From a virus (taxonomy: Duplodnaviria > Heunggongvirae > Uroviricota > Caudoviricetes), in the IMG/VR virus record IMGVR_UViG_2718218102_000002: 42,917 nt of DNA. The stretch is one strand, 5' to 3'. Shown one piece after another: positions 1 to 42,917 of the stretch. How positions within the stretch are numbered: position 1 is the first letter of the stretch; the number at the start of each line of letters is the position of its first letter. Position numbers and translations under genes: made by a program. The notes beneath the pieces are model-generated. The model saw only the letters and a list, made by a program, of their open reading frames with translations, was not told the origin of the DNA and ran no database searches.

Positions 1-854
1 TGGCATTATTACTGGAGCCACTGCAGTTCACCTTTATGAGTCACGCACTGCTGATTTCACTGGTAGTTTCCATACCCTGTGCGCTGCTGTCGGTCTTTCT
101 GGTCCTGAAAGGCTGGGCACTGATGGGTGACGCGATGAGTCATGCGGTTTTTCCTGGCATCGTGCTTGCCTGGATTCTGGGGTTACCTTTGGCTACAGGG
201 GCATTCGTCGCCGGAGTATTCTGCGCGGTGGCGACGGGATACCTGAAAGACAACAGCCGAATCAAGCAAGATACAGTGATGGGGATTGTTTTTTCTGGCA
301 TGTTTGCCGCAGGTCTGATTTTGTATATTGCAGTCAAACCAGACGTACATCTTGACCATATTCTTTTCGGCGACATGCTCGGGATAACCATCGGCGATAT
401 AATCCAGACGGTGATTATTGCTGGGCTGGTTACACTTGTTATTAGCGTAAAATGGCGAGATTTTTTGCTGTTCAGCTTTGATTATCAACAGGCGCAGGTA
501 AGCGGTTTGCATACGAGATGGCTGCATTATGGGCTGCTGTGCATGGTCTCTCTGACCATTGTGGCGACGCTGAAAGCGGTAGGTATCATTCTCTCCATTT
601 CTCTGCTCATTGCGCCTGGCGCCATTGCGGTACTCCTGACACAACGCTTTTATATTGCGCTCCTACTGGCGACTGGCATATCGGTAATAGTGTCAATGAC
701 CGGTGTCTGGCTGTCCTTTTTTATCGACAGCGCACCAGCTCCGACGATTGTCGTCTTATTCGCGGTCGCGTTCATCATGACGTTTACCGTTACCAGCATC
801 AACGCACGCACAAAGGGAAACGCCCATACACAGGATCTGTTATCACCCAATTAG
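1..854 (+). CDS. sitD: Metal (Mn/Fe) ABC transporter permease, ABC-3 family, SitD-like; 5' end cut by window edge
   Basis: Track ORF 36-854 is in frame 3 and stays open back to base 3, so the true start lies upstream of the window. Multi-pass hydrophobic protein whose N-terminal region matches SitD/MntB-type permeases as recalled. Family call is from memory. Confidence 0.65.
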   Translation, partial: ALLLEPLQFTFMSHALLISLVVSIPCALLSVFLVLKGWALMGDAMSHAVFPGIVLAWILGLPLATGAFVAGVFCAVATGYLKDNSRIKQDTVMGIVFSGMFAAGLILYIAVKPDVHLDHILFGDMLGITIGDIIQTVIIAGLVTLVISVKWRDFLLFSFDYQQAQVSGLHTRWLHYGLLCMVSLTIVATLKAVGIILSISLLIAPGAIAVLLTQRFYIALLLATGISVIVSMTGVWLSFFIDSAPAPTIVVLFAVAFIMTFTVTSINARTKGNAHTQDLLSPN

Positions 855-1517
855 CACAACATCCGAGGACATCATCGTCCGCCAGCCTACAGCAGTCCGG
901 AAAGTCATGGAAGGTCGTTGGGAGGAGGTACGAATTCTATCATGCAAAAAATACGTAAAATCGATAATAGCTGGAAATAATTCAATACATGCACTCTCGA
1001 AAGTGCATCAGCCAACCGTGGCACGTTTTTGCATACAACGAGCCACGGTTCTCTTTACGATTTATAGCTGTATTGGTGAACTATGAGCAATTTTCGCGTT
1101 ATATTCCAATCTTTAATCTCTTCACGGAACAAGTTGCGTGCATGACTATATCAAGACAACTTATAACTACCAAAACATTTGCTTTGCAAGCAAAAACGGG
1201 GACCATTGACTCTAAGAAAAATCCGATCTATTGTTAGGATTATTAAAGTTACTTAACAGTATTCCGAAATGAAAATACAAAGTAAGCTGATTGTCTTATT
1301 AAACATTATCATTGCATTTATACTATTTGAGCTTTTAGATCAAAAATTCGGTTTGAGTACATTATTTTAAAGCAAGATAAATAATATCGGGCACTCTAGT
1401 TTTTATAATTAACAATTAAACGCCCATAAAATGTTATTTACGTTTCTTCGCTATTGTAATAGCTTAATATAGTGGTTTACGCCACTCTACTTTCATCATA
1501 TTTTGTACGTTTATGTA

Positions 1518-1555
1518 ATCGCCATGAAACTCTTTCATGGCGATTTCTTATTCTT
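1518..1555 (+). terminator. Putative intrinsic terminator: 12-bp perfect inverted repeat plus T-rich tail
   Basis: atcgccatgaaa-ctc-tttcatggcgat followed by ttcttattctt. The T-run is only on the plus strand. Confidence 0.4.
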
Positions 1556-1634
1556 AATCCAAGAACATACTCCCTACCTATAGCAAAATTACTTTTGAAC
1601 AAAAGAATAACGTATTTAGGTAATCATTACGAAT

Positions 1635-2216
1635 TTACCCTATAGGTGCTACTGGCCACTCAATATCCGGTACTACTGATGTATCAACACGGTTCAGCAA
1701 CACCCGATACTTTTTCCAGGCTTCCAGCAACAAGGTTTCTTCCTCCGTTGCGATCTCCAGATCTACAGCATCCTGAAGCGGCGCTATATGCTCACTGGCT
1801 ACCTGCATCAGGCTGTTTTTTGTTTCTTCCGCCTCCCGGATCCGGAACAGTTTTTCTGCTTCCGTATCCTTCACCCAGGCTGTACCGTTCCACTTCTGAA
1901 ACTCCCCTTCCGGGGATAACCAGGTGACATTTTCCGGTAATGAGCCGAGTTCAGAAATAAATAACGCGTCGCCGGAAGCCACGTCATAGACCGTTTTTCC
2001 CCGATGGTCTTCAACGAGATGCCACGATGCCTCATCACTGTTGAAAACAGCCACGAAGCCAGCCGGAATATCTGGCGGTGCAATATCGGTACTGTTTGCT
2101 GGCAGACCTGTATGAGGCGGAATGTATGCGTCACCTTCACCAATAAATTCATTAGTTCCGGCCAGCAGATTATAAATTTTTATGGTCCGTGGTTGTTCAC
2201 TCATTCTGAATGCCAT
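1635..2216 (-). CDS. tfa: Tail fiber assembly protein Tfa (lambda Tfa-like)
   Basis: 193-aa ORF starting [20 protein letters not shown], directly downstream of stf with a 1-nt TAATG stop/start overlap. Confidence 0.9.
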
Positions 2217-5056
2217 TATGCAAGCCTCACAATATAGTTAAATGCGATGTTTTTGACGGTGTTTTCCGCGTTACCAGCAGCGTTAACGGTGATGGTGTGT
2301 CCATGTGAGCCAATCGCAACAGAGTGCGTATGAGCACCAATACCGACAGTATGCGCGTGTGCACCCGCAGATGCTGCTGTGCCGGACAGTGAGTGTGTAT
2401 GGTTTCCTTCTGAAGATGATTTACCTACCCATTGGGAGGTGCCACTGGTTAATGAGCCACTGATACCAACCTGATTAGTCCCGCTAACTTGAGTACTCCC
2501 TGCCGGAAACATTCCAGTAGGTTGACTCCCGCTATTCGTTCTGGGCCCAGTCTGACTATGTTGGTGGGCCCCAGCTGAACTTGTAGAGCCGCTCAGACTG
2601 TGCGTATGCGCCCCGGTGTTATTCGTGGATTTAGTGCCGTAATCAAACGACGATGTGGTTTTCGTACCCAAATCCGTACTGGATGCGCTGGCGCTGTGGG
2701 TGTGCGATTTAATGCCGTCCTGTTCCTGAGACAATACGGTACGACCACTGGCGGGCTTGCCCTTAATCGTCCAGCCACGCATATCAGGGATCACGCCTGA
2801 CGGATAAGCGACTGCAAGTTTCGGGTAGGCAGATTTGTCAAAAGTCTGCCCCTGCATCAGGGCATAACCAGACGGAACGGTATCCGATGGCCACGGGATT
2901 GGTGCGCCAGGCGGATAAAACTGCTCTGATGGCGTATAGAGTGAATAAACTGTACCGTCCGTTAACCCTTCCGGCTTATTAGCAGAATATGCTGGTGACG
3001 TATGAATCGTCACGCTGGCATTACTGGTATAATCCCATTGAATATTTACACCAGTCGCATAATTTCCGATTGCAACGTAAATATCGTAAGTATCACCAGA
3101 TGTATTGACCCAGGCAAAATTTGTAAACCCTGCCGAAGTGCGCTGCCATAAAGCACCAGTAATCCCCTTCGGGTTACCATTACCTGCACGCAAAACAAGT
3201 TCAGATATACCTGCCTGTTGAGGTGAACCGACGTTATATCCAGCCCCACCAATCAACGTAATTGAAACAACAGAACTCGCCTGCGGCATGGTTACCGTTG
3301 CTAATTTGAACCAACCAGCACCACCGCTAAATGACATAGTTGTTGAGTTAAGCGTACCAATATCTTTCGGTGTCAGTGTTATATCCGCTGAAAGCGCCTT
3401 ACCATTCACCTTACGGGCAGAAGGTACCCGACCATTCGCATTGTCATTAGCTGCTTTCACTGCTTTCGGTGTCGCAGCAAGCGTTTCAGATGCGCTGTTG
3501 GTTGCACTACTGAGCTGGACAATTCCTTTTTGTGCTGTCGTAGCGTCCTGAGCGGTATATTTCCCGCTAGCCAGGTCATACGCGGCCTTAACGGCTTTTG
3601 GCGTTGCCGCCAGTGACTCGGAAGTGCTGTTAGTCGCACTGCTGAGCTGTACTATCCCCTTTTTCGTCGTGCTCGCATCCTCAAGCGCCACGGCGGATGC
3701 AATATCCTCTGCCCGTTTTGCTGCTGTCTCGGCGCGCGTTGCCGCGGATTCCGCCGTACTTTTGCTCTGAGCTGCCGCCGTCGCACTGCCAGCTGCCTCT
3801 GTCGCCTTCGTGGATGCCGTCGTGGCGCTGCCCTTCGCTGCTGACGCTTGTCTGGTCGCCTCATCTTTTGAAGCAGACGCCGATGATGCCGATGACGCCG
3901 CCGAACTGGCTGACGATGCGGCAGCCGTTTTTGAGGATTCTGCGCTGGTTTCCGACGCTTTCGCGTTCGTTTCGGATGTCTTCGCTGCGGAAGCTGACCT
4001 CGCTGCTGCCGTGGCCTGTTCAGTGGCTTCGCCAGCCTTCGTTGTGGCTGTTGAAGCGGATGATGCGGCGCTTTCTGCCGACTTTCCGGCAGCGGTGGCA
4101 CTGGCTGAGGCCTGCCCGGCATTTGTTGACGCGGCGCTGGCAGATGAGGCAGCCGCTGTTTTTGAGTCTGCTGCTGCGGAGGCACTCTGTGCTGCTGCCG
4201 TCTCAGAAGACTTAGCGTTCGTCTCGGACGTTTTTGCCGCCTTCGCGGAATTGCCTGCCGCTGTTGCCGAGGAGGCTGCACTACTGGCGCTCGAGGCTGC
4301 GCTCGTTTCTGATGATTTTGCCGCCTCTTTTGAAGCCGACGCATCTCTGGCTGAGGTGGCAGCTTCTGACGCTTTCGTGGTCGCGGTGGATGCAGAAGTG
4401 GCGGCTGATTGTTGTGACGCTGAAGCATTCGTTTCTGACGTTTTCGCCGCACCGGCACTGGTGGCCGCCGCGCTTTTTGAGGACTCTGCAGCGGCAGCAC
4501 TTTTTGATGCTTCAGTGGCCTTTGTTGATGCCGTTACTGCGCTGGAAGACGCTGACTGAGCCGACGACGCGGCCTGTCCGGCTGACGTGCTGGCTGCGCG
4601 TGCGGAGTCCGCAGCATCAGTCGCATGGGTTGCCGCCTCACGGGCTGATGTGCTGGCATCGCTGGCTGACTTCTTCGCGGCTGCCGTGTTCTGTGCCACC
4701 GCGGACGCGTTACGCGCCACCTCTTCCACCATCAGCTCAAAACGGCGCAGTGCCTCCGGACGGACATCATCCTCAGTCATGGCACCAAGAAAATCATTCA
4801 GCGTACCGGGTTGAGAATCTTCATACACGGTGATGGTCCCGGCATGTGACGGCGGGAATCCCTCCACCAACAGAATAACGCTGTACTGACCGTACTCAAC
4901 GTCCATACTGTAACGCCCGGCTTCATCCGGATTTTCAGATGCCAGCGTGTTCACCACCACCGTGGTGCTGTTACGTTTTGCTTTCAGCTGGATTGTGCAG
5001 TTCTGTACCGGTTTTCCTGTGCCGTCTTTCAGTACACCTGAAATCTTTACTGCCAT
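2216..5056 (-). CDS. stf: Side tail fiber protein Stf, with Ala/Ser-rich repeat core and His-rich C-terminal repeats
   Basis: N-terminus [20 protein letters not shown] as recalled for lambda Stf. The track start at 5062 is a GTG; the ATG at 5056 is preferred. Duplicated [12 protein letters not shown]...[11 protein letters not shown] motif and HTHS/AHxH repeats near the C-terminus. Confidence 0.9.
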
Positions 5057-5065
5057 ATTCACCCC

Positions 5066-5096
5066 ACAAAAAAGCCCGCCTGAAACGGCGGGCTGT
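5066..5096 (-). terminator. Intrinsic terminator downstream of lom
   Basis: On the minus strand: gcccgcc-gtttca-ggcgggc followed by tttttt, in the lom-stf gap. Confidence 0.55.
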
Positions 5097-5120
5097 CATA
5101 ACACTGTGTTACCTGGCTAA

Positions 5121-5720
5121 TCAGAACTTATAACCGACACCCACGATGAAACCGTCAGTGCGCCAGTCACCACTGCCGGAACCTTCATAAGCAATATCAA
5201 TGGCCACGGATTCGGTCGGGTTAAACTGCACGCCAGCCCCCCACGCCAGAGACGTGTTGCTGTGGCGACCGTCATCACTTCCGGTCAGCACATCATGCGT
5301 TTTCCCCTTGTTGTCAGTTACGCGGAGATAATCCCCGGAAAAAGTCGACACACGGCTGTAAGCCACGCCCGCCATCGCATACGCACTGAACCATTCATTC
5401 ACGCGCACAGAGGGCCCCGCCATTACGCTGAACCAGCGGTTACGAACGGAATCTTCATGCCAGCGGGTATCGCTGTAACGGGTAAGCTGGCGATTCTTGT
5501 CTCCTGCATAGCTGAAAGACGTCACCATCCCCAGTGTGTCCGTAAACTCATAACGGTATTTCACGTTAATCCCGTTCAGATCATCGCTGCCGGGAACGTT
5601 CGTCGAGACATGAAGATACCCCGCGCTCAGCGTGGACTGATGTTCAGACGCCCATGCAGGCGTACCGGATACGGCCAGACAAATGGCTGCGGACAAAATG
5701 GCGGCATAAAGTTTACGCAT
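5121..5720 (-). CDS. lom: Outer membrane protein Lom (Ail/Lom family)
   Basis: 199 aa with signal peptide (…AVSGTPAWA) and C-terminal GYKF beta-barrel ending; sits between J and stf as in lambda. Confidence 0.9.
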
Positions 5721-5743
5721 AATTACCTCTCGCTTTTCTGCAA

Positions 5744-5769
5744 TAAAAAAGGCGTCATTTCTGACGCCC
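5744..5769 (-). terminator. Putative intrinsic terminator downstream of J
   Basis: Minus strand: ggcgtca-gaaa-tgacgcc followed by ttttttatt. Confidence 0.5.
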
Positions 5770-5786
5770 GTTATGGGTTATAAAAT

Positions 5787-9188
<3,402 letters not shown>

Positions 9189-9245
9189 TCATGCTCCATA
9201 AACGATAAAACCGCCCGGAGGCGGTTTCACATAAAACATTTTGCA

Positions 9246-9917
9246 TCAGCGACCAATCACCACAACCTGACCACCATCCCCTTCGTCTGCCGTGCTGATC
9301 TCCTGAGAAACCACGCGTGACCCCACGCGCATTTCACCGTACAGAACCGGCAGAACATTGCCCTGGGCAACCATGTTATCCAGTGAGGAGAAATAGGTGT
9401 TCTGTTTGCCGTTATCCGTTGTCTGTGTACGGGGAGTTCTGGCTTTCGGTGCCAGCATCTGCGCCACACCACCGAGCACCATACTGGCACCGAGAGAAAA
9501 CAGGATGCCGGTCATACCACCGGCCCCAATGGCTGCCCCCCATGCTGCAAGGGTGGCTCCGGCGGTAAAGAATGATCCGGCAATGGCGGCAGCCCCCAGG
9601 ACAATCTGGAATACGCCACCTGACTTGGCCCCGGCGACTCTGGGAACAATATGAATCACAGCGCCATCAGGCAGAGTCTCATGTAACTGCGCCGTTAACC
9701 CGGACGTGCTGACGTCCCGCCCGGCAATCCGTACCTGATACCAGCCGTCGCTCAGTTTCTGACGAAACACCGGGAGCTGTGTGGCCAGTGCGCGGATGGC
9801 TTCAGCCCCCGTTTTCACACGAAGGTCGATGCGGCGGCCAAATCGTTGCAAATCCCCGTAAAGGCAGATGCGCGCCATGCCCGGTGACGCCAGAGGGAGT
9901 GTGTGCGTCGCTGCCAT
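9246..9917 (-). CDS. I: Tail tip assembly protein I
   Basis: 223 aa, matching lambda I in length and position; 5' end overlaps the 3' end of K. Confidence 0.9.
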   Translation of the reverse strand: MAATHTLPLASPGMARICLYGDLQRFGRRIDLRVKTGAEAIRALATQLPVFRQKLSDGWYQVRIAGRDVSTSGLTAQLHETLPDGAVIHIVPRVAGAKSGGVFQIVLGAAAIAGSFFTAGATLAAWGAAIGAGGMTGILFSLGASMVLGGVAQMLAPKARTPRTQTTDNGKQNTYFSSLDNMVAQGNVLPVLYGEMRVGSRVVSQEISTADEGDGGQVVVIGR

Positions 9918-10558
9918 TTGTCGGTATACCTCTCTCGTTTGCTCAGTTGTTCAGGAATATGGTGCAGCAGCTCGCCATCACCACAGTAAATGGCGGCATG
10001 ATTCGGCACCGATGAACCAAAACAGCACAGCAGCACATCGCCCGGTTGTGCTGATGACAACGGCACCTGATACAGCCCTGTGGCCTCCAGATTATCCAGA
10101 TAGAGATTCTGACCGTTACGCCACCAGTCATCCTCGCGGTGAAAATCCGGCATCTCAATCCCCGCCAGATGGTAAGCATCCCGGAACAGCGTGTAACAGT
10201 CCGTCACCCCGTGCTCAAAGCGCCGCCCGGTAAGATGCGGCACACAGCGGAACTTGTGAATCGCCCCCCGGCAGACCAGCCACCACGGCAAATCACTCTG
10301 CACCTGCAGCCGCCGGTCAGCCTCACTCAGCCAGGGCAGACCACCGGGATGACTGTGGACCAGCGCCACAATCTCACCCTGCATTTCTGCCTGCAGCCAG
10401 TCCTCCGGAGCCATCCGGAAATAATCCTCCGGCTCACCGGAAATATTCACGCAGGGAAAATATCTTTCCCCCTCCGGCGTTCTCACCACGAAGCCGCACG
10501 ACTCCGCTGGCGCACATCGCCGGGCGTGCGCCAGAATCGCTGATTCTGTCTCTGTCAT
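9815..10558 (-). CDS. K: Tail tip assembly protein K (MPN/JAMM-like plus NlpC/P60-like regions)
   Basis: HSHP motif and Cys/His NlpC-like region. Start set at MTETES, 5 nt after the L stop; the track's upstream extension is rejected. The classical 199-aa form would start at the internal Met at 10414. Confidence 0.85.
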   Translation of the reverse strand: MTETESAILAHARRCAPAESCGFVVRTPEGERYFPCVNISGEPEDYFRMAPEDWLQAEMQGEIVALVHSHPGGLPWLSEADRRLQVQSDLPWWLVCRGAIHKFRCVPHLTGRRFEHGVTDCYTLFRDAYHLAGIEMPDFHREDDWWRNGQNLYLDNLEATGLYQVPLSSAQPGDVLLCCFGSSVPNHAAIYCGDGELLHHIPEQLSKRERYTDKWQRRTHSLWRHRAWRASAFTGICNDLAAASTFV

Positions 10559-10562
10559 GGGA

Positions 10563-11261
10563 TTACTGCGAAAGTTTGTTAATGGAAAGGAAGCCGCCAA
10601 AGTTGCCCACGTTATTGCGAAACTTACAGCCACTCAGGCATTTGCTGCATTTATCCTTCGTGATATCGGACGTCGGCTGGTCATATTCATCCGCGACAGC
10701 CGGACCGCTATAACCGCACTCGTCACCGCGATAGGTCCAGGTGCAGGTGTTGGCCAGCATGATACGTCCCGGAAAAACGGCACCATCCGTTTCAGTCGGC
10801 GTGGACAGTACAAAGGAGGCACTGACCGCGCTCAGTTCGCTGCACTGCTCGATGCGCCAGCGGCTGATCACCTCCTGCTCCGGATCGGCGTCGCTGTTTC
10901 CGTTGACGAAGTTCACCGCATCCAGAAAACGGGCATAAACCTTACGCCTGACCACCGTTCCGCCGACCAGACTCTGCAGATCTTCCGCCATCCCGGTGAC
11001 CATGCCATAGAGGTTAGAAACCGTCAGCGTGGGGCGCGTACTGGTGCCTTTGCCATTCAGTTCGAAACCACTCCCCTGAATGGGATACGCCTGATACTGT
11101 CGCCCCTGCCAGGTGACCGGCTCACCTTTTTCGTTCTGCTCATTACAGAAAAAATAACGTTCTCCACCAACCTCTGTCAGATCGATTTCCCAGAGCACCA
11201 CGCTGGCAGACTGCTCCGCACGGGTGCATTCATTCAGTGTTTCCTGTCGGATATCCTGCAT
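10563..11261 (-). CDS. L: Tail tip assembly protein L
   Basis: 232 aa as in lambda L, with a C-terminal Cys cluster (CSKCLSGC). Confidence 0.9.
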   Translation of the reverse strand: MQDIRQETLNECTRAEQSASVVLWEIDLTEVGGERYFFCNEQNEKGEPVTWQGRQYQAYPIQGSGFELNGKGTSTRPTLTVSNLYGMVTGMAEDLQSLVGGTVVRRKVYARFLDAVNFVNGNSDADPEQEVISRWRIEQCSELSAVSASFVLSTPTETDGAVFPGRIMLANTCTWTYRGDECGYSGPAVADEYDQPTSDITKDKCSKCLSGCKFRNNVGNFGGFLSINKLSQ

Positions 11262-11590
11262 CAGTTCACCACCTGTTCAAACTCTGCGCTGAACTCAACA
11301 CGCAGCATACTGACCCGCGACGACCATTTTGCGCAGGTCACCTTTATCTGCCGCCACTCATAAGGCGGCGTCCACAGAAAGGATTTCCAGCCCCCGTGCT
11401 CAGCCAGAAACGACTCCAGCGCCGTGGCCTCCCAACGGGGGACAGAAAGCGTCACGCTGTACGTTTTCAGGTTGGCATTCAGCCCGGCAGGCGCTCGCTG
11501 GGAATAGCCATCACCAAAGCGCACCTTTCTTACAGAAGGGGCCGAAGCCACATCCATACCGGGTTTCACTTTCCAGCGGAAGGTTTTCAT
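11261..11590 (-). CDS. M: Tail tip assembly protein M
   Basis: 109 aa as in lambda M. Confidence 0.9.
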   Translation of the reverse strand: MKTFRWKVKPGMDVASAPSVRKVRFGDGYSQRAPAGLNANLKTYSVTLSVPRWEATALESFLAEHGGWKSFLWTPPYEWRQIKVTCAKWSSRVSMLRVEFSAEFEQVVN

Positions 11591-14148
11591 CGTCCACCTC
11601 CGGAGAACAGGCCACCATCACGCATCTGTGTCTGAATTTCATCACGGGCACCCTTGCGGGCCATGTCATACACTGCCTTCATCATCTGTGGACCTGGCAG
11701 ACCATTCGTACCGTCGTTCTGAATCACCACGTGATTGTTCTGATTAAAATTAATGCCTTCAGCCCGCCGCATCTGCGCCGGACTTCCGGCACCGCCCACA
11801 TAACCACCTTCCGCATAGCCCCGCATTAGGCGGTACAGGTTGCCGACACCAATCCGGCTGGTTGCCTCCTTCGTGAAGACAAACTCACCACGGTGAACAA
11901 TCCCCGCTGGCTCATATTTGCCGCCGGTTCCCGTAAATCCTCCGGTTGCAAAATGGAATTTCGCCGCAGCGGCCTGAATGGCTGAACCGCCTGACGCGGA
12001 TGCGCCGCCACCAACAGCCCCGCCAATAGCGCTGCCGATACTCCCGACAATCCCCACCATTGCCTGCTTAAGCAGAATTTCTGTCATCATGGACAGCACG
12101 GAACGGGTGAAGCTGCGCCAGTTCTGTTCACTGCCGGTCAGCATCGCCGCCATATTCTGCGCAATACCATCAAAGGTCTGCGTGGCAGCACTTTTAACCT
12201 GCGACATACTGTCCGTGGCACTCTCTTTCCACTCGCTCCAGCCGGACCTGAGGCCTGCCATCCAGTTCCCGCGAAGCAGGTCTTCAGCCGCCCAGGTCTT
12301 TTTCTGCTCTGACATGACGTTATTCAGCGCCAGAGGATTATCGCCATACTGTTCCTTCAGGCGCTGTTCCGTGGCTTCCCGTTCTGCCTGCCGGTCAGTC
12401 AGCCCCCGGCTTTTCGCATCAATAGCGGCCCGTTTTGCCCGTTGCTGCTGTGCGAATTTATCCGCCTGCTGCGCCAGCGCGTTCAGGCGCTCCTGATACG
12501 TAACCTTGTCGCCAAGTGCAGCCAGCTGGCGTTTGTACTCCAGCGTCTCATCTTTATGCGCCAGCAGGGATTTCTCCTGTGCAGACAGCTGGCGACGTTG
12601 CGCCGCCTCCTCCAGTACCGCGAACTGACTCTCCGCCTTCCACAAATCCCGGCGCTGCTGGCTGATTTTCTCATTTGCTCCGGCATGCTTCTCCAGCGTC
12701 CGGAGTTCAGCCTGAAGCGTCAGCAGGGCAGCATGAGCACTGTCTTCCTGACGATCGCCCGCAGACACCTTCACGCCGGACTGCTTCGGCTTTTTCAGTG
12801 TCGTTTCATAGTCCTTTTTCGCTGCCGCCATCAGCGTGTTGTAATCTGCCTGCAGGATTTTTCCGTCTTTCAGGGCCTTATTCAGTTCTTCCTGACGGGC
12901 GGCATATTTCTCCAGCGGCGTCTGCAGCCGTTCGTAAGCCTTCTGCGCCTCTTCGGTATATTTCAGCCGTGACGCTTCGGTATCGCTCTGCTGCTGCGCA
13001 TTTTTGTCCTGTTGACTCTGCTGTTCAGCCTTCTTTCGGGCGGCTTCAAGCGCAAGACGGGCCTTTTCACGATCATCCCAGTAACGCGCCCGCGCTTCAT
13101 CGTTAACAAAATAATCATCCTTGCGCAGATTCCAGATATCGTCCGCTTTCTTAAACGCGGCCTCTGCCTTAATCAGCATCTCCTGCGCGGTATCAGGACG
13201 ACCAATATCCAGCACCGCATCCCACATAGATTTGAATGCCCGTGCTGTCCTCTCTGCCCAGGTCTCCAGCGTGCCCATGTTCTCTTTCAGGCGGCGGGTC
13301 TGGTCATCAAACCCTTTCGTCGCGGCCTCGTTCGCCGCCTGCAATGCCCCGGCTTCTTCGCCGGAACGCTGCAACTGAGCAACATACGCAATCTGCTCCG
13401 CCGTCACGTTATGGAACTGGCGCGCCATCGCTGTCAGCCCCGACGTCGGGTCAGTGGTCAGCTTCCCGAAGGCTTCAGCGACCTTGTCCACCTCCACGCC
13501 GGATGCAGAGGAGAAACGCGCCACACTCTGGCTGATGGACGCAATCTGAGCCTCACCGCTTACCCCCGCCTTAACCAGTGCGCTGAGTGACTCGCTGGTC
13601 TGGTTAAACGTCAGCCCTGCCGCCTGCCCGGCTCTGGACAGGACCAGCATACGATCTGCCGTCAGCCCCGACTGATTGCCGGAAAGGACCAGCGTTTTGT
13701 TGAAATCGGACAGGGTTGAGTTGCCCTGATACCAGGCATACGCCAGCGCACCGGTCGCCACCGCCAGCGAGGTGGCCCCGACCATCGGCAGGGTGATCGC
13801 ACCGGCAAGCCCCCGGAACATGGGGATCATCCCGCCGAAGGAGTCCTTCACCTGCCCCCCCTGTTGCAGCAGGATCAGCCACGGACTTTGCCCGCCTGCA
13901 AGCTGCGTGGCCACGTCGGTGAACTGTGCAGGCAGCATACGCATGGCGGCTTTATACTGCCCGACGGAAATCCCCGCTTTCTGTGCAGCCAGCGCCTGCC
14001 GGTTCATCGACTGTTCAACGACTGCCGCTGTTTTTTTCGCATCACTTTCCGTACCGGAAAAATGACGCCTGACTCTGGCCATCTGCTCGTCAAATCTGGC
14101 CGCATCCAGACTTAAATCAACGACCAGATCGCCTACCGGTTCAGCCAT
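11587..14148 (-). CDS. H: Tail tape measure protein H
   Basis: 853 aa as in lambda H; long coiled-coil central region. Confidence 0.9.
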   Translation of the reverse strand: MAEPVGDLVVDLSLDAARFDEQMARVRRHFSGTESDAKKTAAVVEQSMNRQALAAQKAGISVGQYKAAMRMLPAQFTDVATQLAGGQSPWLILLQQGGQVKDSFGGMIPMFRGLAGAITLPMVGATSLAVATGALAYAWYQGNSTLSDFNKTLVLSGNQSGLTADRMLVLSRAGQAAGLTFNQTSESLSALVKAGVSGEAQIASISQSVARFSSASGVEVDKVAEAFGKLTTDPTSGLTAMARQFHNVTAEQIAYVAQLQRSGEEAGALQAANEAATKGFDDQTRRLKENMGTLETWAERTARAFKSMWDAVLDIGRPDTAQEMLIKAEAAFKKADDIWNLRKDDYFVNDEARARYWDDREKARLALEAARKKAEQQSQQDKNAQQQSDTEASRLKYTEEAQKAYERLQTPLEKYAARQEELNKALKDGKILQADYNTLMAAAKKDYETTLKKPKQSGVKVSAGDRQEDSAHAALLTLQAELRTLEKHAGANEKISQQRRDLWKAESQFAVLEEAAQRRQLSAQEKSLLAHKDETLEYKRQLAALGDKVTYQERLNALAQQADKFAQQQRAKRAAIDAKSRGLTDRQAEREATEQRLKEQYGDNPLALNNVMSEQKKTWAAEDLLRGNWMAGLRSGWSEWKESATDSMSQVKSAATQTFDGIAQNMAAMLTGSEQNWRSFTRSVLSMMTEILLKQAMVGIVGSIGSAIGGAVGGGASASGGSAIQAAAAKFHFATGGFTGTGGKYEPAGIVHRGEFVFTKEATSRIGVGNLYRLMRGYAEGGYVGGAGSPAQMRRAEGINFNQNNHVVIQNDGTNGLPGPQMMKAVYDMARKGARDEIQTQMRDGGLFSGGGR

Positions 14149-14575
14149 ACCGGACTCCTCCTGCGATCCCTTCTGATACTGTCATCAGCATTACGTCATC
14201 CTCCGTCATGTCCGCCACATCCGGGGAAGCGGGGATAACTTCTTTCCCGTCCGGGCCAAAACGAACGCCTCCGGCAAGCCCTGCTGCTTTCTGCATCAGC
14301 ACATCATCTTCAGGCTCTTCGTCAGCCTCACGCCGGTTAAGCAGACTGAAATCCAGCGGATGCATATCCGGATCGCAGAAAAACAGGCTGAGCACGGTAT
14401 ATGTCAGCCCGGAAAAGTGCATATCCAGCAGAACATCATGAAAATAATGGGTACTGTAAAAGCGGCGCCAGTCGGCATACTCCGTGGATGACATCCCGGC
14501 AAGCATGGCACGCCAGTCGGGTCGCCCCATCTCACGCGCCAGTTTCAGGGCAAAACTCAGCTCACCGTCGAACAC
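14141..14575 (-). CDS. T: T segment of the G-T tail assembly chaperone, reached by programmed -1 frameshift from G
   Basis: Open frame in -1 register relative to G, beginning just past the slippery heptamer. The track 'start' is a GTG inside the slip region, not a true initiation codon. Confidence 0.8.
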   Translation of the reverse strand: MFDGELSFALKLAREMGRPDWRAMLAGMSSTEYADWRRFYSTHYFHDVLLDMHFSGLTYTVLSLFFCDPDMHPLDFSLLNRREADEEPEDDVLMQKAAGLAGGVRFGPDGKEVIPASPDVADMTEDDVMLMTVSEGIAGGVRYG

Positions 14576-14979
14576 TTTCCCGCAGAAACAGGCTCTGCAG
14601 GCCCGGCGTCATCTGCCTGTTCAGGAGCATCATTCACCACAAACTCATACATACCGGACAGCCGGTACACCACGTTTTCAGCATGAGAAATTGCCTCCGT
14701 GGGCCAGGTGGTAAGCACTTCCTGCTCAATCTGTTTAACGGCTTCATTCATGGAAGGCAGCTTTGTCTTCTGCGGATGGTTATGCCACAGGGACATCGCC
14801 ACCACAAAAGCGCCGGTTCTGATGGCGTCTTCCACAGTAAACTTCCGGTTGCTGTCTGACTCCGCCTGTTCTGCCTGTCGTTTCATCAGGGCGAGATGCT
14901 CAATACGCTGCAGGGCTGACAGTTCAGAAAGCGTGACGGTCACACCGTTATGTTCAAATGATTCGGTTTTCAGGAACAT
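14557..14979 (-). CDS. G: Tail assembly chaperone G
   Basis: 140 aa as in lambda G, immediately downstream of V. Confidence 0.9.
   Translation of the reverse strand: MFLKTESFEHNGVTVTLSELSALQRIEHLALMKRQAEQAESDSNRKFTVEDAIRTGAFVVAMSLWHNHPQKTKLPSMNEAVKQIEQEVLTTWPTEAISHAENVVYRLSGMYEFVVNDAPEQADDAGPAEPVSAGKCSTVS
14575..14581 (-). other. -1 ribosomal frameshift slippery heptamer G_GGA_AAG (G to G-T)
   Basis: Minus strand reads GCG GGA AAG in the G frame, six codons before the G stop; the -1 frame continues into the T ORF. Confidence 0.8.
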
Positions 14980-14994
14980 CGCTGACTCTCCGGA

Positions 14995-15735
14995 TTAACT
15001 GGCGGTAACGTTGATTTCTGCAACCGCAGCAAGTTCACCATTACCGGATACGACCGGAATGTTGACCTTGCCTGCAGCAACACCTTTCACGGTGATGGTC
15101 ATACCACTGACCGACACGGTGGCTTTTGTTTTATCCGCAGACACCGCACGGAAGCTCTTGTCGGTTGCGCCTTCCGGCTGGAATGCCACGGTCAGCGTGG
15201 TGCTCTGCCCTTTCACCACCGAGGTGCTGGCAGGCGTCACGGTCATGCCGGTTGCCGCTGTGACCGTGCTGCGATCTTCTGCCATTGACGGACGGCCCAC
15301 ATTGGTGACCTTCACCGTGCGGGTGATCACTTCCTTCGCCGTCACCGCTTTACCGATACTGCTGACCCAGCCACGGAACACATCGACCGTGCCGTTCGGG
15401 AAGCGGATTTTATAGGCACGGGTATCACCTTCATTAAACCACGCCAGCAGCGCCTGCTGCCCCTGCTCTCCGGGCATCCACGCCAGCGTGAAGCTGGTAT
15501 CTCCGGCTGATTTCTGCCCCTGCCCGGTCGCAGTCCAGTCCGCATCTTCATCATCGAGATAGCTGTCGTCATAGGACTCAGCGGTCAGTTCGCCGGGCGT
15601 CAGGTCTTTAACTTTTGCCAGACGCGACCAGTCCACGTCTGAAAGCGGGTTCGCATAAGGGTCACCGTTCCCCTTATAAACCCACAGTGTGGTCCCGGCA
15701 CCTTTCACCGGCATTGTAGGATTTGGTACAGGCAT
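14995..15735 (-). CDS. V: Major tail tube protein V with C-terminal Ig-like domain
   Basis: Start set at [14 protein letters not shown], giving 246 aa as in lambda V; the track's upstream extension is rejected. Confidence 0.9.
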
Positions 15736-15742
15736 ATCGTCC

Positions 15743-16138
15743 TCACATTTCATAGGTAATGACATAAGTCAGATCGGCTGAACTCCACAGGCCCGCATCA
15801 TCGTCGCGTCGGTAGTCATAGCCACTGGCCACCATACTGGTGATCAACTCTGACAGTGCCGGGATATCGCTCATCACCGGATAAATCCGGGACTCCATCC
15901 ACGAATCCAGCTCTGAATCCGGCACCTGAGCAGGCAGGAAAACTTCAATATGCAGCTCCGCCTGCCAGGTATCGCTGTCCAGCTCTTCGCCCGTGTATTC
16001 AGCGCCGGTGAGATAAACGGCAACTGCCGGAAAATCCTCCTCATCAAAAACAGCGGGGCGACCATCAAAAAGCGTCGCCCCGGTGTCATGTTTTTCCAGT
16101 GCATCCAGTACGGCTGCACGGAGTTCTGTATGTTTCAT
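15743..16138 (-). CDS. U: Tail terminator protein U
   Basis: 131 aa as in lambda U. Confidence 0.9.
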
Positions 16139-16713
16139 CGCTTTATTACCATCCTCAGTTGATGCTGCAGCGCATAGCCCAGCTCTTTCGGAAGACGTTC
16201 ACGCCGTATCCGCTCAATATTCTGTTTAAACGCCGTGGTCAGCGGCACTGCCATCGGGATTTTCACCACATCAATGGGGTAACGGTTTTTCCCGGCCACA
16301 CGCTGCATGACATGCCACCGGCCATTTTTCAGTTGCTGAATAAACGCGCCGGGAATACGACGGTTTCCCACCACAAGCACGCTGTCGCCACCTTTCAGGG
16401 ATGAACGCTGCCCCTTTTTACGACGCCTGCGTCGGGACAGGACAACCCGCGCGTTACCCAGCTTGATTACGGGCAAATCCCCCCGGTTAACCTTGATTCT
16501 GGCCTGCGGATTTTTAACTGTGGCCCTTTTCAGCCTGGCCCTTTCCTTTACCAGTTTCCGGCGTACCCTTGTCTCACGGGCAACCTGTGACGCAGACTGC
16601 GATATCGCGGATGAAGCAACGCGGTTAATGGCCATTGCGGCGGCACCGGGCACCGCCGTTCTGCTGATACGGCTGAGGTTTTCAACGGCCTGCTCAAGAC
16701 CCTGTATGGCCAT
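16135..16713 (-). CDS. Z: Tail completion protein Z
   Basis: Start set at MAIQGLEQ, giving 192 aa as in lambda Z. Confidence 0.85.
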   Translation of the reverse strand: MAIQGLEQAVENLSRISRTAVPGAAAMAINRVASSAISQSASQVARETRVRRKLVKERARLKRATVKNPQARIKVNRGDLPVIKLGNARVVLSRRRRRKKGQRSSLKGGDSVLVVGNRRIPGAFIQQLKNGRWHVMQRVAGKNRYPIDVVKIPMAVPLTTAFKQNIERIRRERLPKELGYALQHQLRMVIKR

Positions 16714-16724
16714 ACATCCCCCTT

Positions 16725-17078
16725 TCAGCGACGACGGCTGGCGGCAGGTGGTTGCCCCCGGTTGAGCCAGAGATAACAACTCCCTCCGTCATCCGGAGAA
16801 ACACGGTCCACCCAGAACATCTCGCCGTTAATGGTCAGCGTGTCACCACGCCGTACAGCACAAACCGTATCCGTAAGCACAAATAATGACGGGTTACTTC
16901 CTTCAATACGGATCCCACTACTGGCAAAACCCAGCGACTCCGGATCGTCAAAAACGCCATGAACCTCGCCGCCACGCTGTGCACCGGAGGTGAACTGCGC
17001 ACTGATGCCCATCACTTCAACAATCGTACTGTCCACCCCGGCAAGGGCGGCATCAAAGGCATTCTGAAAATCACGCAT
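16725..17078 (-). CDS. FII: Head-tail joining protein FII
   Basis: Start set at MRDFQNAFDAA, giving 117 aa as in lambda FII. Confidence 0.8.
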   Translation of the reverse strand: MRDFQNAFDAALAGVDSTIVEVMGISAQFTSGAQRGGEVHGVFDDPESLGFASSGIRIEGSNPSLFVLTDTVCAVRRGDTLTINGEMFWVDRVSPDDGGSCYLWLNRGQPPAASRRR

Positions 17079-17445
17079 AAACAGCCATTCCACCATCAAC
17101 GTGTGTTTTTGCATCTGAGGACATAATCAGAATCACCCGACCAACATCCGCAAGCTCAACGGATTCCCCCGTTTCACCATCAACGCCACAGAGATGGAGG
17201 CAGGTCAGAACTCTGATGCGCGTTAACGCGCCGGATGTTTCCTCACGAACATCATGAGCCGCGGTTTCCCGCTCCCGGATATCCATATTCATAACCTGTA
17301 CATCATCGCCGGATGACTGCATTTCCTCTTCCCATTCTGCCACCCGCTGCGCTATCTCTGCGGCACTCCCGGATATATCCGGCTCACGCCCCAGAATCAG
17401 GGCCAGTTCATCAAGCCGTTTCAGATTTTGCTCTTTCGTTGCCAT
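17071..17445 (-). CDS. Head assembly/DNA-packaging accessory protein in the FI position (sequence appears diverged)
   Basis: Acidic 124-aa ORF between E and FII, starting MATKEQNLKRL, with a GGGGG Shine-Dalgarno 6 nt upstream. The call is positional. Confidence 0.5.
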   Translation of the reverse strand: MATKEQNLKRLDELALILGREPDISGSAAEIAQRVAEWEEEMQSSGDDVQVMNMDIRERETAAHDVREETSGALTRIRVLTCLHLCGVDGETGESVELADVGRVILIMSSDAKTHVDGGMAVYA

Positions 17446-17459
17446 ATCAGCCCCCTGTG

Positions 17460-17487
17460 AAAAAAGACACGGGGGCATTTCGCCCCC
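17460..17487 (-). terminator. Putative leaky terminator/attenuator just downstream of the major capsid gene
   Basis: Minus-strand RNA: GGGGGC-GAAAU-GCCCCC then GUGUCUUUUUU, directly followed by the SD and AUG of the FI-position gene. Confidence 0.5.
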
Positions 17488-17496
17488 GCTCACGGA

Positions 17497-18525
17497 TTAT
17501 TTCACCTGTACCACCACAAACTCATCCGGGTCCGGCAACACCATCAGCGGCGCGGACTGCGTCATGGTAAATTCACGGGCGGGATCCCCTACCGTCAGCC
17601 AGTGTTTCGGATAACGGGAAGAGGCCACCACACCTTCGGACAACGCCTGAGCATCCTGAATGGCACCGTAACAACGGATCCCATCTGCAGCAGTATTCCC
17701 CAGAACCAGCATGCCATCTGGAAGATAACGTTTTTCGATACCGTCTTCTGCTATATAAGACGTTTTCGCCACCACAATGGCCAGATCGCCGTAATACCCC
17801 TTGAAGGACACCACTGCGCCCAGATCTTTCACTGCCGTTTCGAGTTGAGAATTTGAACCGCGACGGGTATCCAGTTTTTCGCGGAACAGCTTAAAACCAT
17901 TCAGAAGACGCCAGACGGTACCGTCCATAATGGCAATATTCACAAGACCGCTGGCCTGGTCGCAGTAGAGGTCAATATCATGTGTAGGATCGAACGTGTC
18001 ACGATCCTGTTTTGACCACTCCTTACCACTACCCTGAGTGATGTTATTCTTCGTCGACCTGCCAAAATCGACCTCAATTTTCTCGAACTGGTCTCCTTCC
18101 ATGGTGTATTTGCCATACAACACAGCATTTACCGCCTGCATTTCTTCCACCTGGACAATCGCGTGCTCTTCCTGTTTGAGGTTATCGGTAATGATACGCA
18201 GACGGCGGTAAGCCGGATCATTCAGTTGAGATGGATCTTCACCAGGAAGGCGCTCAACCGCCTGCTGGTAATTAAATTCGTGTTTCGGCTTGACGTAGCC
18301 CGGACGCAACACGCGGGTTTCACCACCACGATGACGCAGCACTTTTCCTTCAACAACCGGGGAGACATAGGCCGCCACCGGCGTTTTTCCGGTAATTTTG
18401 TCCAGCATCACCTCTTCGGTATGGAAATTCACCGTACGGCGGAAAAACAGTTCCAGAAACAGCGCACGAAATTTAACTTTTTGTTCGGTATAACCGAGTA
18501 ACTGGCGGGTCGTAAACAATCCCAT
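17497..18525 (-). CDS. E: Major capsid protein E
   Basis: 342 aa; shares many blocks with lambda E as recalled (e.g. PGYVKPKHE, KLDTRRGSNS, TGDPAREFTM). Confidence 0.9.
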   Translation of the reverse strand: MGLFTTRQLLGYTEQKVKFRALFLELFFRRTVNFHTEEVMLDKITGKTPVAAYVSPVVEGKVLRHRGGETRVLRPGYVKPKHEFNYQQAVERLPGEDPSQLNDPAYRRLRIITDNLKQEEHAIVQVEEMQAVNAVLYGKYTMEGDQFEKIEVDFGRSTKNNITQGSGKEWSKQDRDTFDPTHDIDLYCDQASGLVNIAIMDGTVWRLLNGFKLFREKLDTRRGSNSQLETAVKDLGAVVSFKGYYGDLAIVVAKTSYIAEDGIEKRYLPDGMLVLGNTAADGIRCYGAIQDAQALSEGVVASSRYPKHWLTVGDPAREFTMTQSAPLMVLPDPDEFVVVQVK

Positions 18526-18582
18526 AAATCAGTTCCTTTCATTCAGAAATCAGTCAGGCCACCGCGGTGGCCTGATAACGTG

Positions 18583-18930
18583 TTACGGCAGCGCCGCGTG
18601 ACTCAGGGCACTGCCAGCAAAGGCGTTGGCCTTTTTGTGTTCATCCACACTTTCAGGCCAGTGGATTGCCTCCGTCGCAAAGGTTCCCGACTTGTAATAC
18701 GTCAGCGCCGTCTCTGTGCCTTCAAGCGGCAGTACCAGTATGCCAACCGCACTACCGGCTTTCTGTCCGTCCCAGACCACCAGTTTCCCGGTGGCTTCAT
18801 CCAGCATCAGGGGCGTCAGAGCCGGTGTTGCAGAAGAAATCCCGCTGCTGCCTGTGGCGGTATGAGCCGGATCATTACCGGCAAAAATACGTACTTCCGC
18901 ACGCTGTTCAGTGATGGTTTTCGTCACCAT
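18583..18930 (-). CDS. D: Head decoration protein D
   Basis: 115 aa with the NDPAHTAT, TPLMLD and YKSGTF motifs recalled from lambda gpD. Confidence 0.85.
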   Translation of the reverse strand: MVTKTITEQRAEVRIFAGNDPAHTATGSSGISSATPALTPLMLDEATGKLVVWDGQKAGSAVGILVLPLEGTETALTYYKSGTFATEAIHWPESVDEHKKANAFAGSALSHAALP

Positions 18931-18966
18931 ATTGTAAAAACCTCCTATTGATGGTCAGCACTGGCT

Positions 18967-20472
18967 TCATGGCATGGCCATGAGCATTTTCACGTCCGCA
19001 TCACCGTCTGCTGACGTCTGTGGCACGCCACCCTGTACCGCTGCCGGTGAATGGTTCGCCATGAAATGTTCAAACATGGCGGTTGTGGATGCAGAGACCG
19101 GTTCTGCCTTACCTGATCCCGCAGCCAGCACAGCCCGGGCGCACTCCACAGTTATTCCCGGGCAGGCAGCCAGCTGTTCAGCCTGCACCTCAGCCCCTTT
19201 TGCCTCATCCAGTGCCATGATCTGATCACGGAGTGATGGTCCGGCATCCGCCTGCGGTGAAGCAGCCAGGATCGGGCGGGCTTTTTCCACCGTCATCTCC
19301 GGCATCGCCGCCAGCGTTGCCGCCAGTTGTTCACGACCGTTCGCTTCTTCACACGCCATAATGCGATCGGCTTCACTCTGCGTGGATGCCACCGGCTGCT
19401 GCGGTGCCGCCGCGGCCAGAATCGCCCGGGCCTGTTCAACGCTCATGCCCTGTTGTCCTGCCAGCATCGTGGCAAGCTGTTCACGTCCTTTCGCTTCCTG
19501 GCATGTCAGGATCCCCATCACTCGCTGGTTCTCCTGCGCGGCGGCTTCCGTTGCAGTTAATTGCGGCATAGTGCCTCCTCTGACATTACTGTTCAGCGCC
19601 GTGGCCATCACACTGATGGCATCCGACGCATTGATTAATTCATCCGCCAGCCCGGCCTCAATGCCGGACTGACCTTCAAAAACAGCGGCCTCTGTTCCCG
19701 TGACTGCATCAACAGACAGACCGGTAAACATCGCCACTTTTTCGGCAAACATCCGGCGCGCCGCATCAATCCGCTGCTGCATGTCCTGGCGAACCTCTGC
19801 CGGCAACGCTTCAAACTGATTGCCATCCACCTTGTGCGCCCCTGAGTAAATCAGCGTGATATCCACACCGGCCTGCGCCAGATGACCGGCATAGCTGACA
19901 TGGCTCATCATCACGCCAATGGAACCGATACGGGATGTCTGGGTAACCAGCCGTCGGGAGCAGGCCGACGCCAGCAGCATGGCTGCAGAACAGGCCGTGT
20001 CATTGCACAGTGCCCAGACCGGCTTCTGCTGACGGAGGCGGTAAATCATGTCAGCGCAGTCAAACGCGCCGGCGGCCTGCCCGCCCGGACTGTCAATGTC
20101 CAGCAGTACGCCCCGCACCTGGCTATCCGCCATTGCCTGCTGAAGACAGGAGACAATACCGTCATAGCCTGTCATTCCGGAAAATGGCCGCATACCACCC
20201 AGCCGGTGCACCAGCGTGCCGGTCACCGGCAGTACAGCAATACCGTTCACCACCCTGTAAACACGGGCCGGTCGTTTACCTCCGGCCATGTACTCGTCCG
20301 TTTCAGCCAGCATTCCGAGAGCATCAAACTGTACCTGCTGTTGTGGTACCGAAAGACTTGCTGCCCCCATCTCGCGCCCGAGCGCGCAAAAGAAAACCCG
20401 CGCATAGGCGGGCTCCAGAAGCAGCGGTTCATTGAATGCTGCGGCAATAATGTGTGAAAGATTACGTCTCAC
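18967..20472 (-). CDS. C: Head maturation protease C (S49/ClpP-like) with nested scaffold (Nu3-like) C-terminal region
   Basis: 501 aa. N-terminal two-thirds resembles lambda C; the C-terminal part carries three tandem ~48-aa repeats where lambda has one. Confidence 0.85.
   Translation of the reverse strand: MRRNLSHIIAAAFNEPLLLEPAYARVFFCALGREMGAASLSVPQQQVQFDALGMLAETDEYMAGGKRPARVYRVVNGIAVLPVTGTLVHRLGGMRPFSGMTGYDGIVSCLQQAMADSQVRGVLLDIDSPGGQAAGAFDCADMIYRLRQQKPVWALCNDTACSAAMLLASACSRRLVTQTSRIGSIGVMMSHVSYAGHLAQAGVDITLIYSGAHKVDGNQFEALPAEVRQDMQQRIDAARRMFAEKVAMFTGLSVDAVTGTEAAVFEGQSGIEAGLADELINASDAISVMATALNSNVRGGTMPQLTATEAAAQENQRVMGILTCQEAKGREQLATMLAGQQGMSVEQARAILAAAAPQQPVASTQSEADRIMACEEANGREQLAATLAAMPEMTVEKARPILAASPQADAGPSLRDQIMALDEAKGAEVQAEQLAACPGITVECARAVLAAGSGKAEPVSASTTAMFEHFMANHSPAAVQGGVPQTSADGDADVKMLMAMP
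19114..19524 (-). repeat. Three imperfect tandem ~145-bp repeats inside the C/Nu3 coding region
   Basis: Repeated DNA blocks (e.g. ccagttgttcacgaccgttcgcttc / caagctgttcacgtcctttcgcttc), corresponding to protein repeats at about aa 317-357, 367-406 and 415-453. Confidence 0.7.
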
Positions 20473-22054
20473 GTGGTGTTGTCTCCTCTTCCGGCCTACG
20501 ACTCTCCGCTATCTGCTGCTGATACGCCTGCGCTATCCACACCGGACGTGAGAGTCCGGCTTTTTGCCGCTCAGCAGATTCCCTGACCTGCTGGCGGAAA
20601 ATGTCCTGATAATCCTCGCCCATCAGCGCCAGCTCTTTCTCATACGTGCTCAGTCCGGCCTCAATGCGCATCACTGATTCCTGGACTTCCTTGAGCCCGT
20701 CAATGGCCATTCTTCCGGCACCAATCCACTCTGCCCGTGACCAGGCTGATCGCGCCTGATAAAAATCAAAACGTGCCCGTGGCGGACGAATAATCCCCCG
20801 AAGAAGTGCCTCTTCCAGCCAGCAGGAAAACATCTGCGTGGCCAGCCGGGCCGCAATAAATTTTCGCCGCCCCATAAAATAGCGCCACGACTCATTGGCG
20901 GAGGCGCGGGCACTTGAGTAACTGACCTTCGAGTAATCACGGGACAACTGTTCGTAGGAAACGCCAAGACCGGCGGCGATATACCGCAGCAGCGCCTGTT
21001 CAAGCGCAGAAAATCCATTGTCTGAATCCTGCGCAGTCTGTAGTTTCAGATCATCACCAGGGAAAAGGTGCGGAATTTTGACACCGCCCAGTGTCACGTT
21101 ATTCGTGTCATACCAGCTGGAAAACTTCTCCAGAATATTAATAAGCGGATTATCCTTCTGCTCCTGTGGCGCGCCGGCGATATATTCAAAGGCCTTTTCG
21201 GTATCAAGTTCACTTTCAATCGTCGCTGCATACATCGCCTTCACTATGGCCGACTGAAGCTGTGTTGCCTGCAGGGAATCGAGCATCTTCAGCCGTTCCA
21301 TGACGCTGTAAAACTGATTAGCCCCACGGGTCTGCCCGTCCTCCACCGGCTCGAAAATATGCAGCATGGCCGGACGCCCGGTGGGAAGTTCACGCGGGAT
21401 CCGTTCCCATCGTCCACTACCAGAGAACGGAAAATCATCCTCACAGATATGGTACGCGACGGCACGGCCATATCGATCGACCTCCACACCGGCCCGCAGA
21501 AAACGGTTCCCCATACCGTGTCCAGGCGTGTCCACCCGTTTCGGACTCACGGCTTTAAAACGCGTACGGAATAACTGCGTGGTTTCCGTATCCCAGACCG
21601 GCTGCACAAAGATTTCGCCGTTAAACGCATGAACGCCCACACCTTCACGGATAAATTCCGTGAACGTGCGTTTTCCTTCCACGTCGATCTCGCCAAACAT
21701 CCCTTCGGCGTATTCCGACCAGGCCGCCTCCACCTCATCGACAAAGCTTTTTGCTGCGGTCTCCCGCATCCCCAGCCAGCGCCAGTTCGGACGGTAGCTG
21801 ATCAGAAACATATGCCCGACAATGTGATCCTTATGCAGAGCCACCGCATTAGCCGCTATTCCGTTATTGCGCACCAGATCATCTGCCCGGGCATTCCCCA
21901 GACGCAACGCGGGCAGCAGGGCCGCATCGGCACTCTGCGCCGGTGGCAACCACTCAGCCATTTGCCCGCCAAATCCTGCACCGCCCCCGTTGTAGCTGAG
22001 ACTCTCACGAAGCGGAACGCCGTTCACATCAATCAGGACAGGCGTTCGTTTCAT
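20462..22054 (-). CDS. B: Portal protein B
   Basis: Conserved portal blocks (e.g. VEDGQTRGAN, SAIVKAMYAATIESELDT). Start set at MKRTPV, which forms an ATGA overlap with the W stop. Confidence 0.9.
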   Translation of the reverse strand: MKRTPVLIDVNGVPLRESLSYNGGGAGFGGQMAEWLPPAQSADAALLPALRLGNARADDLVRNNGIAANAVALHKDHIVGHMFLISYRPNWRWLGMRETAAKSFVDEVEAAWSEYAEGMFGEIDVEGKRTFTEFIREGVGVHAFNGEIFVQPVWDTETTQLFRTRFKAVSPKRVDTPGHGMGNRFLRAGVEVDRYGRAVAYHICEDDFPFSGSGRWERIPRELPTGRPAMLHIFEPVEDGQTRGANQFYSVMERLKMLDSLQATQLQSAIVKAMYAATIESELDTEKAFEYIAGAPQEQKDNPLINILEKFSSWYDTNNVTLGGVKIPHLFPGDDLKLQTAQDSDNGFSALEQALLRYIAAGLGVSYEQLSRDYSKVSYSSARASANESWRYFMGRRKFIAARLATQMFSCWLEEALLRGIIRPPRARFDFYQARSAWSRAEWIGAGRMAIDGLKEVQESVMRIEAGLSTYEKELALMGEDYQDIFRQQVRESAERQKAGLSRPVWIAQAYQQQIAESRRPEEETTPRET

Positions 22055-22257
22055 AATTTCACTCCCAGCGGACGACGGCGACACCGGGTTGTCCCCAGTA
22101 CCGACTCCGCATCATTGATCGCCCGGTTAAGCTCATCCAGAGAAGCCGCCGTATATTCAATTCTGCGACCATCTTTCTGGACAGACACCACCCGTTTACC
22201 GGTTAATAAATCAAGGCGCGCCTGACGCAGCGCCTGCAGTTCAGCGACTGTAACCAT
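22051..22257 (-). CDS. W: Head-tail connector protein W
   Basis: 68 aa as in lambda W; contains TGKRVVSVQKDGRRIE. Confidence 0.85.
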   Translation of the reverse strand: MVTVAELQALRQARLDLLTGKRVVSVQKDGRRIEYTAASLDELNRAINDAESVLGTTRCRRRPLGVKL

Positions 22258-24169
22258 TCACTCCTCCGGACAGCTTCGCTGCCAGTTCTTTAAGGGTTGG
22301 CCGGGTCGTCTCTTCTTCCCGGGATTTTGCCAGTACAGCCAGATCAAGCTGCCAGCGTTGCACGGACACACGTAATGCCGCGTAGGCATACACCAGGCAG
22401 TCCAGCGCTTCGTTACGCCGCTTTTTGTTATCCCACAGCAGACGCATCTTTCCTTTTTCCCACTTCTCCACAAGCTCTTCCGCGACCAGTTGCTGCGCCT
22501 CTGTCTGCGAAAAAATCTCCGGATCATCAGGAAAACGGATGGCATACGACGTGGCTTCATCCACAGGCGTGGGATCGGCTTTCATACGGGCATAGAGAAT
22601 TTCTTTTGCGGTGTCCGTCCCCACTTCACACAGATACACGCCCCGCTGATTGCGGGTTTTTGGCATGGTGATCACCGGCTTGCCATAGACAGATGCGCCT
22701 TTTACCGGCAGCACCCGGAAAACACCGTGTTTTTTTGACCTCTGATAAACGATTTCGCCATCGATCCCCCCGATGTCCCAGCAGACACGGGAAATAGTCA
22801 TTTCGGTTCCGTCTGCATGGCGGTATTTTTTGTTGATCGCCGCATCCACACGTAACAGCGTCTCTTCCTCATCGGGACGCCCCATAATGATGATTTTATC
22901 CACCAGAAAGGCTTCCTCTCCCGGAGCCCATCCCCAGACATACATCTCAAAACGGTTTCGCTGCGAGTCAATGCCCGCCGTCAGATAAACCACCCGGGCA
23001 GGCACCGCCGCCGTGTAACGCACAACCTTATCCATCAGCACCTGGTGATCGAGTTTTTCGCCCACAGCCTCTTCCCAGGTCTCGCCCAGCGTGGTGTTCA
23101 CAAAGGTTTTCAGGCCGTTGGGATCTTTCAGTGCATCCAGCCAGTCATAGACAATCTGTACCCAGGTGGTGAACGGACTGTACGCCGTCCAGATATGGAA
23201 AGTGATGGAGCGCGGCGGCGGAATTTCATCACCCCGGGCGCTGAAAAACATCAGGCCGTCACGGGTCCACATGCCCGTGTTTTCACAGATCCACCGCCCG
23301 TTACTCTGGTCAAGCTCAGACTGATGGATCACACAGCCATGATGCTCACAAAGGTAGAAAACACTTTCTGGCTTATTCTTCTCCCACTTAAGACCGAAAG
23401 GCGAGGCATCATCGCCAAATTTCAGATACTGCTCCTCCCCACAGTGCGGACAGGGCACATAAAAACGCATGAAGTGTGCCGACTCGTTAGCGGCTTTTTC
23501 GATCTGGCAGGAGCCTTTGATTTTAGGCGTCGAGCCGCGAATGGATTTTGGCCATACAGAGCCCTCAATACGTTTATCCCCCAGCAGGGTTGGCGAACCC
23601 TCTTTTTCAACATCCGGTTCGAACGAGGAAAGCTCGTCATAACAGACCACATCCACGGATTTTTCACGGTAGTTTTTTGCTGCCGCACCACCCAGACACC
23701 AGAACCCCACACCGGAGGAAAAACGCTTCAGGGTGAGCGTATTATCGCGGTGTTTTCTTCCGAACCATGGAGCCAGCTCCAGCAATGCAGGAACATCCCT
23801 TATCGTTGGCTCAACATGAGATTTCATAAAATCTTCAGCAGCTGAGTCCGTGGGCTGAAAAAGAAGGCTGTTGCGTGATTTATGCTCAATAAAATAAGCC
23901 TCCACTCCCAGCAACATCTTTGTATAACCAACACGGGCAGATTTAATCAGGTTAACCGTGCGAATCAGATCGTTGCCCATACAGTTCATGATGCCAACCT
24001 GAAACGGCAGTGTTTCCCACCGCCCCGGGGTATAAGACGACTCTTTAGGAAGGTAATAATGTTTATTGGCCCACTGAACTGTCGTCAGTGGAACAGGAAT
24101 AATGAGAGATAAAAGCCCTGTAGCTATCGCACCGGCTGCATTAGCTGCCTTCTGCGCGTCTGAAATCAT
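22241..24169 (-). CDS. A: Terminase large subunit A
   Basis: Blocks recalled from lambda gpA ([16 protein letters not shown], Walker-type region). Start set at MISDAQ, overlapping the Nu1 3' end by 29 nt. Confidence 0.9.
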
Positions 24170-24689
24170 CGATCCACCCGCCCACGTTTTCACCGGCCTT
24201 AGCTGCAACATTGGAGGCTTTCGCGATTTCAGTTTTCACCACATCAAGGTGTGATGGTGAAATGTCCGGATATTTACGCTGTAATGTCAACGGCACACGC
24301 ACAAGTATCCCCGAAATCTCCTGTGCCACACGTTGCAGAATGAAGGTAAACAGTTCAGTTTCCAGCACTACTCCGTCTTCACGGGCATTTTTCAGTTCCT
24401 GCGCATCTGCCTGCGCTTTTGTGAGCCGGTAGCGTTCATAGTCAATGGTGCCGGGTTGTAAATCTGACTCCGCTGCCGCACGCAAATCGTCCAGTTCTTT
24501 GCGGAGCTTTTCGTTTTCGATATCAGTTTCCCTCTGCGCATACCACTGAATTGCCATGGCAGTATCAAATACAGATTCAATGCCCTTACTACCTTTGGAG
24601 GCGCAAGGGAGTCCCTGAGACTGCCAGCGTTCAATCGTCCGCGGGTCCACGTTGAAAATTTCGGCAAGCCTCTTTTTATTAACCTTCAT
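24141..24689 (-). CDS. Nu1: Terminase small subunit Nu1
   Basis: 182 aa, starting [12 protein letters not shown] with a winged-helix N-terminus; sits about 170 bp downstream of cosN. Confidence 0.9.
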
Positions 24690-24856
24690 GAAAACAACCC
24701 ATTATCAAATACAAGGCCCGACATGAAAACGCCAGAAAAAGGCATTTTCGGACACTTTCATGTCGGACCTTTACGGATGCAATATTAAAAAAAAACAAAA
24801 AGTTATATTCGAGAAGTACCGACACGATTTTCCCTGAAAAATTTTCATAAATAGTG

Positions 24857-24868
24857 AAAAACCGCGAG
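24857..24868 (-). other. cos: cosN 12-nt cohesive end (GGGCGGCGACCT on the minus strand)
   Basis: Exact 12-mer, with flanking context CAGGTTACG|GGGCGGCGACCT|CGCGGTTTTTCACTATTTATGAAAAT matching the recalled lambda cos junction. Confidence 0.85.
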
Positions 24869-25026
24869 GTCGCCGCCCCGTAACCTGTTGGATCGACGGA
24901 AAGGACCCGAAAACGAGAATAATTATCACTTACAGCAAGAATCGAATCTGATCTATTATGGTGCTTGCTATTATGTGCCGGCACAAGTGCGTCGTTTACC
25001 GTCATTTCACACAGAGGCATCATCAA

Positions 25027-25278
25027 ATGAAAATCAGAAATATTCTCGCTATCTCCCTTGCGACATCATCCTTCAGTTGCCTGGCATTTAAATCCTCGCC
25101 CAATGTGCTACCAGGACCAACGAATCAACTAACTGCGGTAGAAAGTAAAATTATCGGACATTTTTATGCCCCACACAGTACATTACCCGGAACAACCATC
25201 ACAGGGACATGTGACGCCTCCCCCGTCCCGGGATGCACCTGCCCGTTTTGTACTATGCTGCGTAGCCAAAACCGATAA
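25027..25278 (+). CDS. Hypothetical small secreted Cys-containing protein
   Basis: Internal ATG of track ORF 24958-25278 gives an 83-aa product with a signal-peptide-like N-terminus (MKIRNILAISLATSSFSCLA) and a CxCPFC motif near the C-terminus. Confidence 0.3.
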   Translation: MKIRNILAISLATSSFSCLAFKSSPNVLPGPTNQLTAVESKIIGHFYAPHSTLPGTTITGTCDASPVPGCTCPFCTMLRSQNR

Positions 25279-25641
25279 CATCCGCATTTACCTGGTATTC
25301 CATGATGAGTTCACGCAGCGACTGATAGAGGAAGGAAAGATGGTTAGTAAAAGCAAGGCACATTGCCGCCGCATGCTGCAGGCATTGCAACAGACGAGAG
25401 CAGGTATTTTTGACCAGTTGGAAAACTGCCAGCATACTTTGCCCGAGTATATCGCCATCTCATCGGAAACCAGTGCAACTCTTATTCATCGGGTTCCACC
25501 AGAGAAAAAGAAGAAATGAACAGTGAGGCGTTGTGTGGCATACAACGCCTTCTTCCATCATTCCTCGTCAGCCATGACAAAAATATAACCGCTGGCTCTT
25601 TCATTTTTCTCCTGCTTCCAGCCCCTCTCTATCTGGAAGCA

Positions 25642-25968
25642 TCAAGGACGTGACGGCGTAAAGATAAATTGTCTCTTCACTCCCTGACAGGGGCGATTCT
25701 TTTCAAATCGCCATTTCGCCATGGCCTTCACCACTTCATCACGAAACAAATTATGAGGCTCTGAGCGGAGAAAAACGATCCGTGTCACAGTCCCATCAGC
25801 ACCAATATCGAACTTAACCTCAACCAGCCCCTTGATATAATTTGCTGCAGCATATTCCGGATATCGTGGATACACCGTCACTAATTGCCGGGGCTCATCA
25901 GCTTTTTGCTGCGAGCATCCCACTGCCAGGACAGATAACAGAAAAAGTAGTAAAAGGCGTCTTTTCAT
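25642..25968 (-). CDS. Lipoprotein with TonB C-terminal-like domain (accessory gene)
   Basis: Start set at MKRRLLLLFLLSVLAVGCSQ (lipobox LAVGC), with an AGGA Shine-Dalgarno. The mature part resembles the TonB_C fold pattern (YPRYPEYAAANYIKGLVEVKFDIGADGTV…AMAKWRFE). Confidence 0.55.
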   Translation of the reverse strand: MKRRLLLLFLLSVLAVGCSQQKADEPRQLVTVYPRYPEYAAANYIKGLVEVKFDIGADGTVTRIVFLRSEPHNLFRDEVVKAMAKWRFEKNRPCQGVKRQFIFTPSRP

Positions 25969-26448
25969 TTTTATTCCTACGGGTCTTATTCTGACAATAT
26001 ATCCTGTGTTCCAGACTGCCACATCACCACATCCTGTGCCATTATCTGACTCACATTACATACATCGCATCGGGATACAGTAGTAGCACTTTCTGTAATA
26101 CAGCTTCCTGTTTCTTCCACCATCGCACCGGGATAAACCCGCGAATCATTAACGCGGTAAAAACCCGGTGTGCATCGTTTTTAATTATTCCCGCACACTC
26201 ACGCAGAAGGAATTCCCCGTCGGGCTACGGTCATGGTTAATGCGGGAATACGGCGACGATACAGCGCAGCTAAAAGGGTAATGGACGGATAGACCGGTTT
26301 ATTTCATTCCACAGGATTCTGAGTGTCCCCAACTTCCTCCAATAGTCTGAGCCCACCTGTGTAGTTTTAATTTTCATCAATCCATTTAACTATCGTTTAA
26401 TTGTTGTCACATAGGATTCTGCCGTTTTTAACAATGCAGGATAATAAG

Positions 26449-26742
26449 ATGAAAAAAATGTTGTTTTCTGCCGCTCTGGCAATGCTTATTACAGGATGTG
26501 CTCAACAGACGTTTACTGTTGGAAACAAACCTACAGCAGTAACACCAAAGGAAACCATCACCCATCATTTCTTCGTTTCGGGAATTGGGCAGAAGAAAAC
26601 TGTCGATGCAGCAAAAATTTGTGGTGGTGCAGAAAATGTTGTTAAAACAGAAACCCAGCAAACATTCGTAAATGGATTGCTCGGTTTTATTACTTTAGGC
26701 ATTTATACTCCGCTGGAAGCGCGTGTGTATTGCTCACAATAA
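26449..26742 (+). CDS. bor: Bor lipoprotein (serum resistance)
   Basis: 97 aa, starting MKKMLFSAALAMLITGCAQQ; opposite strand to the late genes, between Rz and cos as in lambda. Confidence 0.9.
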   Translation: MKKMLFSAALAMLITGCAQQTFTVGNKPTAVTPKETITHHFFVSGIGQKKTVDAAKICGGAENVVKTETQQTFVNGLLGFITLGIYTPLEARVYCSQ

Positions 26743-26773
26743 TTGCATGAGTTGCCCATCGATATGGGCAGCT

Positions 26774-27235
26774 CTATCTGCACTGCTCATTAATATACTT
26801 CTGGGTTCCTTCCAGTTGTTTTTGCATAGTGATCAGCCTCTCTCTGAGGGTGAAATAATCCCGTTCAGCGGTGTCTGCCAGTCGGGGGGAGGCTGCATTA
26901 TCCACGCCGGAGGCGGTGGTGGCTTCACGCACTGACTGACAGACTGCTTTGATGTGCAACCGACGACGACCAGCGGCAACATCATCACGCAGAGCATCAT
27001 TTTCAGCTTTCGCATCAGCTAACTCCTTCGTGTATTTTGCATCGAGCGCAGCAACATCACGCTGACGCATCTGCATGTCAGTAATTGCCGCGTTCGCCAG
27101 CTTCAGTTCTCTGGCATTTTTGTCGCGCTGGGCTTTGTAGGTAATGGCGTTATTACGGTAATGATTAACAGCCCATGACAGGCAGACGATGATGCAGATA
27201 ACCAGAGCGGAGATAATCGCGGTTACTCTGTTCAT
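26774..27235 (-). CDS. Rz: Spanin inner-membrane subunit Rz
   Basis: 153 aa, starting [26 protein letters not shown]. Confidence 0.9.
26833..27015 (-). CDS. Rz1: Spanin outer-membrane lipoprotein Rz1, embedded in Rz in the +1 frame
   Basis: 60 aa with lipobox (VVVGC) and a proline run (PPPPP), lying wholly inside Rz. Confidence 0.85.
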
Positions 27236-27729
27236 TGCTGACCCCACAAACAGATTTCACGCTCAATCTCACGACGAGTCATGAGACCTTTCCATTGCTT
27301 ACCGCCAGCATATGTCCAGCGACGTAGCTGATCACATGAGCCTTTGATATCGCCCTGGTTTATTTTGCGAAGAAGCGTCGATGTTCTGAAATTACCAGCA
27401 CCCACGTTGTAAACGAATGAGTAAAGAGCGCCGCGCGTTGTTTCCGGTATATCGACTGTGATGTACGGGTTAATTTGTCTGGCGACAGTGGCAAGGTCTT
27501 TATTCAGGAGTGCTTTGCATTCTGCTTTGGTATACGTTTTACCGAGCATGATGTCTTTTCCTGTATGCCCGTGACATACAGTCCATACACCAACAATATC
27601 TTTGTATGGTATGTAGCTGACACCTTCCAGACCATCGTTACCACTTGGGCCAGTGATTAACACTGATGCTATAGCAATTGCTCCGCCACCAATAGCAGCA
27701 GCAACGGCTTTTCGTAATGATGGAGGCAT
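27232..27729 (-). CDS. R: SAR endolysin (T4-lysozyme fold, phage 21 R-like)
   Basis: Gly/Ala-rich signal-anchor-release N-terminus ([18 protein letters not shown]) followed by a lysozyme E…D…T catalytic pattern. Confidence 0.85.
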
Positions 27730-27944
27730 TATTCACCTCTCGCAGCCTTGCGCTTATCTTCTTTAATCTTGAAATAAAGGTTTGTCAGGTACGTCAGCAG
27801 GCCAAATACCAGGCTACCCAGCACACCTATTGCCGCCCACTGTGAGGGCGTGACTTTATCGAGCAACTGTAAAAACCAGTACCCGGCACTACCTGCTGAG
27901 GTACCATAGGCGACACCCGTTGTTAACTTATCCATGGATTTCAT
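27729..27944 (-). CDS. S: Pinholin (phage 21 S-like) with dual-start MKSM motif
   Basis: 71 aa with two TM segments; MKSMDK start allows the 71-aa antiholin and 68-aa holin forms. Confidence 0.85.
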
Positions 27945-28073
27945 AACCCCACCTCGCAGACAAAGCGGGTGTAAATTAAGGGGATACTACGTATCGCAAT
28001 AAAGGCAGAAACGTAACAGATTCGGAGTCAGTGAATAACTCAGGTATTGGGTTATCAGCTAATATCGAGACTC

Positions 28074-28106
28074 AAAAAATGGAAAAACCCGCTCGACGGC
28101 GGGTTT
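28074..28106 (-). terminator. Putative intrinsic terminator upstream of the lysis cassette (tR'-like position)
   Basis: Minus-strand hairpin aaacccgc-cgtcga-gcgggttt followed by ttccatttttt, about 130 bp upstream of the S start. Confidence 0.45.
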
Positions 28107-28532
28107 AAGCTGTGTGACGAAGTAACCACTCTTAACAGCATAACCAATTTTTTACGTACGTAAACTACTAAATGATATTTGTGAGAATGCCACCGAGTGT
28201 TCAAAACACCACCACAAATGCATAAGAAAACTTCAACAAATAACCAGTTAATAATTTCCGATGTTATTTTTAGTTTGTTTAAATTAAGCTAAAGAATTAT
28301 AGAGCACTTATAAATAAGTGCCATTAATATAAATTAGCTAATAGATTTATTTTTGTTCAGACAAGAGCCATGAATAGGATTAGATAGAAAAGGTTCCGAT
28401 AAAAATAGAGATCTACTTCACAAATTAAATGAGAAACTAAAACTTACATCTTGAAATAATCACATTGATTAGATGAATATTTATCGCGCAGTGACATCAT
28501 TTTTTAATAATAGTTCAAAAAAAGGGCGTACA

Positions 28533-29615
28533 ATGAAAAAATTAACAGTGGCAATTTCTGCTGTAGCTGCATCAGTACTGATGGCGATGTCTGCTCAGGC
28601 AGCTGAAATTTATAATAAAGACAGTAACAAGCTGGATCTATACGGGAAAGTTAATGCCAAGCACTACTTCTCCTCTAATGATGCAGATGATGGTGATACT
28701 ACTTATGCCCGTCTTGGCTTCAAAGGTGAAACCCAAATCAACGATCAACTGACTGGTTTCGGTCAGTGGGAATATGAATTCAAAGGCAACCGTGCTGAAT
28801 CTCAAGGTTCTTCCAAAGACAAAACCCGTCTTGCATTTGCAGGCCTGAAATTTGGTGATTACGGCTCAATCGATTACGGCCGTAACTACGGTGTAGCATA
28901 CGACATCGGTGCGTGGACTGACGTTCTGCCAGAATTCGGTGGTGATACCTGGACCCAAACAGATGTGTTCATGACTGGTCGCACTACTGGTGTTGCAACT
29001 TATCGTAACAACGACTTCTTTGGTCTGGTCGATGGCCTGAACTTTGCTGCTCAGTATCAGGGTAAAAATGACCGCACTGACGTAACTGAAGCCAATGGTG
29101 ATGGTTTCGGTTTCTCCACTACTTATGAGTATGAAGGATTCGGCGTGGGTGCAACCTATGCTAAATCAGATCGCACTGACGGTCAGGTCGCCTATGGTAA
29201 GAGCAAATTCAATGCCTCCGGCAAAAATGCGGAAGTATGGGCTGCAGGCCTGAAATATGATGCGAACAATATCTATCTGGCTACCACATATTCTGAAACT
29301 CAGAATATGACCGTTTTTGGTAATAACCATATTGCAAACAAAGCACAAAACTTTGAAGCAGTAGCACAATATCAGTTTGACTTCGGTCTGCGTCCATCTG
29401 TTGCTTACCTTCAGTCAAAAGGTAAAGACCTTGGTGTTCATGGTGACCGAGACTTAGTCAAGTATGTCGATGTCGGTGCTACTTACTACTTTAATAAAAA
29501 CATGTCCACTTTTGTTGATTACAAAATCAACTTAATTGACGATAGTAAGTTTACCAAAACAGCTGGTATTGATACCGACGACATCGTCGCTGTAGGTCTG
29601 GTTTATCAGTTCTAA
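28533..29615 (+). CDS. Outer membrane porin, OmpC/OmpF/NmpC (Lc-like) family
   Basis: Start set at MKKLTVAIS with a cleavable signal peptide; classic porin N-terminus [16 protein letters not shown] and C-terminal VGLVYQF. Confidence 0.85.
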
Positions 29616-29632
29616 TCTGACTTACGAAAAAG

Positions 29633-29668
29633 ATATGTTGCGGGAGGCTTTGCCTCCGCAACATATAA
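29633..29668 (+). terminator. Palindromic hairpin downstream of the porin gene
   Basis: atatgttgcgggaggc-ttt-gcctccgcaacatata; no clear U-tract. Confidence 0.4.
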
Positions 29669-29743
29669 GTGGAGCCCTCAAGCCACTTCCTTTAGAAGCA
29701 CTACCTTGCTTCTTACTATATAAACCTTCTGTTATATATTACC

Positions 29744-29769
29744 CTTTATTTTGGGGGCGTTTCCACGCC
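29744..29769 (+). terminator. Putative intrinsic terminator
   Basis: ggggcgt-ttcc-acgcccc followed by atttttaa. Confidence 0.45.
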
Positions 29770-29803
29770 CCATTTTTAATAACTTTTAGTAAACAATTGC
29801 ATA

Positions 29804-30187
29804 TCAATTAGAATTATTAGCAACGATATCCATATCTAACCGGATATCTAATGCCATTAACATCCCTTCAATTATGCCCTCAGCCTTCTGTAACCTTTTC
29901 CCGATATAACCATCCGAGCAGCAATGCTTACTTGCCAGTGACATGAATGTCATACCACATACATAATAATCTACTAATAAATCGTGTAAATCGCTGTTGT
30001 TCTTTTTCAGACGGGCCATGCACCCGCAAATGATCATCGCGTCATCGTCACAACATTGCGGGCGAGATTTTACTTTTGAAGGAATTAATCCCTTAAAACC
30101 GGCGGCAATGGACGACCAGGTCACATCTTCATGATTATTAGCCGCCCACGCACCCCAACGCTCAAGAACCATCTGAATATCACGCAT
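29804..30187 (-). CDS. Late-gene antiterminator Q, DLP12 QuuD/phage 82-type
   Basis: Start set at [18 protein letters not shown], giving 127 aa. Cys-rich ([18 protein letters not shown]) and sits just upstream of the late region. Confidence 0.75.
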
Positions 30188-30409
30188 CAACTTACTCCAC
30201 AAAAATCAGACCAGAACGCCAATTACAAGCAAAAATCAACAAAACAGTATTAGTTGATTGTTATCTCTGACTTCATACTCCTGTTCCTGTCAGGGTTTTG
30301 GCGTAATTCTTCAGTATTCGGTAATCGGTCAAAACAGAACCGGGGAAACGATATAAGCGCAGACGCCCCCAGCGGTGGCGAAGAAGTTCTGCCATATTAA
30401 ACTCAAACA

Positions 30410-30772
30410 TCATTCATTCCCCATTTCGGTGATGGTCAGTTCCAGCCTCCCACCTTTGGTAACAGGCATCTTCACAACGCGGTAATCAACGACCTGAGCA
30501 TCATCCAGCCAGAAACCTGCTTTAGTGAGTGCGTCAAAAGCGGCTTTTTGCAGATTATCCAGGTCACGGCGACGGCGATCCGGCATGTGGCACTCAATGC
30601 GGATTTTCACAGGCATAGCCAGGCCGATATCCAGCATTGCGTTTTTAATGATTCGGGCGACGTTATCGCGGTATGCCTGCCCCTCTGCGCTGACGTGCGT
30701 GCGCCCGCGATTATGGCGGTAATAGCGATTATTGCTCGGAGGCCAGGGTAATGTGATGCTGTAGGTATTCAC
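30410..30772 (-). CDS. rusA: Holliday junction resolvase RusA
   Basis: 120 aa, starting [18 protein letters not shown], matching the E. coli RusA as recalled. Confidence 0.9.
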
Positions 30773-31059
30773 GCCTTAATAACCCCCTCTTTCAGCCACA
30801 TAACCTGTGTTCTCGCCATACCTTCCAGCGCGCATTCTTTTGCATATGCAGCATCGACAAAATGTGTGCGGCGGTCGATTTCGTCGTGGCAGGCAGAACA
30901 TGCAATGGTGGCAATCAGGTCTGGCGGTTTGGTACCGGTGCCGCACAATCCAGTCAGCCGGATATGTGCCAGTACAGACGTTTCAGGGTTGCCATTACAT
31001 ACGCCAGGGATTCTTACCTGGCATTCCCGACCACGCGCTGCTTTTCTCAAATCAGCCAT
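30769..31059 (-). CDS. YbcO-like protein (DUF1364), putative nuclease
   Basis: Start set at [14 protein letters not shown] (AGGAGG Shine-Dalgarno 5 nt upstream), giving 96 aa with a Cys cluster. ATGA overlap with the rusA start. Confidence 0.65.
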
Positions 31060-31222
31060 GACTCCTCCTTGCTGCCAGTCGCAACCATTTTTTATCAACC
31101 AGGCTGGCGGTATATCCGAGCAGTGTTGGTATTTCGGATGGCTTCAGCTCAGGCTTACGCTTACGACGATTTGATACTCTGTAGATGTGTCCGTTCATGA
31201 CACGAATAAGCGGTGTAGCCAT
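31052..31222 (-). CDS. NinE-like small basic protein (below the track length cutoff)
   Basis: Hand-translated 56-aa [59 protein letters not shown]. Start overlaps the ninB stop (TAATG) and stop overlaps the ybcO-like start. Confidence 0.4.
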   Translation of the reverse strand: MATPLIRVMNGHIYRVSNRRKRKPELKPSEIPTLLGYTASLVDKKWLRLAARRSHG

Positions 31223-31677
31223 TACGCCTCCTGCTTGTCGCGGAGCAGCTGGAACTCGCAGCTCTGCGGAATAGTCAGGTGGCAGCCAATATTCACCGCC
31301 CAGGCTTCAACCTTACACAGGAAGACATACATCTCTCCGGTATCAAGATCGGAGGTATGGCGTAACGACTGGATAGTGGTGATATCACCGGTTACGACAT
31401 CAACCAGGTCTTTGGTTTCATAACCGAGATATGTGTGTTTGAGAGCATCTTTTACCCAAGCTGGAGTGGCGAACGTTTTACCCCTGCTGATGAGGTATTC
31501 ACTGATTTCGCTGTACCACATGTGGCTGAGTGCATTCTGGGAAAGACTGCGTCTCTCGCGCCACGGTTTAAGCACCATGCGAAAGCATTTGCCGTCTTCC
31601 AGATAAGTCTGGATCTGCTGACCGACAGCGGTGAAGTTACCGCGATGTAATTTGATGCCATCTTGTGGGAGGTTCAC
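31222..31677 (-). CDS. ninB: NinB/YbcN-family recombination protein
   Basis: 151 aa; contains the SLSQN…W pattern recalled for NinB. Confidence 0.7.
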
Positions 31678-31944
31678 GCTTCACCTCCGCAGAGATCAAA
31701 CGCTGGATGCAAGACATCGCAGGTGCATTTCTGCATCTGTGACAAGGTGATGAGTTCAGATTGTGGTCGCATTTAAGTCCCCTTAAATGCGCAGAAGTCA
31801 CCGGAGTTGTTCAGGCTCCGATGAGAGGATTATGGCGGATTGATTACGATAAATCAAAACTATCTTGAAGCCAAAACAGTGATCTTCGCTTTAAAAACCT
31901 TGTATACTTTCACCTAATCACAGCCAGAACTATGGATCTAACCA

Positions 31945-32322
31945 ATGACCAACAAAGAAAACAAAGATAAATATATTAACAAGTTCAAGAAAGAGCTTTC
32001 AAAATATATACAACCAACTGCTGGAGTGGACATTCAATTATTTAACTCTAAGGATGGTGGTGGTGTAATTAAAGCCACTTTGAATAGAAGTGGAAAAAGA
32101 AAATCATCTATTGCAGGTAATTTTACTAAATTAGGTGAGGCAATTACCTCGAGTGGGCAGAGGGTTTTTGGTGGTGATCTATCAAATGTAAATTTTTACG
32201 GAACAAATACGATTTTTGATGGAGATACAATATTTTTAATTAAATCACCTGATTCAGAGGAGTGGTCATCACAAAAAGCTTCCAAAGACGTAGAGGGAAT
32301 CGTATTTGGAGGGAAAAAATGA
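31945..32322 (+). CDS. Hypothetical soluble protein (AT-rich opposite-strand cassette, gene 1)
   Basis: 125 aa, Lys/Gly-rich, no predicted TM segment; very low GC compared with flanking phage genes. Confidence 0.5.
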   Translation: MTNKENKDKYINKFKKELSKYIQPTAGVDIQLFNSKDGGGVIKATLNRSGKRKSSIAGNFTKLGEAITSSGQRVFGGDLSNVNFYGTNTIFDGDTIFLIKSPDSEEWSSQKASKDVEGIVFGGKK

Positions 32323-32747
32323 TTAACATTACTACTAAGGATGGCACTCAAGTCAGTGGTGAAGTAAGAGATCTAGTAATTCTTCTTGAAACTGATGGAA
32401 AAACGGTGTCTGATTATTTGCAGCCAATCCCTCCCAAAAAAGATACACACTGGAGCATGATTTTCATTCCGGTAGCAATTTATATACTACTTAATCTTGT
32501 ATACATTATTGCTCACCCATTATTTCCTGAAAAATATCTAAAAACATCAACATCTATATTTCTATTCATTTCCTTCATATTAAGTGCAATAGTAGCATAT
32601 TTTGTTTTCCATAAGCATAAATCTGCCACTCTATCCATATGCAGCTTAGTGTTCTTAGTGTTAATTGTAGGTGCTAACGTAGGGTTTATCAGTTACAGCG
32701 ACCTAACACAAAAAGCGACGCAAAAATTAGATAGTTTGTCTAAATAA
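32319..32747 (+). CDS. Hypothetical membrane protein, about 3 TM helices (AT-rich cassette, gene 2)
   Basis: Start set at MINITTKDG, with GGAGGG Shine-Dalgarno and ATGA overlap with the gene 1 stop. Soluble N-terminal ~45 aa, then three hydrophobic segments. Confidence 0.5.
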   Translation: MINITTKDGTQVSGEVRDLVILLETDGKTVSDYLQPIPPKKDTHWSMIFIPVAIYILLNLVYIIAHPLFPEKYLKTSTSIFLFISFILSAIVAYFVFHKHKSATLSICSLVFLVLIVGANVGFISYSDLTQKATQKLDSLSK

Positions 32748-32825
32748 TTATGTTGCCATGCGAAGTATGCATGGCTGCATGTCTGCCTTCCATTTAAAAT
32801 GGGCTAAGACCTATAACCCTAAATA

Positions 32826-33539
32826 TTATTCTTTATTATCTTCTTTACCACTTCGCACCATCCCGTTCGACTTGTTGCGGTTGTACTTCGCCTGAAGCAG
32901 CTGGATTGGCGTCGGGCCATGCTCGGCAGCCGGTGCTGCAATCGCCCGGCGCACAGGCGGTACTGGTTTGCCCTCGGTGACGCGCCTCTCCCACATGTCC
33001 AGCAGATCGCCGGCTTCACGCGCCAGCTCACCATGCGTTAACTGGCGCTCTGTGCTGCGGTGGCGCAGTTCGACGCAGATGTGGTACATGACAGGCTGTG
33101 ACCACGGGAAATGCTCGCTGGAAGTGAATTCGAAGGAACGATTACGCCAATCCCAGTATTCGGTTATGACTTGGTCAACAGTGATACCTAACGCCCCGCC
33201 ACTCTGCTTACACCACGCTACGAACTGGCCGGGCGACGGCAGGAATGGTCGCTCCTGTCGGCGGGCCACGCGCATTCCGGCGTTAACCTGCTCCATAGTG
33301 GTAATTCCATTTTCACGGAAAGCCATAACCCACTGACGGCGGATTTCGTTCAGCTCGTTCTGGTCGCGGTTCGCGAGGCTTGCCGGAAATGTCGCAAGCA
33401 GCTGGCTGAACACACCGTTGATGATCTGCGCCACCTGCTGCACCTGCGGCTTTTCGTCGTATTGTTCCGGCATGTTGTTGGCGATTCGACGCATCTGCTC
33501 ACGGTCAAAGTTAATCATCTGCGCGGCAATATTTTTCAT
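32826..33539 (-). CDS. P: Replication protein P (DnaB helicase loader)
   Basis: N-terminal ~110 aa (MKNIAAQMINFDREQMRRIANNMPEQYDEKPQVQQ…) matches lambda P as recalled; C-terminal part differs. Confidence 0.85.
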   Translation of the reverse strand: MKNIAAQMINFDREQMRRIANNMPEQYDEKPQVQQVAQIINGVFSQLLATFPASLANRDQNELNEIRRQWVMAFRENGITTMEQVNAGMRVARRQERPFLPSPGQFVAWCKQSGGALGITVDQVITEYWDWRNRSFEFTSSEHFPWSQPVMYHICVELRHRSTERQLTHGELAREAGDLLDMWERRVTEGKPVPPVRRAIAAPAAEHGPTPIQLLQAKYNRNKSNGMVRSGKEDNKE

Positions 33540-34465
33540 AGCTCCACCCCGTAAATCCAGTCAGTGTTTGTCAGGTCGAGTTTTGGTTTGCTGGCAGTCA
33601 CACCAGCCTGTTGCTTGTTGCGGTTAATTTCGAGCTGAGTCCACTTGTCGCGGAGTTTTGCTGGACTCAGCACGTTACCGGACCAGAAGTTGTCCTGGCA
33701 GGCCCAGCGGAACAGAACGCACATGTCGCGATGGTTACGCCCGTCACGCTCACGCATCAGGCGGATGTCGTTGGCCCACCCTGCAAAATTCGGTTTTCTG
33801 GCTGATGGCGCGATGGTCTTCACCATGTCAAACATCCACTCTGCGGCGGTCAGGTCTTCTGCTGTCCCCCACTTGCTGCCGCTCTGAATTGCAGCATCCG
33901 GTTTCACCACAGGAAGATCGTTTTCTGGCTGGTCAGAGGATTCGCCAGAATTCTCGGACGAAAAAGGTTTTATATTGTCTTTTGTTAGTTTGTCTTTTGT
34001 GTTTACCTGATTCGGGTAAACGTCTTTACCTGATTTGGGTAAACTTTTCTTACCTGATTCAGGTAAATTTACCTCTTTCAGGTAAACTTTATTTTTCTTA
34101 CCTGATTCGGGTAATGTTGACCATTCACTGACCACATTATTAATGCCGATATTCCGCCCGCTCTGAATAAAAATCCCACGCTTTACCAGAACACTTTTTG
34201 CAGCAGAACACTTGTGCGGCAATATCCCGGTCAACTCGGAAAGTTGCTCGTTGCTCACCCAATCCAGTTTTTTATTAAAGCCATATGTTTTGCGCATGAC
34301 AGCCAGGAAGACCAGAAGCTGGTGCTGTGTTAATCCGGCCAGCATCACAGCTTCCAGCAACTCATTTGCAATGCGCGTATAACCATCATCGAGATCTGCC
34401 ACGCGCGGCTCCTTTTGTGCCACATCCGGCACTGGAAAATTGAATATCTCAGCAGTGTTTGCCAT
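33536..34465 (-). CDS. O: Replication initiator O
   Basis: Start set at MANTAEIFNF (GGGAGG Shine-Dalgarno). N-terminal domain resembles lambda O (VADLDDGY, RKTYG-N); the gene contains the iteron array. Confidence 0.85.
   Translation of the reverse strand: MANTAEIFNFPVPDVAQKEPRVADLDDGYTRIANELLEAVMLAGLTQHQLLVFLAVMRKTYGFNKKLDWVSNEQLSELTGILPHKCSAAKSVLVKRGIFIQSGRNIGINNVVSEWSTLPESGKKNKVYLKEVNLPESGKKSLPKSGKDVYPNQVNTKDKLTKDNIKPFSSENSGESSDQPENDLPVVKPDAAIQSGSKWGTAEDLTAAEWMFDMVKTIAPSARKPNFAGWANDIRLMRERDGRNHRDMCVLFRWACQDNFWSGNVLSPAKLRDKWTQLEINRNKQQAGVTASKPKLDLTNTDWIYGVEL
34002..34115. repeat. ori: Origin of replication: five ~18-19-bp palindromic iterons (TTTACCTGATTCGGGTAAA-like) inside O, next to an AT-rich stretch (33961-34000)
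   Basis: Iterons at 34002-34020, 34025-34043, 34050-34067, 34068-34086 and 34098-34115. Confidence 0.75.
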
Positions 34466-34551
34466 AATTCCTCCCGCAATGAGTGTGTTACGATTTGCAC
34501 CTGAAAGTCGGTTCTGTTCGCGCAGACCGGCTTTCGCCATTTCTGAACCTG

Positions 34552-35097
34552 TCATATTGCCCCCAGCATGGTGGTGACCATCGCCATCAATGGACCAGCC
34601 AGATCCGGGTCCACACGAAACATCGACACAATGCCTTCACTCATCTCCTTCAGTTTCTGGTGGCGTGGTGCGTTGAGAATGACAGCCTGTTTTGCCTCAC
34701 TGAGTTCCTTTTCCATTTCAGCCAGCCGAGCCATGTAGCTATCCTGCTCAACCAGGTGGCCGCGATATTCCAGCGGTAGTACCGCCAGAATTGCCGGGGT
34801 CAGTTCACGCACGTTATTTCGGTATTTTTCAGAATCGAATTTGTTATCGAGAAAGCGGAACAGCTTCTGGCGTGCACGGCTGACATCATCAGGGAAATCG
34901 ATGGTGCCGCCGCCCTGCTCCCGATACTCATTCACAATGAGTGCGGCAACAACATCCTGATTATCTGCAGCCGACCAGGCGCGAACGGCATCACGGATTT
35001 TTTCGTGGCCTGGCGCCTGTTTTGTTTGAGAACGATTTATCACCGCAGTCGGGCTAAATCCGCTAGTCTGTTGGTATGTAAGTGGTTGCATAGTCAT
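34552..35097 (-). CDS. Hypothetical regulator in the cII position (CII-like or YdaT-like); function uncertain
   Basis: 181-aa ORF between cro and O; no family confidently recognised by eye. Confidence 0.4.
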   Translation of the reverse strand: MTMQPLTYQQTSGFSPTAVINRSQTKQAPGHEKIRDAVRAWSAADNQDVVAALIVNEYREQGGGTIDFPDDVSRARQKLFRFLDNKFDSEKYRNNVRELTPAILAVLPLEYRGHLVEQDSYMARLAEMEKELSEAKQAVILNAPRHQKLKEMSEGIVSMFRVDPDLAGPLMAMVTTMLGAI

Positions 35098-35121
35098 TGC
35101 CTTATCAGTTAACGCCGCAGT

Positions 35122-35349
35122 TTAGGCGGCAGAATTACTCGCGTTAAACAATGGTGCGAGGTCGGGACGAATATCTGCTGGTTTAATCTTTCCACCAGTG
35201 GCTGAGACAATTTTCATTACATAGCGGGCATCAATTCCGCCACCGTGTAGCCAACGCCAAACTGTGGGTTGGGCTACACCGCATAGATCTGCCAGTCGTT
35301 TTTGACTACCTGTAATACTGATTGCGAGTTGAATGGTTTGATTTGTCAT
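35122..35349 (-). CDS. cro: Cro-like HTH repressor
   Basis: 75 aa from the ATG at 35349 (track start is a TTG). HTH motif QKRLADLCGVAQPTVWRW; divergent from cI across the operator region. Confidence 0.7.
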   Translation of the reverse strand: MTNQTIQLAISITGSQKRLADLCGVAQPTVWRWLHGGGIDARYVMKIVSATGGKIKPADIRPDLAPLFNASNSAA

Positions 35350-35459
35350 TATCAATTCCTATTGGTATTGCAATGAATAAATAATAGCAATGCGTATTAA
35401 TCCAAGCAATAGCAAAACGTGTTTTGACCATCAATACGCAAGCGTATAAATTAAAACTT
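35350..35459. promoter_or_regulatory. Right operator/promoter region (oR with divergent pR and pRM-like promoters)
   Basis: Three ATAGCAAT/ACCAATAG-type sites spaced about 22-23 bp apart (35359-35375, 35381-35398, 35404-35418). Plus strand: TTGACC (35424-35429) and TATAAA (35445-35450) just before the cI ATG. Minus strand: TTGCTT-17nt-TATTAT upstream of cro. Confidence 0.5.
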
Positions 35460-36152
35460 ATGAAAAAAGAAACTCTTGCTGATCGCTTAAACCTAGCGAT
35501 GGAACAATCTGGAATGTCTCAAGGCGCTCTTGCAAAGGCGTCTGGCGTAGCTCAACCCACAATCTGGAGACTGACAAGCGGCAACGCGCGCGGCTCAACA
35601 AAAATTGTTGAAATAGCTAATGCATTGGGTGTTCGAACAGAATGGCTCTCATCAGGCATAGGCCCGATGAGAAATGACGGTCAACAATCAGGGAAGCCTG
35701 CTGTCAGCTATTCCAAATACTTTAAAATTGACGTTCTTGATATAGAAGTGAGTGCCGGGCCGGGAGTCATCAACCGTGAGTTTGTAGAAGTTCTACGCTC
35801 GGTTGAGTACTCGTTTGACGATGCTCGTCACATGTTCGATGGTAGGAAGGCAGAAAATATCCGCATCATTAACGTACGCGGTGACAGCATGTCAGGAACG
35901 ATTGAACCTGGTGATCTTCTATTCGTTGATATCACGGTTAAATCTTTCGACGGTGATGGTATCTATGCGTTTCTGTACGACGACACAGCCCATGTAAAGC
36001 GCCTGCAAATGATGAAGGATAAGCTGCTGGTTATCTCTGATAACAAAAGCTACTCACCGTGGGACCCGATCGAGAAAGATGAGATGAACCGGGTATTTAT
36101 CTTCGGGAAAGTTATTGGGAGCATGCCGCAGACGTATAGGAAGCATGGATAG
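35460..36152 (+). CDS. cI: CI-type repressor (N-terminal HTH plus C-terminal S24 LexA-like autopeptidase)
   Basis: HTH motif QGALAKASGVAQPTIWRL; GDSM and a downstream Lys (HVKRL) typical of the S24 Ser-Lys dyad. The ATG at 35460 is preferred over the track TTG at 35424. Confidence 0.85.
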   Translation: MKKETLADRLNLAMEQSGMSQGALAKASGVAQPTIWRLTSGNARGSTKIVEIANALGVRTEWLSSGIGPMRNDGQQSGKPAVSYSKYFKIDVLDIEVSAGPGVINREFVEVLRSVEYSFDDARHMFDGRKAENIRIINVRGDSMSGTIEPGDLLFVDITVKSFDGDGIYAFLYDDTAHVKRLQMMKDKLLVISDNKSYSPWDPIEKDEMNRVFIFGKVIGSMPQTYRKHG

Positions 36153-36232
36153 TACCAATTAAAAATTATCAACCGGGCATTGTGCTCATTCAGTAAAACA
36201 ACTTAATTATTCATTTTAGAATGGAGAACTTA

Positions 36233-37294
36233 ATGGATACTTTAAAATATGAGAAATTCTCTGATTTTGATCACAATGACCCATTTTTTGACTCTTTAAA
36301 AAAAGATTATAAAGAGTTTCCTCTTTGGTTAGAAAAAAAAGCCAGAGAAGGAGAATCAGCTTATGTGCTCTATGATGACAAGCATAAAATCGAAGGTTTT
36401 ATGTATCTAAAAGAAAATGATGATGCAAATGACATTAATCCAGCGCTCCCACCAGGACGTCATCTAAAGATAGGAACATTCAAATTTGAATCTAAAGGCA
36501 CCCTTCGCGGACAACGATTTCTAAAAAAAGCGTTTGACCATGCATTTTCATCAAAATCTGATGATATTTATGTTACTGTTTTCGACAAACACGTCCATCT
36601 AATAAAACTTTTCCAAACGTACGGATTTTACATTCATGGTGAAAAAGAAACACATAACGGGAAAGAGTTTGTATATGCGAGGTCTTTGCATGAGCCTTAT
36701 GGTGATATTTTATTAGATTACCCTCGAATAATGACATCAAGGGCCAACAAATATTTACTGGCGATTTATCCCGAATATCACACTAGACTATTCCCTGATT
36801 CAAAACTTGTAAATGAATCACCAGATATTGTCAAAGATATATCCCATGCTAACAGCATTCATAAAATTTACATATGTGGAATGCGTTCTGTGATGGGAAT
36901 GAAAAGAGGAGATATCATTGTCATCTATAGAACCGGAGACAAAAAAGGGCCAGCTCGCTATCGTTCTGTAGCCAGTACATTATGTGTAGTTGAGAGCGTA
37001 AAAAATATTTCTGAATTTTTAAGCGAAGATAGTTTTGTAGACTATTGTATTCGTTTTAGCGTATTTTCTGAAGATGAACTCAGAAAAATCTATAAAGAAC
37101 GTCGATACCCTTTCATTATAAGATTCACATACAATCTGTCTTTGCCAAAGAGACCCAATCGTGCTATTTTAATAGATCATGTGGGGCTAAATGGTTCGCG
37201 TGCATTCCGATGGAGTCACTTTAAACTCACAAATGAGCAGTTCTTAAAGATCATCGAGTTAGGCAAGATAAATGAAAGTTTTATTATCCATTAA
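36233..37294 (+). CDS. Hypothetical two-domain protein: possible GNAT-like N-terminal half and ASCH/PUA-like C-terminal half
   Basis: 353 aa from the second ATG (GGAG Shine-Dalgarno). N-terminal segment LRGQRFLKKAF…IYVTVFD…LFQTYGFYIHG loosely resembles GNAT motifs A/B. Domain calls are by eye and tentative. Confidence 0.55.
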   Translation: MDTLKYEKFSDFDHNDPFFDSLKKDYKEFPLWLEKKAREGESAYVLYDDKHKIEGFMYLKENDDANDINPALPPGRHLKIGTFKFESKGTLRGQRFLKKAFDHAFSSKSDDIYVTVFDKHVHLIKLFQTYGFYIHGEKETHNGKEFVYARSLHEPYGDILLDYPRIMTSRANKYLLAIYPEYHTRLFPDSKLVNESPDIVKDISHANSIHKIYICGMRSVMGMKRGDIIVIYRTGDKKGPARYRSVASTLCVVESVKNISEFLSEDSFVDYCIRFSVFSEDELRKIYKERRYPFIIRFTYNLSLPKRPNRAILIDHVGLNGSRAFRWSHFKLTNEQFLKIIELGKINESFIIH

Positions 37295-37649
37295 GCCTGA
37301 GTTTGCAGAAAAAATATTGAACGGAACAAAGCGGTTCGAGTTTCGTAAAGGTATATTCAAAAATCCGCAAATTAGCACCGTTGTTATTTATGCCACGATG
37401 CCATTAGGTAAAGTTGTTGGTCAATTCCGTATTGAATCAATACTAAGTGACGAACCGGAATCTCTTTGGAAAAAGACGGAAAAGCACGCAGGTATTTCTA
37501 AGCAATTTTATGACTCATATTATTCAGGTAGAGAAAAGGCCTACGCAATAAAAATTGGTGAAGTGGAAAGATATAAAGAACCAATTCCTATCTCTGCTCT
37601 AGGTAGTAATATTAAGCCACCACAATCATATCTTTACCTACCTGCGTAA
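37272..37649 (+). CDS. ASCH-domain protein (PUA-like fold)
   Basis: 125 aa; N-terminus MKVLLSIKPEFAEKILNGTKRFEFRK is typical of ASCH proteins. Overlaps the upstream gene by 23 nt. Confidence 0.65.
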   Translation: MKVLLSIKPEFAEKILNGTKRFEFRKGIFKNPQISTVVIYATMPLGKVVGQFRIESILSDEPESLWKKTEKHAGISKQFYDSYYSGREKAYAIKIGEVERYKEPIPISALGSNIKPPQSYLYLPA

Positions 37650-37653
37650 GAAT

Positions 37654-37680
37654 CCCGGCCACCGTGCCGGGTTTTCTTTT
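37654..37680 (+). terminator. Intrinsic terminator closing the cI operon
   Basis: cccggc-caccgt-gccggg followed by ttttctttt, 5 nt after the ASCH gene stop. Confidence 0.65.
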
Positions 37681-37764
37681 GTCCCCTCATCACACAAACC
37701 GTTCGAAAAACCACCACATCCTCCCTTCAGTTATCGCTATGCGATGCAAGTCACAAAATTAATT

Positions 37765-37870
37765 CTTTTTGCTATCAAACATTTAATATCAAAACACATC
37801 AACCAATAGCAATAAGTATTGATATCACCAATAGCAATAGCTATTATCACCATATCGCAACAACACAACG
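37765..37870. promoter_or_regulatory. Putative left operator region (oL) with repeated CCAATAGCAAT motifs
   Basis: CCAATAGCAAT at 37803-37813 and 37829-37839, plus ATAGC-related sequence at 37769-37781; same motif family as the oR sites. Confidence 0.4.
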
Positions 37871-37920
37871 ATACGGCAACCACCTGATTCACCGTTGCGA
37901 TGACCGCTTAGATCCGCAGT

Positions 37921-38331
37921 TTGAATTTCAGCAGGCTTCGGGGAGTGCGAGGGGTGAAACGGACGCGTGAACGTCGGTGTGACCAGCTGAAATTAACTCA
38001 ACATTTCATACCTCAGTCGCTTCAACGAGGCGGTTTAGTTATGACAACCGGCGGCCATCCACCGCCTGAATACGCGCAGAAGTCTCTATATGTTCAGCAG
38101 CCCAGCTTACGGGCAGGAGTTTTTATGGTTCATCAACATTACGGAACACAGACCGTTAATCGCGGTGCGGTCATGCCAGGAATGCTGGTCAAACACAAAG
38201 ATGGTACCTGGACTGCATCAGCTAATTTACGCGGACGGCTTTATCTGCATCGCGGCATCGAGCGCACTTATACCCGTGACTTGCTCGTGGAAGTTTTTCT
38301 CGACGGACGCGGCAACGGCCTGAATCACTAA
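37921..38331 (+). CDS. Hypothetical protein in the N position; Arg-rich N-terminal stretch; start codon uncertain
   Basis: Track ORF starts with TTG; internal ATGs at 38041 (MTTGG…) and 38128 (MVHQH…, AGGAG Shine-Dalgarno). The stretch [10 protein letters not shown] loosely resembles an N-type arginine-rich motif. Higher GC than neighbours. Confidence 0.3.
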
Positions 38332-38405
38332 CCCCCTTTCCTGTTTTCCTAATCAGCCTGGCATTTCGCGGGCGATATTTTCACAGCTATTTCAGGAGTT
38401 CAGCC

Positions 38406-38702
38406 ATGAACGCTTATTACATTCAGGATCGTCTTGAGGCTCAGAGCTGGGTGCGTCACTACCAGCAGATCGCCCGTGAAGAGAAAGAGGCAGAACTGGC
38501 AGACGACATGGAAAAAGGCCTGCCCCAGCACCTGTTTGAATCGCTATGCATCGATCATTTGCAACGCCACGGGGCCAGCAAAAAAGCCATTACCCGTGCG
38601 TTTGATGACGATGTTGAGTTTCAGGAGCGCATGGCAGAACACATCCGGTACATGGTTGAAACCATTGCTCACCATCAGGTTGATATTGATTCAGAGGTAT
38701 AA
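38406..38702 (+). CDS. gam: Gam (RecBCD inhibitor), short form
   Basis: 98 aa, starting [15 protein letters not shown], matching lambda Gam as recalled. Confidence 0.9.
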
Positions 38703-38707
38703 AACGG

Positions 38708-39493
38708 ATGAGTACAGCACTCGCAACGCTGGCAGGGAAGCTGGCTGAACGTGTCGGCATGGATTCTGTCGACCCACAGGAACTGATCACCACTCTTCGC
38801 CAGACAGCATTTAAAGGTGATGCCAGCGATGCGCAGTTCATCGCATTGTTGATCGTCGCCAACCAGTACGGCCTTAATCCGTGGACGAAAGAAATTTACG
38901 CCTTCCCTGATAAGCAGAACGGCATCGTTCCGGTGGTGGGCGTTGATGGCTGGTCCCGCATCATCAATGAAAACCAGCAGTTTGATGGCATGGACTTTGA
39001 GCAGGACAATGAATCCTGTACATGCCGGATTTACCGCAAGGACCGTAATCATCCGATCTGCGTTACCGAATGGATGGATGAATGCCGCCGCGAACCATTC
39101 AAAACTCGCGAAGGCAGAGAAATCACGGGGCCGTGGCAGTCGCATCCCAAACGGATGTTACGGCATAAAGCCATGATTCAGTGTGCCCGTCTGGCCTTCG
39201 GATTTGCTGGTATCTATGACAAGGATGAAGCCGAGCGCATTGTCGAAAATACTGCATACACTGCAGAACGTCAGCCAGAACGCGACATCACTCCGGTTAA
39301 CGATGAAACCATGCAGGAGATTAACACTCTGCTGATCGCCCTGGATAAAACATGGGATGACGACTTATTGCCGCTCTGTTCCCAGATATTTCGCCGCGAC
39401 ATTCGCGCATCGTCAGAACTGACACAGGCCGAAGCAGTGAAAGCTCTTGGATTCCTGAAACAGAAAGCCACTGAGCAGAAGGTGGCAGCATGA
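38708..39493 (+). CDS. bet: Bet (Red-beta single-strand annealing protein)
   Basis: 261 aa, starting [21 protein letters not shown], essentially lambda Bet as recalled. Confidence 0.95.
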
Positions 39494-40170
39494 CACCGGA
39501 CATTATCCTGCAGCGTACCGGGATCGACGTGAGAGCTGTCGAACAGGGGGATGATGCATGGCACAAATTACGGCTCGGCGTCATCACCGCTTCAGAAGTT
39601 CACAACGTGATAGCAAAGCCCCGCTCAGGAAAGAAGTGGCCTGACATGAAAATGTCCTACTTCCACACCCTGCTGGCTGAGGTTTGCACCGGTGTGGCTC
39701 CGGAAGTTAATGCTAAGGCGCTGGCCTGGGGAAAACAGTACGAGAACGACGCCAGAACCCTGTTTGAATTCACTTCCGGCGTGAATGTTACTGAATCCCC
39801 GATCATCTATCGCGACGAAAGTATGCGCACCGCCTGCTCTCCCGATGGTTTATGCAGTGACGGCAACGGCCTTGAACTGAAATGCCCGTTTACCTCCCGG
39901 GATTTCATGAAGTTCCGGCTCGGTGGTTTCGAGGCCATAAAATCGGCTTACATGGCCCAGGTGCAGTACAGCATGTGGGTGACGCGAAAAGATGCCTGGT
40001 ACTTTGCCAACTATGACCCGCGTATGAAGCGTGAAGGCCTGCATTATGTCGTGATTGAGCGGAATGAAAAGTACATGGCGAATTTTGACGAGATGGTGCC
40101 GGAGTTCATCGAAAAAATGGACGTGGCACTGGCTGAAATTGGTTTTGTATTTGGGGAGCAATGGCGATGA
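39490..40170 (+). CDS. exo: Exo (Red-alpha 5'-3' exonuclease)
   Basis: 226 aa, starting [30 protein letters not shown], essentially lambda Exo as recalled; ATGA overlap with bet. Confidence 0.95.
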
Positions 40171-40349
40171 AGCATCCTCACGATAATATCCGGGTAGGCG
40201 CGATCACTTTCGTCTACTCCGTTACAAAGCGAGGCTGGGTATTTCCCGGCCTTTCTGTTATCCAAAATCCACTGAAAGCCCAGCGGCTGGCTGAGGAGAT
40301 AAATAATAAACGAGGGGCTGTATGCACAAAGCATCTCCCGTTGAGTTAA
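40167..40349 (+). CDS. Hypothetical small protein (lambda orf60a position)
   Basis: 60-aa ORF from MKHPHD, with ATGA overlap to the exo stop. Confidence 0.45.
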
Positions 40350-40513
40350 GAACGAGTATCGAGATGGCACATAGCCTCGCTCAAATTGGAGTCAGGTTTG
40401 TGCCAATACCAGTAGAAACAGACGAAGAATTTCATACGTTAGCCACATCCCTTTCACAAAAGCTGGAAATGATGGTGGCGAAAGCAGAAGCAGATGAGAG
40501 AGACCAGGTATGA
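40322..40513 (+). CDS. Hypothetical small protein
   Basis: 63-aa ORF with a GAGGGG Shine-Dalgarno. Confidence 0.45.
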   Translation: MHKASPVELRTSIEMAHSLAQIGVRFVPIPVETDEEFHTLATSLSQKLEMMVAKAEADERDQV

Positions 40514-40593
40514 CAACCACTGAATGCATTTTTCTGGCAGCGGGCTTCATATTCTGTGTGCTTATGCTTGCCGACATGGGACTTGTTCAATGA
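40510..40593 (+). CDS. Hypothetical 27-aa hydrophobic peptide (below the track length cutoff)
   Basis: MTTTECIFLAAGFIFCVLMLADMGLVQ; ATGA overlaps with the genes on both sides. Confidence 0.3.
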   Translation: MTTTECIFLAAGFIFCVLMLADMGLVQ

Positions 40594-40805
40594 CACCTCA
40601 GCAAGAAAACGCCCTTCGCAGTATTGCCCGTCAGGCTAATTATGAAATCAAAAAAGCCAGACAGCAGTTTCCGGATAAAAACGTCGATGACATTTGCCGT
40701 AGCGTACTGAAGAAGCACCGCGAAACGGTAACGCTGATGGGATTCACACCGACTCATTTAAGCCTGGCGATCGGCATGTTAAACGGCGTCTTTAAGGAAC
40801 GGTGA
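40590..40805 (+). CDS. Hypothetical small protein
   Basis: 71 aa from MTPQQENALR (internal start of track ORF 40524-40805), chosen for its ATGA coupling to the upstream peptide. Confidence 0.4.
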   Translation: MTPQQENALRSIARQANYEIKKARQQFPDKNVDDICRSVLKKHRETVTLMGFTPTHLSLAIGMLNGVFKER

Positions 40806-40903
40806 ACATGAAAAACAAAATCATCATGGAGCTACAGGCTCCTTTTTTATTATTCGCATTCACCCTCAAGCGTATTAACCAACAATTCAGGGATTAATGA
40901 AAG

Positions 40904-41122
40904 ATGGCAGACATCATTGATTCAGCATCAGAAATTGAAGAATTACAGCGCAACACAGCAATAAAAATGCGCCGCCTGAACCACCAGGCTATATCTGCCA
41001 CTCATTGTTGTGAGTGTGGCGATCCGATAGATGAACGAAGACGCCTGGCCGTTCAGGGTTGTCGGACTTGTGCAAGTTGCCAGGAGGAGATCGAACTTAA
41101 GAACAAACAATGGGGACTGTGA
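40904..41122 (+). CDS. C4-type zinc-finger protein (TraR/DksA-like)
   Basis: 72 aa with CCECGDPIDERRR…CRTCASC. Confidence 0.6.
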   Translation: MADIIDSASEIEELQRNTAIKMRRLNHQAISATHCCECGDPIDERRRLAVQGCRTCASCQEEIELKNKQWGL

Positions 41123-41169
41123 TGGCCTCAAAGCAGCAAATTTCAACATCGTCCAACTGAGGTGTAAAA

Positions 41170-41409
41170 ATGTTCAGAATCATTTTTCCTAACACCTGGT
41201 ACGTCGACCACCACGGCACTCCCTGCAAAATCCTGCGTTCTACCCACAACAAAGTTCACTACATCCGAAAAGGCAGAACATGTATCGCCAGCATGTTCCG
41301 CTTTAATCATGACTTTGAACCTGTGAATAAAGCTGATGCAGATCGGATAGCAGAAGAGATCGAAACGGCAGAACACATTAAGAAGTTACGTGCCATACGC
41401 AGGAAATAG
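41170..41409 (+). CDS. Hypothetical protein
   Basis: 79-aa ORF with a GAGGTG Shine-Dalgarno. Confidence 0.45.
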   Translation: MFRIIFPNTWYVDHHGTPCKILRSTHNKVHYIRKGRTCIASMFRFNHDFEPVNKADADRIAEEIETAEHIKKLRAIRRK

Positions 41410-41548
41410 AAAAATTGATAAATTCAATACTGCATTTCTCAGCATTAAATTTATCTCTATGACCAGTCAAGAGATGTACCTGCCATGAGCTTAATATCAT
41501 GTCAGATATATCGGTCACAAACTCCCTCAGCAGCTAAGAGGAGGACAA

Positions 41549-41785
41549 ATGTCTCGACTAATCACTTTACAGGACTGGGCTAAAGAAGAATTTGGGGACT
41601 TAGCACCAAGTGAGCGAGTTCTGAAAAAATACGCGCAAGGGAAAATGATGGCCCCACCCGCTATAAAAGTTGGTCGCTACTGGATGATTGACCGAAATTC
41701 CCGTTTTGTAGGAACGCTTGCAGAACCGCAACTCCCAATAAACGCAAACCCAAAACTCCAACGGATAATCGCTGATGGCTGCTAG
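41549..41785 (+). CDS. xis: Excisionase (Xis-like)
   Basis: 78 aa, starting MSRLITLQDW with …PPAIKVGRYW, resembling lambda Xis as recalled. AGGAGG Shine-Dalgarno; 3' end overlaps int. Confidence 0.7.
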   Translation: MSRLITLQDWAKEEFGDLAPSERVLKKYAQGKMMAPPAIKVGRYWMIDRNSRFVGTLAEPQLPINANPKLQRIIADGC

Positions 41786-42917
41786 ACCCCGATCTCACAA
41801 AATCTCTATACCCAATTTATATTGCAAATTAGATAAGCGAACCGGAAAGGTATATTGGCAATACAAACATCCACTATCCGGTCGTTTTCATAGCTTAGGA
41901 ACTGATGAGAATGAAGCAAAACAAGTTGCTACTGAAGCAAATACCATTATTGCTGAACAACGTACCCGACAAATATTAAGCGTCAATGAGCGTCTGGAAA
42001 GAATGAAAGGCAGGCGCTCAGACATTACGGTGACAGAATGGCTTGATAAATATATTTCTATCCAGGAGGACAGGCTGCAACATAATGAACTAAGACCCAA
42101 CTCCTATCGGCAAAAAGGCAAACCCATTCGTCTTTTCCGTGAGCATTGTGGAATACAACACCTCAAGGATATTACCGCACTTGATATTGCCGAAATAATT
42201 GATGCTGTAAAGGCTGAAGGTCATAACAGGATGGCGCAAGTCGTGAGAATGGTGTTAATCGACGTCTTCAAAGAAGCACAACACGCAGGACATGTTCCGC
42301 CAGGATTTAACCCAGCGCAGGCAACAAAACAACCGCGAAATCGAGTAAACCGCCAAAGATTATCACTGCCCGAATGGCAGGCAATATTTGACAGCGTAAG
42401 CAGACGGCAGCCCTATTTAAAATGCGGGATGCTACTTGCTCTTGTCACTGGACAACGTTTAGGCGATATCTGCAATTTGAAATTCTCTGATATCTGGGAC
42501 GACATGTTGCACATTACTCAGAAAAAAACCGGTTCAAAACTTGCTATTCCGCTTAACCTGAAATGCGATGCTCTGAATATTACCCTTCGTGAAGTTATAT
42601 CTCAGTGCAGGGATGCTGTTGTTAGTAAATATCTGGTCCATTACCGTCACACAACCTCTCAAGCAAACAGAGGAGACCAGGTTTCTGCGAATACTCTGAC
42701 AACGGCTTTTAAAAAGGCCAGGGAAAAATGTGGCATAAAATGGGAGCAAGGAACTGCGCCCACATTTCATGAGCAGCGATCTCTGTCAGAACGGTTATAT
42801 CGGGAACAGGGTCTGGATACGCAAAAGTTGTTAGGCCATAAATCCAGAAAAATGACCGACCGATACAATGATGATCGTGGTAAAGACTGGATTATCGTAG
42901 ATATCAAAACAGCATAG
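41775..42917 (+). CDS. int: Tyrosine integrase (lambda Int family)
   Basis: 380 aa with the C-terminal catalytic region (…HEQRSLSERLY…LLGHKS…). Stop codon is the last three bases of the window. Confidence 0.9.
   Translation: MAARPRSHKISIPNLYCKLDKRTGKVYWQYKHPLSGRFHSLGTDENEAKQVATEANTIIAEQRTRQILSVNERLERMKGRRSDITVTEWLDKYISIQEDRLQHNELRPNSYRQKGKPIRLFREHCGIQHLKDITALDIAEIIDAVKAEGHNRMAQVVRMVLIDVFKEAQHAGHVPPGFNPAQATKQPRNRVNRQRLSLPEWQAIFDSVSRRQPYLKCGMLLALVTGQRLGDICNLKFSDIWDDMLHITQKKTGSKLAIPLNLKCDALNITLREVISQCRDAVVSKYLVHYRHTTSQANRGDQVSANTLTTAFKKAREKCGIKWEQGTAPTFHEQRSLSERLYREQGLDTQKLLGHKSRKMTDRYNDDRGKDWIIVDIKTA

Follow-up and report, generated by a model that had tools for sequence, protein, structure and literature searches.

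A tailed-phage record of 42,917 nt (IMGVR_UViG_2718218102_000002), an E. coli lambda-like prophage whose whole length we call the window, carries two small overlapping genes, A and B, in an AT-rich cassette. As far as profile comparisons reach, the A-B pair belongs to no named family and is a good candidate for a new anti-phage defence system. We tentatively regard it as a self-contained, horizontally mobile prophage cargo, most likely an anti-phage module of the abortive-infection type in the lysogen, in which a sensor would control a membrane effector in a Rex-like manner, A-B not being a RexAB homologue.

A coupled gene pair in an AT-rich cassette

The AT-rich cassette extends over about 31860-32825, with a GC content of ~34% (0.346) compared to 0.507 for the whole window. 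Along the GC track, values were 0.31-0.37 over 31800-32800 and 0.50-0.65 in the flanks, in agreement with the low-GC insert reported in the initial annotation. The limits given there, 31700-32800, included positions 31700-31858, which belong to the conserved leader of the nin operon and not to the insert. Gene A (31945-32322, plus strand; GC 0.336) encodes a protein of 125 aa (RefSeq WP_000182282.1), and gene B (32319-32747, plus strand; GC 0.338) a protein of 142 aa counted from its ATG (WP_000608370.1). The GC3 of the cassette is 0.25-0.28. Both genes lie opposite to the early-right operon, between a lambda-type P and ybcN. The letters themselves show the ATGA overlap (32319-32322), and the two plus-strand frames, their orientation and this overlap were as first described. 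A Shine-Dalgarno sequence for B, GGAGGG (32308-32313, plus strand), is located 5 nt before the ATG, within the 3′ end of A, and together with the ATGA overlap provides a basis for translational coupling. A 161-aa version of B initiated at a GTG was rejected, since all homologues begin at a conserved MI.ITTKDG following the GGAGG site.

Open reading frames of at least 125 codons arose in only 12 of 5000 shuffles of the cassette, and dN/dS among enterobacterial variants is 0.07-0.09 for A and for B. A and B are thus real, constrained genes under purifying selection. No RNA family was found with Rfam in 31500-33000, and no convincing flanking repeats hinting at a transposon or integron-like cassette were observed.

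On the right side, the cassette is followed by the replication gene P (32826-33539, minus strand), whose product is 63% identical to lambda P (E 3e-89). With a true P homologue as right neighbour, the position of the cassette therefore corresponds to that of lambda ren, where it had initially been located. A weakly predicted terminator-like hairpin with a T-run (32801-32819, minus strand) lies just downstream of the P stop, at the position of lambda tR2; it is part of the flank and not of the cassette. On the left, the gene first called ninB is ybcN/orf151 (31222-31677, minus strand), the first gene of the nin region. Its NinB/Orf-like product has only a weak, sub-threshold similarity to Pfam NinB (E 1.9e-4). 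In PMC4118853, members of the Orf/NinB family are ‘implicated in DNA base flipping’; we take these members to mean YbcN, since RefSeq names the protein YbcN DNA base-flipping protein.

Between ybcN and the cassette lies the conserved nin-operon leader (31674-31858, minus strand). It includes a 32-aa ylcH/orf33-like ORF (31674-31772), a perfect 10-bp inverted repeat over the RBS of this ORF (31768-31791) and, following the annotation of phage 82, a site resembling a promoter, TTGATT-17-CATAAT (31857-31829). This leader recurs in about 3000 E. coli genomes (3041 for the ybcN leader) as well as in phages 82 and HK639. Of 5426 complete E. coli genomes, 46 carry the full cassette.

The cassette also carries putative signals of its own. 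A candidate promoter lies in its specific upstream region (31860-31944, plus strand), with a weak -35 element and a -10-like TATACT at 31903-31908; the latter aligns with TGATATAGT, the extended -10 found in variants from Klebsiella and Enterobacter. The TATACT site was not listed in a promoter consensus scan, which returned 6 sites compared to 4.4 +/- 1.8 in shuffled sequences, hence no excess. Since DNA of 34% GC is commonly silenced by H-NS in E. coli, the composition of the cassette also counts against expression. Directly 3′ of the B stop is a GC-rich hairpin (32749-32781) conserved with the cassette, with the core GCCATGC-7 nt-GCATGGC. In the window its dG is -16.6 (z -2.7). One related locus (L003) has a 15-bp stem with a dG of -27.5 (z -6.7), and in another (L009) the stem is kept through a paired change, C...G to A...T. 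On the coding strand no U-tract follows the hairpin; in L003 there is one, on the minus-strand side only.

In every E. coli, Enterobacter or Klebsiella prophage that carries it, the pair runs opposite to its surroundings and lies shortly upstream of whichever gene opens the nin region (ybcN, DUF1367 or NinB); the adjoining replication modules vary (P, DnaB, DnaC-like, DUF6475). The same site holds other cargo in other phages and strains. Given its presence or absence, the alternative cargo and its constant orientation, the cassette behaves like mobile DNA that occupies one defined, variable position. Lambdoid morons (bor, lom and those of HK97 and HK022), as defined by Hendrix and colleagues, consist of extra DNA between conserved neighbours, with deviant composition, an own promoter and a 3′ hairpin; the term describes an architecture, not a function. 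The cassette resembles them in its deviant GC, its candidate promoter, its 3′ hairpin and an orientation fit for a repressed prophage, and it too is present or absent between conserved neighbours where alternative cargo is found. The moron architecture proposed at the outset is hence borne out by the foreign GC, the opposite strand, the coupled pair and the variable site between replication and nin modules. In contrast to these morons, however, promoter and terminator of the cassette are only predicted, and the same two genes also occur outside phages.

Proteins A and B and their relatives

Protein A is basic (pI 9.5) and is predicted to be soluble, as had been proposed: its maximum KD19 is 0.43 and it contains no hydrophobic segment. 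Residues Y10, G39, F84, G86, T87, I99, K100, W107 and D115 are kept across its family. Protein B, a predicted inner-membrane protein, begins with an acidic domain of ~36 aa that hardly varies. Three TM helices follow, with a basic loop (HKHK) between TM2 and TM3, and the C-terminal tail is amphipathic. Its three hydrophobic peaks (residues ~46-64, 78-98 and 104-124), behind the acidic soluble N-terminus, agree with the helices of the AF2 model (44-68, 71-100 and 103-141), as expected from the initial description of a soluble N-terminus with three hydrophobic helices. The charges of the two partners are complementary, with a pI of 9.5 for A and 4.5 for the N-terminal domain of B. All residues invariant in B across phyla fall within this domain. 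The cross-phylum alignment revealed no strongly conserved polar residues of the kind marking channels in the TM helices, which counts against our preferred reading of B as a membrane effector. The AF2 models of A and B, obtained from shallow enterobacterial alignments, are of low confidence (pLDDT 58.5 and 67.7), and fold searches with them gave nothing meaningful; nor did a sequence search of the PDB yield a credible match.

Both the 3-TM build of B, class I holin-like in size, and the location of the cassette at the ren position could be accounted for by a role in the phage's own lytic cycle, as a holin/antiholin-like device timing lysis or as a replacement for ren. We consider such a role extremely unlikely. 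The pair is opposite to the early and late operons, with lytic transcription antisense to it, and occurs in non-phage chromosomal loci as well. The prophage already has an essD-rrrD-rzpD lysis cassette, which sits elsewhere. No holin match was found in Pfam or PHROG, and the N-in topology predicted for B from its charge distribution would differ from that of S105. On orientation and context, the holin reading was rejected.

The initial annotation recognised no family for either protein. This stands for curated families: profile and structure searches assigned none, and no Pfam or NCBIfam domain was detected in A, B or distant relatives. Both proteins do, however, match unannotated PHROGs, and A falls into a broad uncharacterised family. 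A corresponds to phrog_18061 (E 9e-85 over residues 1-125 of 125), which distant A relatives also match, and B to phrog_16940 (E 2e-96 over residues 1-142 of 142), both listed as ‘unknown function’. In PADLOC-DB v2.0.0, which covers systems described up to 2023, neither A nor B had a match; 61 members of the A family gave only three isolated weak matches (E >= 0.002) and 14 members of the B family none. A similarity of B to 7TMR-DISM (21.4 bits, below the cut-off of 29) was dismissed as generic TM similarity. DNA and tblastn searches of a phage genome collection found no phage record with A or B. Literature searches by accession, PHROG identifier and locus description returned nothing; the accessions of A and B are absent from the DefensePredictor supplements, and there may be overlap with the E. 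coli prophage screen of Brenes and Laub (2025).

The family extends well beyond the enterobacteria. The profile search with A retrieved at least 111 clusters at 50% identity. Of 18 distinct loci from outside the enterobacteria, 17 have a B homologue directly after A; the spacing was -8 to +4 nt in all A-B loci, which come from Proteobacteria, Acidobacteria, Myxococcota and Bacteroidota. Enterobacterial and distant B proteins align with each other in hhalign (96.5%, E 8e-10). When the search was started from B, A was found immediately upstream in 6/6 viral contigs. Judged from this conserved arrangement, A and B are an ancient obligate pair.

Genomic neighbourhoods and alternative partners

Several of the distant loci are associated with restriction or BREX genes. 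The pair is directly upstream of and co-directional with brxA-brxB in one of them (L018). In a Bacteroides locus (L023), it is embedded, again co-directional, between the N6/N4 methylase (mod) and the ResIII endonuclease (res) of a type III-like restriction system. It is also found near an HSDR_N protein (L024) and at 3 kb from a type I hsdM/hsdS plus an HNH gene (L034). These four loci are drawn from about 18, read without a background model, and in four others (L019, L020, L025 and L035) no obvious defence neighbours were seen. In GC-rich prophages, the pair is located beside integrase and excisionase, or beside C5 methyltransferases (recognised by eye from N-terminal sequence). Elsewhere it belongs to an island with resolvases, SNase and DUF4062 (L013), or has an Xre/MbcA-ParS antitoxin gene nearby (L010).

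The partner of A can also change. P0104 combines the A domain and an HNH nuclease in one protein (PF01844, E 1.3e-12), and in Microbulbifer the partner of A is another kind of membrane protein, with 1 TM and a coiled coil. The HNH fusion and the Microbulbifer partner point to a modular effector partner, as in known defence systems. The conservation of the pair across phyla, its location beside or inside BREX, restriction-modification and prophage accessory loci, and the HNH fusion together strengthen the reading, already put forward initially, of A-B as a putative sensor and membrane effector acting in abortive infection or exclusion.

The same data can be viewed differently. In a toxin-antitoxin or addiction module, B would be a small membrane-damaging toxin and A its coupled upstream antitoxin, stabilising the prophage or island, with phage defence being secondary. 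Type II systems usually consist of two small overlapping genes, of which the first encodes the soluble protein, as is the case here, and the complementary charges carried by A and by the N-terminal domain of B would suit a toxin and its neutraliser. Such systems also gather in prophages, in islands and near restriction/BREX loci, where this mobile module is found, and the antitoxin gene near L010 goes in the same direction. Against this, A has no DNA-binding or known antitoxin domain, and no antitoxin or toxin domain of Pfam or NCBIfam was found in A, B or their relatives. In addition, the A-domain HNH fusion is hard to reconcile with A being a mere neutraliser, and protein-antitoxin systems with polytopic membrane toxins are rare. 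GhoS/GhoT offers a comparable arrangement, a small soluble protein upstream of a small, potentially membrane-damaging protein: GhoT has 57 aa and 2 TM helices, and GhoS is an RNase cleaving the toxin mRNA (type V). Neither A nor B has a family match to either. Altogether, we find an addiction module unlikely.

Lysogenic-conversion cargo unrelated to phages, that is a membrane protein with a partner altering stress tolerance, transport or colonisation, seems to us less probable still. It would fit the frequency of the cassette in clinical E. coli and Shigella sonnei, with the exact A and B proteins present on at least 1000 contigs, the several host-fitness morons borne by the same prophage (porin, Bor/Iss and TonB-domain), and the lack of homology to defence proteins. 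Yet the module is kept across phyla of very different lifestyles, some members are fused to a nuclease, and the genes that recur around it encode restriction, BREX, integrase and methyltransferase functions, not metabolic or envelope ones.

We ascribe a marginally smaller chance to envelope superinfection exclusion, where B, bound by A, would constitutively block the entry of incoming DNA without killing the cell, like P22 SieA, T4 Imm or HK97 gp15. A small inner-membrane protein borne by a prophage on a lysogeny-compatible strand would be suited to this role, and an N-terminal domain that is kept while TM sequences vary would fit an anchor rather than a channel. However, the pair also lies outside prophages, in restriction/BREX operons of non-enteric bacteria, and the A-HNH fusion points to an intracellular activity. 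To our knowledge, moreover, entry-exclusion factors are single membrane proteins or lipoproteins acting without an obligate cytosolic partner.

Comparison with known systems and proposed function

For the reading that we favour, a sensor coupled to a membrane effector, the closest model is lambda RexA/RexB, in which a sensor activates, upon infection, a membrane effector that collapses the membrane potential, and which excludes rII-type phages. Like A-B, Rex is a two-gene prophage module located outside the lytic operons, with a cytosolic protein first and a polytopic inner-membrane protein of ~140 aa second. We infer that A-B may follow a Rex-like sensor/effector logic. Membership of RexAB itself was rejected, with no detectable homology in hhalign (0.2% for B against RexB and 0.04% for A against RexA). 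RexA has 279 aa and A 125 aa; RexB has four TM helices, whereas B has three and a cytosolic N-terminal domain. Moreover, Rex adjoins cI, whereas the cassette is located between P and ybcN/nin; the slot after cI in this prophage holds two other genes, which encode a 357-aa protein of unknown function and an ASCH-domain protein. A further difference is the range of A-B, which extends over several phyla and includes defence loci outside phages.

Two further systems bear comparison. In the mycobacteriophage prophages Sbash and Butters, each gp30/gp31 pair combines a cytoplasmic with a multi-pass membrane protein; the pairs protect their lysogens from heterotypic phages and are described as Rex-like. 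A-B resembles them in layout, as a prophage-borne pair of a soluble and a multi-pass membrane protein; hosts are unrelated, and sizes and TM numbers differ. PrrC, encoded inside the EcoprrI hsd locus, is an anticodon nuclease that consists of one cytosolic protein and includes an ATPase domain. The position of A-B between mod and res, and in front of brxA-brxB, similarly makes it a rider in a restriction or BREX operon, an arrangement that suggests a second-line suicide module. In contrast to PrrC, A-B has no nuclease domain apart from the rare A-HNH fusion, and no restriction link in E. coli.

We infer for A-B a defence phenotype that could arise as follows. In the lysogen, a weak promoter within the cassette would drive the pair in convergent orientation to the early-right operon, which is repressed; A and B would thus be made while the prophage is silent. 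B would insert into the inner membrane with its N-terminus and its positive TM2-TM3 loop in the cytoplasm and its C-terminus outside. The basic cytosolic A would dock on the N-terminal domain of B, which is acidic and almost invariant, and would keep B inactive. Upon infection by a heterologous phage, A would sense a phage product or a phage-induced change, and release or activate B. B might then oligomerise and permeabilise or depolarise the membrane, halting phage growth. Upon induction of the resident prophage, N-antiterminated transcription from pR would run antisense through the cassette and would damp it.

A bolder version, which we hold to be possible but rather doubtful, takes A-B as the founding example of an unrecognised defence family across several phyla. 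It would combine a sensor of ~125 aa with a new fold and interchangeable effectors (a 3-TM pore-former, a 1-TM coiled coil or an HNH nuclease), and would ride in prophage moron sites and inside BREX/restriction operons as a second-line suicide module. The antisense placement in the early-right operon would then provide self-immunity on induction.

If A-B is a defence system, a compact module of less than 1 kb, made of two proteins of unknown fold, would be added to prophage-encoded immunity, with a sensor small enough for structural study. Its placement in restriction and BREX operons would, if the reading is true, be a new case of layered ‘guard’ immunity. The pair is widespread, from E. coli, Shigella sonnei, Enterobacter and Klebsiella to Bacteroidota, Myxococcota, Acidobacteria and other Proteobacteria, and the P-nin junction, judged from its place in lambdoid phages, may be a hotspot in which further cargo is worth seeking. 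In any case, two proteins so far called ‘hypothetical’, and found on more than 1000 public contigs, can now be assigned to a defined family with a hypothesis to test.

A constrained two-gene cassette of low GC content

The cassette (31860-32825) carries two plus-strand genes, seen in both the ORF list and the raw sequence: gene A (31945..32322, 125 aa) and gene B, which runs from an ATG at 32319 to 32747 (142 aa). The end of A and the start of B share an ATGA (32319-32322, plus strand), preceded on this strand by the ribosome-binding site GGAGGG at 32308-32313. GC content is 0.336 in A, 0.338 in B and 0.346 over the cassette, compared to 0.507 in the window; it ranges from 0.31 to 0.37 across the insert, and the GC3 of the pair is 0.25-0.28. 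Protein A has a pI of 9.5 and no hydrophobic stretch. In protein B, three hydrophobic helices come after a soluble, acidic N-terminus (residues 1-40, pI 4.5). Hydropathy, pI and helix evidence thus agree with the initial annotation of a soluble protein next to a 3-TM protein, and its two overlapping genes and their lowered GC were recovered as described. ORFs of at least 125 codons arose in only 12 of 5000 shuffles of the cassette, and dN/dS is 0.07-0.09 for both genes when the window is compared with an Enterobacter and a Klebsiella variant. A and B are therefore not chance ORFs.

Both proteins are 'hypothetical' in RefSeq (A, WP_000182282.1; B, WP_000608370.1), and all source names in their clusters are 'hypothetical' or 'uncharacterized'. 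At least 1000 contigs of Escherichia coli and Shigella sonnei carry the exact sequences, and the full cassette is found in 46 of 5426 complete E. coli genomes, at ≥99% identity in every case. Close homologues (63-92% identity) are restricted to Enterobacteriaceae. The earlier statement that no family could be recognised holds for Pfam, NCBIfam and PADLOC v2 (2023), none of which matched A or B, but not for PHROGs, where two unannotated entries are the only family matches. No INPHARED phage record carries either gene, and searches of the literature by accession, PHROG identifier and description found no paper on the pair.

Insertion site, flanks and other cargo

All genes around the pair are minus-strand genes, namely ybcN/orf151 (31222..31677), a lambda-type P (32826..33539, 63% identity to lambda P), a Phage_rep_O protein, a YdaT-domain protein, Q, rusA and others. 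As lambda ren is located between P and NinB, the site had been correctly placed at the ren position, and its orientation opposite to the early operon is equally borne out. In every prophage examined the pair opposes the early-right operon directly upstream of the first nin-region gene (ybcN, DUF1367 or NinB); the replication module on its other side varies (O/P, DnaB, DnaC-like or DUF6475). We consider it very improbable that the pair serves the lytic cycle of the phage itself.

The insert had been given as 31700-32800. Its gene content stands, but 31700-31858 lies outside the AT-rich insert: it is a conserved nin-operon leader, present also in thousands of E. coli genomes and in phages 82 and HK639, and contains an ORF like ylcH/orf33 as well as a promoter-like site that is annotated in phage 82. 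Within this leader, a perfect 10-bp inverted repeat (CGCATTTAAG / CTTAAATGCG, 4-nt loop, 31768-31791) spans the ribosome-binding site and start of the 32-aa ylcH/orf33-like ORF; it could occlude that ribosome-binding site or bind a regulator. The minus-strand promoter-like site, TTGATT-17-CATAAT (31829-31857), coincides with putative -35 and -10 elements that the phage 82 annotation (X92588) places before orf33; the candidate A-B promoter is about 50 nt away, and the two are divergent.

Variant alignment shows that about 70-85 nt upstream of A and a hairpin after B travel with the genes. The upstream segment contains a -10-like element, TATACT at 31903-31908 in the window and TGATATAGT in variants. 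The GC-rich hairpin, immediately 3' of the B stop, is carried with the cassette among aligned variants; it is strong in one related prophage locus, L003 (dG -27.5, z -6.7), weaker in the window (dG -16.6, z -2.7), and in another, L009, its stem is preserved by a paired change. Since its U-tract is on the minus-strand side, the hairpin may keep un-antiterminated early transcription from entering the pair in antisense, or its role may simply be to stabilise the 3' end of the mRNA. A 15-nt direct repeat, AAyCTTGTATACwTT, containing the palindrome GTATAC, has one copy over the candidate -10 (31896-31910) and one within gene B (32493-32507); it may be due to chance in AT-rich DNA.

Other cargo occupies the same site: an opposite-strand alpha/beta hydrolase in phage Lambda_4C10 (L029 3426-4469), small co-directional genes in HK639, and ybcL-ybcM, ybcK, emrE and ren, or P22AR-C genes in other E. 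coli strains. In E. coli APEC-O117H42 an opposite-strand DUF4041 protein lies upstream of the ybcN leader (L050 6317-7627). The P-nin junction may be a general cargo hotspot. In L009 (3665-5348), colicin-like (377-aa) and Colicin_im-like (174-aa) genes, both weak Pfam matches, lie between A-B and NinB and are more conflict-type cargo at this junction. No flanking repeats pointing to a dedicated mobility mechanism were found around the cassette, and it likely spread by ordinary lambdoid mosaic recombination. In its presence or absence at a variable site and its deviant composition the cassette matches lambdoid morons, as had been proposed; its promoter and terminator are candidate elements.

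Elsewhere in the prophage, the slot that rexAB fills in lambda, immediately past the cI-like S24 repressor (35424-36152), contains two overlapping plus-strand genes (36221-37649), one for a 357-aa protein without Pfam match and one for a 125-aa protein with an ASCH domain (E 2.5e-8); they are a candidate second lysogen-expressed pair. At the cII position in the immunity region is a YdaT_toxin-domain protein (34552-35097, minus strand, E 2.4e-29), as in related Enterobacter prophages. Further accessory genes surround the lysis region (25642-29615), namely a TonB_C-domain protein (25642-26022, minus), a Bor/Iss lipoprotein (26401-26742, plus) and an OmpC/NmpC-type porin (28473-29615, plus).

Distant homologues of the pair

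An exhaustive search with a profile of the aligned enterobacterial A proteins yielded 111 clusters at 50% identity, nearly all of 120-135 aa and aligned end to end. In the alignment of this broad family G86 and K100 are invariant, and conservation is at least 90% at Y10, G39, F84, T87, I99, W107 and D115; its members have no Pfam, PADLOC or PDB match. The loci, drawn from reference genomes, metagenomes and IMG/VR, come from Delta-, Beta- and Gammaproteobacteria, Acidobacteria, Myxococcales and Bacteroidota (Bacteroides, Flavobacterium, Mariniflexile).

Of 18 distinct non-enterobacterial loci, 17 encode a B-like protein of 123-146 aa on the strand of A and directly after it, with a spacing of -8 to +4 nt. 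These proteins share a soluble N-terminal stretch (about 35 aa; motif K.G..EG...E[IV][KR][DN]L....G..L..Y[IL]..P), two to three TM helices by hydropathy, usually three, a basic loop (RFK, HKHK or H.N.EK) and a TP.E tail. All residues of B invariant across phyla are within the N-terminal soluble domain. Profile-profile comparison matched enterobacterial B to the distant set (96.5% probability, E 8e-10), and a search from the B side gave six viral contigs, all six with A directly upstream. The exception is Microbulbifer yueqingensis (L013 5001-6640), where A precedes a non-homologous membrane protein with 1 TM and a coiled coil; a DUF4062 gene follows 29 nt later, and this may be a three-gene variant. 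In one cluster representative, a 447-aa metagenomic protein (P0104), the A domain is fused to an HNH endonuclease (PF01844, E 1.3e-12). Another homologue (L026 5001-5382) fits the family profile only to position 85, with a 46-nt gap before B, and is probably a frameshifted or decaying copy. Judged from these homologues, the pair is ancient and obligate. A toxin-antitoxin or addiction module, another way to read two such genes, is unlikely but deserves consideration.

In a Deltaproteobacteria MAG, brxA-brxB lie 112 nt downstream, co-directional with the pair; in a Bacteroides genome the pair, in the same orientation as its neighbours, separates an N6/N4 DNA methylase gene from that of a 1015-aa ResIII/RE_endonuc protein, with a helicase and DUF4391 upstream. 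An HSDR_N protein is near another Bacteroidota pair, and on a metagenomic contig an HNH gene adjoins the pair, with type I hsdM/hsdS 3 kb off. On GC-rich prophage contigs the pair adjoins integrase and excisionase, or C5 methyltransferases (assigned by eye from N-terminal sequence); one pair is in a prophage with integrase, lysozyme and holin, and in Microbulbifer the A gene lies in an island that also carries resolvases and an SNase. Several loci had no telling neighbours. In this small sample, the pattern is that expected of a defence or conflict module. We regard a lysogenic-conversion function unrelated to phages as rather improbable.

Proposed function and relation to known systems

AF2 models, built on shallow enterobacterial alignments and of low confidence, give an alpha-beta-beta-alpha-beta-beta-alpha order for A (pLDDT 58.5) and, for B, a beta-hairpin and helix followed by three long helices (pLDDT 67.7). 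The initial annotation proposed a sensor and membrane effector acting in abortive infection or exclusion; pair architecture and defence-type contexts agree with this, and its functional part is a proposal. The best-supported reading, put forward tentatively and at somewhat under even odds, makes the pair a two-component anti-phage module expressed in the lysogen. In it, A would act in the cytosol as sensor or regulator, docked on the cytoplasmic N-terminal domain of B; B, in the inner membrane, would be the effector and damage the membrane once A is triggered. This anti-phage reading draws on the obligate pairing, the swap of effector partners (3 TM, 1 TM with coiled coil, or HNH), the charge complementarity between A and the N-terminal domain of B, the neighbourhoods of defence type and the orientation opposite to lytic transcription. 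A membrane protein could also belong to a constitutive entry-exclusion device, which we judge a little less probable even than lysogenic conversion.

In this proposed way of working, lambda RexAB and Rex-like mycobacteriophage pairs would be the closest known systems. Membership of RexAB was ruled out by hhalign (0.2% and 0.04%) and by different TM number and sizes; moreover, RexAB lies next to cI, whereas the A-B cassette does not. Placement inside restriction and BREX operons recalls that of prrC within the EcoprrI locus.

A-B is a real, constrained and mobile two-gene module. From its homologues, it can be described as a family pair spanning several phyla in defence-type contexts. It resembles known prophage- or island-borne modules of sensor and membrane effector and is a member of no family described in PADLOC v2 (2023). 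The pair is one more defence candidate in a crowded field, and a readily testable one.

What the first reader, a model, noticed from the sequence alone, without database searches (positions are those of the whole stretch)
33961..34115. Replication origin iterons embedded in the O gene
Five palindromic 18-19-bp repeats of the TTTACCTGATTCGGGTAAA type lie inside the O coding region beside an AT-rich tract, mirroring lambda ori. The iteron sequence predicts the O-protein specificity of this replicon.
Basis: seen in the sequence. Interest (0 to 1): 0.45.

Follow-up and report, generated by a model that had tools for sequence, protein, structure and literature searches.

The report
Lambda-type replication origin inside O gene
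This is an ordinary lambda-style phage replication origin, five palindromic initiator-binding repeats plus an AT-rich unwinding tract inside the prophage's O gene, using a repeat sequence that differs from lambda, phi80 and P22 but is very common in E. coli prophages.

Summary
Five copies of TTACC-N7-GGTAA lie at 34003-34114, against 0.02 expected by chance. A 75% A+T tract (33961-34001) follows them. Both sit inside an O-type initiator gene on the minus strand (33536-34465), directly upstream of a lambda-P-type loader gene.

The layout matches oriλ. The iterons lie between the N-terminal DNA-binding domain and the C-terminal domain. Their spacing is 29/19/24/23 bp, against 20/24/23 in lambda. 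The CACAAAAGACA AT-rich motif begins 2 bp after the last iteron.

The repeats are read in two codon phases. Their half-sites are 98-100% conserved across genera, while synonymous codon positions are about 53% identical. They are therefore DNA sites, not peptide repeats.

Across 47 non-redundant O N-domains, iteron class tracks N-domain relatedness (nearest neighbour in the same class 45/47).

The class differs from lambda/434/21 (TCCCT-N7-AGGGA) and phi80, and is one base out of register with P22 (TTTAC-N7-GTAAA). I could not compare it with phage 82.

The module occurs in 2452 of 5426 complete E. coli genomes and in isolated phages. I rate it a new member of a known kind, of low interest. Binding and origin firing are inferred, not shown.

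The parts
34098..34114 (-). Iteron 1, farthest from the AT tract: TTACCCGAATCAGGTAA, codon phase 0, encodes LPESGK. It is the 'extra' fifth iteron, 29 bp upstream of iteron 2.
   Evidence: It is absent from the 4-iteron relatives in Pantoea, Xenorhabdus and Providencia.
34069..34085 (-). Iteron 2: TTACCTGAAAGAGGTAA, codon phase 2, encodes YLKEV. It corresponds in position to lambda ITN1.
   Evidence: The AAAGA/AAAAA centre of this copy is conserved across genera.
34050..34066 (-). Iteron 3: TTACCTGAATCAGGTAA, the most symmetrical copy (16 of 17 positions self-complementary, the maximum for an odd-length palindrome), codon phase 0, 19 bp after iteron 2.
34026..34042 (-). Iteron 4: TTACCCAAATCAGGTAA, codon phase 0, 24 bp after iteron 3.
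34003..34019 (-). Iteron 5: TTACCCGAATCAGGTAA, codon phase 2, 23 bp after iteron 4. It ends 2 bp before the AT-rich motif.
33961..34001 (-). AT-rich tract (about 75% A+T): CACAAAAGACAAACTAACAAAAGACAATATAAAACCTTTTT. This is the presumed DNA-unwinding element. It is also the junction where homology to lambda-type O genes (434 used as the reference) begins.
   Evidence: Composition. The motif is shared with lambda/434, P22, a Klebsiella phage and SEN34. It starts 2 bp after the last iteron in nearly all loci. Identity to 434 rises from about 50% to 80-100% here.
33536..34465 (-). O-type replication initiator gene (309 aa, starting MANTAEIFNF, preceded by GGAGG). The N-terminal domain (aa 1-117) is encoded by 34115-34465. 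The iteron- and AT-encoded linker is aa 118-~165. The C-terminal domain starts at about aa 198.
   Evidence: Pfam PF04492, E=7e-34. PHROG 277 'replication initiation O-like', E=3e-164. AlphaFold model.
32826..33539 (-). Lambda-P-type helicase-loader gene (237 aa), overlapping the O stop codon.
   Evidence: Pfam PF06992, E=7e-49. 63% identical to the P protein of lambda-type phage 434 overall, and nearly identical over residues 1-113.
33932..33959 (-). Imperfect inverted repeat GTCCGAGAATTCTGGCGAATCCTCTGAC immediately after the AT tract, almost identical to the lambda-type (434) sequence. It is not known to be required.
   Evidence: 100% identity to 434 over 33926-33955. It lies outside the oriλ interval 39034-39160 given in PMC3349717.

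Best explanation
The region is the vegetative (theta-mode) replication origin of a lambdoid prophage, built like oriλ.

Proposed mechanism, with each step marked as shown or inferred:
- Dimers of the prophage's own O protein bind through the N-terminal winged-helix domain to each of the five palindromic TTACC-N7-GGTAA iterons (inferred).
- The bound array forms an 'O-some' that stresses and opens the adjacent AT-rich tract (inferred).
- The O C-terminal domain is almost identical to that of lambda-type O proteins. It recruits the P-DnaB complex through the equally lambda-like N-terminal half of P, and host chaperones release the helicase (inferred).
- Because the iterons lie in the gene segment coding for a disordered linker, the N-domain and its cognate sites travel together as one specificity module. 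The C-domain and P form a second module, joined at the conserved AT-rich tract (module boundary shown; co-transfer inferred).

Shown here: the sequence anatomy, DNA-level conservation, covariation with the N-domain, and the module boundary. Inferred from lambda biochemistry: binding, O-some formation, unwinding and P-DnaB recruitment.
For: - **Repeats are not chance.** Five matches against 0.02 expected.
- **DNA-level, not peptide-level.** The five copies start in codon phases 0,2,0,0,2 and encode LPESGK or (V)YLKEV/(V)YPNQV.
- **Half-sites are under selection.** In five orthologous origins from Enterobacter, Pseudocitrobacter and Klebsiella, half-site positions are 49-50/50 identical. Iteron centres are 28-31/35, inter-iteron bases 16-22/27, and N-domain third codon positions 56-68/117.
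- **Architecture shared with annotated origins.** These are the gpO sites of 434/lambda, the P22 rep_origin and the phi80 gp15 sites. Across 167 loci the last spacings are 19-20/24/23 bp and ACAAAAGA starts 2 bp after the last iteron.
- **Covariation.** Iteron class follows the N-domain cluster: nearest neighbour in the same class in 45/47, against 8.5 for permuted labels (maximum 21). The columns most associated with class are residues 82-85, 88 and 91. These fall at the start of the predicted third helix, H83-95, of an H-H-H-β-hairpin winged-helix layout.
- **Iterons sit in a disordered linker.** The iteron- and AT-coded residues lie within the 116-197 segment with pLDDT below 50 and no secondary structure.
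- **Partner proteins.** O has PF04492 and P has PF06992. The O 3' half is 83-100% identical in DNA to the O gene of lambda-type phage 434. The first 113 residues of P are nearly identical to 434 P.
- **Present in viable phages.** The same N-domain plus origin, at 98-99.6% identity, occurs in isolated phages (Perceval, 1W, 3W, 4A7, the PhiR series). It also occurs in 2452 of 5426 complete E. coli genomes.
- **In-frame changes only.** Iteron number changes only by multiples of 3 bp (24, 48 or 72 bp). This is expected if both the frame and the sites matter.
- **Lambda precedent.** oriλ consists of four 18-bp iterons plus a 38-bp AT-rich tract, and O binding is required for theta replication (PMC3349717).
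Against: - There is no experimental evidence for this iteron class. No paper in the searchable library contains the sequence, and no solved structure of an O homologue exists.
- The AlphaFold model is only moderately confident: N-domain pLDDT 62-79, overall mean 57.5. Foldseek matches to winged-helix regulators are all non-significant, with best E=0.04.
- The covariation and specificity-position statistics are confounded by shared ancestry.
- Most iteron centres here (GAATC) lack the central A4 tract of lambda's iterons; only iteron 2 has AAAGA. Lambda-like intrinsic bending is therefore not evident from the sequence and was not computed.
- Whether the fifth, distal iteron is bound is unknown. 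In Stx phages with six iterons only the four proximal ones are strongly bound (PMC7466680).
- Two loci with 69-75% identical N-domains (L010, L013) have no iteron array downstream. The association is therefore not absolute.
Confidence: 0.9

Rival explanations
1. The array is a real origin, but only the four AT-proximal iterons (34003-34085, the ones with lambda's 19/24/23 spacing) are true high-affinity O sites. The fifth, distal copy (34098-34114) would be an auxiliary or regulatory site, or a neutral product of repeat slippage. This refines the main explanation rather than replacing it.
For: Relatives in Pantoea, Xenorhabdus and Providencia have only the four copies with 19/24/23 spacing. 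The fifth copy sits at an unusual 29-bp distance. In Stx phages with six iterons only four are strongly bound, although the extra ones still matter for plasmid establishment (PMC7466680). Iteron number varies from 2 to 10 in this class.
Against: The fifth copy keeps all 10 half-site bases in the window, and at least 9 of 10 in Enterobacter (L007, L008), Pseudocitrobacter and Klebsiella, despite about 47% divergence at synonymous sites. That argues for selection on it. The 48-bp unit of iterons 1 plus 2 is what is amplified in Kluyvera.
Confidence: 0.35
2. The sequence is a relic: the prophage is defective and the origin no longer fires.
For: Many E. coli prophages are cryptic. Some E. coli O-gene variants of this type carry in-frame deletions that leave only 2 or 3 iterons (P0008, P0011-13, P0006). 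These resemble lambda ori- deletions (PMC6022878).
Against: In this window O and P are intact ORFs with full-length family matches and all five iterons are present. The N-domain plus origin is 99.6% identical to that of isolated phages, several with a listed propagation host. The window carries a full set of lambdoid modules, from head and tail genes to integrase.
Confidence: 0.08
3. The repeats exist because of selection on a repeated peptide in the O linker (a protein-level repeat), not as DNA sites.
For: Three copies do encode the same LP(E/K)SGK peptide.
Against: Two copies are read in another frame and encode unrelated peptides. DNA half-sites, including third codon positions, are 98-100% conserved where synonymous sites elsewhere are about 53% identical. 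Each unit is palindromic, which a peptide repeat does not require. The linker is predicted to be disordered.
Confidence: 0.02
4. The palindromes are operators for a different protein (the prophage repressor, Cro/YdaS, CII/YdaT or host DnaA), or RNA or terminator hairpins.
For: They are dyad-symmetric like operators. One weak Rfam hit (rliD, 16.6 bits against a gathering score of 50) overlaps them.
Against: The motif occurs nowhere else in the window, including the cI-cro intergenic region where operators must lie. No DnaA-box enrichment was found. No terminator-like site was found there. The motif class covaries with the O N-domain, and not with the immunity genes, which differ between loci that share it (for example Klebsiella L004).
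Confidence: 0.02

Closest known systems
oriλ of phage lambda (also 434 and 21)
   Same: The iterons lie inside gene O, between the N- and C-terminal domains, as 17-19-bp palindromes of 5-N7-5 form. The last spacings are 24 and 23 bp. The CACAAAAGACA...ACAAAAGA AT-rich tract begins 2 bp after the last iteron. The O C-terminal half (83-100% DNA identity) and the N-terminal half of P are lambda-like (comparison made against 434).
   Different: The half-site is TTACC/GGTAA rather than TCCCT/AGGGA. There are five iterons rather than four, with the extra copy 29 bp upstream. The centre is GAATC rather than an A4 tract. The O N-domain is only 47-48% identical. The immunity region is of YdaS/YdaT (phi80-CII-like) type.
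P22 origin in gene 18 (annotated rep_origin, OQ031658)
   Same: This is the closest characterised iteron sequence: TTTACCGAATCGGTAAA shares the TTACC/GGTAA hexamer arms and the GAATC core. It has the same 20/24/23 spacing and AT-rich motif. The N-domain is 58-59% identical.
   Different: The arms are 5 bp apart in P22 and 7 bp apart here. Equivalently, in the common 5-N7-5 register the half-site is TTTAC versus TTACC, a one-base slide per half-site. P22 has four iterons. Its C-terminal domain is unrelated and pairs with a DnaB-type helicase (gp12) instead of P.
phi80 origin in gene 15 (annotated gp15 sites, JX871397)
   Same: Four repeats lie inside an O-like gene followed by an AT-rich stretch. 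The cII-like gene of the window is 67% identical to phi80 CII, and the O proteins are 43% identical.
   Different: The iterons are TTCCCGAAAACGGGAA at a regular 21-bp spacing. The AT-rich motif also differs.
Stx-phage origins (933W, P27) with six iterons
   Same: They are precedent for more than four iterons in a lambda-type origin, with the extra copies distal to the AT tract (PMC7466680).
   Different: Stx iterons are of the lambda sequence class and are bound by lambda O. Here the class is different.
Klebsiella phage ST11-VIM1phi8.2 and Enterobacter/Kluyvera prophage origins
   Same: They have the same TTACC-N7-GGTAA class and the same 29/19/24/23 layout. The N-domain is 82-86% identical.
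   Different: The Klebsiella O C-terminal domain is different and is followed by a gene annotated 'AAA family ATPase' instead of P. This shows that the N-domain plus iteron module is exchanged independently. Kluyvera has nine iterons.
Iteron-type plasmid origins (RepA, π or TrfA families)
   Same: Multiple initiator sites lie next to an AT-rich unwinding element.
   Different: Plasmid iterons are usually asymmetric direct repeats bound by monomers. They lie outside the rep gene and are accompanied by DnaA boxes. Here the sites are palindromic and intragenic, and no DnaA-box enrichment is seen.

Membership tests
Lambda-type (O/P) replication origin | Tandem array of at least four iterons of about 18-19 bp, each with internal dyad symmetry | tested here: met
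   Five copies, with 14-16 of 17 positions self-complementary.
Lambda-type (O/P) replication origin | Array located inside the initiator gene, between the DNA-binding N-domain and the C-domain | tested here: met
   The iterons occupy O nucleotides 352-463, coding for residues 118-155. This is after the PF04492 match (aa 21-115) and before the lambda-like C-domain. The segment is predicted to be disordered.
Lambda-type (O/P) replication origin | AT-rich tract of about 40 bp immediately downstream of the iterons in the direction of O transcription | tested here: met
   33961-34001 is 25% G+C. The conserved ACAAAAGA motif starts 2 bp after the last iteron.
Lambda-type (O/P) replication origin | Characteristic iteron spacing (lambda 20/24/23 bp) | tested here: met
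   Spacing is 19/24/23 for the four proximal copies, plus one copy at 29 bp.
Lambda-type (O/P) replication origin | Initiator of the Phage_rep_O family and an adjacent lambda-P-type loader | tested here: met
   PF04492 E=7e-34; PF06992 E=7e-49. P is 63% identical to the P protein of lambda-type phage 434.
Lambda-type (O/P) replication origin | O protein binds the iterons; the origin fires and depends on rightward transcription | not testable with these tools
   Only covariation and DNA-level conservation are available as indirect support.
Lambda-type (O/P) replication origin | Intrinsic sequence-directed curvature of the iteron array | not tested
   By eye, A-tracts lie between the iterons rather than at their centres. 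No curvature calculation was run.
Lambda replication-specificity class (lambda, 434, 21) | Iteron consensus ATCCCTCAAAACGAGGGA recognised by lambda O | tested here: not met
   The half-sites are TTACC/GGTAA. The N-domain is 47-48% identical to lambda O.
P22 (gene 18) specificity class | Iteron consensus TTTACCGAATCGGTAAA (TTTAC-N7-GTAAA) | tested here: not met
   The half-site is shifted by one base per arm. The N-domains form separate clusters at 58-59% identity.
phi80 (gene 15) specificity class | Iterons TTCCCGAAAACGGGAA at 21-bp spacing | tested here: not met
Phage 82 specificity class | Iteron sequence of the phage 82 origin | not testable with these tools
   No phage 82 origin sequence was found among the phage-collection hits or in the paper library.

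The most novel reading that the evidence does not exclude
TTACC-N7-GGTAA may define a separate replication-specificity (initiator-origin) group that has never been studied experimentally, even though it is carried by about 45% of complete E. coli genomes. It would not cross-react with lambda O or P22 gp18. It would have arisen from the P22-type site by a one-base outward slide of each half-site, together with changes at O residues 82-91. Its iteron number (2 to 10) would be tuned by in-frame 24/48-bp slippage that changes origin strength and O linker length at the same time. It might equally turn out to be the classic, already sequenced phage 82 type.
Probability: 0.45. Interest if true: 0.3.

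Novelty: new member of a known kind. Interest (0 to 1): 0.2.

Why it matters
The finding mainly helps annotation. It marks the origin and the specificity module of a replication cassette present in nearly half of complete E. coli genomes, where the gene is currently labelled only 'replication protein'.

Knowing the iteron class predicts which co-resident lambdoid prophages, phages or λdv-like plasmids can share or compete for an initiator.

The catalogue of 5-N7-5 classes with matched N-domains gives a natural data set for working out how winged-helix initiators read DNA. The classes are TCCCT, GTCAC, GTCTC, TTAGC, TTTAC, TTACC and TTCCC.

It does not change the picture of how lambdoid phages replicate.

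Tried and rejected
- **Literature search by sequence.** I searched for the iteron sequence itself and for phage 82 / phi80 origin descriptions. No paper holds the sequence.
- **Solved structures.** No PDB homologue of O was found by sequence. Foldseek with the AlphaFold model returned only non-significant hits, almost all winged-helix regulators. I treat this as weak support.
- **Rfam.** Only sub-threshold chance hits were found in 33000-36500.
- **DnaA boxes.** They occur at chance level, so a plasmid or oriC-like DnaA-dependent layout is rejected.
- **Promoter and terminator scan.** Nothing lies within the iteron array, so the hairpin/terminator reading is rejected.
- **Peptide-repeat reading.** Rejected by the codon-phase analysis.
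- **Circularity in the site matrix.** The position weight matrix of 227 sites was built from sites selected on their half-sites. I therefore do not use its half-site conservation as evidence. I rely instead on the fixed-offset comparison.

Full report
**1. Observation**

The + strand of 33961-34115 reads as an AT-rich stretch followed by five near-identical palindromes. The repeat finder returns a five-member family with start-to-start spacings of 23, 24, 19 and 29 bp, and many mutual inverted-repeat pairs. The degenerate pattern TTACCTNNTTYRGGTAA, with up to 1 mismatch, hits only these five places in the 42.9-kb window: 34003-19, 34026-42, 34050-66, 34069-85 and 34098-34114. Dinucleotide shuffles give 0.02 matches on average, and none reaches the observed count. 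G+C falls to 25% at 33960-33999, against 50-65% in the flanks.

**2. Context**

The repeats lie inside a minus-strand ORF (33536-34555 at its longest). Its product matches Pfam Phage_rep_O over residues 21-115 of the 309-aa form (E=7e-34) and PHROG 277 'replication initiation O-like'.

The next gene downstream, 32826-33539, is a lambda-P homologue (PF06992, E=7e-49). Upstream lie three regulatory genes:
- a YdaT-family gene, 67% identical to phi80 CII;
- a YdaS/Cro-like gene;
- a divergent LexA-like repressor.

YdaS and YdaT have been shown to be Cro and CII analogues in another cryptic lambdoid prophage (PMC8630535). The window as a whole is a complete lambdoid prophage in reverse orientation.

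In the direction of O transcription, the order is N-terminal domain, five iterons, AT-rich tract, C-terminal domain.

**3. Comparison with annotated origins**

| Phage | Iteron | Copies and spacing | Source |
|---|---|---|---|
| 434 (lambda-type replication region; annotated 'ori lambda') | ATCCCTCAAAACGAGGGA | four gpO sites, followed by CACAAAAGACACTA..ACAAAAGAAAA | |
| 21 | annotated 'ori lambda' gpO iterons (sequence not read) | annotated as lambda-type | |
| phi80 | TTCCCGAAAACGGGAA | four gp15 sites every 21 bp | |
| P22 (annotated rep_origin) | TTTACCGAATCGGTAAA | four, followed by CACAAAAGACAATATACAAAAGACAA | |

The window, read on the O strand, has TTACCCGAATCAGGTAA-type sites followed by CACAAAAGACAAACTAACAAAAGACAA. 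It has the lambda/P22 layout and AT-rich motif, but its own iteron sequence.

DNA identity to the lambda-type O gene (434 used as the reference) is about 30-65% through the N-domain and iterons. It jumps to 80-100% from the AT-rich tract to the end of the gene. The first 113 residues of P are almost identical to 434 P. The AT-rich tract is therefore the mosaic joint between an 'N-domain plus iterons' module and a 'C-domain plus P' module. A Klebsiella phage illustrates this. It has the same five-iteron layout and an 82% identical N-domain, but a different C-terminal domain and a downstream gene annotated 'AAA family ATPase'.

**4. DNA sites or peptide repeats?**

The five cores start in codon phases 0, 2, 0, 0 and 2. 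They encode LPESGK or LPKSGK in one frame and YLKEV or YPNQV in the other, so the repeat is kept at the DNA level.

I compared the window at fixed offsets with five orthologous origins from Enterobacter, Pseudocitrobacter and Klebsiella:

| Position category | Identical to the window |
|---|---|
| Half-site positions | 49-50 of 50 |
| Iteron centres | 28-31 of 35 |
| Inter-iteron bases | 16-22 of 27 |
| N-domain third codon positions | 56-68 of 117 |

The half-sites include bases at all three codon positions, so this is selection on DNA beyond what coding requires.

The changes in iteron number I recorded are all multiples of three bases:
- a 24-bp loss (L136);
- a 48-bp two-iteron unit amplified to give nine copies in Kluyvera (L009);
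- 48- and 72-bp losses in some E. coli proteins.

They fit a dual constraint of reading frame and site geometry. Lambda ori- mutations are likewise in-frame deletions (PMC6022878 abstract).

**5. Does the iteron predict specificity?**

I fetched 80 diverse loci from one-genome-per-species contigs and 80 close relatives from IMG/VR, using the N-domain as query. I then detected repeats de novo downstream of each N-domain.

Almost all loci show the same architecture. The palindromes have 5-N7-5 form, the last spacings are 19-20/24/23 (24/24 in one class), and ACAAAAGA follows 2 bp later.

The half-sites fall into discrete classes: TCCCT (lambda), GTCAC, GTCTC, TTAGC, TTTAC (P22), TTCCC and TTACC (this window). 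Among 47 non-redundant N-domains, the nearest neighbour has the same class in 45. Permuted labels give 8.5 on average and at most 21. Shared ancestry inflates this statistic, but the mapping on the clustering is clean.

The TTACC class spans N-domains down to about 64% identity. It occurs in E. coli, Enterobacter, Kluyvera, Klebsiella, Pseudocitrobacter, Pantoea, Xenorhabdus, Providencia, Arsenophonus and Sodalis, with 4 to 10 copies.

The alignment columns most associated with class and conserved within class are residues 82-85, 88 and 91 (LPHKCSAAKS), plus 47, 48, 53 and 57.

An AlphaFold model is of moderate confidence, with N-domain pLDDT 62-79. It has these elements:
- helices at 22-41, 47-61, 72-79 and 83-95;
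- a β-hairpin at 99-108, which completes a winged-helix layout and places the class-specific residues at the start of the putative recognition helix;
- no structure and pLDDT below 50 over residues 116-197, the part encoded by the iterons and AT tract;
- a helical C-domain.

Foldseek hits are nearly all winged-helix regulators, but none is significant.

**6. Relation to P22**

TTTACC-GAATC-GGTAAA (P22) and TTTACC-YGAATCR-GGTAAA (this window) share their arms and core but differ by one base per half-site. In the common 5-N7-5 register the contacted pentamer would be TTTAC versus TTACC. This is a description of the sequences. That it reflects an evolutionary register slide is inference.

**7. 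Distribution**

The 526-bp N-domain plus origin matches 2452 of 5426 complete E. coli genomes, 492 of them at 99% identity or more. E. coli 536 is one example, where the gene is annotated only as 'replication protein'. It also matches 15 phage records at 98-99.6% identity, several with a listed propagation host. So it is common and is carried by viable phages. No paper in the library contains the iteron sequence.

**8. Mechanism**

By homology with lambda, O dimers would bind the dyads, the O-some would open the AT tract, and the O C-domain would recruit P-DnaB. For lambda, PMC3349717 defines oriλ as four 18-bp iterons plus a 38-bp AT-rich tract that require O binding for theta replication. 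PMC7466680 reports that O proteins are dimers and describes their footprints on iterons. All of these steps are inferred for this element.

The role of the fifth iteron, 29 bp distal, is open. Four-iteron relatives exist, and in Stx phages the extra iterons are bound weakly but are still needed. Against a neutral origin, the half-sites of the fifth copy are conserved across genera.

**9. Verdict**

This is a lambda-type origin of a distinct iteron class that has apparently not been characterised. The class is very common and its mechanism is unsurprising. I rate it a new member of a known kind, of low interest. The main caveats are the absence of biochemical data and the missing comparison with phage 82.

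Noticed in passing
window 34466-34555 (minus strand): The longest O ORF starts at an ATG at 34555 that overlaps the ydaT-like stop codon, giving 339 aa. Most database records annotate this long form. The ATG at 34465 (MANTAEIFNF) is preceded by GGGAGGAATT and aligns with the starts of lambda, phi80, Klebsiella and Salmonella O proteins. The 30-aa extension is probably not translated.
   Followed up: partly
window 34440-34545 (+ strand): This may be an oop/M3-like antisense RNA between the cII-like gene and O. A promoter-like site (TTGAAT-17-CATAAT with an upstream TG) lies at 34440-34468. A strong hairpin (about 34503-34535, z=-2.4) follows, with a weak T-rich tail. The position matches phi80 M3 RNA. 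There was no Rfam match.
   Followed up: partly
window 36221-37294 (+ strand): A 357-aa gene lies immediately beside the repressor gene. It matches the PADLOC candidate defence family PDC-M11A (E=2e-133) and PHROG 6345 (unknown function), with no Pfam hit. It is probably a prophage-encoded defence or moron gene in the slot next to the repressor gene.
   Followed up: partly
window 31945-32747 (+ strand): Two ORFs (125 aa, and 161 aa with membrane-like character) lie opposite to the early-right operon, between P and a NinB-like gene, where lambda has ren. They match PHROGs 18061 and 16940, both of unknown function. This is a likely moron insertion.
   Followed up: partly
window 34552-35097 (minus strand): The protein that Pfam names 'YdaT toxin' is 67% identical to phi80 CII. 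The literature shows that YdaT acts as a CII analogue, not a toxin. The immunity region is therefore phi80/Rac-like, while the second half of O and the first half of P are lambda-like.
   Followed up: yes
window 32826-33539 (minus strand): The P protein is nearly identical to the P protein of lambda-type phage 434 over residues 1-113 but diverges strongly afterwards (63% overall). There is a second mosaic joint inside P.
   Followed up: no
L006 (phage D2, OM475427) 711-1732: The O gene of this record is a chimera. Its 5' part is identical to the window's O type, and the rest, including the four iterons, is lambda sequence. It is annotated as two split CDSs. It may be a real recombinant with a frameshift or an assembly artefact from a mixed lysate.
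   Followed up: partly
L055, L058-L063, L065-L067 (genome contigs): Apparently lambda-type O genes (identical match statistics across these loci; lambda iterons confirmed in L062) sit on short or low-coverage contigs assigned to unrelated organisms. These include Pseudomonas, Neobacillus, Oceanobacillus, Paenibacillus, Bradyrhizobium, Ruminococcus and Leeuwenhoekiella. This is most likely lambda DNA contamination of those assemblies.
   Followed up: partly
L010 (Enterobacter sichuanensis) and L013 (Klebsiella grimontii), about 1845-2200: The O N-domains are 69-75% identical to the window's, but no iteron array or ACAAAAGA motif follows them. Only a 2x20-bp repeat lies about 290 bp further on. 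This may be a different origin arrangement.
   Followed up: partly
L009 (Kluyvera), L022 (Arsenophonus), L026 (Sodalis); proteins P0006, P0008, P0011-13: Iteron copy number in this class ranges from 2 to 10. Kluyvera has the 48-bp two-iteron unit in triplicate. Some E. coli chromosomal copies have lost 48 or 72 bp in frame. These may be attenuated origins in decaying prophages.
   Followed up: partly

What the first reader, a model, noticed from the sequence alone, without database searches (positions are those of the whole stretch)
35350..35462. Tripartite operator-like repeats and a probable leaderless cI
Between the divergent cro and cI genes are three ATAGCAAT/ACCAATAG-related sites with about 22-23 bp periodicity, and the same motif recurs twice at 37803-37839 on the far side of the cI operon (oL position). 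That matches lambda-style oR1-3/oL logic with a distinct operator specificity, so a new immunity type is plausible. A TTGACC…TATAAA promoter ends only about 10 nt before the cI ATG with no Shine-Dalgarno, suggesting a leaderless cI transcript like lambda pRM.
Basis: partly seen in the sequence, partly recalled or inferred. Interest (0 to 1): 0.5.

Follow-up and report, generated by a model that had tools for sequence, protein, structure and literature searches.

The report
Prophage repressor operators, common immunity type
This is the on/off control region of a lambda-like E. coli prophage: real repressor-binding repeats flank the repressor gene, but the layout is the textbook one and the same module is already common in sequenced phages and genomes.

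Summary
The repeats are real and far beyond chance. They are copies of a 16-bp palindrome, consensus AATAGCAA|TTGCTATT.

- **oR sites:** three copies sit 25 bp apart, centre to centre, between cro and cI. They are oR1 35383-98, oR2 35408-23 and oR3 35433-48.
- **oL sites:** two more, also 25 bp apart, overlap a strong leftward promoter 2.4 kb away. They are oL2 37805-20 and oL1 37830-45.

It missed oR3, which lies inside the cI promoter. It counted instead a weaker fourth site (35354-69) over the cro ribosome-binding site. It also gave the period as 22-23 bp rather than 25.

Relatives in six genera and 118 viral contigs keep the sites and their spacing while the spacers drift. A phage with a different cI DNA-binding domain and cro has a different operator cassette inside identical flanks.

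Leaderless cI is plausible but unproven. TTGACC-17-TAAATT lies a fixed 7 nt before the ATG, that stretch varies in sequence, and no Shine-Dalgarno is present.

The immunity type is not new as sequence. It is 99% identical in six phage records (4A7, Lambda_4C10, D2, 1W, 3W), present in 718 of 5,426 complete E. coli genomes, and shares its operators with Salmonella BTP1 and ST104. I found no published operator mapping. Verdict: an ordinary lambda-type switch, newly delineated.

The parts
35122..35349 (-). cro gene (75 aa, HTH protein of the YdaS/Cro type). Its Shine-Dalgarno AGGA lies 7 nt before the ATG.
   Evidence: phrog_35 transcriptional repressor, E 9e-24. It is 32% identical to the cI N-terminal domain and shares the helix GVAQPT(I/V)WR.
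35354..35369 (.). Auxiliary operator-like site D, AATTCCTATTGGTATT. It lies 29 bp from oR1, over the cro ribosome-binding site, at about +6 to +21 of the predicted pR transcript.
   Evidence: It is the 4th best weight-matrix hit of the window, score 16.8. It is present at -29 (+/-1) in most relatives but weak in the Salmonella phages. Its GTAT half is invariant in alignment A1. The conservation is confounded by the cro ribosome-binding site.
35381..35409 (-). Predicted pR: -35 TTGCTT (35409-35404), a 17-bp spacer, and -10 TATTAT (35386-35381). The predicted start is near 35374.
   Evidence: Read from the sequence. It has the same architecture as pL. The consensus scan did not call it because the -35 matches only 3 of 6.
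35383..35398 (.). oR1, AATAGCAATGCGTATT. It lies in the pR spacer and overlaps the pR -10.
35408..35423 (.). oR2, AATAGCAAAACGTGTT. It overlaps the pR -35 by 2 bp and abuts the pRM -35.
   Evidence: It is invariant or nearly so in all relatives.
35424..35452 (+). Predicted cI maintenance promoter (pRM analogue), TTGACC-17-TAAATT. The cI ATG follows 7 nt after the -10.
   Evidence: Both hexamers are invariant in alignment A1. TATAAATT is found in 51 of 52 distinct viral-contig versions.
35433..35448 (.). oR3, AATACGCAAGCGTATA. It lies in the pRM spacer and overlaps the pRM -10.
35460..36152 (+). cI repressor (230 aa): an N-terminal HTH domain with recognition helix AQPTIWRL from residue 31, a candidate Ala99-Gly100 cleavage site, and Ser143 and Lys180 of an S24 peptidase domain.
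   Evidence: Peptidase_S24 1.4e-18, HTH_3 1.3e-6. (434 repressor and UmuD are the closest solved structures). (motif positions).
36221..37649 (+). Two accessory genes in the rex slot, downstream of cI on the same strand: a 357-aa protein and a 125-aa ASCH-domain protein. Together they match the candidate defence pair PDC-M11A/B.
   Evidence: They are annotated GevT/GevA in PV340567.
37654..37681 (+). Intrinsic terminator-like hairpin plus T-run, at the end of the cI operon.
37761..37776 (.). Conserved 16-mer AATTCTTTTTGCTATC with one operator half-site. It is a possible weak distal oL site.
   Evidence: Weight-matrix score 8.8, rank 12 in the window. It is conserved as AATTCnTTTnGCTATC in relatives. 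It lies at the edge of the cassette swapped in PhiR47_2.
37785..37800 (.). Degenerate remnant of a third oL site, AATATCAAAACACATC. Only one half-site remains.
   Evidence: Score 2.95 here. The same position holds a strong site in the Klebsiella and Raoultella relatives and in 14 of 61 viral contigs.
37805..37820 (.). oL2, AATAGCAATAAGTATT. It overlaps the pL -35 by 2 bp.
37819..37847 (+). pL, TTGATA-17-TATTAT. The predicted start is near 37854.
   Evidence: 10 of 12 matches.
37830..37845 (.). oL1, AATAGCAATAGCTATT. It lies in the pL spacer and overlaps the pL -10.

Best explanation
The region is the right operator and promoter region (oR, pR and pRM) of a lambda-type immunity module. The sites at 37805-37845 are the matching left operator over pL.

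**Who binds.** The repressor is cI, an HTH domain fused to a LexA/UmuD-type self-cleaving domain. The small Cro protein carries almost the same recognition helix. Both are inferred to bind as dimers to 16-bp palindromes of consensus AATAGCAA|TTGCTATT.

**In a lysogen (inferred).**
- cI fills oR1 and oR2 and blocks pR. It fills oL1 and oL2 and blocks pL. Each pair sits 25 bp apart, at -16.5 and -41.5 from the predicted starts.
- The dimer at oR2 abuts the -35 of the cI promoter, as lambda cI does when it activates pRM.
- oR3 lies between the -35 and -10 of that promoter, so high cI or Cro would shut it off.
- The cI promoter also drives the two accessory genes up to the terminator at 37654.
- Its transcript probably starts at or 1-3 nt before the A of the cI ATG, so cI would be translated from a leaderless or nearly leaderless mRNA.
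- DNA damage would remove cI by RecA-stimulated self-cleavage at Ala99-Gly100.

**Shown by sequence and comparison:** the sites, their spacing, their overlap with promoter-like hexamers, and their co-variation with the cI and Cro recognition helices.

**Inferred only:** actual binding, occupancy order, activation, looping and the transcript start.
For: **Statistics in the window**
- The palindrome pattern gives 7 hits against 0.97 expected, and 6 of them lie in the two control regions.
- A weight matrix trained on other genera ranks the six sites as the top six of the window.

**Comparative footprint**
- Ten relatives from E. coli, Salmonella, Klebsiella, Kluyvera, Citrobacter and Raoultella keep sites at offsets 0, +25 and +50 in oR, and at 0 and -25 in oL. 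The spacers between them vary (alignment A1).
- In 52 distinct versions from 118 viral contigs, half-site positions of oR1 and oR3 diverge 2% from consensus. Spacer positions diverge 26%.
- In 61 of 62 contigs with at least 4.5 kb downstream, a 25-bp pair of strong sites lies 1.7-3.1 kb beyond oR. Only 1 other strong site occurs on the cro side in 1.17 Mb of locus sequence.

**Natural specificity swap**
- PhiR47_2 has the same cI C-terminal domain, accessory genes and flanks. Its cI N-terminal domain and cro are different. Its ~95-bp oL cassette carries ACAAC..GTTGT repeats instead.
- The recognition helix AQPTIWR(L/I) is identical in every relative that has ATAGC half-sites. It reads SQAAIQKI in PhiR47_2.

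**Proteins and promoters**
- cI has HTH_3 and Peptidase_S24 domains. The 434 repressor and UmuD are the closest solved structures.
- Cro and the cI N-terminal domain share GVAQPT(I/V)WR.
- pL and the cI promoter are called by the consensus scan.

**Leaderless reading**
- The -10 to ATG distance is fixed at 7 nt in all versions. That stretch has ten sequence variants, none like a Shine-Dalgarno.
- In BTP1, dRNA-seq shows the cI-bstA operon transcribed from a single start site at the cI promoter (PMC7067206).
Against: - No binding, footprint or transcript 5'-end data exist for this element. I found no published operator mapping for this specificity in the searchable library.
- The pR -35 (TTGCTT) matches consensus at only 3 of 6 positions, and the promoter scan did not call it.
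- oR2 and oR3 overlap invariant promoter hexamers, so part of their conservation could be promoter constraint.
- Site D overlaps the cro ribosome-binding site and is weak in the Salmonella phages.
- The window has only two strong oL sites, where lambda has three.
- More distant relatives (Fraca, ASU11) carry GGAGG 8 nt before the cI ATG, so leaderless translation is not general in the family.
- The exact BTP1 start coordinate was not in any text I could read.
Confidence: 0.85

Rival explanations
1. The three operators are 35354-69, 35383-98 and 35408-23, with a 22-23 bp period, and they define a previously unseen immunity type.
For: All three are high-scoring sites. The specificity differs from HK022.
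Against: The spacings are 29 and 25 bp. A site of equal strength at 35433-48 is conserved in every relative and lies inside the cI promoter. The 35354 site is weak in BTP1 and ST104, which keep the other three. The module is 99% identical in six phage records and is present in 718 complete E. coli genomes.
Confidence: 0.08
2. cI is not leaderless. In lysogens the cI mRNA starts well upstream, for example from a promoter inside or beyond cro. The TTGACC-17-TAAATT match is conserved only because it overlaps operators.
For: No 5'-end data were available. The hexamers overlap or abut oR2 and oR3, so their invariance is confounded. Relatives Fraca and ASU11 have a GGAGG ribosome-binding site before cI.
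Against: No Shine-Dalgarno is present in any of the 52 versions. The -10 to ATG distance is fixed at 7 nt although the sequence there varies. TTGACC lies outside the 16-bp oR2 yet is invariant. BTP1 dRNA-seq shows a single start site for the cI operon, described as the cI promoter. Lambda cI from pRM is the classic leaderless precedent (my own knowledge).
Confidence: 0.25
3. The palindromes are bound by Cro only, or by another phage protein such as the YdaT/CII-like protein, and not by cI.
For: Binding was not tested. Cro's helix is nearly the same as cI's.
Against: The operator sequence co-varies with the cI N-terminal domain while the cI C-terminal domain and the flanks stay the same. The sites cover pL, which must be silenced in a lysogen, where cI but not Cro is made. 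CII-type activators act at establishment promoters, not over pL and pR (established lambda biology).
Confidence: 0.04
4. The repeats are chance similarity in AT-rich promoter DNA.
For: The region is AT-rich, and the promoter scan as a whole is not enriched over shuffles (8 found against 8.2 expected).
Against: The enrichment, the cross-genus conservation with drifting spacers, the fixed 25-bp spacing at two loci, and the 61 of 62 paired oL occurrences.
Confidence: 0.01

Closest known systems
Phage lambda oR/oL, pR/pRM/pL and the cI-Cro switch
   Same: cI and cro are divergent. Three palindromic operators span about 66 bp between them. oR1 overlaps the pR -10, oR2 lies next to the pRM -35, and oR3 lies inside pRM. 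A second operator cluster covers pL about 2.4 kb away. Accessory genes (rexAB in lambda) are co-transcribed with cI and followed by a terminator. The repressor has a LexA-type cleavage domain. The maintenance transcript is probably leaderless.
   Different: The operator sequence differs: AATAGCAATTGCTATT here, 16 bp, against the 17-bp TATCACCGC-type sites of lambda. The spacing is 25/25 bp rather than 24/23. Only two strong oL sites are present. There is an extra candidate site over the cro ribosome-binding site. The cI promoter has a near-consensus -35 (TTGACC). Cro is of the YdaS type, the cII slot holds a YdaT-like protein, and no N gene follows pL.
Immunity regions of Salmonella phages BTP1, ST104, SE1 and ST160, and of E. 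coli phages 4A7, Lambda_4C10, D2, 1W, 3W, PhiR30_1, PhiR70_1, PhiR68_2 and Perceval
   Same: They share the same cI family. The DNA-binding domain is 88% identical in the Salmonella phages and at least 98.8% identical in the E. coli phages. The same three oR sites and two oL sites occur at the same 25-bp spacing. The same TTGACC-17-TAAATT lies 7 nt before the ATG. In BTP1 the cI operon includes a defence gene (bstA) and has a single start site (PMC7067206).
   Different: The cargo between cI and pL differs: bstA in BTP1, orf23 in ST104, and PDC-M11 (GevTA) here. The Salmonella phages have a 69%-identical Cro and only a weak equivalent of site D. I found no operator description for any of these phages.
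Phage HK022 immunity region (Carlson and Little 1993, cited in PMC8053113)
   Same: It is a lambdoid cI with cooperative adjacent operators, extra operators beyond the canonical three, and demonstrated oL-oR looping. The ST104 record annotates its cI as similar to HK022 cI.
   Different: Its cI is only 40% identical. Its operators read TGAAC-N5-GTTCA. Its oL-oR distance is about 700 bp.
Phage 434 repressor and Cro
   Same: It is the closest solved structure to the cI N-terminal domain (E about 2e-5). Repressor and Cro share a similar recognition helix and the same operators.
   Different: The 434 operators are 14 bp, ACAA-N6-TTGT (my own knowledge). The recognition helix sequence is different.

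Membership tests
Lambda-type (lambdoid) cI/Cro immunity module | Divergently transcribed repressor (HTH plus S24 self-cleaving domain) and cro genes, separated by a roughly 100-bp control region. | tested here: met
   cI is 35460-36152 (+) with HTH_3 and Peptidase_S24. cro is 35349-35122 (-). The gap is 110 bp.
Lambda-type (lambdoid) cI/Cro immunity module | Several palindromic operators in oR that overlap pR and the cI maintenance promoter. | tested here: met
   Three 16-bp palindromes 25 bp apart overlap TTGCTT-17-TATTAT (-) and TTGACC-17-TAAATT (+). They are conserved across six genera.
Lambda-type (lambdoid) cI/Cro immunity module | A second operator cluster (oL) of the same specificity over pL, on the far side of cI. 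| tested here: met
   Sites at 37805-20 and 37830-45 lie over TTGATA-17-TATTAT. The same pairing is seen in 61 of 62 viral contigs.
Lambda-type (lambdoid) cI/Cro immunity module | Operator specificity set by the repressor and Cro recognition helices; the immunity module is exchangeable. | tested here: met
   PhiR47_2 has a different cI N-terminal domain and cro, and a swapped operator cassette in identical flanks.
Lambda-type (lambdoid) cI/Cro immunity module | Physical binding of cI and Cro to the operators, cooperativity and oL-oR looping. | not testable with these tools
   This needs EMSA, footprinting or a looping assay.
Lambda-type (lambdoid) cI/Cro immunity module | RecA-dependent self-cleavage: an Ala-Gly site and a Ser/Lys dyad. 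| tested here: met
   The sequence motifs SAGPG (A99-G100), GDSM (S143) and HVKRL (K180) are present, with an S24 match at E 1.4e-18. Cleavage itself was not tested.
Leaderless cI mRNA (as lambda pRM) | The transcript's 5' end lies at or within a few nt of the AUG, with no Shine-Dalgarno. | tested here: inconclusive
   No Shine-Dalgarno is present. The -10 ends 7 nt before the ATG in all 52 versions. No mapped 5' end was available.
BTP1/ST104-type immunity specificity | The same recognition helix, the same operator consensus and the same arrangement. | tested here: met
   The helix AQPTIWRL is identical. The N-terminal domain is 88% identical. Sites lie at 0/+25/+50 in oR and 0/-25 in oL. Cross-immunity was not tested.
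HK022 immunity specificity | The HK022 cI protein and its TGAAC-N5-GTTCA operators. | tested here: not met
   cI is 40% identical. The pattern scan finds no AATAGC-type sites in the HK022 region. The HK022 oR carries TGAACTTATGGTTCA repeats.

The most novel reading that the evidence does not exclude
The switch may have more operators than the lambda template. A fourth oR site lies over the cro ribosome-binding site (35354-69, 29 bp from oR1). The oL side has variable extra sites: a third strong site in about a quarter of relatives, and a conserved half-site 16-mer at 37761-76. These might give a looped repressor complex, or a Cro autoregulation step, that works differently from lambda. Natural single-base operator variants, such as those in BTP1's oR3 and oL2, might then tune spontaneous induction.
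Probability: 0.2. Interest if true: 0.4.

Novelty: new member of a known kind. Interest (0 to 1): 0.25.

Why it matters
It gives a concrete, testable operator map for one of the commonest lambdoid immunity types in E. coli, found in about 13% of complete genomes. The map covers consensus, coordinates and promoter overlaps. The same specificity is used by the medically relevant Salmonella prophage BTP1.

The map allows three things:
- prediction of homo- and heteroimmunity from sequence;
- design of reporter or orthogonal repressor-operator pairs;
- a direct test of whether BTP1's unusually high spontaneous induction is linked to its operator variants.

It does not reveal a new kind of regulation.

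Tried and rejected
- **HK022 identity.** The ST104 record calls its cI "similar to HK022 cI". I rejected this: cI is 40% identical and the operators are different.
- **Literature on these operators.** I searched for BTP1 with "operator", for HK022 OR1, and for the text string ATAGCAAT with operator, repressor and phage. Nothing relevant turned up. PMC206910 (Carlson and Little) is not held.
- **Exact start site of BTP1 cI.** It is not in the supplements held for PMC7067206 or PMC6333337, and none are held for PMC5856525.
- **Papers naming GevT/GevA.** Two searches gave no relevant hit.
- **Rfam scan of 34000-38600.** Only chance-level matches.
- **Fold of the pL leader, 37854-38045.** No more stable than shuffles, z -0.05.
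- **The TTG at 35424 as the cI start,** as annotated in BTP1. Rejected for three reasons. It is the -35 hexamer itself. The 12 extra codons change non-synonymously among relatives. The alignment to the 434 repressor begins at residue 7 of the ATG-started protein.
- **A site in the 25-bp register upstream of oR1 (35358-73).** Weight-matrix score -35, so no site lies there.

Full report
**Setting.** The window is a lambdoid prophage of E. coli, and its + strand corresponds to lambda's leftward direction.
- On the minus strand lie cro (35349-35122), a YdaT/CII-like gene (35097-34552), and replication genes O and P.
- On the plus strand lie cI (35460-36152), two accessory genes (36221-37294 and 37272-37649), a terminator-like hairpin (37654-71), a strong promoter, then kil-like, gam, bet and exo genes.
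- cI has an HTH_3 domain and a Peptidase_S24 domain. Its candidate cleavage and catalytic residues are A99-G100, S143 and K180.
- Its N-terminal domain is closest to the 434 repressor among solved structures, and its C-terminal domain to UmuD.

**Checking the observation.** The repeated motif is real.
- AATAGCAA occurs 6 times in the window against 1.5 expected. Four of these are in the two control regions.
- The unit is a 16-bp inverted repeat. The pattern AATASSNNNNSSTATT with at most one mismatch gives 7 hits against 0.97 expected. No shuffle out of 100 reached 7.
- Six of the seven hits are at 35354, 35383, 35408, 35433, 37805 and 37830.
- A weight matrix built only from relatives in other genera ranks exactly these six as the top six positions of the 42.9-kb window. 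They score 16.4-23, while the best hit in shuffled sequence averages 12.8.
- The spacing is 25 bp centre to centre within 35383/35408/35433 and within 37805/37830. It is 29 bp between 35354 and 35383.

**Promoters.**
- The consensus scan finds TTGATA-17-TATTAT at 37819-47 (pL, 10 of 12 matches) and TTGACC-17-TAAATT at 35424-52 (the cI promoter).
- On the minus strand I read TTGCTT-17-TATTAT at 35409-35381 as pR. Its -35 is weak and the scan did not call it. Its layout copies pL.
- In both pR and pL, one operator fills the spacer and overlaps the first four bases of TATTAT. The next operator overlaps the -35 by 2 bp. Site centres fall at -16.5 and -41.5 from each predicted start.
- Relative to the cI ATG, oR2 is centred at -44.5 and directly abuts TTGACC. 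oR3 is centred at -19.5, between the -35 and the -10.
- This is lambda's oR geometry (established knowledge), with a different operator sequence.

**Comparative evidence.**
- The cro-cI-oL block is 99% identical in six phage records of five names: 4A7, Lambda_4C10, D2, 1W and 3W.
- The DNA-binding domain is at least 98.8% identical in PhiR30_1, PhiR70_1, PhiR68_2 and Perceval. It is about 88% identical in Salmonella phages BTP1, ST104, SE1 and ST160 and in Klebsiella phages.
- The cro-cI block is found at 80% coverage or more in 718 of 5,426 complete E. coli genomes.
- Prophages of Kluyvera, Citrobacter and Raoultella also carry it.
- In all ten aligned relatives the three oR sites lie at 0, +25 and +50, and the two oL sites at 0 and -25. 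Alignment A1 shows conserved operators and hexamers separated by drifting spacers.
- A viral-contig scan seeded on oR2 plus the -35 returned 120 loci, of which 118 had enough flanking sequence to analyse. These gave 52 distinct versions. Half-site positions of oR1 and oR3 differ from consensus at 2% of cells, the central 4 bp at 3%, and spacers at 26%.
- In 61 of 62 loci with at least 4.5 kb downstream, a 25-bp pair of strong sites lies 1.7-3.1 kb beyond oR. The distance changes with the cargo genes. Only one other strong site occurs on the cro side in 1.17 Mb of locus sequence.

**Specificity swap.**
- Phage PhiR47_2 shares the cI C-terminal domain, the accessory genes, the terminator and the pL-proximal transcript at about 97% identity.
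- Its cI N-terminal domain is different, its Cro is only 46% identical, and it has no AATAGC-type sites.
- At oL, about 95 bp (window ~37760-37853) are replaced by ACAAC..GTTGT repeats inside otherwise identical flanks. The same repeats occur in its oR.
- The cI recognition helix is AQPTIWR(L/I) in every relative with ATAGC half-sites, including Fraca and ASU11 at 66-75% domain identity. It is SQAAIQKI in PhiR47_2.
- Cro carries (A/K)QPTVWRW and is 32% identical to the cI N-terminal domain.
- The operators therefore track the cI and Cro DNA-binding helices, as expected for an immunity module.

**Leaderless cI.**
- No Shine-Dalgarno precedes the ATG at 35460.
- The -10 TAAATT ends 7 nt before it. 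A start at the usual distance would fall on T35459 or A35460.
- Across 52 versions the 7-nt stretch has ten sequences (AAAACTT, GAATATT, TGAGATT and others) but always the same length. None resembles GGAG.
- In BTP1, dRNA-seq shows cI and bstA as one operon from a single start site at the cI promoter (PMC7067206). I could not retrieve the coordinate.
- More distant relatives (Fraca, ASU11) have GGAGG inside the oR3 spacer, 8 nt before the ATG. The leaderless layout is therefore specific to this clade.
- I rate leaderless or near-leaderless translation at about 0.7.

**The extra sites.**
- 35354-69 (AATTCCTATTGGTATT) scores as well as oR2 and oR3. It is found at -29 (+/-1) in most relatives, with a variable centre and an invariant GTAT arm.
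- It overlaps the cro Shine-Dalgarno, which confounds the conservation. It is weak in BTP1 and ST104. It may be an auxiliary operator. Its ligand and role are open.
- At oL, a third strong site 20 bp upstream of oL2 exists in Klebsiella and Raoultella relatives and in 14 of 61 viral contigs. In the window it has decayed to a half-site (37785-800).
- A conserved AATTCnTTTnGCTATC at 37761-76 marks the edge of the swapped cassette.

**Comparison and novelty.**
- The element works like lambda's oR/oL switch. It meets every sequence-level criterion of a lambdoid immunity module. Binding, cooperativity and looping are untested.
- It is not the HK022 type: cI is 40% identical and the operators are TGAAC-N5-GTTCA.
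- It belongs to the same specificity family as BTP1 and ST104. The literature notes that immunity region as unlike P22's, without describing its operators (PMC5322425).
- I found no published operator map. The delineation here is therefore new detail on a known kind of system, in a module already abundant in databases.

**Verdict.** The lambda-style interpretation is right. "New immunity type" is not supported as a sequence novelty. Leaderless cI is plausible. Interest is low to moderate.

Noticed in passing
window 36221-37649 (+): The two genes between cI and pL, in the rex slot, match the PADLOC candidate defence pair PDC-M11A/B (E 2e-133 and 7e-52). The second has an ASCH domain. They are annotated GevT toxin and GevA antitoxin in phage PhiR47_2 (PV340567). 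They lie on the same strand as cI and end at a terminator-like hairpin at 37654-71, so they are probably expressed in the lysogen. Relatives carry other cargo in this slot, such as bstA in BTP1 and a ParA-like gene in a Klebsiella phage.
   Followed up: partly
window ~37760-37853 vs L001 (PhiR47_2) ~4565-4658: A cassette of about 95 bp holding the oL operators and pL is exchanged between two phages whose flanks on both sides are nearly identical. The cI N-terminal domain and cro are exchanged too, but the cI C-terminal domain is not. This is a very tight mosaic boundary for an immunity-specificity swap.
   Followed up: yes
window 37854-38331 (+): No N-like antiterminator gene follows pL. The first ORF is Kil-like (phrog_294, E 2e-38) after an untranslated stretch of about 90-190 nt. 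That stretch has no Rfam match and no unusual fold (z -0.05).
   Followed up: partly
window 35122-35349 (-) and 34552-35097 (-): Cro and the protein in the cII slot hit the Pfam families named YdaS_toxin and YdaT_toxin (Rac prophage). PHROGs calls them a transcriptional repressor and a CII-like activator. In this context the Pfam "toxin" names look misleading.
   Followed up: no
L005 (BTP1) 3465-4190; also 3474-3489 and 5551-5566: The BTP1 record starts cI at a TTG that is the -35 hexamer of the cI promoter, 36 nt upstream of the conserved ATG. This is probably a mis-annotated start. BTP1's oR3 (AATACTCAAGCGTATA) and oL2 (AATAACAAAACGTATT) each differ by one base from ST104's. BTP1 is reported to have very high spontaneous induction (PMC5322425). 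Any link is speculation.
   Followed up: no
L007 (Fraca) ~3455-3485; L008 (ASU11) ~3445-3473: More distant relatives with the same recognition helix keep ATAGC..GCTAT sites. They also place a perfect GGAGG Shine-Dalgarno in the 6-bp centre of the site just before the cI ATG. There the operator and the ribosome-binding site coincide, and cI is not leaderless.
   Followed up: partly
L006 5927-5942, L012 ~6180-6195; window 37785-37800: A third strong oL site 20 bp upstream of oL2 is present in the Klebsiella and Raoultella relatives and in 14 of 61 viral contigs. It has decayed in the window. The number of oL sites is therefore variable within one immunity type.
   Followed up: partly

What the first reader, a model, noticed from the sequence alone, without database searches (positions are those of the whole stretch)
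36221..37680. AT-rich two-gene cassette in the rexAB slot after cI: GNAT-like/ASCH fusion plus standalone ASCH protein
Directly downstream of the cI repressor, on the same strand and closed by a clean intrinsic terminator (37654-37680), sits a compact pair: a 353-aa protein and an overlapping 125-aa ASCH-domain protein. This is the position lambda uses for rexA-rexB, a recognised site for prophage-encoded phage exclusion expressed from the lysogen. The region is much more AT-rich than the phage around it, which suggests horizontal acquisition. By eye the large protein's N-terminal half looks GNAT-like and its C-terminal half ASCH/PUA-like. ASCH proteins include N4-acetylcytidine amidohydrolases, so an acetyltransferase paired with an ASCH deacetylase/reader could act as a toxin-antitoxin or abortive-infection module on RNA or nucleotides. 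I do not recognise this pairing as a described defence system.
Basis: partly seen in the sequence, partly recalled or inferred. Interest (0 to 1): 0.9.

Follow-up and report, generated by a model that had tools for sequence, protein, structure and literature searches.

The report
Known GNAT-EVE/ASCH prophage cassette (GevTA)
However, the pair is already catalogued: it is PADLOC defence candidate PDC-M11, it was predicted as a toxin-antitoxin operon in 2013 and 2020, and GenBank phage records name it GevT/GevA. It is therefore a known cargo of a prophage defence hotspot whose biochemistry is still open.

Summary
A 1.5-kb, 36% GC cargo (window 36153-37653) lies between the cI stop codon and an intrinsic terminator. 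It encodes a 353/357-aa protein and an overlapping 125-aa ASCH protein.

The novelty claim fails:
- Both proteins hit PADLOC candidate PDC-M11A/B at E 2e-133 and 7e-52.
- GNAT-EVE plus ASCH operons in prophages were described by Bell et al. 2020, citing Iyer et al. 2013.
- A 99.3% identical copy in phage PhiR47_2 is annotated GevT toxin / GevA antitoxin.
- 275 of 5426 complete E. coli genomes carry the cassette.

The pair is obligate: 80 of 80 species-level loci have both genes, and 77 keep a conserved overlap of about 20 nt. It also sits in the lysogeny modules of P2/186-like and filamentous prophages. Sibling lambdoid phages hold other candidate systems (PDC-M63, PDC-M66) in the same slot.

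Best reading: a repressor-co-transcribed toxin-antidote module for exclusion or addiction. A writer/eraser mechanism is plausible but untested.

The parts
35460..36152 (+). cI-type repressor (230 aa; HTH plus S24 peptidase). It is the first gene of the presumed lysogenic transcript that carries the cassette.
   Evidence: Pfam Peptidase_S24 1.5e-18 and HTH_3 1.2e-6. RefSeq annotation in the 99.97% identical UPEC 536 prophage.
35355..35425 (.). oR / pRM-pR region between the divergent cro and cI genes, with operator-like repeats (AATAGCAAT core at 35383).
   Evidence: Sequence read. The motif occurs 3 times in the window (0.47 expected), and only at oR and oL.
36153..37653 (+). Variable cargo segment (1501 nt, about 35% GC), bounded exactly by the cI stop codon and the backbone terminator.
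   Evidence: Alignments with PhiR30_1, PhiR5_1 and PhiR68_2 lose homology at 36152 and regain it at 37654. GC values.
36233..37294 (+). Large protein (353 aa; 357 aa if started at 36221). It has an N-terminal GNAT fold (about residues 1-155) and a C-terminal basic PUA-like ASCH/EVE domain (about residues 170-353). It corresponds to PDC-M11A and to 'GevT'.
37272..37649 (+). Small ASCH protein (125 aa, pI 9.55) whose start overlaps the end of the large gene by 23 nt. It corresponds to PDC-M11B and to 'GevA'.
   Evidence: Pfam ASCH 2.5e-8. PADLOC PDC-M11B 6.8e-52. ZmASCH 5GUQ/5GUS at E 8e-16. G18-K20-E23-R25, Y40 and Q118-S119 are invariant or nearly so in 34 homologs.
37654..37680 (+). Intrinsic terminator that closes the lysogenic transcript. 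It is phage backbone, shared by sibling phages that carry different cargos.
   Evidence: Scan hit. Fold dG -15.2 kcal/mol, z -3.4. Invariant in 5 phages with 4 different cargos.
37800..37847 (+). oL / pL: two operator-like sites (cores at 37805 and 37830) overlapping a promoter-like site (TTGATA-17-TATTAT). This segment is immunity-specific.
   Evidence: It is replaced by a different sequence in PhiR47_2 and in O157:H7 3-5-1, which also carry a different cro/oR/cI N-terminus.

Best explanation
This is the GNAT-EVE + ASCH two-gene module, known as PADLOC candidate PDC-M11 and annotated GevT/GevA in phage PhiR47_2. Here it is carried as horizontally acquired cargo in the cI-to-terminator hotspot of a lambdoid prophage essentially identical to one in E. 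coli UPEC 536.

Shown:
- The two genes are an obligate, translationally overlapped pair that is conserved across many phyla.
- The large protein combines a GNAT fold with a basic PUA-like (ASCH/EVE) domain.
- The small protein is a ZmASCH-type ASCH protein whose catalytic-cleft residues are invariant.
- The pair lies with no intervening terminator behind cI and in front of a backbone terminator.
- The same slot in sibling phages holds other defence-candidate pairs.

Inferred:
- The pair is co-transcribed with cI from pRM/pRE in lysogens, as rexAB is in lambda.
- The large protein is a toxin that uses its PUA-like domain to dock on RNA (most likely tRNA) or DNA and transfers an acyl group from acyl-CoA.
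- The small ASCH protein is its antidote, most likely acting as an enzyme on the same nucleic acid. It could remove the acyl mark, which would make the system work like DarT/DarG.
- The biological role is exclusion or abortive infection of superinfecting phages, possibly combined with prophage addiction.
For: Identity:
- PADLOC PDC-M11A 2e-133 and PDC-M11B 7e-52.
- 99.3-99.9% nucleotide identity to phages 4A7, Lambda_4C10, D2, 1W, 3W, IdasGreatGrand and PhiR47_2. In PhiR47_2 the genes are annotated GevT toxin / GevA antitoxin.
- Bell et al. 2020 (PMC7641849) describe GNAT-EVE fusions with an adjacent ASCH gene, common in prophages of beta- and gamma-proteobacteria, and predict them to be toxin-antitoxin systems.

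Fold:

Obligate pair:
- 80 of 80 loci carry both genes. In 77 of 80 the small gene overlaps the end of the large gene by a conserved ~20 nt.

Antidote likely enzymatic:
- The ASCH GxKxxExR motif and the equivalents of ZmASCH Tyr47, Gln127 and Ser128 are invariant.
- The small protein is as conserved across phyla (44-77% identity) as the large one. This is unusual for a purely sequestering antitoxin.
- ZmASCH binds and cleaves ssRNA (PMC5615036).
- A preprint reports that all 19 ASCH proteins tested, ZmASCH among them, deacetylate tRNA ac4C in vitro.

Lysogenic expression and defence context:
- No terminator was found between cI and the pair.
- In Klebsiella P2/186-like prophages the pair sits between cI and int. 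In Vibrio filamentous prophages it sits next to an AAA_17 gene.
- Repressors lie upstream and integrases downstream in several of the 80 loci, with occasional RM, SoFic or Kiwa neighbours.
- Sibling phages hold PDC-M63 and PDC-M66 (HipA_2 + DUF3037) in the same slot.

Mobility:
- Cassette GC is below flank GC in 72 of 73 loci.
- The same cassette is flanked by two different immunity types.
Against: - No experimental result on toxicity, rescue or phage resistance could be read. The paper behind the PhiR phage records (Brenes & Laub 2025) is not held. No open paper contains 'GevT'.
- PDC-M11 is only a candidate system.
- Pfam GNAT models do not hit the large protein.
- The region corresponding to GNAT motif A reads K-G-T-L-R-G-Q-R-F-L rather than Q/RxxGxG/A. 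The position aligned to the usual general-acid Tyr is a nearly invariant Phe, although Y130 three residues later is invariant. Acetyltransferase activity is therefore not assured.
- ZmASCH did not hydrolyse free ac4C and did not lower tRNA ac4C in vivo.
- Most of the 80 species-level loci are not recognisably next to phage or defence genes.
- Co-transcription with cI is inferred only from the absence of a predicted terminator or promoter.
Confidence: 0.6

Rival explanations
1. Classical sequestering (type II-like) toxin-antitoxin pair. The small ASCH protein neutralises the GNAT-EVE toxin by binding it, perhaps by pairing with or mimicking its PUA-like domain. It may also autoregulate. No enzymatic reversal is involved.
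Against: The catalytic-cleft residues of the small protein are invariant across phyla, and its overall conservation equals that of the toxin. That is not what rapidly co-evolving binder antitoxins usually show. No DNA-binding domain is present in this version.
Confidence: 0.2
2. The roles are reversed or shared. The small ASCH protein is the effector (an ssRNA ribonuclease like ZmASCH), and the GNAT-EVE protein is the sensor or regulator that restrains or activates it.
For: ZmASCH, the closest solved homolog, cleaves ssRNA in a Mg-dependent manner, and its key residues Tyr47, Gln127 and Ser128 are conserved here.
Against: The depositors of PhiR47_2 label the large protein the toxin and the small one the antitoxin. 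GNAT domains are the usual toxins in such pairs (Bell et al.). The ZmASCH RNase activity is weak in vitro biochemistry without a known physiological role.
Confidence: 0.08
3. The pair is not a defence system. It is a phage-benefit nucleic-acid modification module that acetylates a base in DNA or RNA to protect the phage or host genome from restriction, or to reprogramme translation, with ASCH as reader or editor.
For: According to Bell et al., Iyer et al. 2013 proposed DNA-base acetylation. Bell et al. themselves suggest that GNAT-EVE could protect phages against host RM. ASCH-like folds can act on modified DNA bases, as in the BapA 5hmC glycosylase preprint.
Against: The pair sits in the lysogenic operon behind the repressor, not among early lytic genes. 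It is a PADLOC defence-island candidate. It shares its slot with toxin-antitoxin-like and defence-candidate pairs. It also occurs in chromosomal loci without phage genes.
Confidence: 0.07
4. A pure addiction (post-segregational killing) module that stabilises the prophage, with no effect on incoming phages.
For: The toxin-antitoxin annotation. The frequent position next to integrases and repressors of integrated elements. The family-wide low GC typical of selfish mobile cargo.
Against: The slot is the one lambda uses for rexAB exclusion (established knowledge), and sibling phages carry defence candidates there. PADLOC candidates are chosen for defence association. Addiction and defence are not mutually exclusive.
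Confidence: 0.1

Closest known systems
PADLOC PDC-M11 (phage defence candidate, two genes A/B)
   Same: Both proteins match the PDC-M11A and PDC-M11B models end to end (2e-133 over 6-356 of 357; 7e-52 over 1-123 of 125). They are adjacent and on the same strand.
   Different: Nothing at sequence level: this is a member. PDC-M11 is only a candidate, and I found no open report of its activity.
GevT/GevA of Escherichia phage PhiR47_2 (GenBank PV340567.1), from the temperate phage panel that Saxton et al. attribute to Brenes & Laub 2025
   Same: 99.3% nucleotide identity over cI end, both genes and terminator, in the same slot and gene order.
   Different: The flanking immunity determinants differ (cro, oR, cI N-terminus, oL). 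The basis for the toxin and antitoxin labels could not be read.
(PIN)-GNAT-EVE + ASCH operons (Iyer et al. 2013; Bell, Wolf & Koonin 2020, PMC7641849)
   Same: A GNAT domain fused to a C-terminal PUA-like domain, an adjacent ASCH gene, prophage location in gamma-proteobacteria, and an optional AAA_17 partner (seen here in Vibrio).
Lambda RexA/RexB
   Same: The same genomic position (behind cI, before oL/pL, closed by a terminator) and the presumed co-transcription with the repressor in lysogens. Both are two-gene cargos.
   Different: No homology: neither protein gave a RexA or RexB hit in Pfam or PADLOC. RexB is a membrane protein, whereas these two have soluble-enzyme folds.
DarT/DarG
   Same: A working analogy only. 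The toxin writes a covalent mark on nucleic acid, the downstream antitoxin is an enzyme that erases it, and the toxin gene comes first.
   Different: No homology (no DarT or DarG hit in PADLOC). The chemistry would be acylation rather than ADP-ribosylation. Nothing has been demonstrated for this pair.
GNAT toxins TacT/AtaT/ItaT/KacT (which acetylate aminoacyl-tRNA)
   Different: No Pfam acetyltransferase hit. Motif A is non-canonical and Phe occupies the usual Tyr position. The protein carries a fused PUA-like domain. The partner is a downstream ASCH protein rather than an upstream RHH/DUF1778 antitoxin.
ZmASCH (PDB 5GUQ) and other ASCH proteins (YqfB, EOLA1, TRIP4)
   Same: The small protein aligns over its full length with ZmASCH (E 8e-16). 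It shares the GKER-type octapeptide and the equivalents of Tyr47, Gln127 and Ser128.
   Different: The ZmASCH entries are deposited as 'Helix-turn-helix domain-containing protein', and Bell et al. describe HTH-ASCH fusions mainly in alpha-proteobacteria. The equivalent of Lys53 is not conserved here. YqfB-type enzymes have GK[T/S]R and act on the free nucleoside.

Membership tests
PADLOC PDC-M11 | Protein matching the PDC-M11A model | tested here: met
   PDLC04419 E 2.1e-133, residues 6-356 against profile 10-356/357.
PADLOC PDC-M11 | Adjacent protein matching the PDC-M11B model | tested here: met
   PDLC04425 E 6.8e-52, residues 1-123. The genes overlap by 23 nt on the same strand.
PADLOC PDC-M11 | Demonstrated anti-phage activity | not testable with these tools
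   It is a candidate system only. The one open paper that mentions it merely lists it in a genome.
GNAT-EVE + ASCH operon (Bell et al. 2020) | N-terminal GNAT-like domain | tested here: met
GNAT-EVE + ASCH operon (Bell et al. 2020) | C-terminal EVE / PUA-like domain fused to the GNAT | tested here: met
GNAT-EVE + ASCH operon (Bell et al. 2020) | Separate ASCH gene in the same operon | tested here: met
   Pfam ASCH 2.5e-8. Present in 80 of 80 related loci.
GevTA (PV340567.1) | Near-identity to the named genes in the same context | tested here: met
   99.3% identity over 1651 nt, with cI upstream and kil/gam/bet downstream.
GevTA (PV340567.1) | Large protein toxic, small protein neutralising | not testable with these tools
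   Known only from the depositors' annotation. The source paper is not held.
GNAT aminoacyl-tRNA acetylating toxins (TacT/AtaT) | Canonical acetyl-CoA motif Q/RxxGxG/A and catalytic Tyr in motif B | tested here: inconclusive
   The family-invariant G89, T90, R92, G93 and R95 lie at the beta4-alpha3 junction, but the two canonical Gly positions are not obvious. The Tyr aligned in PaiA-type enzymes is F127 here, and Y130 is invariant.
GNAT aminoacyl-tRNA acetylating toxins (TacT/AtaT) | Cognate upstream RHH/DUF1778-type antitoxin | tested here: not met
   The partner is a downstream ASCH protein.
RexAB | Homology to RexA and RexB | tested here: not met
   No Rex family appears among the Pfam or PADLOC hits. 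Only the genomic position is shared.
YqfB-type ac4C amidohydrolases | ASCH octapeptide of the GK[T/S]R type | tested here: not met
   The motif is G18-x-K20-x-x-E23-x-R25 (GKER type, as in ZmASCH) and is invariant in 34 homologs.
ZmASCH-like ASCH proteins | Full-length sequence homology and conserved cleft residues | tested here: met
   E 8e-16 to 5GUQ/5GUS over residues 3-123. Y40, R25, Q118 and S119 correspond to Tyr47, Arg32, Gln127 and Ser128.

The most novel reading that the evidence does not exclude
The pair is a reversible nucleic-acid acylation immune module. The GNAT-EVE toxin would write an acetyl mark on tRNA, another RNA, or DNA that it recognises through its PUA-like domain. The ASCH antidote would continuously erase that mark. 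Phage infection would tip the balance and cause translation or replication arrest. This would be an acetylation counterpart of DarTG, and the first physiological context for ASCH 'eraser' activity in bacteria.
Probability: 0.25. Interest if true: 0.7.

Novelty: already known. Interest (0 to 1): 0.3.

Why it matters
As a discovery it adds little. The exact cassette is in PADLOC, in the comparative-genomics literature, in named GenBank phage records, and in 5% of complete E. coli genomes, including UPEC 536, ST131 and O157:H7 strains.

Its value is as a well-delimited example in three respects:
- It shows the cI-to-terminator slot of this lambdoid group as a swap site with sharp borders. The site holds at least four unrelated two-gene cargos, three of them PADLOC candidates.
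- The pair is strikingly conserved and obligate across phyla, and the antidote looks catalytic.
- Together these features make the writer/eraser hypothesis cleanly testable.

If that mechanism were proven, it would link RNA acetylation biology (ac4C erasers) to phage defence.

Tried and rejected
- Pfam and NCBIfam on the large protein gave no significant family. The only hits were weak ones to PaiA and PseH at E about 0.02. A PDB sequence search gave only E 0.15 to spermidine acetyltransferases.
- A profile of the C-domain against PDB sequences found nothing. hhalign of the C-domain against the small ASCH family gave only 25% probability. The relationship therefore rests on structure.
- Literature searches for GevT, GevA, GevTA, Gev and GNAT-EVE found no open paper that describes the named system. 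Brenes & Laub 2025 and Iyer et al. 2013 are not held. Papers citing Brenes & Laub gave no details.
- I tested whether the PhiR68_2 cargo (341 + 149 aa, also overlapping) or the 355-aa gene next to the pair in Klebsiella are divergent relatives. They are not (hhalign prob <1%; no PADLOC or Pfam hits).
- Promoter scanning inside the AT-rich cassette found sites at 37142 and 37260 upstream of the small gene. The total number of sites equals the shuffle expectation (8 against 8.9), so there is no evidence for an internal promoter.
- The Rfam scan found no RNA family in or near the cassette.
Full report
**1. What is in the sequence**

Window 36221-37680 contains two same-strand ORFs. The first runs 36221-37294 (357 aa). 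That product is also what the protein collection holds as a 100% identical cluster of 620 members. The second ORF runs 37272-37649 (125 aa) and starts 23 nt before the stop codon of the first.

Directly upstream is a cI-type repressor at 35460-36152, with HTH plus Peptidase_S24 domains. It is divergent from cro, followed by a YdaT-like gene annotated cII in the PhiR records, then O and P. No terminator-like site lies between cI and the pair.

The hairpin at 37654-37671 has six G-C pairs and is followed by TTTTCTTTTG. It folds at -15.2 kcal/mol with z -3.4.

The cassette is 35.8% GC in a 50.7% GC window, and it is the lowest-GC 1460-nt stretch of the window.

**2. The slot**

The 9-mer AATAGCAAT occurs three times in the window, against 0.47 expected. 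One copy is between cro and cI (35383). Two copies lie just past the terminator (37805, 37830), where they overlap a TTGATA-17-TATTAT promoter-like site. These are the expected oR and oL/pL. The pair therefore lies inside the immunity region, where lambda has rexA-rexB (established knowledge of lambda).

The window is 99.97% identical over 8.5 kb to a prophage of E. coli UPEC 536.

Aligning the window with sibling phages of the PhiR panel gives sharp borders. Homology stops at the cI stop codon (36152) and resumes at the first base of the terminator stem (37654). The cargo is therefore 36153-37653, and the terminator belongs to the phage backbone.

In that same slot the sibling phages carry different pairs:
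- PhiR30_1 carries DUF6932 plus a 310-aa protein, which is PADLOC PDC-M63A/B.
- PhiR5_1 carries HipA_2 plus DUF3037, annotated HipA toxin / HipD antitoxin, which is PDC-M66A/B.
- PhiR68_2 carries an unrelated 341 + 149 aa pair.

Conversely, the same cassette is found with a different cro/oR/cI N-terminus and a different oL in PhiR47_2 and in an O157:H7 strain. The slot is thus a cargo-exchange hotspot.

**3. What the proteins are**

Pfam finds nothing for the large protein. PADLOC gives PDC-M11A at 2e-133, and for the small protein PDC-M11B at 7e-52. In PHROGs the large protein matches phrog_6345 (unknown function), and its N-terminal half matches an 'acetyltransferase' phrog at 4e-24. NCBI names many homologs N-acetyltransferase.

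The C-domain is basic (pI 9.66).

The small protein is Pfam ASCH (2.5e-8). It aligns end to end with ZmASCH (E 8e-16) and is basic (pI 9.55). It keeps the ASCH octapeptide as G18-x-K20-x-x-E23-x-R25, plus Y40 and Q118-S119. These are invariant or nearly so in 34 homologs from many phyla. They correspond to ZmASCH Arg32, Tyr47, Gln127 and Ser128, residues implicated in RNA binding and cleavage (PMC5615036).

One caveat concerns the GNAT domain. The segment at the beta4-alpha3 junction (K-G-T-L-R-G-Q-R-F-L) does not show the canonical Q/RxxGxG/A pattern, even though G89, T90, R92, G93 and R95 are invariant or nearly so. The position aligned with the general-acid Tyr of PaiA-type enzymes is a nearly invariant Phe, with an invariant Tyr three residues later. 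Catalytic competence is not established.

**4. Distribution and linkage**

- The cassette is present at >=99% identity, as one chromosomal copy, in 275 of 5426 complete E. coli genomes. It is also present in eight phage records.
- A profile search of 1.84 billion representatives finds 1864 clusters at E<=1e-3 and 379 at E<=1e-30. They fall into three length classes: about 350, about 500 and about 620 aa. The longer classes carry N-terminal extensions. Bell et al. describe PIN-GNAT-EVE forms.
- In one genome per species, 215 loci encode a relative. The best 80 span Gamma-, Beta-, Alpha- and Delta-proteobacteria, Bacteroidota, Bacillota, Verrucomicrobia, Acidobacteria and Campylobacterota, at 45-74% identity.
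- All 80 also encode the small ASCH protein. In 77 it follows on the same strand with the same ~20-nt overlap. In three Vibrionaceae loci it is nearby on the opposite strand.
- Cassette GC is below flank GC in 72 of 73 loci, by 10 points on average.

Contexts:
- Lambdoid prophages in E. coli and Pantoea: cI, then the pair, then an N peptide gene in Pantoea.
- Klebsiella P2/186-like prophages: cI, then an unknown 355-aa gene, then the pair, then int.
- Vibrio filamentous prophages: after Zot, with a third AAA_17/18 gene.
- Among the two nearest upstream ORFs of the 80 loci, 6 are S24 repressors, 4 are 186-type CI repressors and 5 are AAA_17. Downstream, 6 are integrases and 5 are AAA_17. A few are RM, SoFic or Kiwa components. 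Most neighbours are unremarkable.

**5. What was already known**

Bell, Wolf and Koonin 2020 (PMC7641849) describe a distinct EVE cluster fused to GNAT. [quoted passage not shown] They note that GNAT-EVE without PIN is commonly located within prophages of beta- and gamma-proteobacteria, and that the systems are probably toxin-antitoxin systems. They credit Iyer et al. 2013 with the first description.

PADLOC-DB v2 lists the pair as candidate PDC-M11. A 2026 preprint lists PDC-M11 among the 'phage defense candidate systems' of an O157:H7 strain.

GenBank PV340567.1 (phage PhiR47_2) annotates the 99.3% identical genes as 'GevT toxin' and 'GevA antitoxin'. This phage belongs to the panel of temperate lambda relatives that Saxton et al. 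cite to Brenes & Laub 2025. I could not read that paper and found no open text containing the names. I therefore treat the labels as the depositors' annotation, not as data.

**6. Mechanism**

Firm points: this is an obligate, co-translated pair. One partner is a nucleic-acid-docking GNAT-fold protein. The other is an ASCH protein with a conserved catalytic cleft. The pair is placed where it would be transcribed with the repressor in lysogens.

My best reading is a toxin-antidote module serving exclusion or abortive infection, and possibly prophage addiction.

I favour an enzymatic antidote, for two reasons:
- The small protein is as conserved as the large one across phyla, and its cleft residues are invariant.
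- ZmASCH-type proteins bind and cleave ssRNA, and a preprint reports that they remove ac4C from tRNA in vitro.

This would make the system work like DarTG: the writer is the toxin and the eraser is the antitoxin. It is inference. ZmASCH was inactive on free ac4C and had no effect in vivo, and the GNAT motifs are atypical.

The rivals are listed in the report sections: a sequestering antitoxin, ASCH as the RNase effector, a phage-benefit modification system (Bell et al.; Iyer et al.), and pure addiction. An ASCH-like 5hmC DNA glycosylase that defends against T-even phages (preprint) shows that DNA rather than RNA could be the target.

**7. Verdict**

The finding is real and well described, but it is not new. 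It is a textbook-position cargo that is already catalogued, computationally described and named. Interest is low to moderate, and it rests on the untested biochemistry.

Noticed in passing
window 36152/36153 and 37653/37654; L096, L097, L098: The segment between the cI stop codon and the backbone terminator is a cargo-exchange hotspot with base-precise borders. Sibling phages carry PDC-M63 (DUF6932 + 310 aa), PDC-M66 (HipA_2 + DUF3037, annotated HipA/HipD), or an unknown 341 + 149 aa overlapping pair in the same place.
   Followed up: yes
window 35093-35700 and 37760-37860 vs L001, L003: The same cassette is flanked by a different immunity type (cro, oR, cI N-terminal domain and oL all replaced) in PhiR47_2 and in E. 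coli O157:H7 3-5-1. The cI C-terminal half stays about 97% identical.
   Followed up: partly
window 31945-32747 (+): A second AT-rich pair (GC 0.32-0.37) lies on the strand opposite to the replication genes, between P and ninB. It encodes a 125-aa protein and an overlapping ~160-aa protein with a weak, sub-threshold match to a 7TM family. Neither hits PADLOC, and neither has a significant Pfam hit. It may be another moron.
   Followed up: partly
window 37848-38331: No N-type antiterminator gene lies between the pL-like promoter and kil (KilR, 38125-38331), whereas the Pantoea relative L005 has an N peptide gene there. The 136-aa ORF at 37921-38331 has no Pfam hit, and Rfam finds no RNA family in the region.
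   Followed up: partly
window 28473-29615 (+): An OmpC/NmpC-like porin gene (380 aa with a signal peptide) lies in a low-GC stretch of the prophage.
   Followed up: no
window 1675-1873 (-): Rfam IS009 RNA match: 221 bits against a gathering score of 117, full length.
   Followed up: no
L086-L090 3909-4976: In Klebsiella P2/186-like prophages, a 355-aa gene with no Pfam or PADLOC hit and no relation to the large protein sits between cI and the GNAT-EVE/ASCH pair, ahead of int.
   Followed up: partly
L091-L095 6444-6953; also 10 of the 80 genome loci: A third gene encoding an AAA_17/AAA_18 P-loop protein (weak PADLOC VakA match, 1e-8) accompanies the pair in Vibrio filamentous prophages and elsewhere, either upstream or downstream.
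   Followed up: partly
L016, L020, L025: In three Vibrionaceae loci the ASCH gene is not overlapped. It lies 0.4-2.6 kb downstream on the opposite strand. These are the only exceptions to the conserved overlap among 80 loci.
   Followed up: no
window 37272-37649: The small protein matches the C-terminal 'unknown domain' of NCBIfam NF008917, a ribosomal protein L22 fusion protein (E 2.8e-15, profile positions 191-310 of 311). This hints at a link between this ASCH subfamily and the ribosome or RNA.
   Followed up: no
L005-L084: Cassette GC is lower than flank GC in 72 of 73 species-level loci (mean difference -10 points, host GC range 27-67%). The AT bias is a property of the family, not only of the E. 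coli copy.
   Followed up: yes

Follow-up and report, generated by a model that had tools for sequence, protein, structure and literature searches.

Organization of the left early region

The window, by which we mean the whole stretch of 42,917 nucleotides that was analysed, is a lambdoid prophage whose + strand corresponds to the leftward direction of lambda. Its early region is 96–97% identical to that of 4A7 and Perceval, two isolated phages of Bievrevirus, and to that of other isolated E. coli phages such as Lambda_4C10 and PhiR47_2. The minus strand carries a YdaS-type cro (35125–35355), a YdaT-type cII-like gene (34555–35097) and, to the left of the latter, O and P. On the plus strand, a LexA-like cI ends at 36152 and is followed by two cargo genes in the rex position (36221–37649), which PADLOC reports as the candidate system PDC-M11A/B. 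The terminator scan places the intrinsic terminator closing this cI / rex-position operon at 37654–37681 (+), as CCCGGC-CACCGT-GCCGGG followed by TTTTCTTTTG, and in relatives with other cargo genes the homology begins precisely at this terminator (query position 54–55). The interval studied here (37681–38331) ends with kil, and downstream of it the pL operon continues with gam, bet, exo and, further on, xis and int. Q is also present in the window (Pfam PF06530, E 8e-54).

The left operator oL was located by a repeat search at 37802–37845 (strand not assigned) and consists of two 19-bp repeats, ACCAATAGCAATAAGTATT and ACCAATAGCAATAGCTATT, placed 25 bp apart. The operator repeat CCAATAGCAATA is perfect at 37803 and 37828, and both copies enclose or overlap pL. 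Weaker copies are present in the cI-cro spacer (35354–35417), with 10 matches against 3.6 expected, a count reached in 0/100 shuffles. Alignment of three immunity types reveals that the operator region is unlike among them, their operators being unrelated. The promoter pL (37819–37847, +), which has the form TTGATA-17 nt-TATTAT with 10/12 promoter matches, is the top sigma-70-like site in a scan of ~10 kb (33000–42917), and transcription from it would be expected to start near 37855.

The 5' end of the pL transcript (37854–37901, +) is formed, according to the inverted repeat and the centroid fold, by an 8-bp stem (AUCGCAAC / GUUGCGAU) around a CA-rich stretch with C in excess over G (CAACAACACAAC); the C/G ratio over the first 60 nt of the transcript is 1.82. 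The fold of this region reaches only z −1.2, and a similar AUCG..CGAU hairpin is found at the equivalent site in phi80, HK225 and HK639. An AgvB-like anti-sRNA, suggested by the CA-rich 5' end, was considered and rejected because AgvB-type genes are not placed at pL. Such genes are known to sit downstream of pR' (PMC4104026).

The reading frame 37921–38331 and kil

The open reading frame that occupies most of the interval (37921–38331, +; 136 aa) starts with TTG and has no Shine-Dalgarno sequence there, in agreement with the original prediction, which had described an ORF without a convincing ATG or Shine-Dalgarno at its 5' end in a relatively GC-rich segment. The GC content is indeed 0.49–0.56 over 37850–38350, whereas the neighbouring operator/immunity DNA has 0.26–0.41. 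PHROG 294 ('Kil protein for bacterial septation inhibition') matches this ORF over residues 60–136 only (E 2e-38), and the NCBIfam KilR model NF008465 (E 1.8e-17, profile positions 1–70 of 73) begins at ORF residue 69, encoded by the ATG at 38125. This ATG opens kil (38125–38331, +), the first gene of the pL operon, which is 207 nt long, encodes 68 aa of the FtsZ-inhibitor type (Rac KilR / phi80 Kil family) and is preceded by the Shine-Dalgarno sequence AGGAG (38115–38119, +) at a distance of 5 nt.

Taken alone, the 68-aa product matches PHROG 294 with E 1.3e-37 (residues 1–68, profile 13–80 of 83). Its score against NF008465 lies under the curated cutoff (63 vs 92 bits), so that kil is a subfamily relative and not a KilR equivalog. 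The product is 38–85% identical to Kil of phi80, HK225, KO-TP1, S9-5, HK639 and CobraSix, with 17 invariant columns in an alignment with six phage Kil proteins, and its homology to the Kil / KilR family is full-length. Judged from its sequence, the kil product is an FtsZ-inhibitor-type Kil protein.

The frame upstream of kil does not share this conservation. In 1219/5426 complete E. coli genomes an in-frame TAG stands at 38014, as seen from exact matches to a 39-mer that contains it, and among ~120 IMG/VR and other copies the upstream frame is affected by 5-nt and 1-nt indels and by loss of the start codon. The 207-nt kil is annotated in phage 4A7 and in RefSeq genomes, and the RefSeq records listed have nothing annotated over 37886–38003; some GenBank records carry a 5'-extended 'Kil' of 128–139 aa. 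The Kil-only coverage of the profiles, the in-frame TAG and the indels together indicate that the first 68 codons of the ORF are untranslated leader, lying outside any conserved protein.

Comparison with relatives that carry an antitermination cassette

Scanning GTDB species representatives with Kil as the anchor yielded 22 loci, five of them with the same module; these five genomic loci, together with phi80, HK225, Klebsiella phage KO-TP1 and Enterobacter phage BHUENT6, are the nine relatives compared here. In phi80, where nutL-N-tL1A is annotated, homology to the window resumes right after tL1A. The homologous stretch of the window is 38004–38064 (82–95% identity, HK225 included), and it also matches the stretch that follows the terminator in HK225, KO-TP1 and BHUENT6. 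A GC-rich hairpin with a T5–T6 run is located 0–8 nt before CATACC in 9/9 relatives, and between pL and this terminator they have either boxA/boxB with N-type ORFs or a put RNA.

In the window, as in 4A7, AZ162 and O157, the terminator hairpin is missing and ATTT, ACTT or ACCT is left at its place. The terminator scan likewise found no intrinsic terminator on the + strand between 37855 and 38125. The putative remnant of the ancestral tL1 is a decayed T-run at 38004–38006 (+), which reads TTT here and CTT or CCT in relatives, these being common polymorphisms. The slot of the relatives has been replaced by ~150 nt of E. coli-specific sequence, within which a non-coding, family-specific leader segment (37888–38003, +) fills the place of nutL, N and tL1, or of putL, ORFs and terminator. 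As cassette and terminator are both gone from the slot, the antitermination element and its target terminator are absent together. Loss of tL1 alongside that of N or put favours the lack of any gate on early-left transcription over a different gate.

A remnant of the phi80-type nutL leader was sought in the segment and not accepted; gapped alignment gives z 1.6–2.1, with 10–21/300 shuffles scoring equally, and local alignments are at chance level. Its weak co-linear likeness to the phi80 type (z ~2) means that the segment is possibly a decayed stump of the ancestral nutL-N region.

A conserved leader RNA upstream of kil

The part of the leader that is shared with the relatives contains two hairpins. 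The first, H1 (38007–38043, +), has a basal helix CAUA/UAUG, which pairs the AUG at 38041–38043, and an apical stem that covaries. In the alignment fold of 10 phage and prophage sequences, compensatory double changes occur at 6 pairs of H1. Alignment cells are paired in 93.7% of cases, against 32–46% when the partners are slid; the 18 double-change cells were matched by 0/500 shuffles, and the covariation score is 0.318 against at most 0.074. The minimum free energy of 38004–38072 corresponds to z −2.28. The sequence of the apical stem is wholly unlike among the window, BHUENT6, KO-TP1, phi80 and the genomic loci, and pairing is retained in all of them. Invariant U-G pairs place H1 on the strand that is transcribed from pL. 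H1 is therefore a covariation-supported conserved hairpin.

The AUG in the basal helix of H1 is the start of a uORF, MTTGGHPPP... (38041–38124, +), which is in frame with kil in the window and in the relatives is 10 aa, 21 aa or ~40 aa long or out of frame. The second hairpin, H2 (GGCGG-CCAUCCA-CCGCC; 38051–38065, +), lies inside this uORF and is 90% paired in the alignment with 0 compensatory changes. At three loci a 5-nt deletion alters the peptide and keeps H2, which suggests that conservation acts on the RNA. H1 and H2 most likely tune how well the toxic kil message is translated or how stable it is. Neither hairpin has an Rfam match, whether at the gathering threshold over the whole window or at E<=10 in 33000–39000.

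The cro-cII junction in the right operon

The original prediction had pointed to the cro-cII junction as a second place to look for boxB-like hairpins. Only 24 nt separate cro from the cII-like gene, which leaves no space for nutR and tR1. The one hairpin at this junction, an unrelated one (GCCGC-CUAAACU-GCGGC; 35114–35130, minus strand), holds the cro stop codon in its loop and has no U-run, and the same stem with another loop is present at the cro/cII junction of HK639 and CobraSix. In a sibling immunity type (AZ162 and PhiR47_2), which also has no N, a perfect rrn-type boxA (CGCTCTTTAACAA) is found between cro and cII. This indicates that protection based on Nus factors is in use somewhere in this prophage family.

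Search for N, nut and put elements

The absence of a canonical N gene from the pL-proximal slot, on which the original prediction was centred, is borne out by our analysis. With pL immediately upstream, the ORF has no match to N families in either Pfam or PHROGs. A tblastn search of the window with N of lambda, P22, phi21 and phi80 gave nothing significant (best E 0.11 among the matches listed), and the arginine-rich stretch of the ORF aligns with lambda N at E 36. In a PHROG scan of 90 ORFs of at least 45 aa in 28000–42917, the N family is absent among the 25 of 106 families that are listed.

No boxA or boxB had been recognized by eye in the leader, and the scan concurs. A sense YGCTCTTTAAC with up to 2 mismatches is absent from both early leaders, the window as a whole having 18 matches vs 18.1 by chance, and an rrn-type boxA (TGCTCTTTAACAA-like) is likewise absent from the leaders of the window. 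There is no boxB-like target common to both operons and no repeat shared by the pL leader and the pR operon. In these searches, the window showed none of the features of the lambda N/nut system that were looked for, namely an N-family protein, boxA with boxB, and intrinsic terminators directly downstream.

For put, a profile HMM was built from seven putL sequences (HK022, HK639, phiEt88, UPF_BP1, CobraSix, S9-5 and PdC23), which with three putR sequences form a 10-sequence alignment. The HMM recovers those seven and also the three putR outside it (E 1e-5 to 1e-24), and with nhmmer it finds nothing in the early region of the window (E>2). A put covariance model run over 28000–42917 with filters off gave a best E of 1.2 and no match in the leader; its structure is poor (9 pairs), so that the put test is mainly sequence-based. 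As neither search matched, an HK022-type put RNA in the leader was rejected. The HK639 record bears an 'M3-like RNA' annotation.

The ops element (GGCGGTAGNNTG) on the non-template strand has a single 1-mismatch match at 6085, away from the early region, and a count below chance. At the gathering threshold, Rfam reports only IS009 (1675–1873) in the whole window, and at E<=10 over 33000–39000 it reports no match within 37650–38400. The second option of the original prediction, namely that the ORF is unrelated to N and the phage uses another antitermination mechanism, is thus upheld in its first half; for its second half, the searches for put, rrn-type boxA and ops all came out negative.

A model for early transcription

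We read the interval, with moderate confidence, as the region that controls left early expression in a lambdoid prophage without N; it is made up of oL/pL, a leader of ~270 nt and kil. The explanation that we favour, and regard as fairly probable, is that early transcription in this family is ungated: with no N, put or tL1, transcription from pL would run into kil-gam-bet-exo, and Q would be the sole remaining antiterminator. We infer that early-left transcription has no requirement for antitermination.

According to this model, the ancestral layout would be that seen in relatives, with pL followed by an antitermination element (nutL and N, or putL and ORFs), tL1, H1/H2 and kil. The antitermination element and tL1 would have been replaced by the E. 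coli-specific sequence, the decaying T-run marking the junction. After loss of the repressor, RNA polymerase would initiate near 37855, pass through a leader devoid of N, nut, put or terminator and proceed directly into kil-gam-bet-exo. The retained 3' half of the leader, in which H1 is placed on the start of the uORF and is followed by H2, may tune translation or stability of the kil message, and Q alone would control the late genes. Absence of the cassette on the left and of the nutR/tR1 slot on the right makes it most likely that delayed-early expression is constitutive after loss of the repressor. The leader is common to the isolates 4A7, Perceval and PhiR47_2, which form plaques (PMC9928086).

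Some observations count against ungated transcription. Terminator-like sites are found before xis and int (40231–40253, and 40828–40842 with a T6 run), and some read-through mechanism could still help there. The untranslated, C-rich 5' leader of ~270 nt is a potential target of Rho. The segment 37888–38003 is nearly unchanged across the three immunity types, and conservation sets in precisely where a predicted long hairpin has its base; in this hairpin common polymorphisms are mostly compatible with pairing and disruptive variants are singletons, although the structure was fitted on the same data. The boxA between cro and cII of the sibling immunity type points in the same direction. It is conceivable, though we think it unlikely, that 37888–38003, with or without the arginine-rich micro-ORF, is an undescribed antitermination or anti-Rho device, or that H1/H2 constitute a new cis-regulatory class of kil leader. 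If the former were true, the device would join N/nut and put as a third solution, carried by prophages in ~40% of complete E. coli genomes; in the latter case, the H1/H2 class would control the toxic kil across enterobacterial lambdoid phages.

Alternative explanations

The alternative that survives best, which we nevertheless rate as rather improbable, is that 37888–38003 is a novel cis-acting RNA which, like HK022 put, modifies RNA polymerase or blocks Rho, making N unnecessary. The segment sits where the relatives have nutL or putL, just after the shared 5' hairpin, and is predicted to form two stem-loops, P1 (37888–37958) and P2 (37959–37978), P1 being the hairpin whose base coincides with the edge of the conserved block. 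Its conservation across immunity types and the terminator-like sites remaining at 40231 and 40828 are in line with such a role. However, the folding energy of the segment is that of shuffles (z −0.05), as the whole leader of 277 nt also folds no more stably than its shuffles (z +1.0). Its diversity (0.025–0.03, vs 0.045–0.056 at synonymous sites of kil and gam) is close to that of the kil-gam spacer (0.033). The right operon has no second copy, nor has any other part of the window, and the segment does not resemble the put family. By nhmmer (E>1) no homolog was found in the 22 Kil loci from other Enterobacteriaceae, nor was one found in other phages, the only matches being near-identical copies in phages and E. 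coli genomes. In 40/40 RefSeq records listed, no feature is annotated under the match. Moreover, the first terminator that such an RNA would need to override has already been lost.

A second alternative concerns the arginine-rich stretch itself, in which the original prediction saw a loose resemblance to an N-type arginine-rich motif (ARM). This stretch falls in an ARM-like mini-ORF of ~20 aa with a GTG start (37954–38016, +), which continues in frame in the window and ends at the TAG at 38014 in many relatives. The likeness is real, and the six-frame translation of the window (85,830 residues) has a single R.R[ED]RR, at 37960 in the N slot. It is statistically uncompelling, as generic arginine-rich 8-mers are present at 49 loci, so that ~0.15 of these would be expected by chance in a leader of 270 nt. 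If translated, the mini-ORF would yield a minimal N-like or RNA-binding peptide or a regulatory leader peptide; GGGGAG is located 8 nt upstream of the GTG, the start is ATG in 276 genomes, and among common variants 4/6 substitutions are synonymous. But one variant has lost the start (GGG), others carry a 5-nt insertion that shifts the frame, and the most divergent variant has 4 non-synonymous changes vs 1 synonymous. The arginine codons fall on a CG-rich palindrome (CGGACGCGUGAACGUCGG), so that the motif may follow from the nucleotide sequence itself. The two operons also share no boxB-like target, none of the 40 RefSeq records listed has a feature at its match, and by tblastn the peptide (MKRTRERR...) is matched only in the same 16 phages and no N protein with the same N-terminus is found. 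In lambda N, contacts with NusA and polymerase require residues beyond the ARM. Translation of the mini-ORF is therefore quite unlikely in our estimate; it is probably not a gene, as far as its sequence can tell, and 'KRTRERR' would be either a chance occurrence or a stump of an ancestral N.

It is very improbable that the leader holds a put RNA of the HK022 or HK639 type, or an rrn-type boxA / Nus-factor site, diverged beyond recognition. HK639 does combine a putL-like RNA with the same YdaS/YdaT-type cro-cII architecture, and the sibling immunity type has its boxA. However, put RNAs hold 29 invariant columns and the window scores nothing against a model that catches even the divergent PdC23 putL (itself in the model) and the three outside putR, while for boxA both early operon leaders are empty at up to 2 mismatches. 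Finally, a divergent N with a non-ATG start covering the whole ORF 37921–38331, possibly as an N-Kil fusion, was the first option of the original prediction and can be ruled out almost completely: no stop codon interrupts the frame between 37921 and kil in the window, 4A7, Perceval and PhiR47_2, and the long 'Kil' of some GenBank records follows it, but family profiles reach only the last 68–77 residues and signal Kil alone, the frame is broken by the TAG in 1219 genomes and by frameshifting indels, and kil has a strong Shine-Dalgarno and ATG of its own.

Significance and comparison with known systems

Ungated early transcription thus remains the reading that we prefer, and its interest lies in how common the family is. 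Lambda N/nut and HK022 put RNA are the textbook timers of the delayed-early genes of lambdoid phages. The family-specific leader segment is present, at >=90% identity, in 2209/5426 complete E. coli genomes (~40%), so that a family in ~2200 of them lacks N/nut, put and their target terminator. Ungated early transcription, if real, would mean that a natural and very common type of lambdoid prophage skips the N checkpoint, which bears on the control of induction timing, of kil toxicity and of int/xis expression in prophages resident in E. coli. Kil is already known, as are lambdoid phages without N; the H1/H2 RNA and the joint absence of the N or put cassette and tL1 from a family this common appear to be undescribed in the literature searched. 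Our analysis also exposes the H1/H2 leader RNA upstream of kil as a covariation-supported element outside Rfam, and it corrects annotation in that the 'Kil' ORFs of 128–139 aa in several GenBank records are 5'-extended.

With Rac prophage KilR and phi80 Kil, the kil product shares full-length homology and a place in the pL operon upstream of recombination genes; the difference is that kil of the window is the very first pL gene. Phi80 and HK225 resemble the window further in pL, the 5' AUCG..CGAU hairpin, the H1/H2 leader RNA, a homologous kil and the order of these elements. However, phi80, HK225 and KO-TP1 have boxA (TGCTTTTTAACAA), a boxB-like core, N or other ORFs and a terminator between pL and H1, all of which the window is without.

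HK022 and HK639 are lambdoid and N-less like the window, their put would occupy the same place after pL, and HK639 has in addition the same layout of a YdaS-type cro and a YdaT-type cII. In contrast to them, the window has no put match, no left/right pair of such elements and no terminator like those found downstream of leaders with put. The rrn-type boxA / Nus-factor system, which acts in rRNA operons and CRISPR arrays (PMC7665894), is comparable to the cro-cII boxA of the sibling immunity type, whereas the immunity type of the window is without boxA in both early operons.

A parallel in logic is provided by N-independent lambda derivatives such as nin5 deletions, where independence results from loss of terminators and not from another antiterminator. 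Independence of N by missing terminators is also what we propose here. However, the nin5-type derivatives were made in the laboratory by deletion within the right operon of a phage that bears N, whereas the family of the window, which is without N and tL1 on the left and the tR1 slot on the right, is natural and widespread.

A conserved two-hairpin RNA upstream of kil

The leader of the pL transcript contains a conserved RNA of two hairpins, H1 and H2, which is located upstream of kil (window positions 38004-38072). Copies of this RNA are present in relatives (L004:2496-2564, L005:2503-2571, L137:2501-2569 and L138:2497-2565) and further copies are found in L150, L154, L156, L159 and L160. In all relatives carrying it, which come from Escherichia, Klebsiella, Enterobacter, Citrobacter, Siccibacter and others, the RNA lies immediately 3' of the first pL terminator. 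H1 displays strong covariation, and the AUG of an upstream ORF (MTTGGHPPP) is base-paired within this hairpin. Rfam has no entry for the H1/H2 RNA.

The same leader carries a mini-ORF with an arginine-rich-like motif (37954-38016), and 276 complete E. coli genomes have a canonical ATG as its start codon. Among the IMG/VR copies examined, the ATG variant co-occurs with a TAG stop at 38014, resulting in a clean ORF of 20 codons. At the 5' end of the transcript, CAACAACACAAC is among the first nucleotides (37858-37871) and is situated in the loop of a 5' hairpin; its presumed complement is R1, the GU-rich region of the sRNA GcvB.

The kil gene itself is 100% identical to that of the window in L139, a contig labelled as a Bacillota MAG, and 85% identical in L148, labelled as an Atopobium MAG. 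Both contigs are most likely E. coli-type prophage DNA that was mis-binned into those genomes.

BoxA in the sibling immunity type

Analysis of AZ162 and PhiR47_2, members of this prophage family that have a sibling immunity type, reveals a perfect rrn-type boxA (CGCTCTTTAACAA) in the cro-cII spacer (L007:3790-3858 and L002:1460-1528, minus strand). This spacer is 70 nt long in the sibling type whereas it is only 24 nt in the window's type, where a hairpin with a GCGGC stem takes the place of boxA (compared at 35098-35124). The sibling type also lacks an N gene. This suggests that some members of the family are protected by Nus factors without N.

Cargo genes and antisense elements

The rex position, which lies between cI and pL, is occupied by two genes (36221-37649) with matches in PADLOC to the candidate defence system PDC-M11A/B (E-values of 2e-133 and 7e-52). 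The pair in this position is annotated in PhiR47_2 as a GevT toxin and a GevA antitoxin with an ASCH domain, and the cargo differs among relatives, being a SIR2 protein in O157 and a transmembrane pair in Perceval.

The region between P and ninB (31680-32826) contains ORFs (31945-32747) that are oriented against pR transcription, one of which is weakly 7TM-like. A porin gene (PF00267, E-value of 2e-151) directly follows Q (28473-29615), an arrangement like that of nmpC in DLP12. Early and late transcripts would have to traverse the P-ninB ORFs and the porin gene in antisense. Rfam also gives a full-length match to IS009 (RF02111, 221 bits) at 1675-1873 on the minus strand, sharing coordinates with a minus-strand ORF (1635-2216).

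Comparison with HK639

Since cII and O overlap in the window, there is no spacer after cII, whereas the annotation of HK639 places an 'M3-like RNA' immediately after its YdaT-type cII gene (L011:1011-1070).

Follow-up and report, generated by a model that had tools for sequence, protein, structure and literature searches.

The lambdoid phages carry in their pL early-left operon a conserved exo-xis block, whose members include orf60a, orf63, orf61, orf73 and ea22 (Sergueev et al. 2002; Wegrzyn and Donaldson laboratories). The 5' part of this block is present in the window, by which we mean the whole 42,917-nucleotide virus record IMGVR_UViG_2718218102_000002 analysed here. Published gene lists for the block hold seven ORFs, and the only additional lambda peptides from ribosome profiling given in a review are of 7 aa and 31 aa (PMC8614690). 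None of these lists includes a 27-codon ORF, here called pep27, which lies between orf63 and orf61. Is pep27 a small gene? Or is it a coincidental reading frame in an untranslated leader, or a bridge that is translated only to bring ribosomes to orf61? And where does orf61 itself begin?

The region carries gam, bet, exo, ..., xis and int in succession, each on the plus strand, from 38406 to 42917. The segment between exo and xis/int, on the pL-transcribed strand, encodes DUF1317, DUF1382 and a TraR-like orf73 product (Table 1). It is the same locus as the exo-xis block of lambda and the Stx phages, with like gene order and Pfam families (DUF1317, DUF1382) and 97.5-99.5% identity to lambda, phage 21, 434, 933W and other Stx phages. 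The match of orf63 is to PDB 8DSB; its depositors named the molecule 'Xis (Excision72)', but in our reading the entry is the NMR structure published for lambda Orf63. The function of lambda Orf73 has been described (PMC9239242).

As read from the sequence and the ORF list, orf60a, orf63, pep27 and a 71-aa orf61 form a gapless chain 3' of exo. A sequence-only reading had described four short ORFs joined by ATGA overlaps. Three such overlaps stand, each at its coordinate: the exo TGA (40168-40170) overlaps the orf60a ATG at 40167, the orf63 TGA (40511-40513) overlaps the pep27 ATG at 40510, and the pep27 TGA (40591-40593) overlaps the orf61 ATG at 40590. The link between orf60a and orf63 is of another kind, a 28-nt out-of-frame overlap (40322-40349) with no ATGA. 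The chain also reaches further, with an ATGA common to bet and exo at 39490 upstream and, downstream, a 29-aa or 31-aa ORF followed by the TraR-like orf73. The 31-aa form starts at GTG 40802 and overlaps the orf61 stop through a GTGA; this ORF is 'hypothetical' in some phage records, its selection signal is weak, and the 31-aa ribosome-profiling peptide of lambda is reported at its site (PMC8614690). Three of the four chain ORFs are thus already known, as lambda orf60a, orf63 and orf61, which the sequence-only reading did not identify, and pep27 is the new part. On balance, we favour exo, orf60a, orf63, pep27, orf61 (71 aa), the 29/31-aa ORF and orf73 as the true gene order.

Table 1. Features at and around pep27 in the window.
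Feature	Position	Strand	Basis
exo (lambda exonuclease; upstream anchor)	39490..40170	+	226-aa ORF, near-identity to lambda exo; exonuclease in related records
orf60a (DUF1317, 60 aa)	40167..40349	+	Pfam PF07026, E = 2e-39; same place in lambda
orf63 (DUF1382, 63 aa)	40322..40513	+	Pfam PF07131, E = 8e-31; PDB 8DSB match, E = 7e-33
pep27 (unannotated hydrophobic 27-aa ORF, MTTTECIFLAAGFIFCVLMLADMGLVQ)	40510..40593	+	Sequence and ORF list
Frame-B stretch	40524..40589	+	Residues 1-22 of the '93-aa Orf61' of the literature and 933W L0070
orf61 proper (71 aa, helical)	40590..40805	+	PHROG 303
29-aa ORF (ATG 40808) or 31-aa ORF (GTG 40802)	40802..40897	+	ORF list
orf73 homologue (TraR/DksA-type zinc-finger protein; downstream anchor)	40904..41122	+	Pfam PF01258, E = 1e-8

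The same reading had remarked that micropeptides often escape annotation, and the 27-aa ORF is missing from all phage and RefSeq records inspected and from the papers searched. The peptide string has no match in the searchable papers (Liu et al. 2013 lay outside this search) or in the Sakai Ribo-seq supplements. A few databases carry it, as "hypothetical protein".

The peptide is as hydrophobic as the same reading had claimed. With a Kyte-Doolittle 19-residue maximum of 2.33 and a GRAVY of 1.62, it ranks third among the 323 ORFs of 20-40 aa in the six frames of the whole window (top 1%), and its hydrophobic stretch, at about 19 residues or longer, is above the transmembrane threshold. It has no Lys or Arg, and its acidic residues are E5 and D22. 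The latter is inside the hydrophobic stretch; together with the absence of basic residues, this is atypical of a stably oriented transmembrane helix. No family was found for pep27 in Pfam or PHROGs, and the NCBIfam match to MtrF is a chance one (13.8 bits, where the cut-off is 25).

In E. coli, comparative genomics or ribosome profiling has revealed small inner-membrane proteins with a single helix, such as AcrZ, KdpF and MgtS. Like them, pep27 has fewer than 50 aa and one hydrophobic helix, was missed by annotation pipelines and is recognisable by conservation and start-site features. Unlike them it is phage-encoded, lies within an overlapping gene chain and lacks basic flanks, and its sequence resembles no family in Pfam, PHROGs or NCBIfam. 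A second group of like size and extreme hydrophobicity comprises the type I toxin peptides TisB (29 aa), DinQ (27 aa), ShoB (26 aa), Ibs (19 aa) and Hok, and by analogy overexpressed pep27 may plausibly perturb membranes. However, we rejected pep27 as the toxin of a type I toxin-antitoxin pair: instead of standing alone opposite an antisense RNA, it is polycistronic, inside a chain of start/stop overlaps, with no Rfam match, no antisense promoter-like site predicted nearby and no homology to these toxins.

Of 5426 complete E. coli genomes, 3143 (~58%) contain the 146 nt around pep27, and there are ~4200 copies in all. Loss of the reading frame in homologous regions had been named as what would count against a gene, and the frame is conserved: ATG, 27 codons and stop are intact in 325 of 332 related loci, and the peptide is identical in 280 (84%) of the 332. 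The seven disrupted loci comprise two start losses (ATA for ATG), four changes of Q27 to a stop and one stop loss. The change to ATA, 40512 G>A, keeps a stop in orf63 by turning its TGA into TAA. No genuine locus has an indel within 40510-40593, with the exception of Escherichia sp. E1V33; frame-breaking indels are present in orf60a/orf63 and in orf61. Among matching phage records, the encoded peptide is at least 92.6% identical in 175 of 176. A 14-nt deletion in E1V33 joins the start of pep27 to a second frame (frame B), and pep27 is therefore dispensable. Several divergent protein matches (P0100, 51%; P0057, 79%; P0067, 73%) were artefacts or wrecks that offer no independent test. They trace to L026, whose assembly drops every ~60th base, to the truncated remnant L027, and to loci interrupted by an IS (L028) or by IS66 (L110). 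The scan of genome contigs returned mostly contaminating lambda DNA in unrelated assemblies.

The block is 95-99% identical in nearly all carriers, so the conservation of an open frame alone says little. The 77 nt from orf63 to orf61 could be an untranslated orf61 leader, in which a coincidental 27-codon frame is kept by recent common ancestry. The absence of the ORF from distant relatives and of the peptide from the review's additional ribosome-profiling products (PMC8614690) would fit such a leader, as would statistical support for pep27 that is moderate. Chance, however, rarely builds this architecture: an open frame with overlaps at both ends arose in 0.64% of random spacers simulated at the local base composition. 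Nor would a leader be expected to rank in the top 1% for hydrophobicity or to show a synonymous bias that rises with variant frequency, as it also does in orf61 (below). No other gap this large occurs from bet to orf73, and in one mosaic the junction coincides exactly with the pep27 ATG, which has a strong Shine-Dalgarno (SD) sequence before it. We consider the untranslated leader quite unlikely. A structured RNA element was rejected as well, with no Rfam match and less structure than in all 200 shuffles (z = +2.48).

How has the sequence varied? Synonymous and non-synonymous variants were counted over 166 distinct haplotypes, with an expected synonymous fraction of 0.27 under the observed ts/tv bias. 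The pep27 counts were 13/15 for all variants and 9/9, 8/5 and 6/2 for those in at least 2, 3 and 5 haplotypes, which gives synonymous fractions of 0.46, 0.50, 0.62 and 0.75. The excess has p = 0.021 for all variants, 0.009 for those in at least 3 haplotypes and 0.006 for those in at least 5; the counts are small (28 variants), and p ranges from 0.006 to 0.03 after ts/tv correction. The trend is the same in orf61, where the synonymous bias is strong (p <= 0.003), and the pep27 signal exceeds that of orf63, which matches a solved structure. A divergent pep27 allele, found at 99% identity or higher in 115 genome records, differs by five synonymous and two non-synonymous changes. Non-synonymous pep27 changes are mostly hydrophobic-to-hydrophobic. 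Preservation of start, stop and frame, together with the synonymous excess, gives moderate support for purifying selection on pep27, the counts being small.

Frame B behaves differently. It has 6 synonymous and 16 non-synonymous variants (p = 0.69), that is, no synonymous enrichment, and the two commonest variants are synonymous in pep27 and non-synonymous in frame B. Among the rarest variants the difference between the two frames is not significant. Could a gene on the other strand produce the pattern? A 61-aa ORF on the minus strand (40392-40577), open in the window and in lambda, shares wobble positions with pep27 and shows some synonymous excess where the two overlap. The signal there is nevertheless below that of pep27 within the shared part, and the larger part of the ORF, which overlaps orf63, has no excess (9 synonymous, 21 non-synonymous, p = 0.48). 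The ORF opposes the direction of the pL operon and has no promoter-like site upstream on the minus strand. An antisense gene is barely credible as the explanation, and neither frame B nor either of the two antisense ORFs accounts for the variation in pep27.

Frame B matters because the literature gives Orf61 a length of 61 aa for lambda and 93 aa for the Stx phages, and the latter form (933W L0070, Phi24B vb_24B_7c) starts in this frame at ATG 40524, which would make pep27 spurious. From 40524 on, frame B is open in every locus, the 93-aa form is the one used by PHROG 303 and many database entries, and in E1V33 an ATG that overlaps the upstream stop reads into frame B. Yet homologues at 21-47% identity are mostly short: 17 of 18 have 69-78 aa and one has 89, and their starts are at most three residues from the Met at 40590, as expected if Orf61 has 71 aa. 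In addition to the absent selection signal, no SD was found before ATG 40524. A frame-B stop (TGA 40521-40523) stands directly upstream in the window, and lambda reads through it only by a change that is synonymous in pep27. An AlphaFold 2 (AF2) model of the 93-aa form has a helical core and a floppy N-terminus, with pLDDT below 50 at residues 1-13. We judge that the frame-B stretch 40524-40589 is non-coding in that frame, and we rejected the N-terminal 22 residues as a conserved part of Orf61, given homologues without the extension, an unconstrained frame and low AF2 confidence. A 93-aa Orf61 with a spurious pep27 is thus very improbable. By comparison with its distant homologues, Orf61 is clearly best read as a 71-aa protein that starts at the 40590 Met, and the annotated lambda orf61 is a frameshift chimera (+1 A). 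In Phi24B orf61 is intact.

Neither of the names given to this protein was confirmed. The PGAP name of the 71-aa ORF, ZapA, was rejected (PF05164, 14.2 bits against a gathering threshold of 23.8; E = 0.055 over 33 residues), and Foldseek against the PDB with the 93-aa form returned nothing at E < 1, confirming neither 'ZapA' nor 'homeodomain'. One distant homologue, P0115, had no match in viral contigs.

Mosaic variants bear on both ORFs. In one variant, which has 344 member sequences, orf61 starts at the 40590 Met right after an unrelated 250-aa gene and has its own GAGG. The L109-type mosaic of E. coli, which lacks pep27, starts orf61 at this Met, a further point against the 93-aa form. In another variant the upstream gene is a Dam methylase, and homology starts exactly at the pep27 ATG, which is overlapped by the methylase stop (ATGA) and preceded by GGAGG (SD duplex -10.3 kcal/mol). 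In Klebsiella phages and a metagenomic virus the methylase is followed directly by an orf61-like gene, with no pep27 between. A tblastn search with pep27 found no matches outside the E. coli lambdoid set, to which, on the sequences compared, the ORF appears to be restricted.

How would ribosomes reach these ORFs? Termination-reinitiation coupling at AUGA is known from operons of bacteria and phages, trpB-trpA being one example. The chain resembles such operons in its four-base overlaps and weak downstream SD, and bet-exo and exo-orf60a are alike in this; it differs in that a whole micro-ORF, with its own signature of amino-acid constraint, is interposed. The SD duplex is -7.7 kcal/mol before orf60a, a moderate -5.3 before pep27 in its common context and a weak -3.0 in the divergent allele. 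Before orf61 it is -3.9, weak against a background of -2.6 +/- 2.3. The orf61 start is GTG in 40 of the first 339 loci, a change still synonymous in pep27. Ribosomes that finish orf63, or the Dam methylase in the mosaic variant, would stop at the UGA of the AUGA and re-initiate on pep27. Once pep27 is finished they would likewise terminate at the following AUGA (or GUGA) and begin anew on orf61. We propose that pep27 may set orf61 expression, because re-initiation would feed orf61 while its own SD is near background.

Is the relay then all that pep27 does? Translation of the 84-nt bridge ORF might simply carry ribosomes from orf63 to the SD-poor orf61, with a functionless product that is degraded. 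The ATGA overlaps at both ends and the weak orf61 SD would suit this, as would a bridge that is lineage-specific and dispensable; where pep27 is absent (L109, the Klebsiella phages, L348), a GAGG SD stands before orf61 or the upstream gene overlaps it directly. A mere bridge, however, needs neither extreme hydrophobicity nor conserved amino acids, and pep27 has an identical peptide in 84% of loci, a 6/2 ratio in its common variants and replacements that mostly keep residues hydrophobic. We think it possible, although unlikely, that pep27 is a relay only. The most likely reading, and a probable one, is that pep27 is a true small gene, translated and confined to E. coli lambdoid phages, and is predicted to encode a single-helix membrane micropeptide and to relay ribosomes to orf61. 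We infer from the sequence its translation, coupling and membrane insertion, and any target. The product would form one hydrophobic helix from about C6 to V26, which most likely inserts in the inner membrane during early lytic growth, and may act there on a membrane component of host or phage.

A bolder extension is that pep27 is a functional early-lytic membrane effector and really accounts for at least some of the published 'orf61' deletion phenotypes; we hold this only tentatively and think it doubtful. The argument for it is that the annotated lambda orf61 (30839-31024) contains all of pep27 (lambda 30928-31008) and that deletions of the '93-aa orf61' of Stx phages take pep27 codons 6-27. 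The phenotypes at issue, which it is equally speculative to assign to pep27, are altered lysogenisation, prophage induction, host survival and Phi24B adsorption. It is likewise a conjecture of low probability that pep27 arose recently, possibly de novo, as a phage gene, which over half of sequenced E. coli now carry, with a host membrane target.

Lambda is among the most thoroughly annotated of genomes, and its exo-xis block is actively studied for the lysis-lysogeny decision of Stx phages. If pep27 is real, a gene is missing from the list for this block, and the "Orf61" that has been modelled, expressed and deleted had the wrong N-terminus (93 or 61 aa, not 71), which may explain its reported insolubility. 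All published orf61 deletions would be double mutants in which a conserved predicted membrane peptide was also lost. With the element in ~58% of complete genomes, pep27 would for that reason be among the commonest unannotated coding sequences of E. coli. As a young, lineage-specific micro-gene placed between two older genes with their translational coupling kept, it would also be tractable to study.

The right end of the window is a lambdoid early-left (pL) operon, in which a run of small ORFs lies between exo and xis. At three links in this run a stop codon and the next start codon share an ATGA: exo and orf60a at 40167, orf63 and an unannotated 27-aa hydrophobic ORF, here called pep27, at 40510, and pep27 and a 71-aa ORF, here orf61, at 40590. 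These are exactly the positions given by the sequence-only reading, which had all four ORFs linked by start/stop overlaps; this holds for the three ATGA sites but not for the orf60a/orf63 junction, a 28-nt overlap with no ATGA. The bet/exo junction also has an ATGA, at 39490, so that the chain starts upstream of the exo/orf60a link, and it continues downstream of orf61.

Features of the window, with coordinates
Feature	Coordinates	Strand	Remark
Second hydrophobic ORF	1269-1370	+	near window left end; 33 aa
gam	38406-38702	+	window right end
bet	38708-39493	+
exo	39490-40170	+
Run of small ORFs	between exo and xis	+
orf60a	40167-40349		60 aa
G-run	40315-40318		within orf60a 3' end
orf63	40322-40513		63 aa
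pep27	40510-40593	+	27 aa
orf61	40590-40805	+	71 aa
29/31-aa ORF	40802 or 40808 to 40897		downstream continuation of chain
Hairpin	40828-40842	+	tail to 40852
7-codon ORF	40897-40920	+	MKDGRHH
TraR-like zinc-finger gene (orf73)	40904-41122		further chain continuation
xis	41549-41785	+
int	41775-42917	+

Several other small features were seen in the run. The G-run is the Shine-Dalgarno (SD) sequence of orf63 and may be slippage-prone: about nine loci have +1, +2 or +3 G insertions. Every one of these alters the orf63 SD and its spacing, and most (+1, +2) also shift the frame of the orf60a C-terminus. The terminator-like hairpin within the 29/31-aa ORF, GGAGCTACAGGCTCC then TTTTTTATTA, may be an intrinsic terminator inside the pL operon, read through under N antitermination. 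The 7-codon ORF (ATG AAA GAT GGC AGA CAT CAT TGA) overlaps the 29-aa ORF stop and the orf73 start; a review credits lambda ribosome profiling with a 7-aa 'orf2311' (PMC8614690), and our guess is that the two may be the same.

Across 801 nt around the chain, 181 phage records are 97.5-99.5% identical to the window, lambda, 21, 434, 933W and many Stx phages among them. The first ORF matches DUF1317 and the second DUF1382 in Pfam, and orf63 matches PDB entry 8DSB, in our view the NMR structure published for lambda Orf63. On these matches, the chain can be identified as the "exo-xis region", on which the Wegrzyn and Donaldson laboratories work. The genes published for it are orf60a, orf63, orf61, orf73, ea22, ea8.5 and orf55, and ribosome profiling is credited with two extra peptides, one of 7 and one of 31 aa (PMC3824215, PMC8614690). 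Three of the four ORFs, and thus most of the chain, were therefore already known, and the new part is pep27.

The suggestion that annotation had missed a micropeptide proved correct for ten phage and RefSeq records, as pep27 is unannotated in lambda (NC_001416), in phages 21, 434, 4A7, 3W and 933W, and in four E. coli genomes from RefSeq, though its exact sequence, called on 981 contigs, is in a protein collection as a "hypothetical protein" (UniRef A0A0A2SGE8). In RefSeq, 76 nt are left empty between DUF1382 and a 71-aa "hypothetical protein / ZapA", and 933W has instead a 93-aa ORF with a start equivalent to 40524. The peptide has no family in Pfam or PHROG and only a sub-threshold chance match in NCBIfam, and its sequence is absent from the searchable literature.

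In lambda the annotated orf61 (61 aa) is a chimera. It starts 20 nt within orf63, continues through the pep27 region in an alternative frame (frame B, 40524-40589) and the first 22 codons of the 71-aa ORF, and ends in frameshifted sequence. In a three-way alignment the A-run at 40651-40656 has seven A's in lambda versus six in the window and phage 21, and with the additional A (NC_001416 ~30865) the real 71-aa orf61 is cut short. Lambda DNA that contaminates many unrelated assemblies, labelled Shewanella, Bradyrhizobium, Pseudomonas, Paenibacillus and others, has this +1 A too, which is therefore real in laboratory lambda. Within pep27 the sole nucleotide difference between lambda and the window, 40521 T/G, is synonymous, and in frame B it changes a stop codon to Gly.

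Does Orf61 then start at 40524, in frame B, as the 93-aa reading has it? A full HMMER scan of 1.84 billion representatives recovered true distant relatives of the 71-aa protein (21-47% alignment identity). Among 18 aligned homologues 17 are 69-78 aa long, with starts no more than three residues from the 40590 Met; the remaining one is 89 aa. A mosaic E. coli variant (344 member sequences) has a 250-aa gene in place of orf63 and pep27, and its orf61, which has a GAGG of its own, begins at that Met too. The orf61-like gene of Klebsiella phages and of a metagenomic virus overlaps the methylase upstream of it directly; in a Klebsiella phage a TraR homologue comes next. AF2 of the 93-aa form gives pLDDT <50 at residues 1-13, and its helices are confident no earlier than residue 25. 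Orf61 is therefore 71 aa, and frame B lies outside it. Frame B also shows no synonymous enrichment (6/16 synonymous/non-synonymous, p = 0.69; common variants 0/4), and the longer reading is very improbable. The Orf61 C-terminal half (residues ~40-65, GFTPTHLSLAIGMLNG) has weak PDB matches to ankyrin repeats and DARPins (best E = 5e-4) and, in the representative search, matches long multi-repeat proteins; the fold might be ankyrin-repeat-like, not ZapA or homeodomain. 'Divergent' proteins such as P0100 were spurious: across the locus, the public assembly that yields them (GCA_002230785.1, NLPJ01000020.1) is short of one base every ~60 nt, which looks like a FASTA line-handling artefact.

For pep27 itself 430 loci were gathered from phage records, IMG/VR, metagenomes and E. 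coli genomes. Conservation of the frame, proposed earlier as a check, is found: of 332 loci spanning pep27 gap-free, 325 keep start, length and stop and 280 have the identical peptide. Indels within 40510-40593 are absent from all genuine loci, and frame-breaking ones are present at the orf60a/orf63 overlap, inside orf63 and in orf61. Variants in 166 distinct haplotypes were counted by number of carrier haplotypes, against a neutral synonymous expectation of 0.27 with the observed transition bias (kappa 4.6).

Synonymous and non-synonymous variants in the pep27 frame
Carrier haplotypes	Syn/non	Synonymous fraction	p
>=1	13/15	0.46	0.021
>=2	9/9	0.50	0.031
>=3	8/5	0.62	0.009
>=5	6/2	0.75	0.006

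The climb of the synonymous fraction with variant frequency is a signature of purifying selection on pep27. The same climb is seen in orf61 (0.45 to 0.76), and orf63, for all its match to a solved structure, has a weaker synonymous signal. The three commonest variants, 40521 T>G, 40581 A>G and 40590 A>G (106, 94 and 40 of the first 339 loci analysed), are each synonymous in pep27, and a divergent allele, at >=99% identity in 115 genome records, has five synonymous and two non-synonymous changes. The pep27 family is young and narrow, so that the comparison draws its whole power from polymorphism within the species, in small counts. An antisense gene sharing the pep27 wobble positions could make such a codon pattern; the antisense ORF shows no enrichment where it overlaps orf63, and this explanation is extremely improbable. 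That the region is an untranslated leader of orf61 is quite unlikely, given the climbing fraction and a simulation in which the ATGA-open-ATGA architecture arose by chance in 0.64% of random spacers. The RNA of the region is less structured than any of 200 shuffles and has no Rfam match.

Homology between the window and the Dam-methylase variant (L343, L107, L108, PhiR30_1) sets in exactly at the pep27 ATG, which overlaps the methylase stop as ATGA and has GGAGG 4 nt upstream (-10.3 kcal/mol). As joints in lambdoid mosaics are usually found at gene boundaries, pep27 and orf61 behave as a two-gene module. A counter-example is Escherichia sp. E1V33 (L007 1435-1716), where the pep27 ATG and GGAGG are kept after a 355-aa gene but a 14-nt deletion joins the pep27 start to frame B, in frame with orf61, giving a natural 93-aa fusion and destroying pep27. 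The ORF is dispensable in several lineages.

The orf61 SD is near background (-3.9 kcal/mol vs -2.6 +/- 2.3) and many alleles have GTG at 40590. The pep27 SD is moderate in the orf63 context (-5.3) and strong in the methylase context. Termination-reinitiation is the simplest reading of the chain, for which we infer translation: ribosomes from orf63 or the methylase would terminate and reinitiate on pep27, and those from pep27 on orf61. The act of translating pep27 might then be all that counts, the peptide having no function, and it fits this that in pep27-less loci orf61 has its own GAGG or directly overlaps the upstream gene. The amino-acid constraint in pep27 nevertheless argues that the peptide itself matters, and we hold a mere relay to be unlikely. 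With hydrophobicity in the top 1% among small ORFs, the proposed look of a single-TM micropeptide gains support. The peptide would form a single hydrophobic helix, most likely in the inner membrane, although insertion and target are what we infer and its lack of basic residues is atypical of a stably oriented transmembrane helix. The second very hydrophobic small ORF, near the opposite end of the window (MKIQSKLIVLLNIIIAFILFELLDQKFGLSTLF), has a Kyte-Doolittle maximum of 2.38. On balance we lean towards pep27 as a genuine translated small gene, coupled by reinitiation and encoding a putative membrane peptide; as a small gene, not studied before, it is credible.

The orf61 deletions in the literature were made by replacing the sequence annotated as orf61 (PMC6213356). 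Since the annotated span includes all of pep27 in lambda (30839-31024; pep27 at 30928-31008) and pep27 codons 6-27 in Phi24B, these mutants are double mutants. Insoluble "Orf61" constructs presumably had a non-native N-terminus. Together with a 71-aa orf61, pep27 would be a useful correction to the classic annotation.
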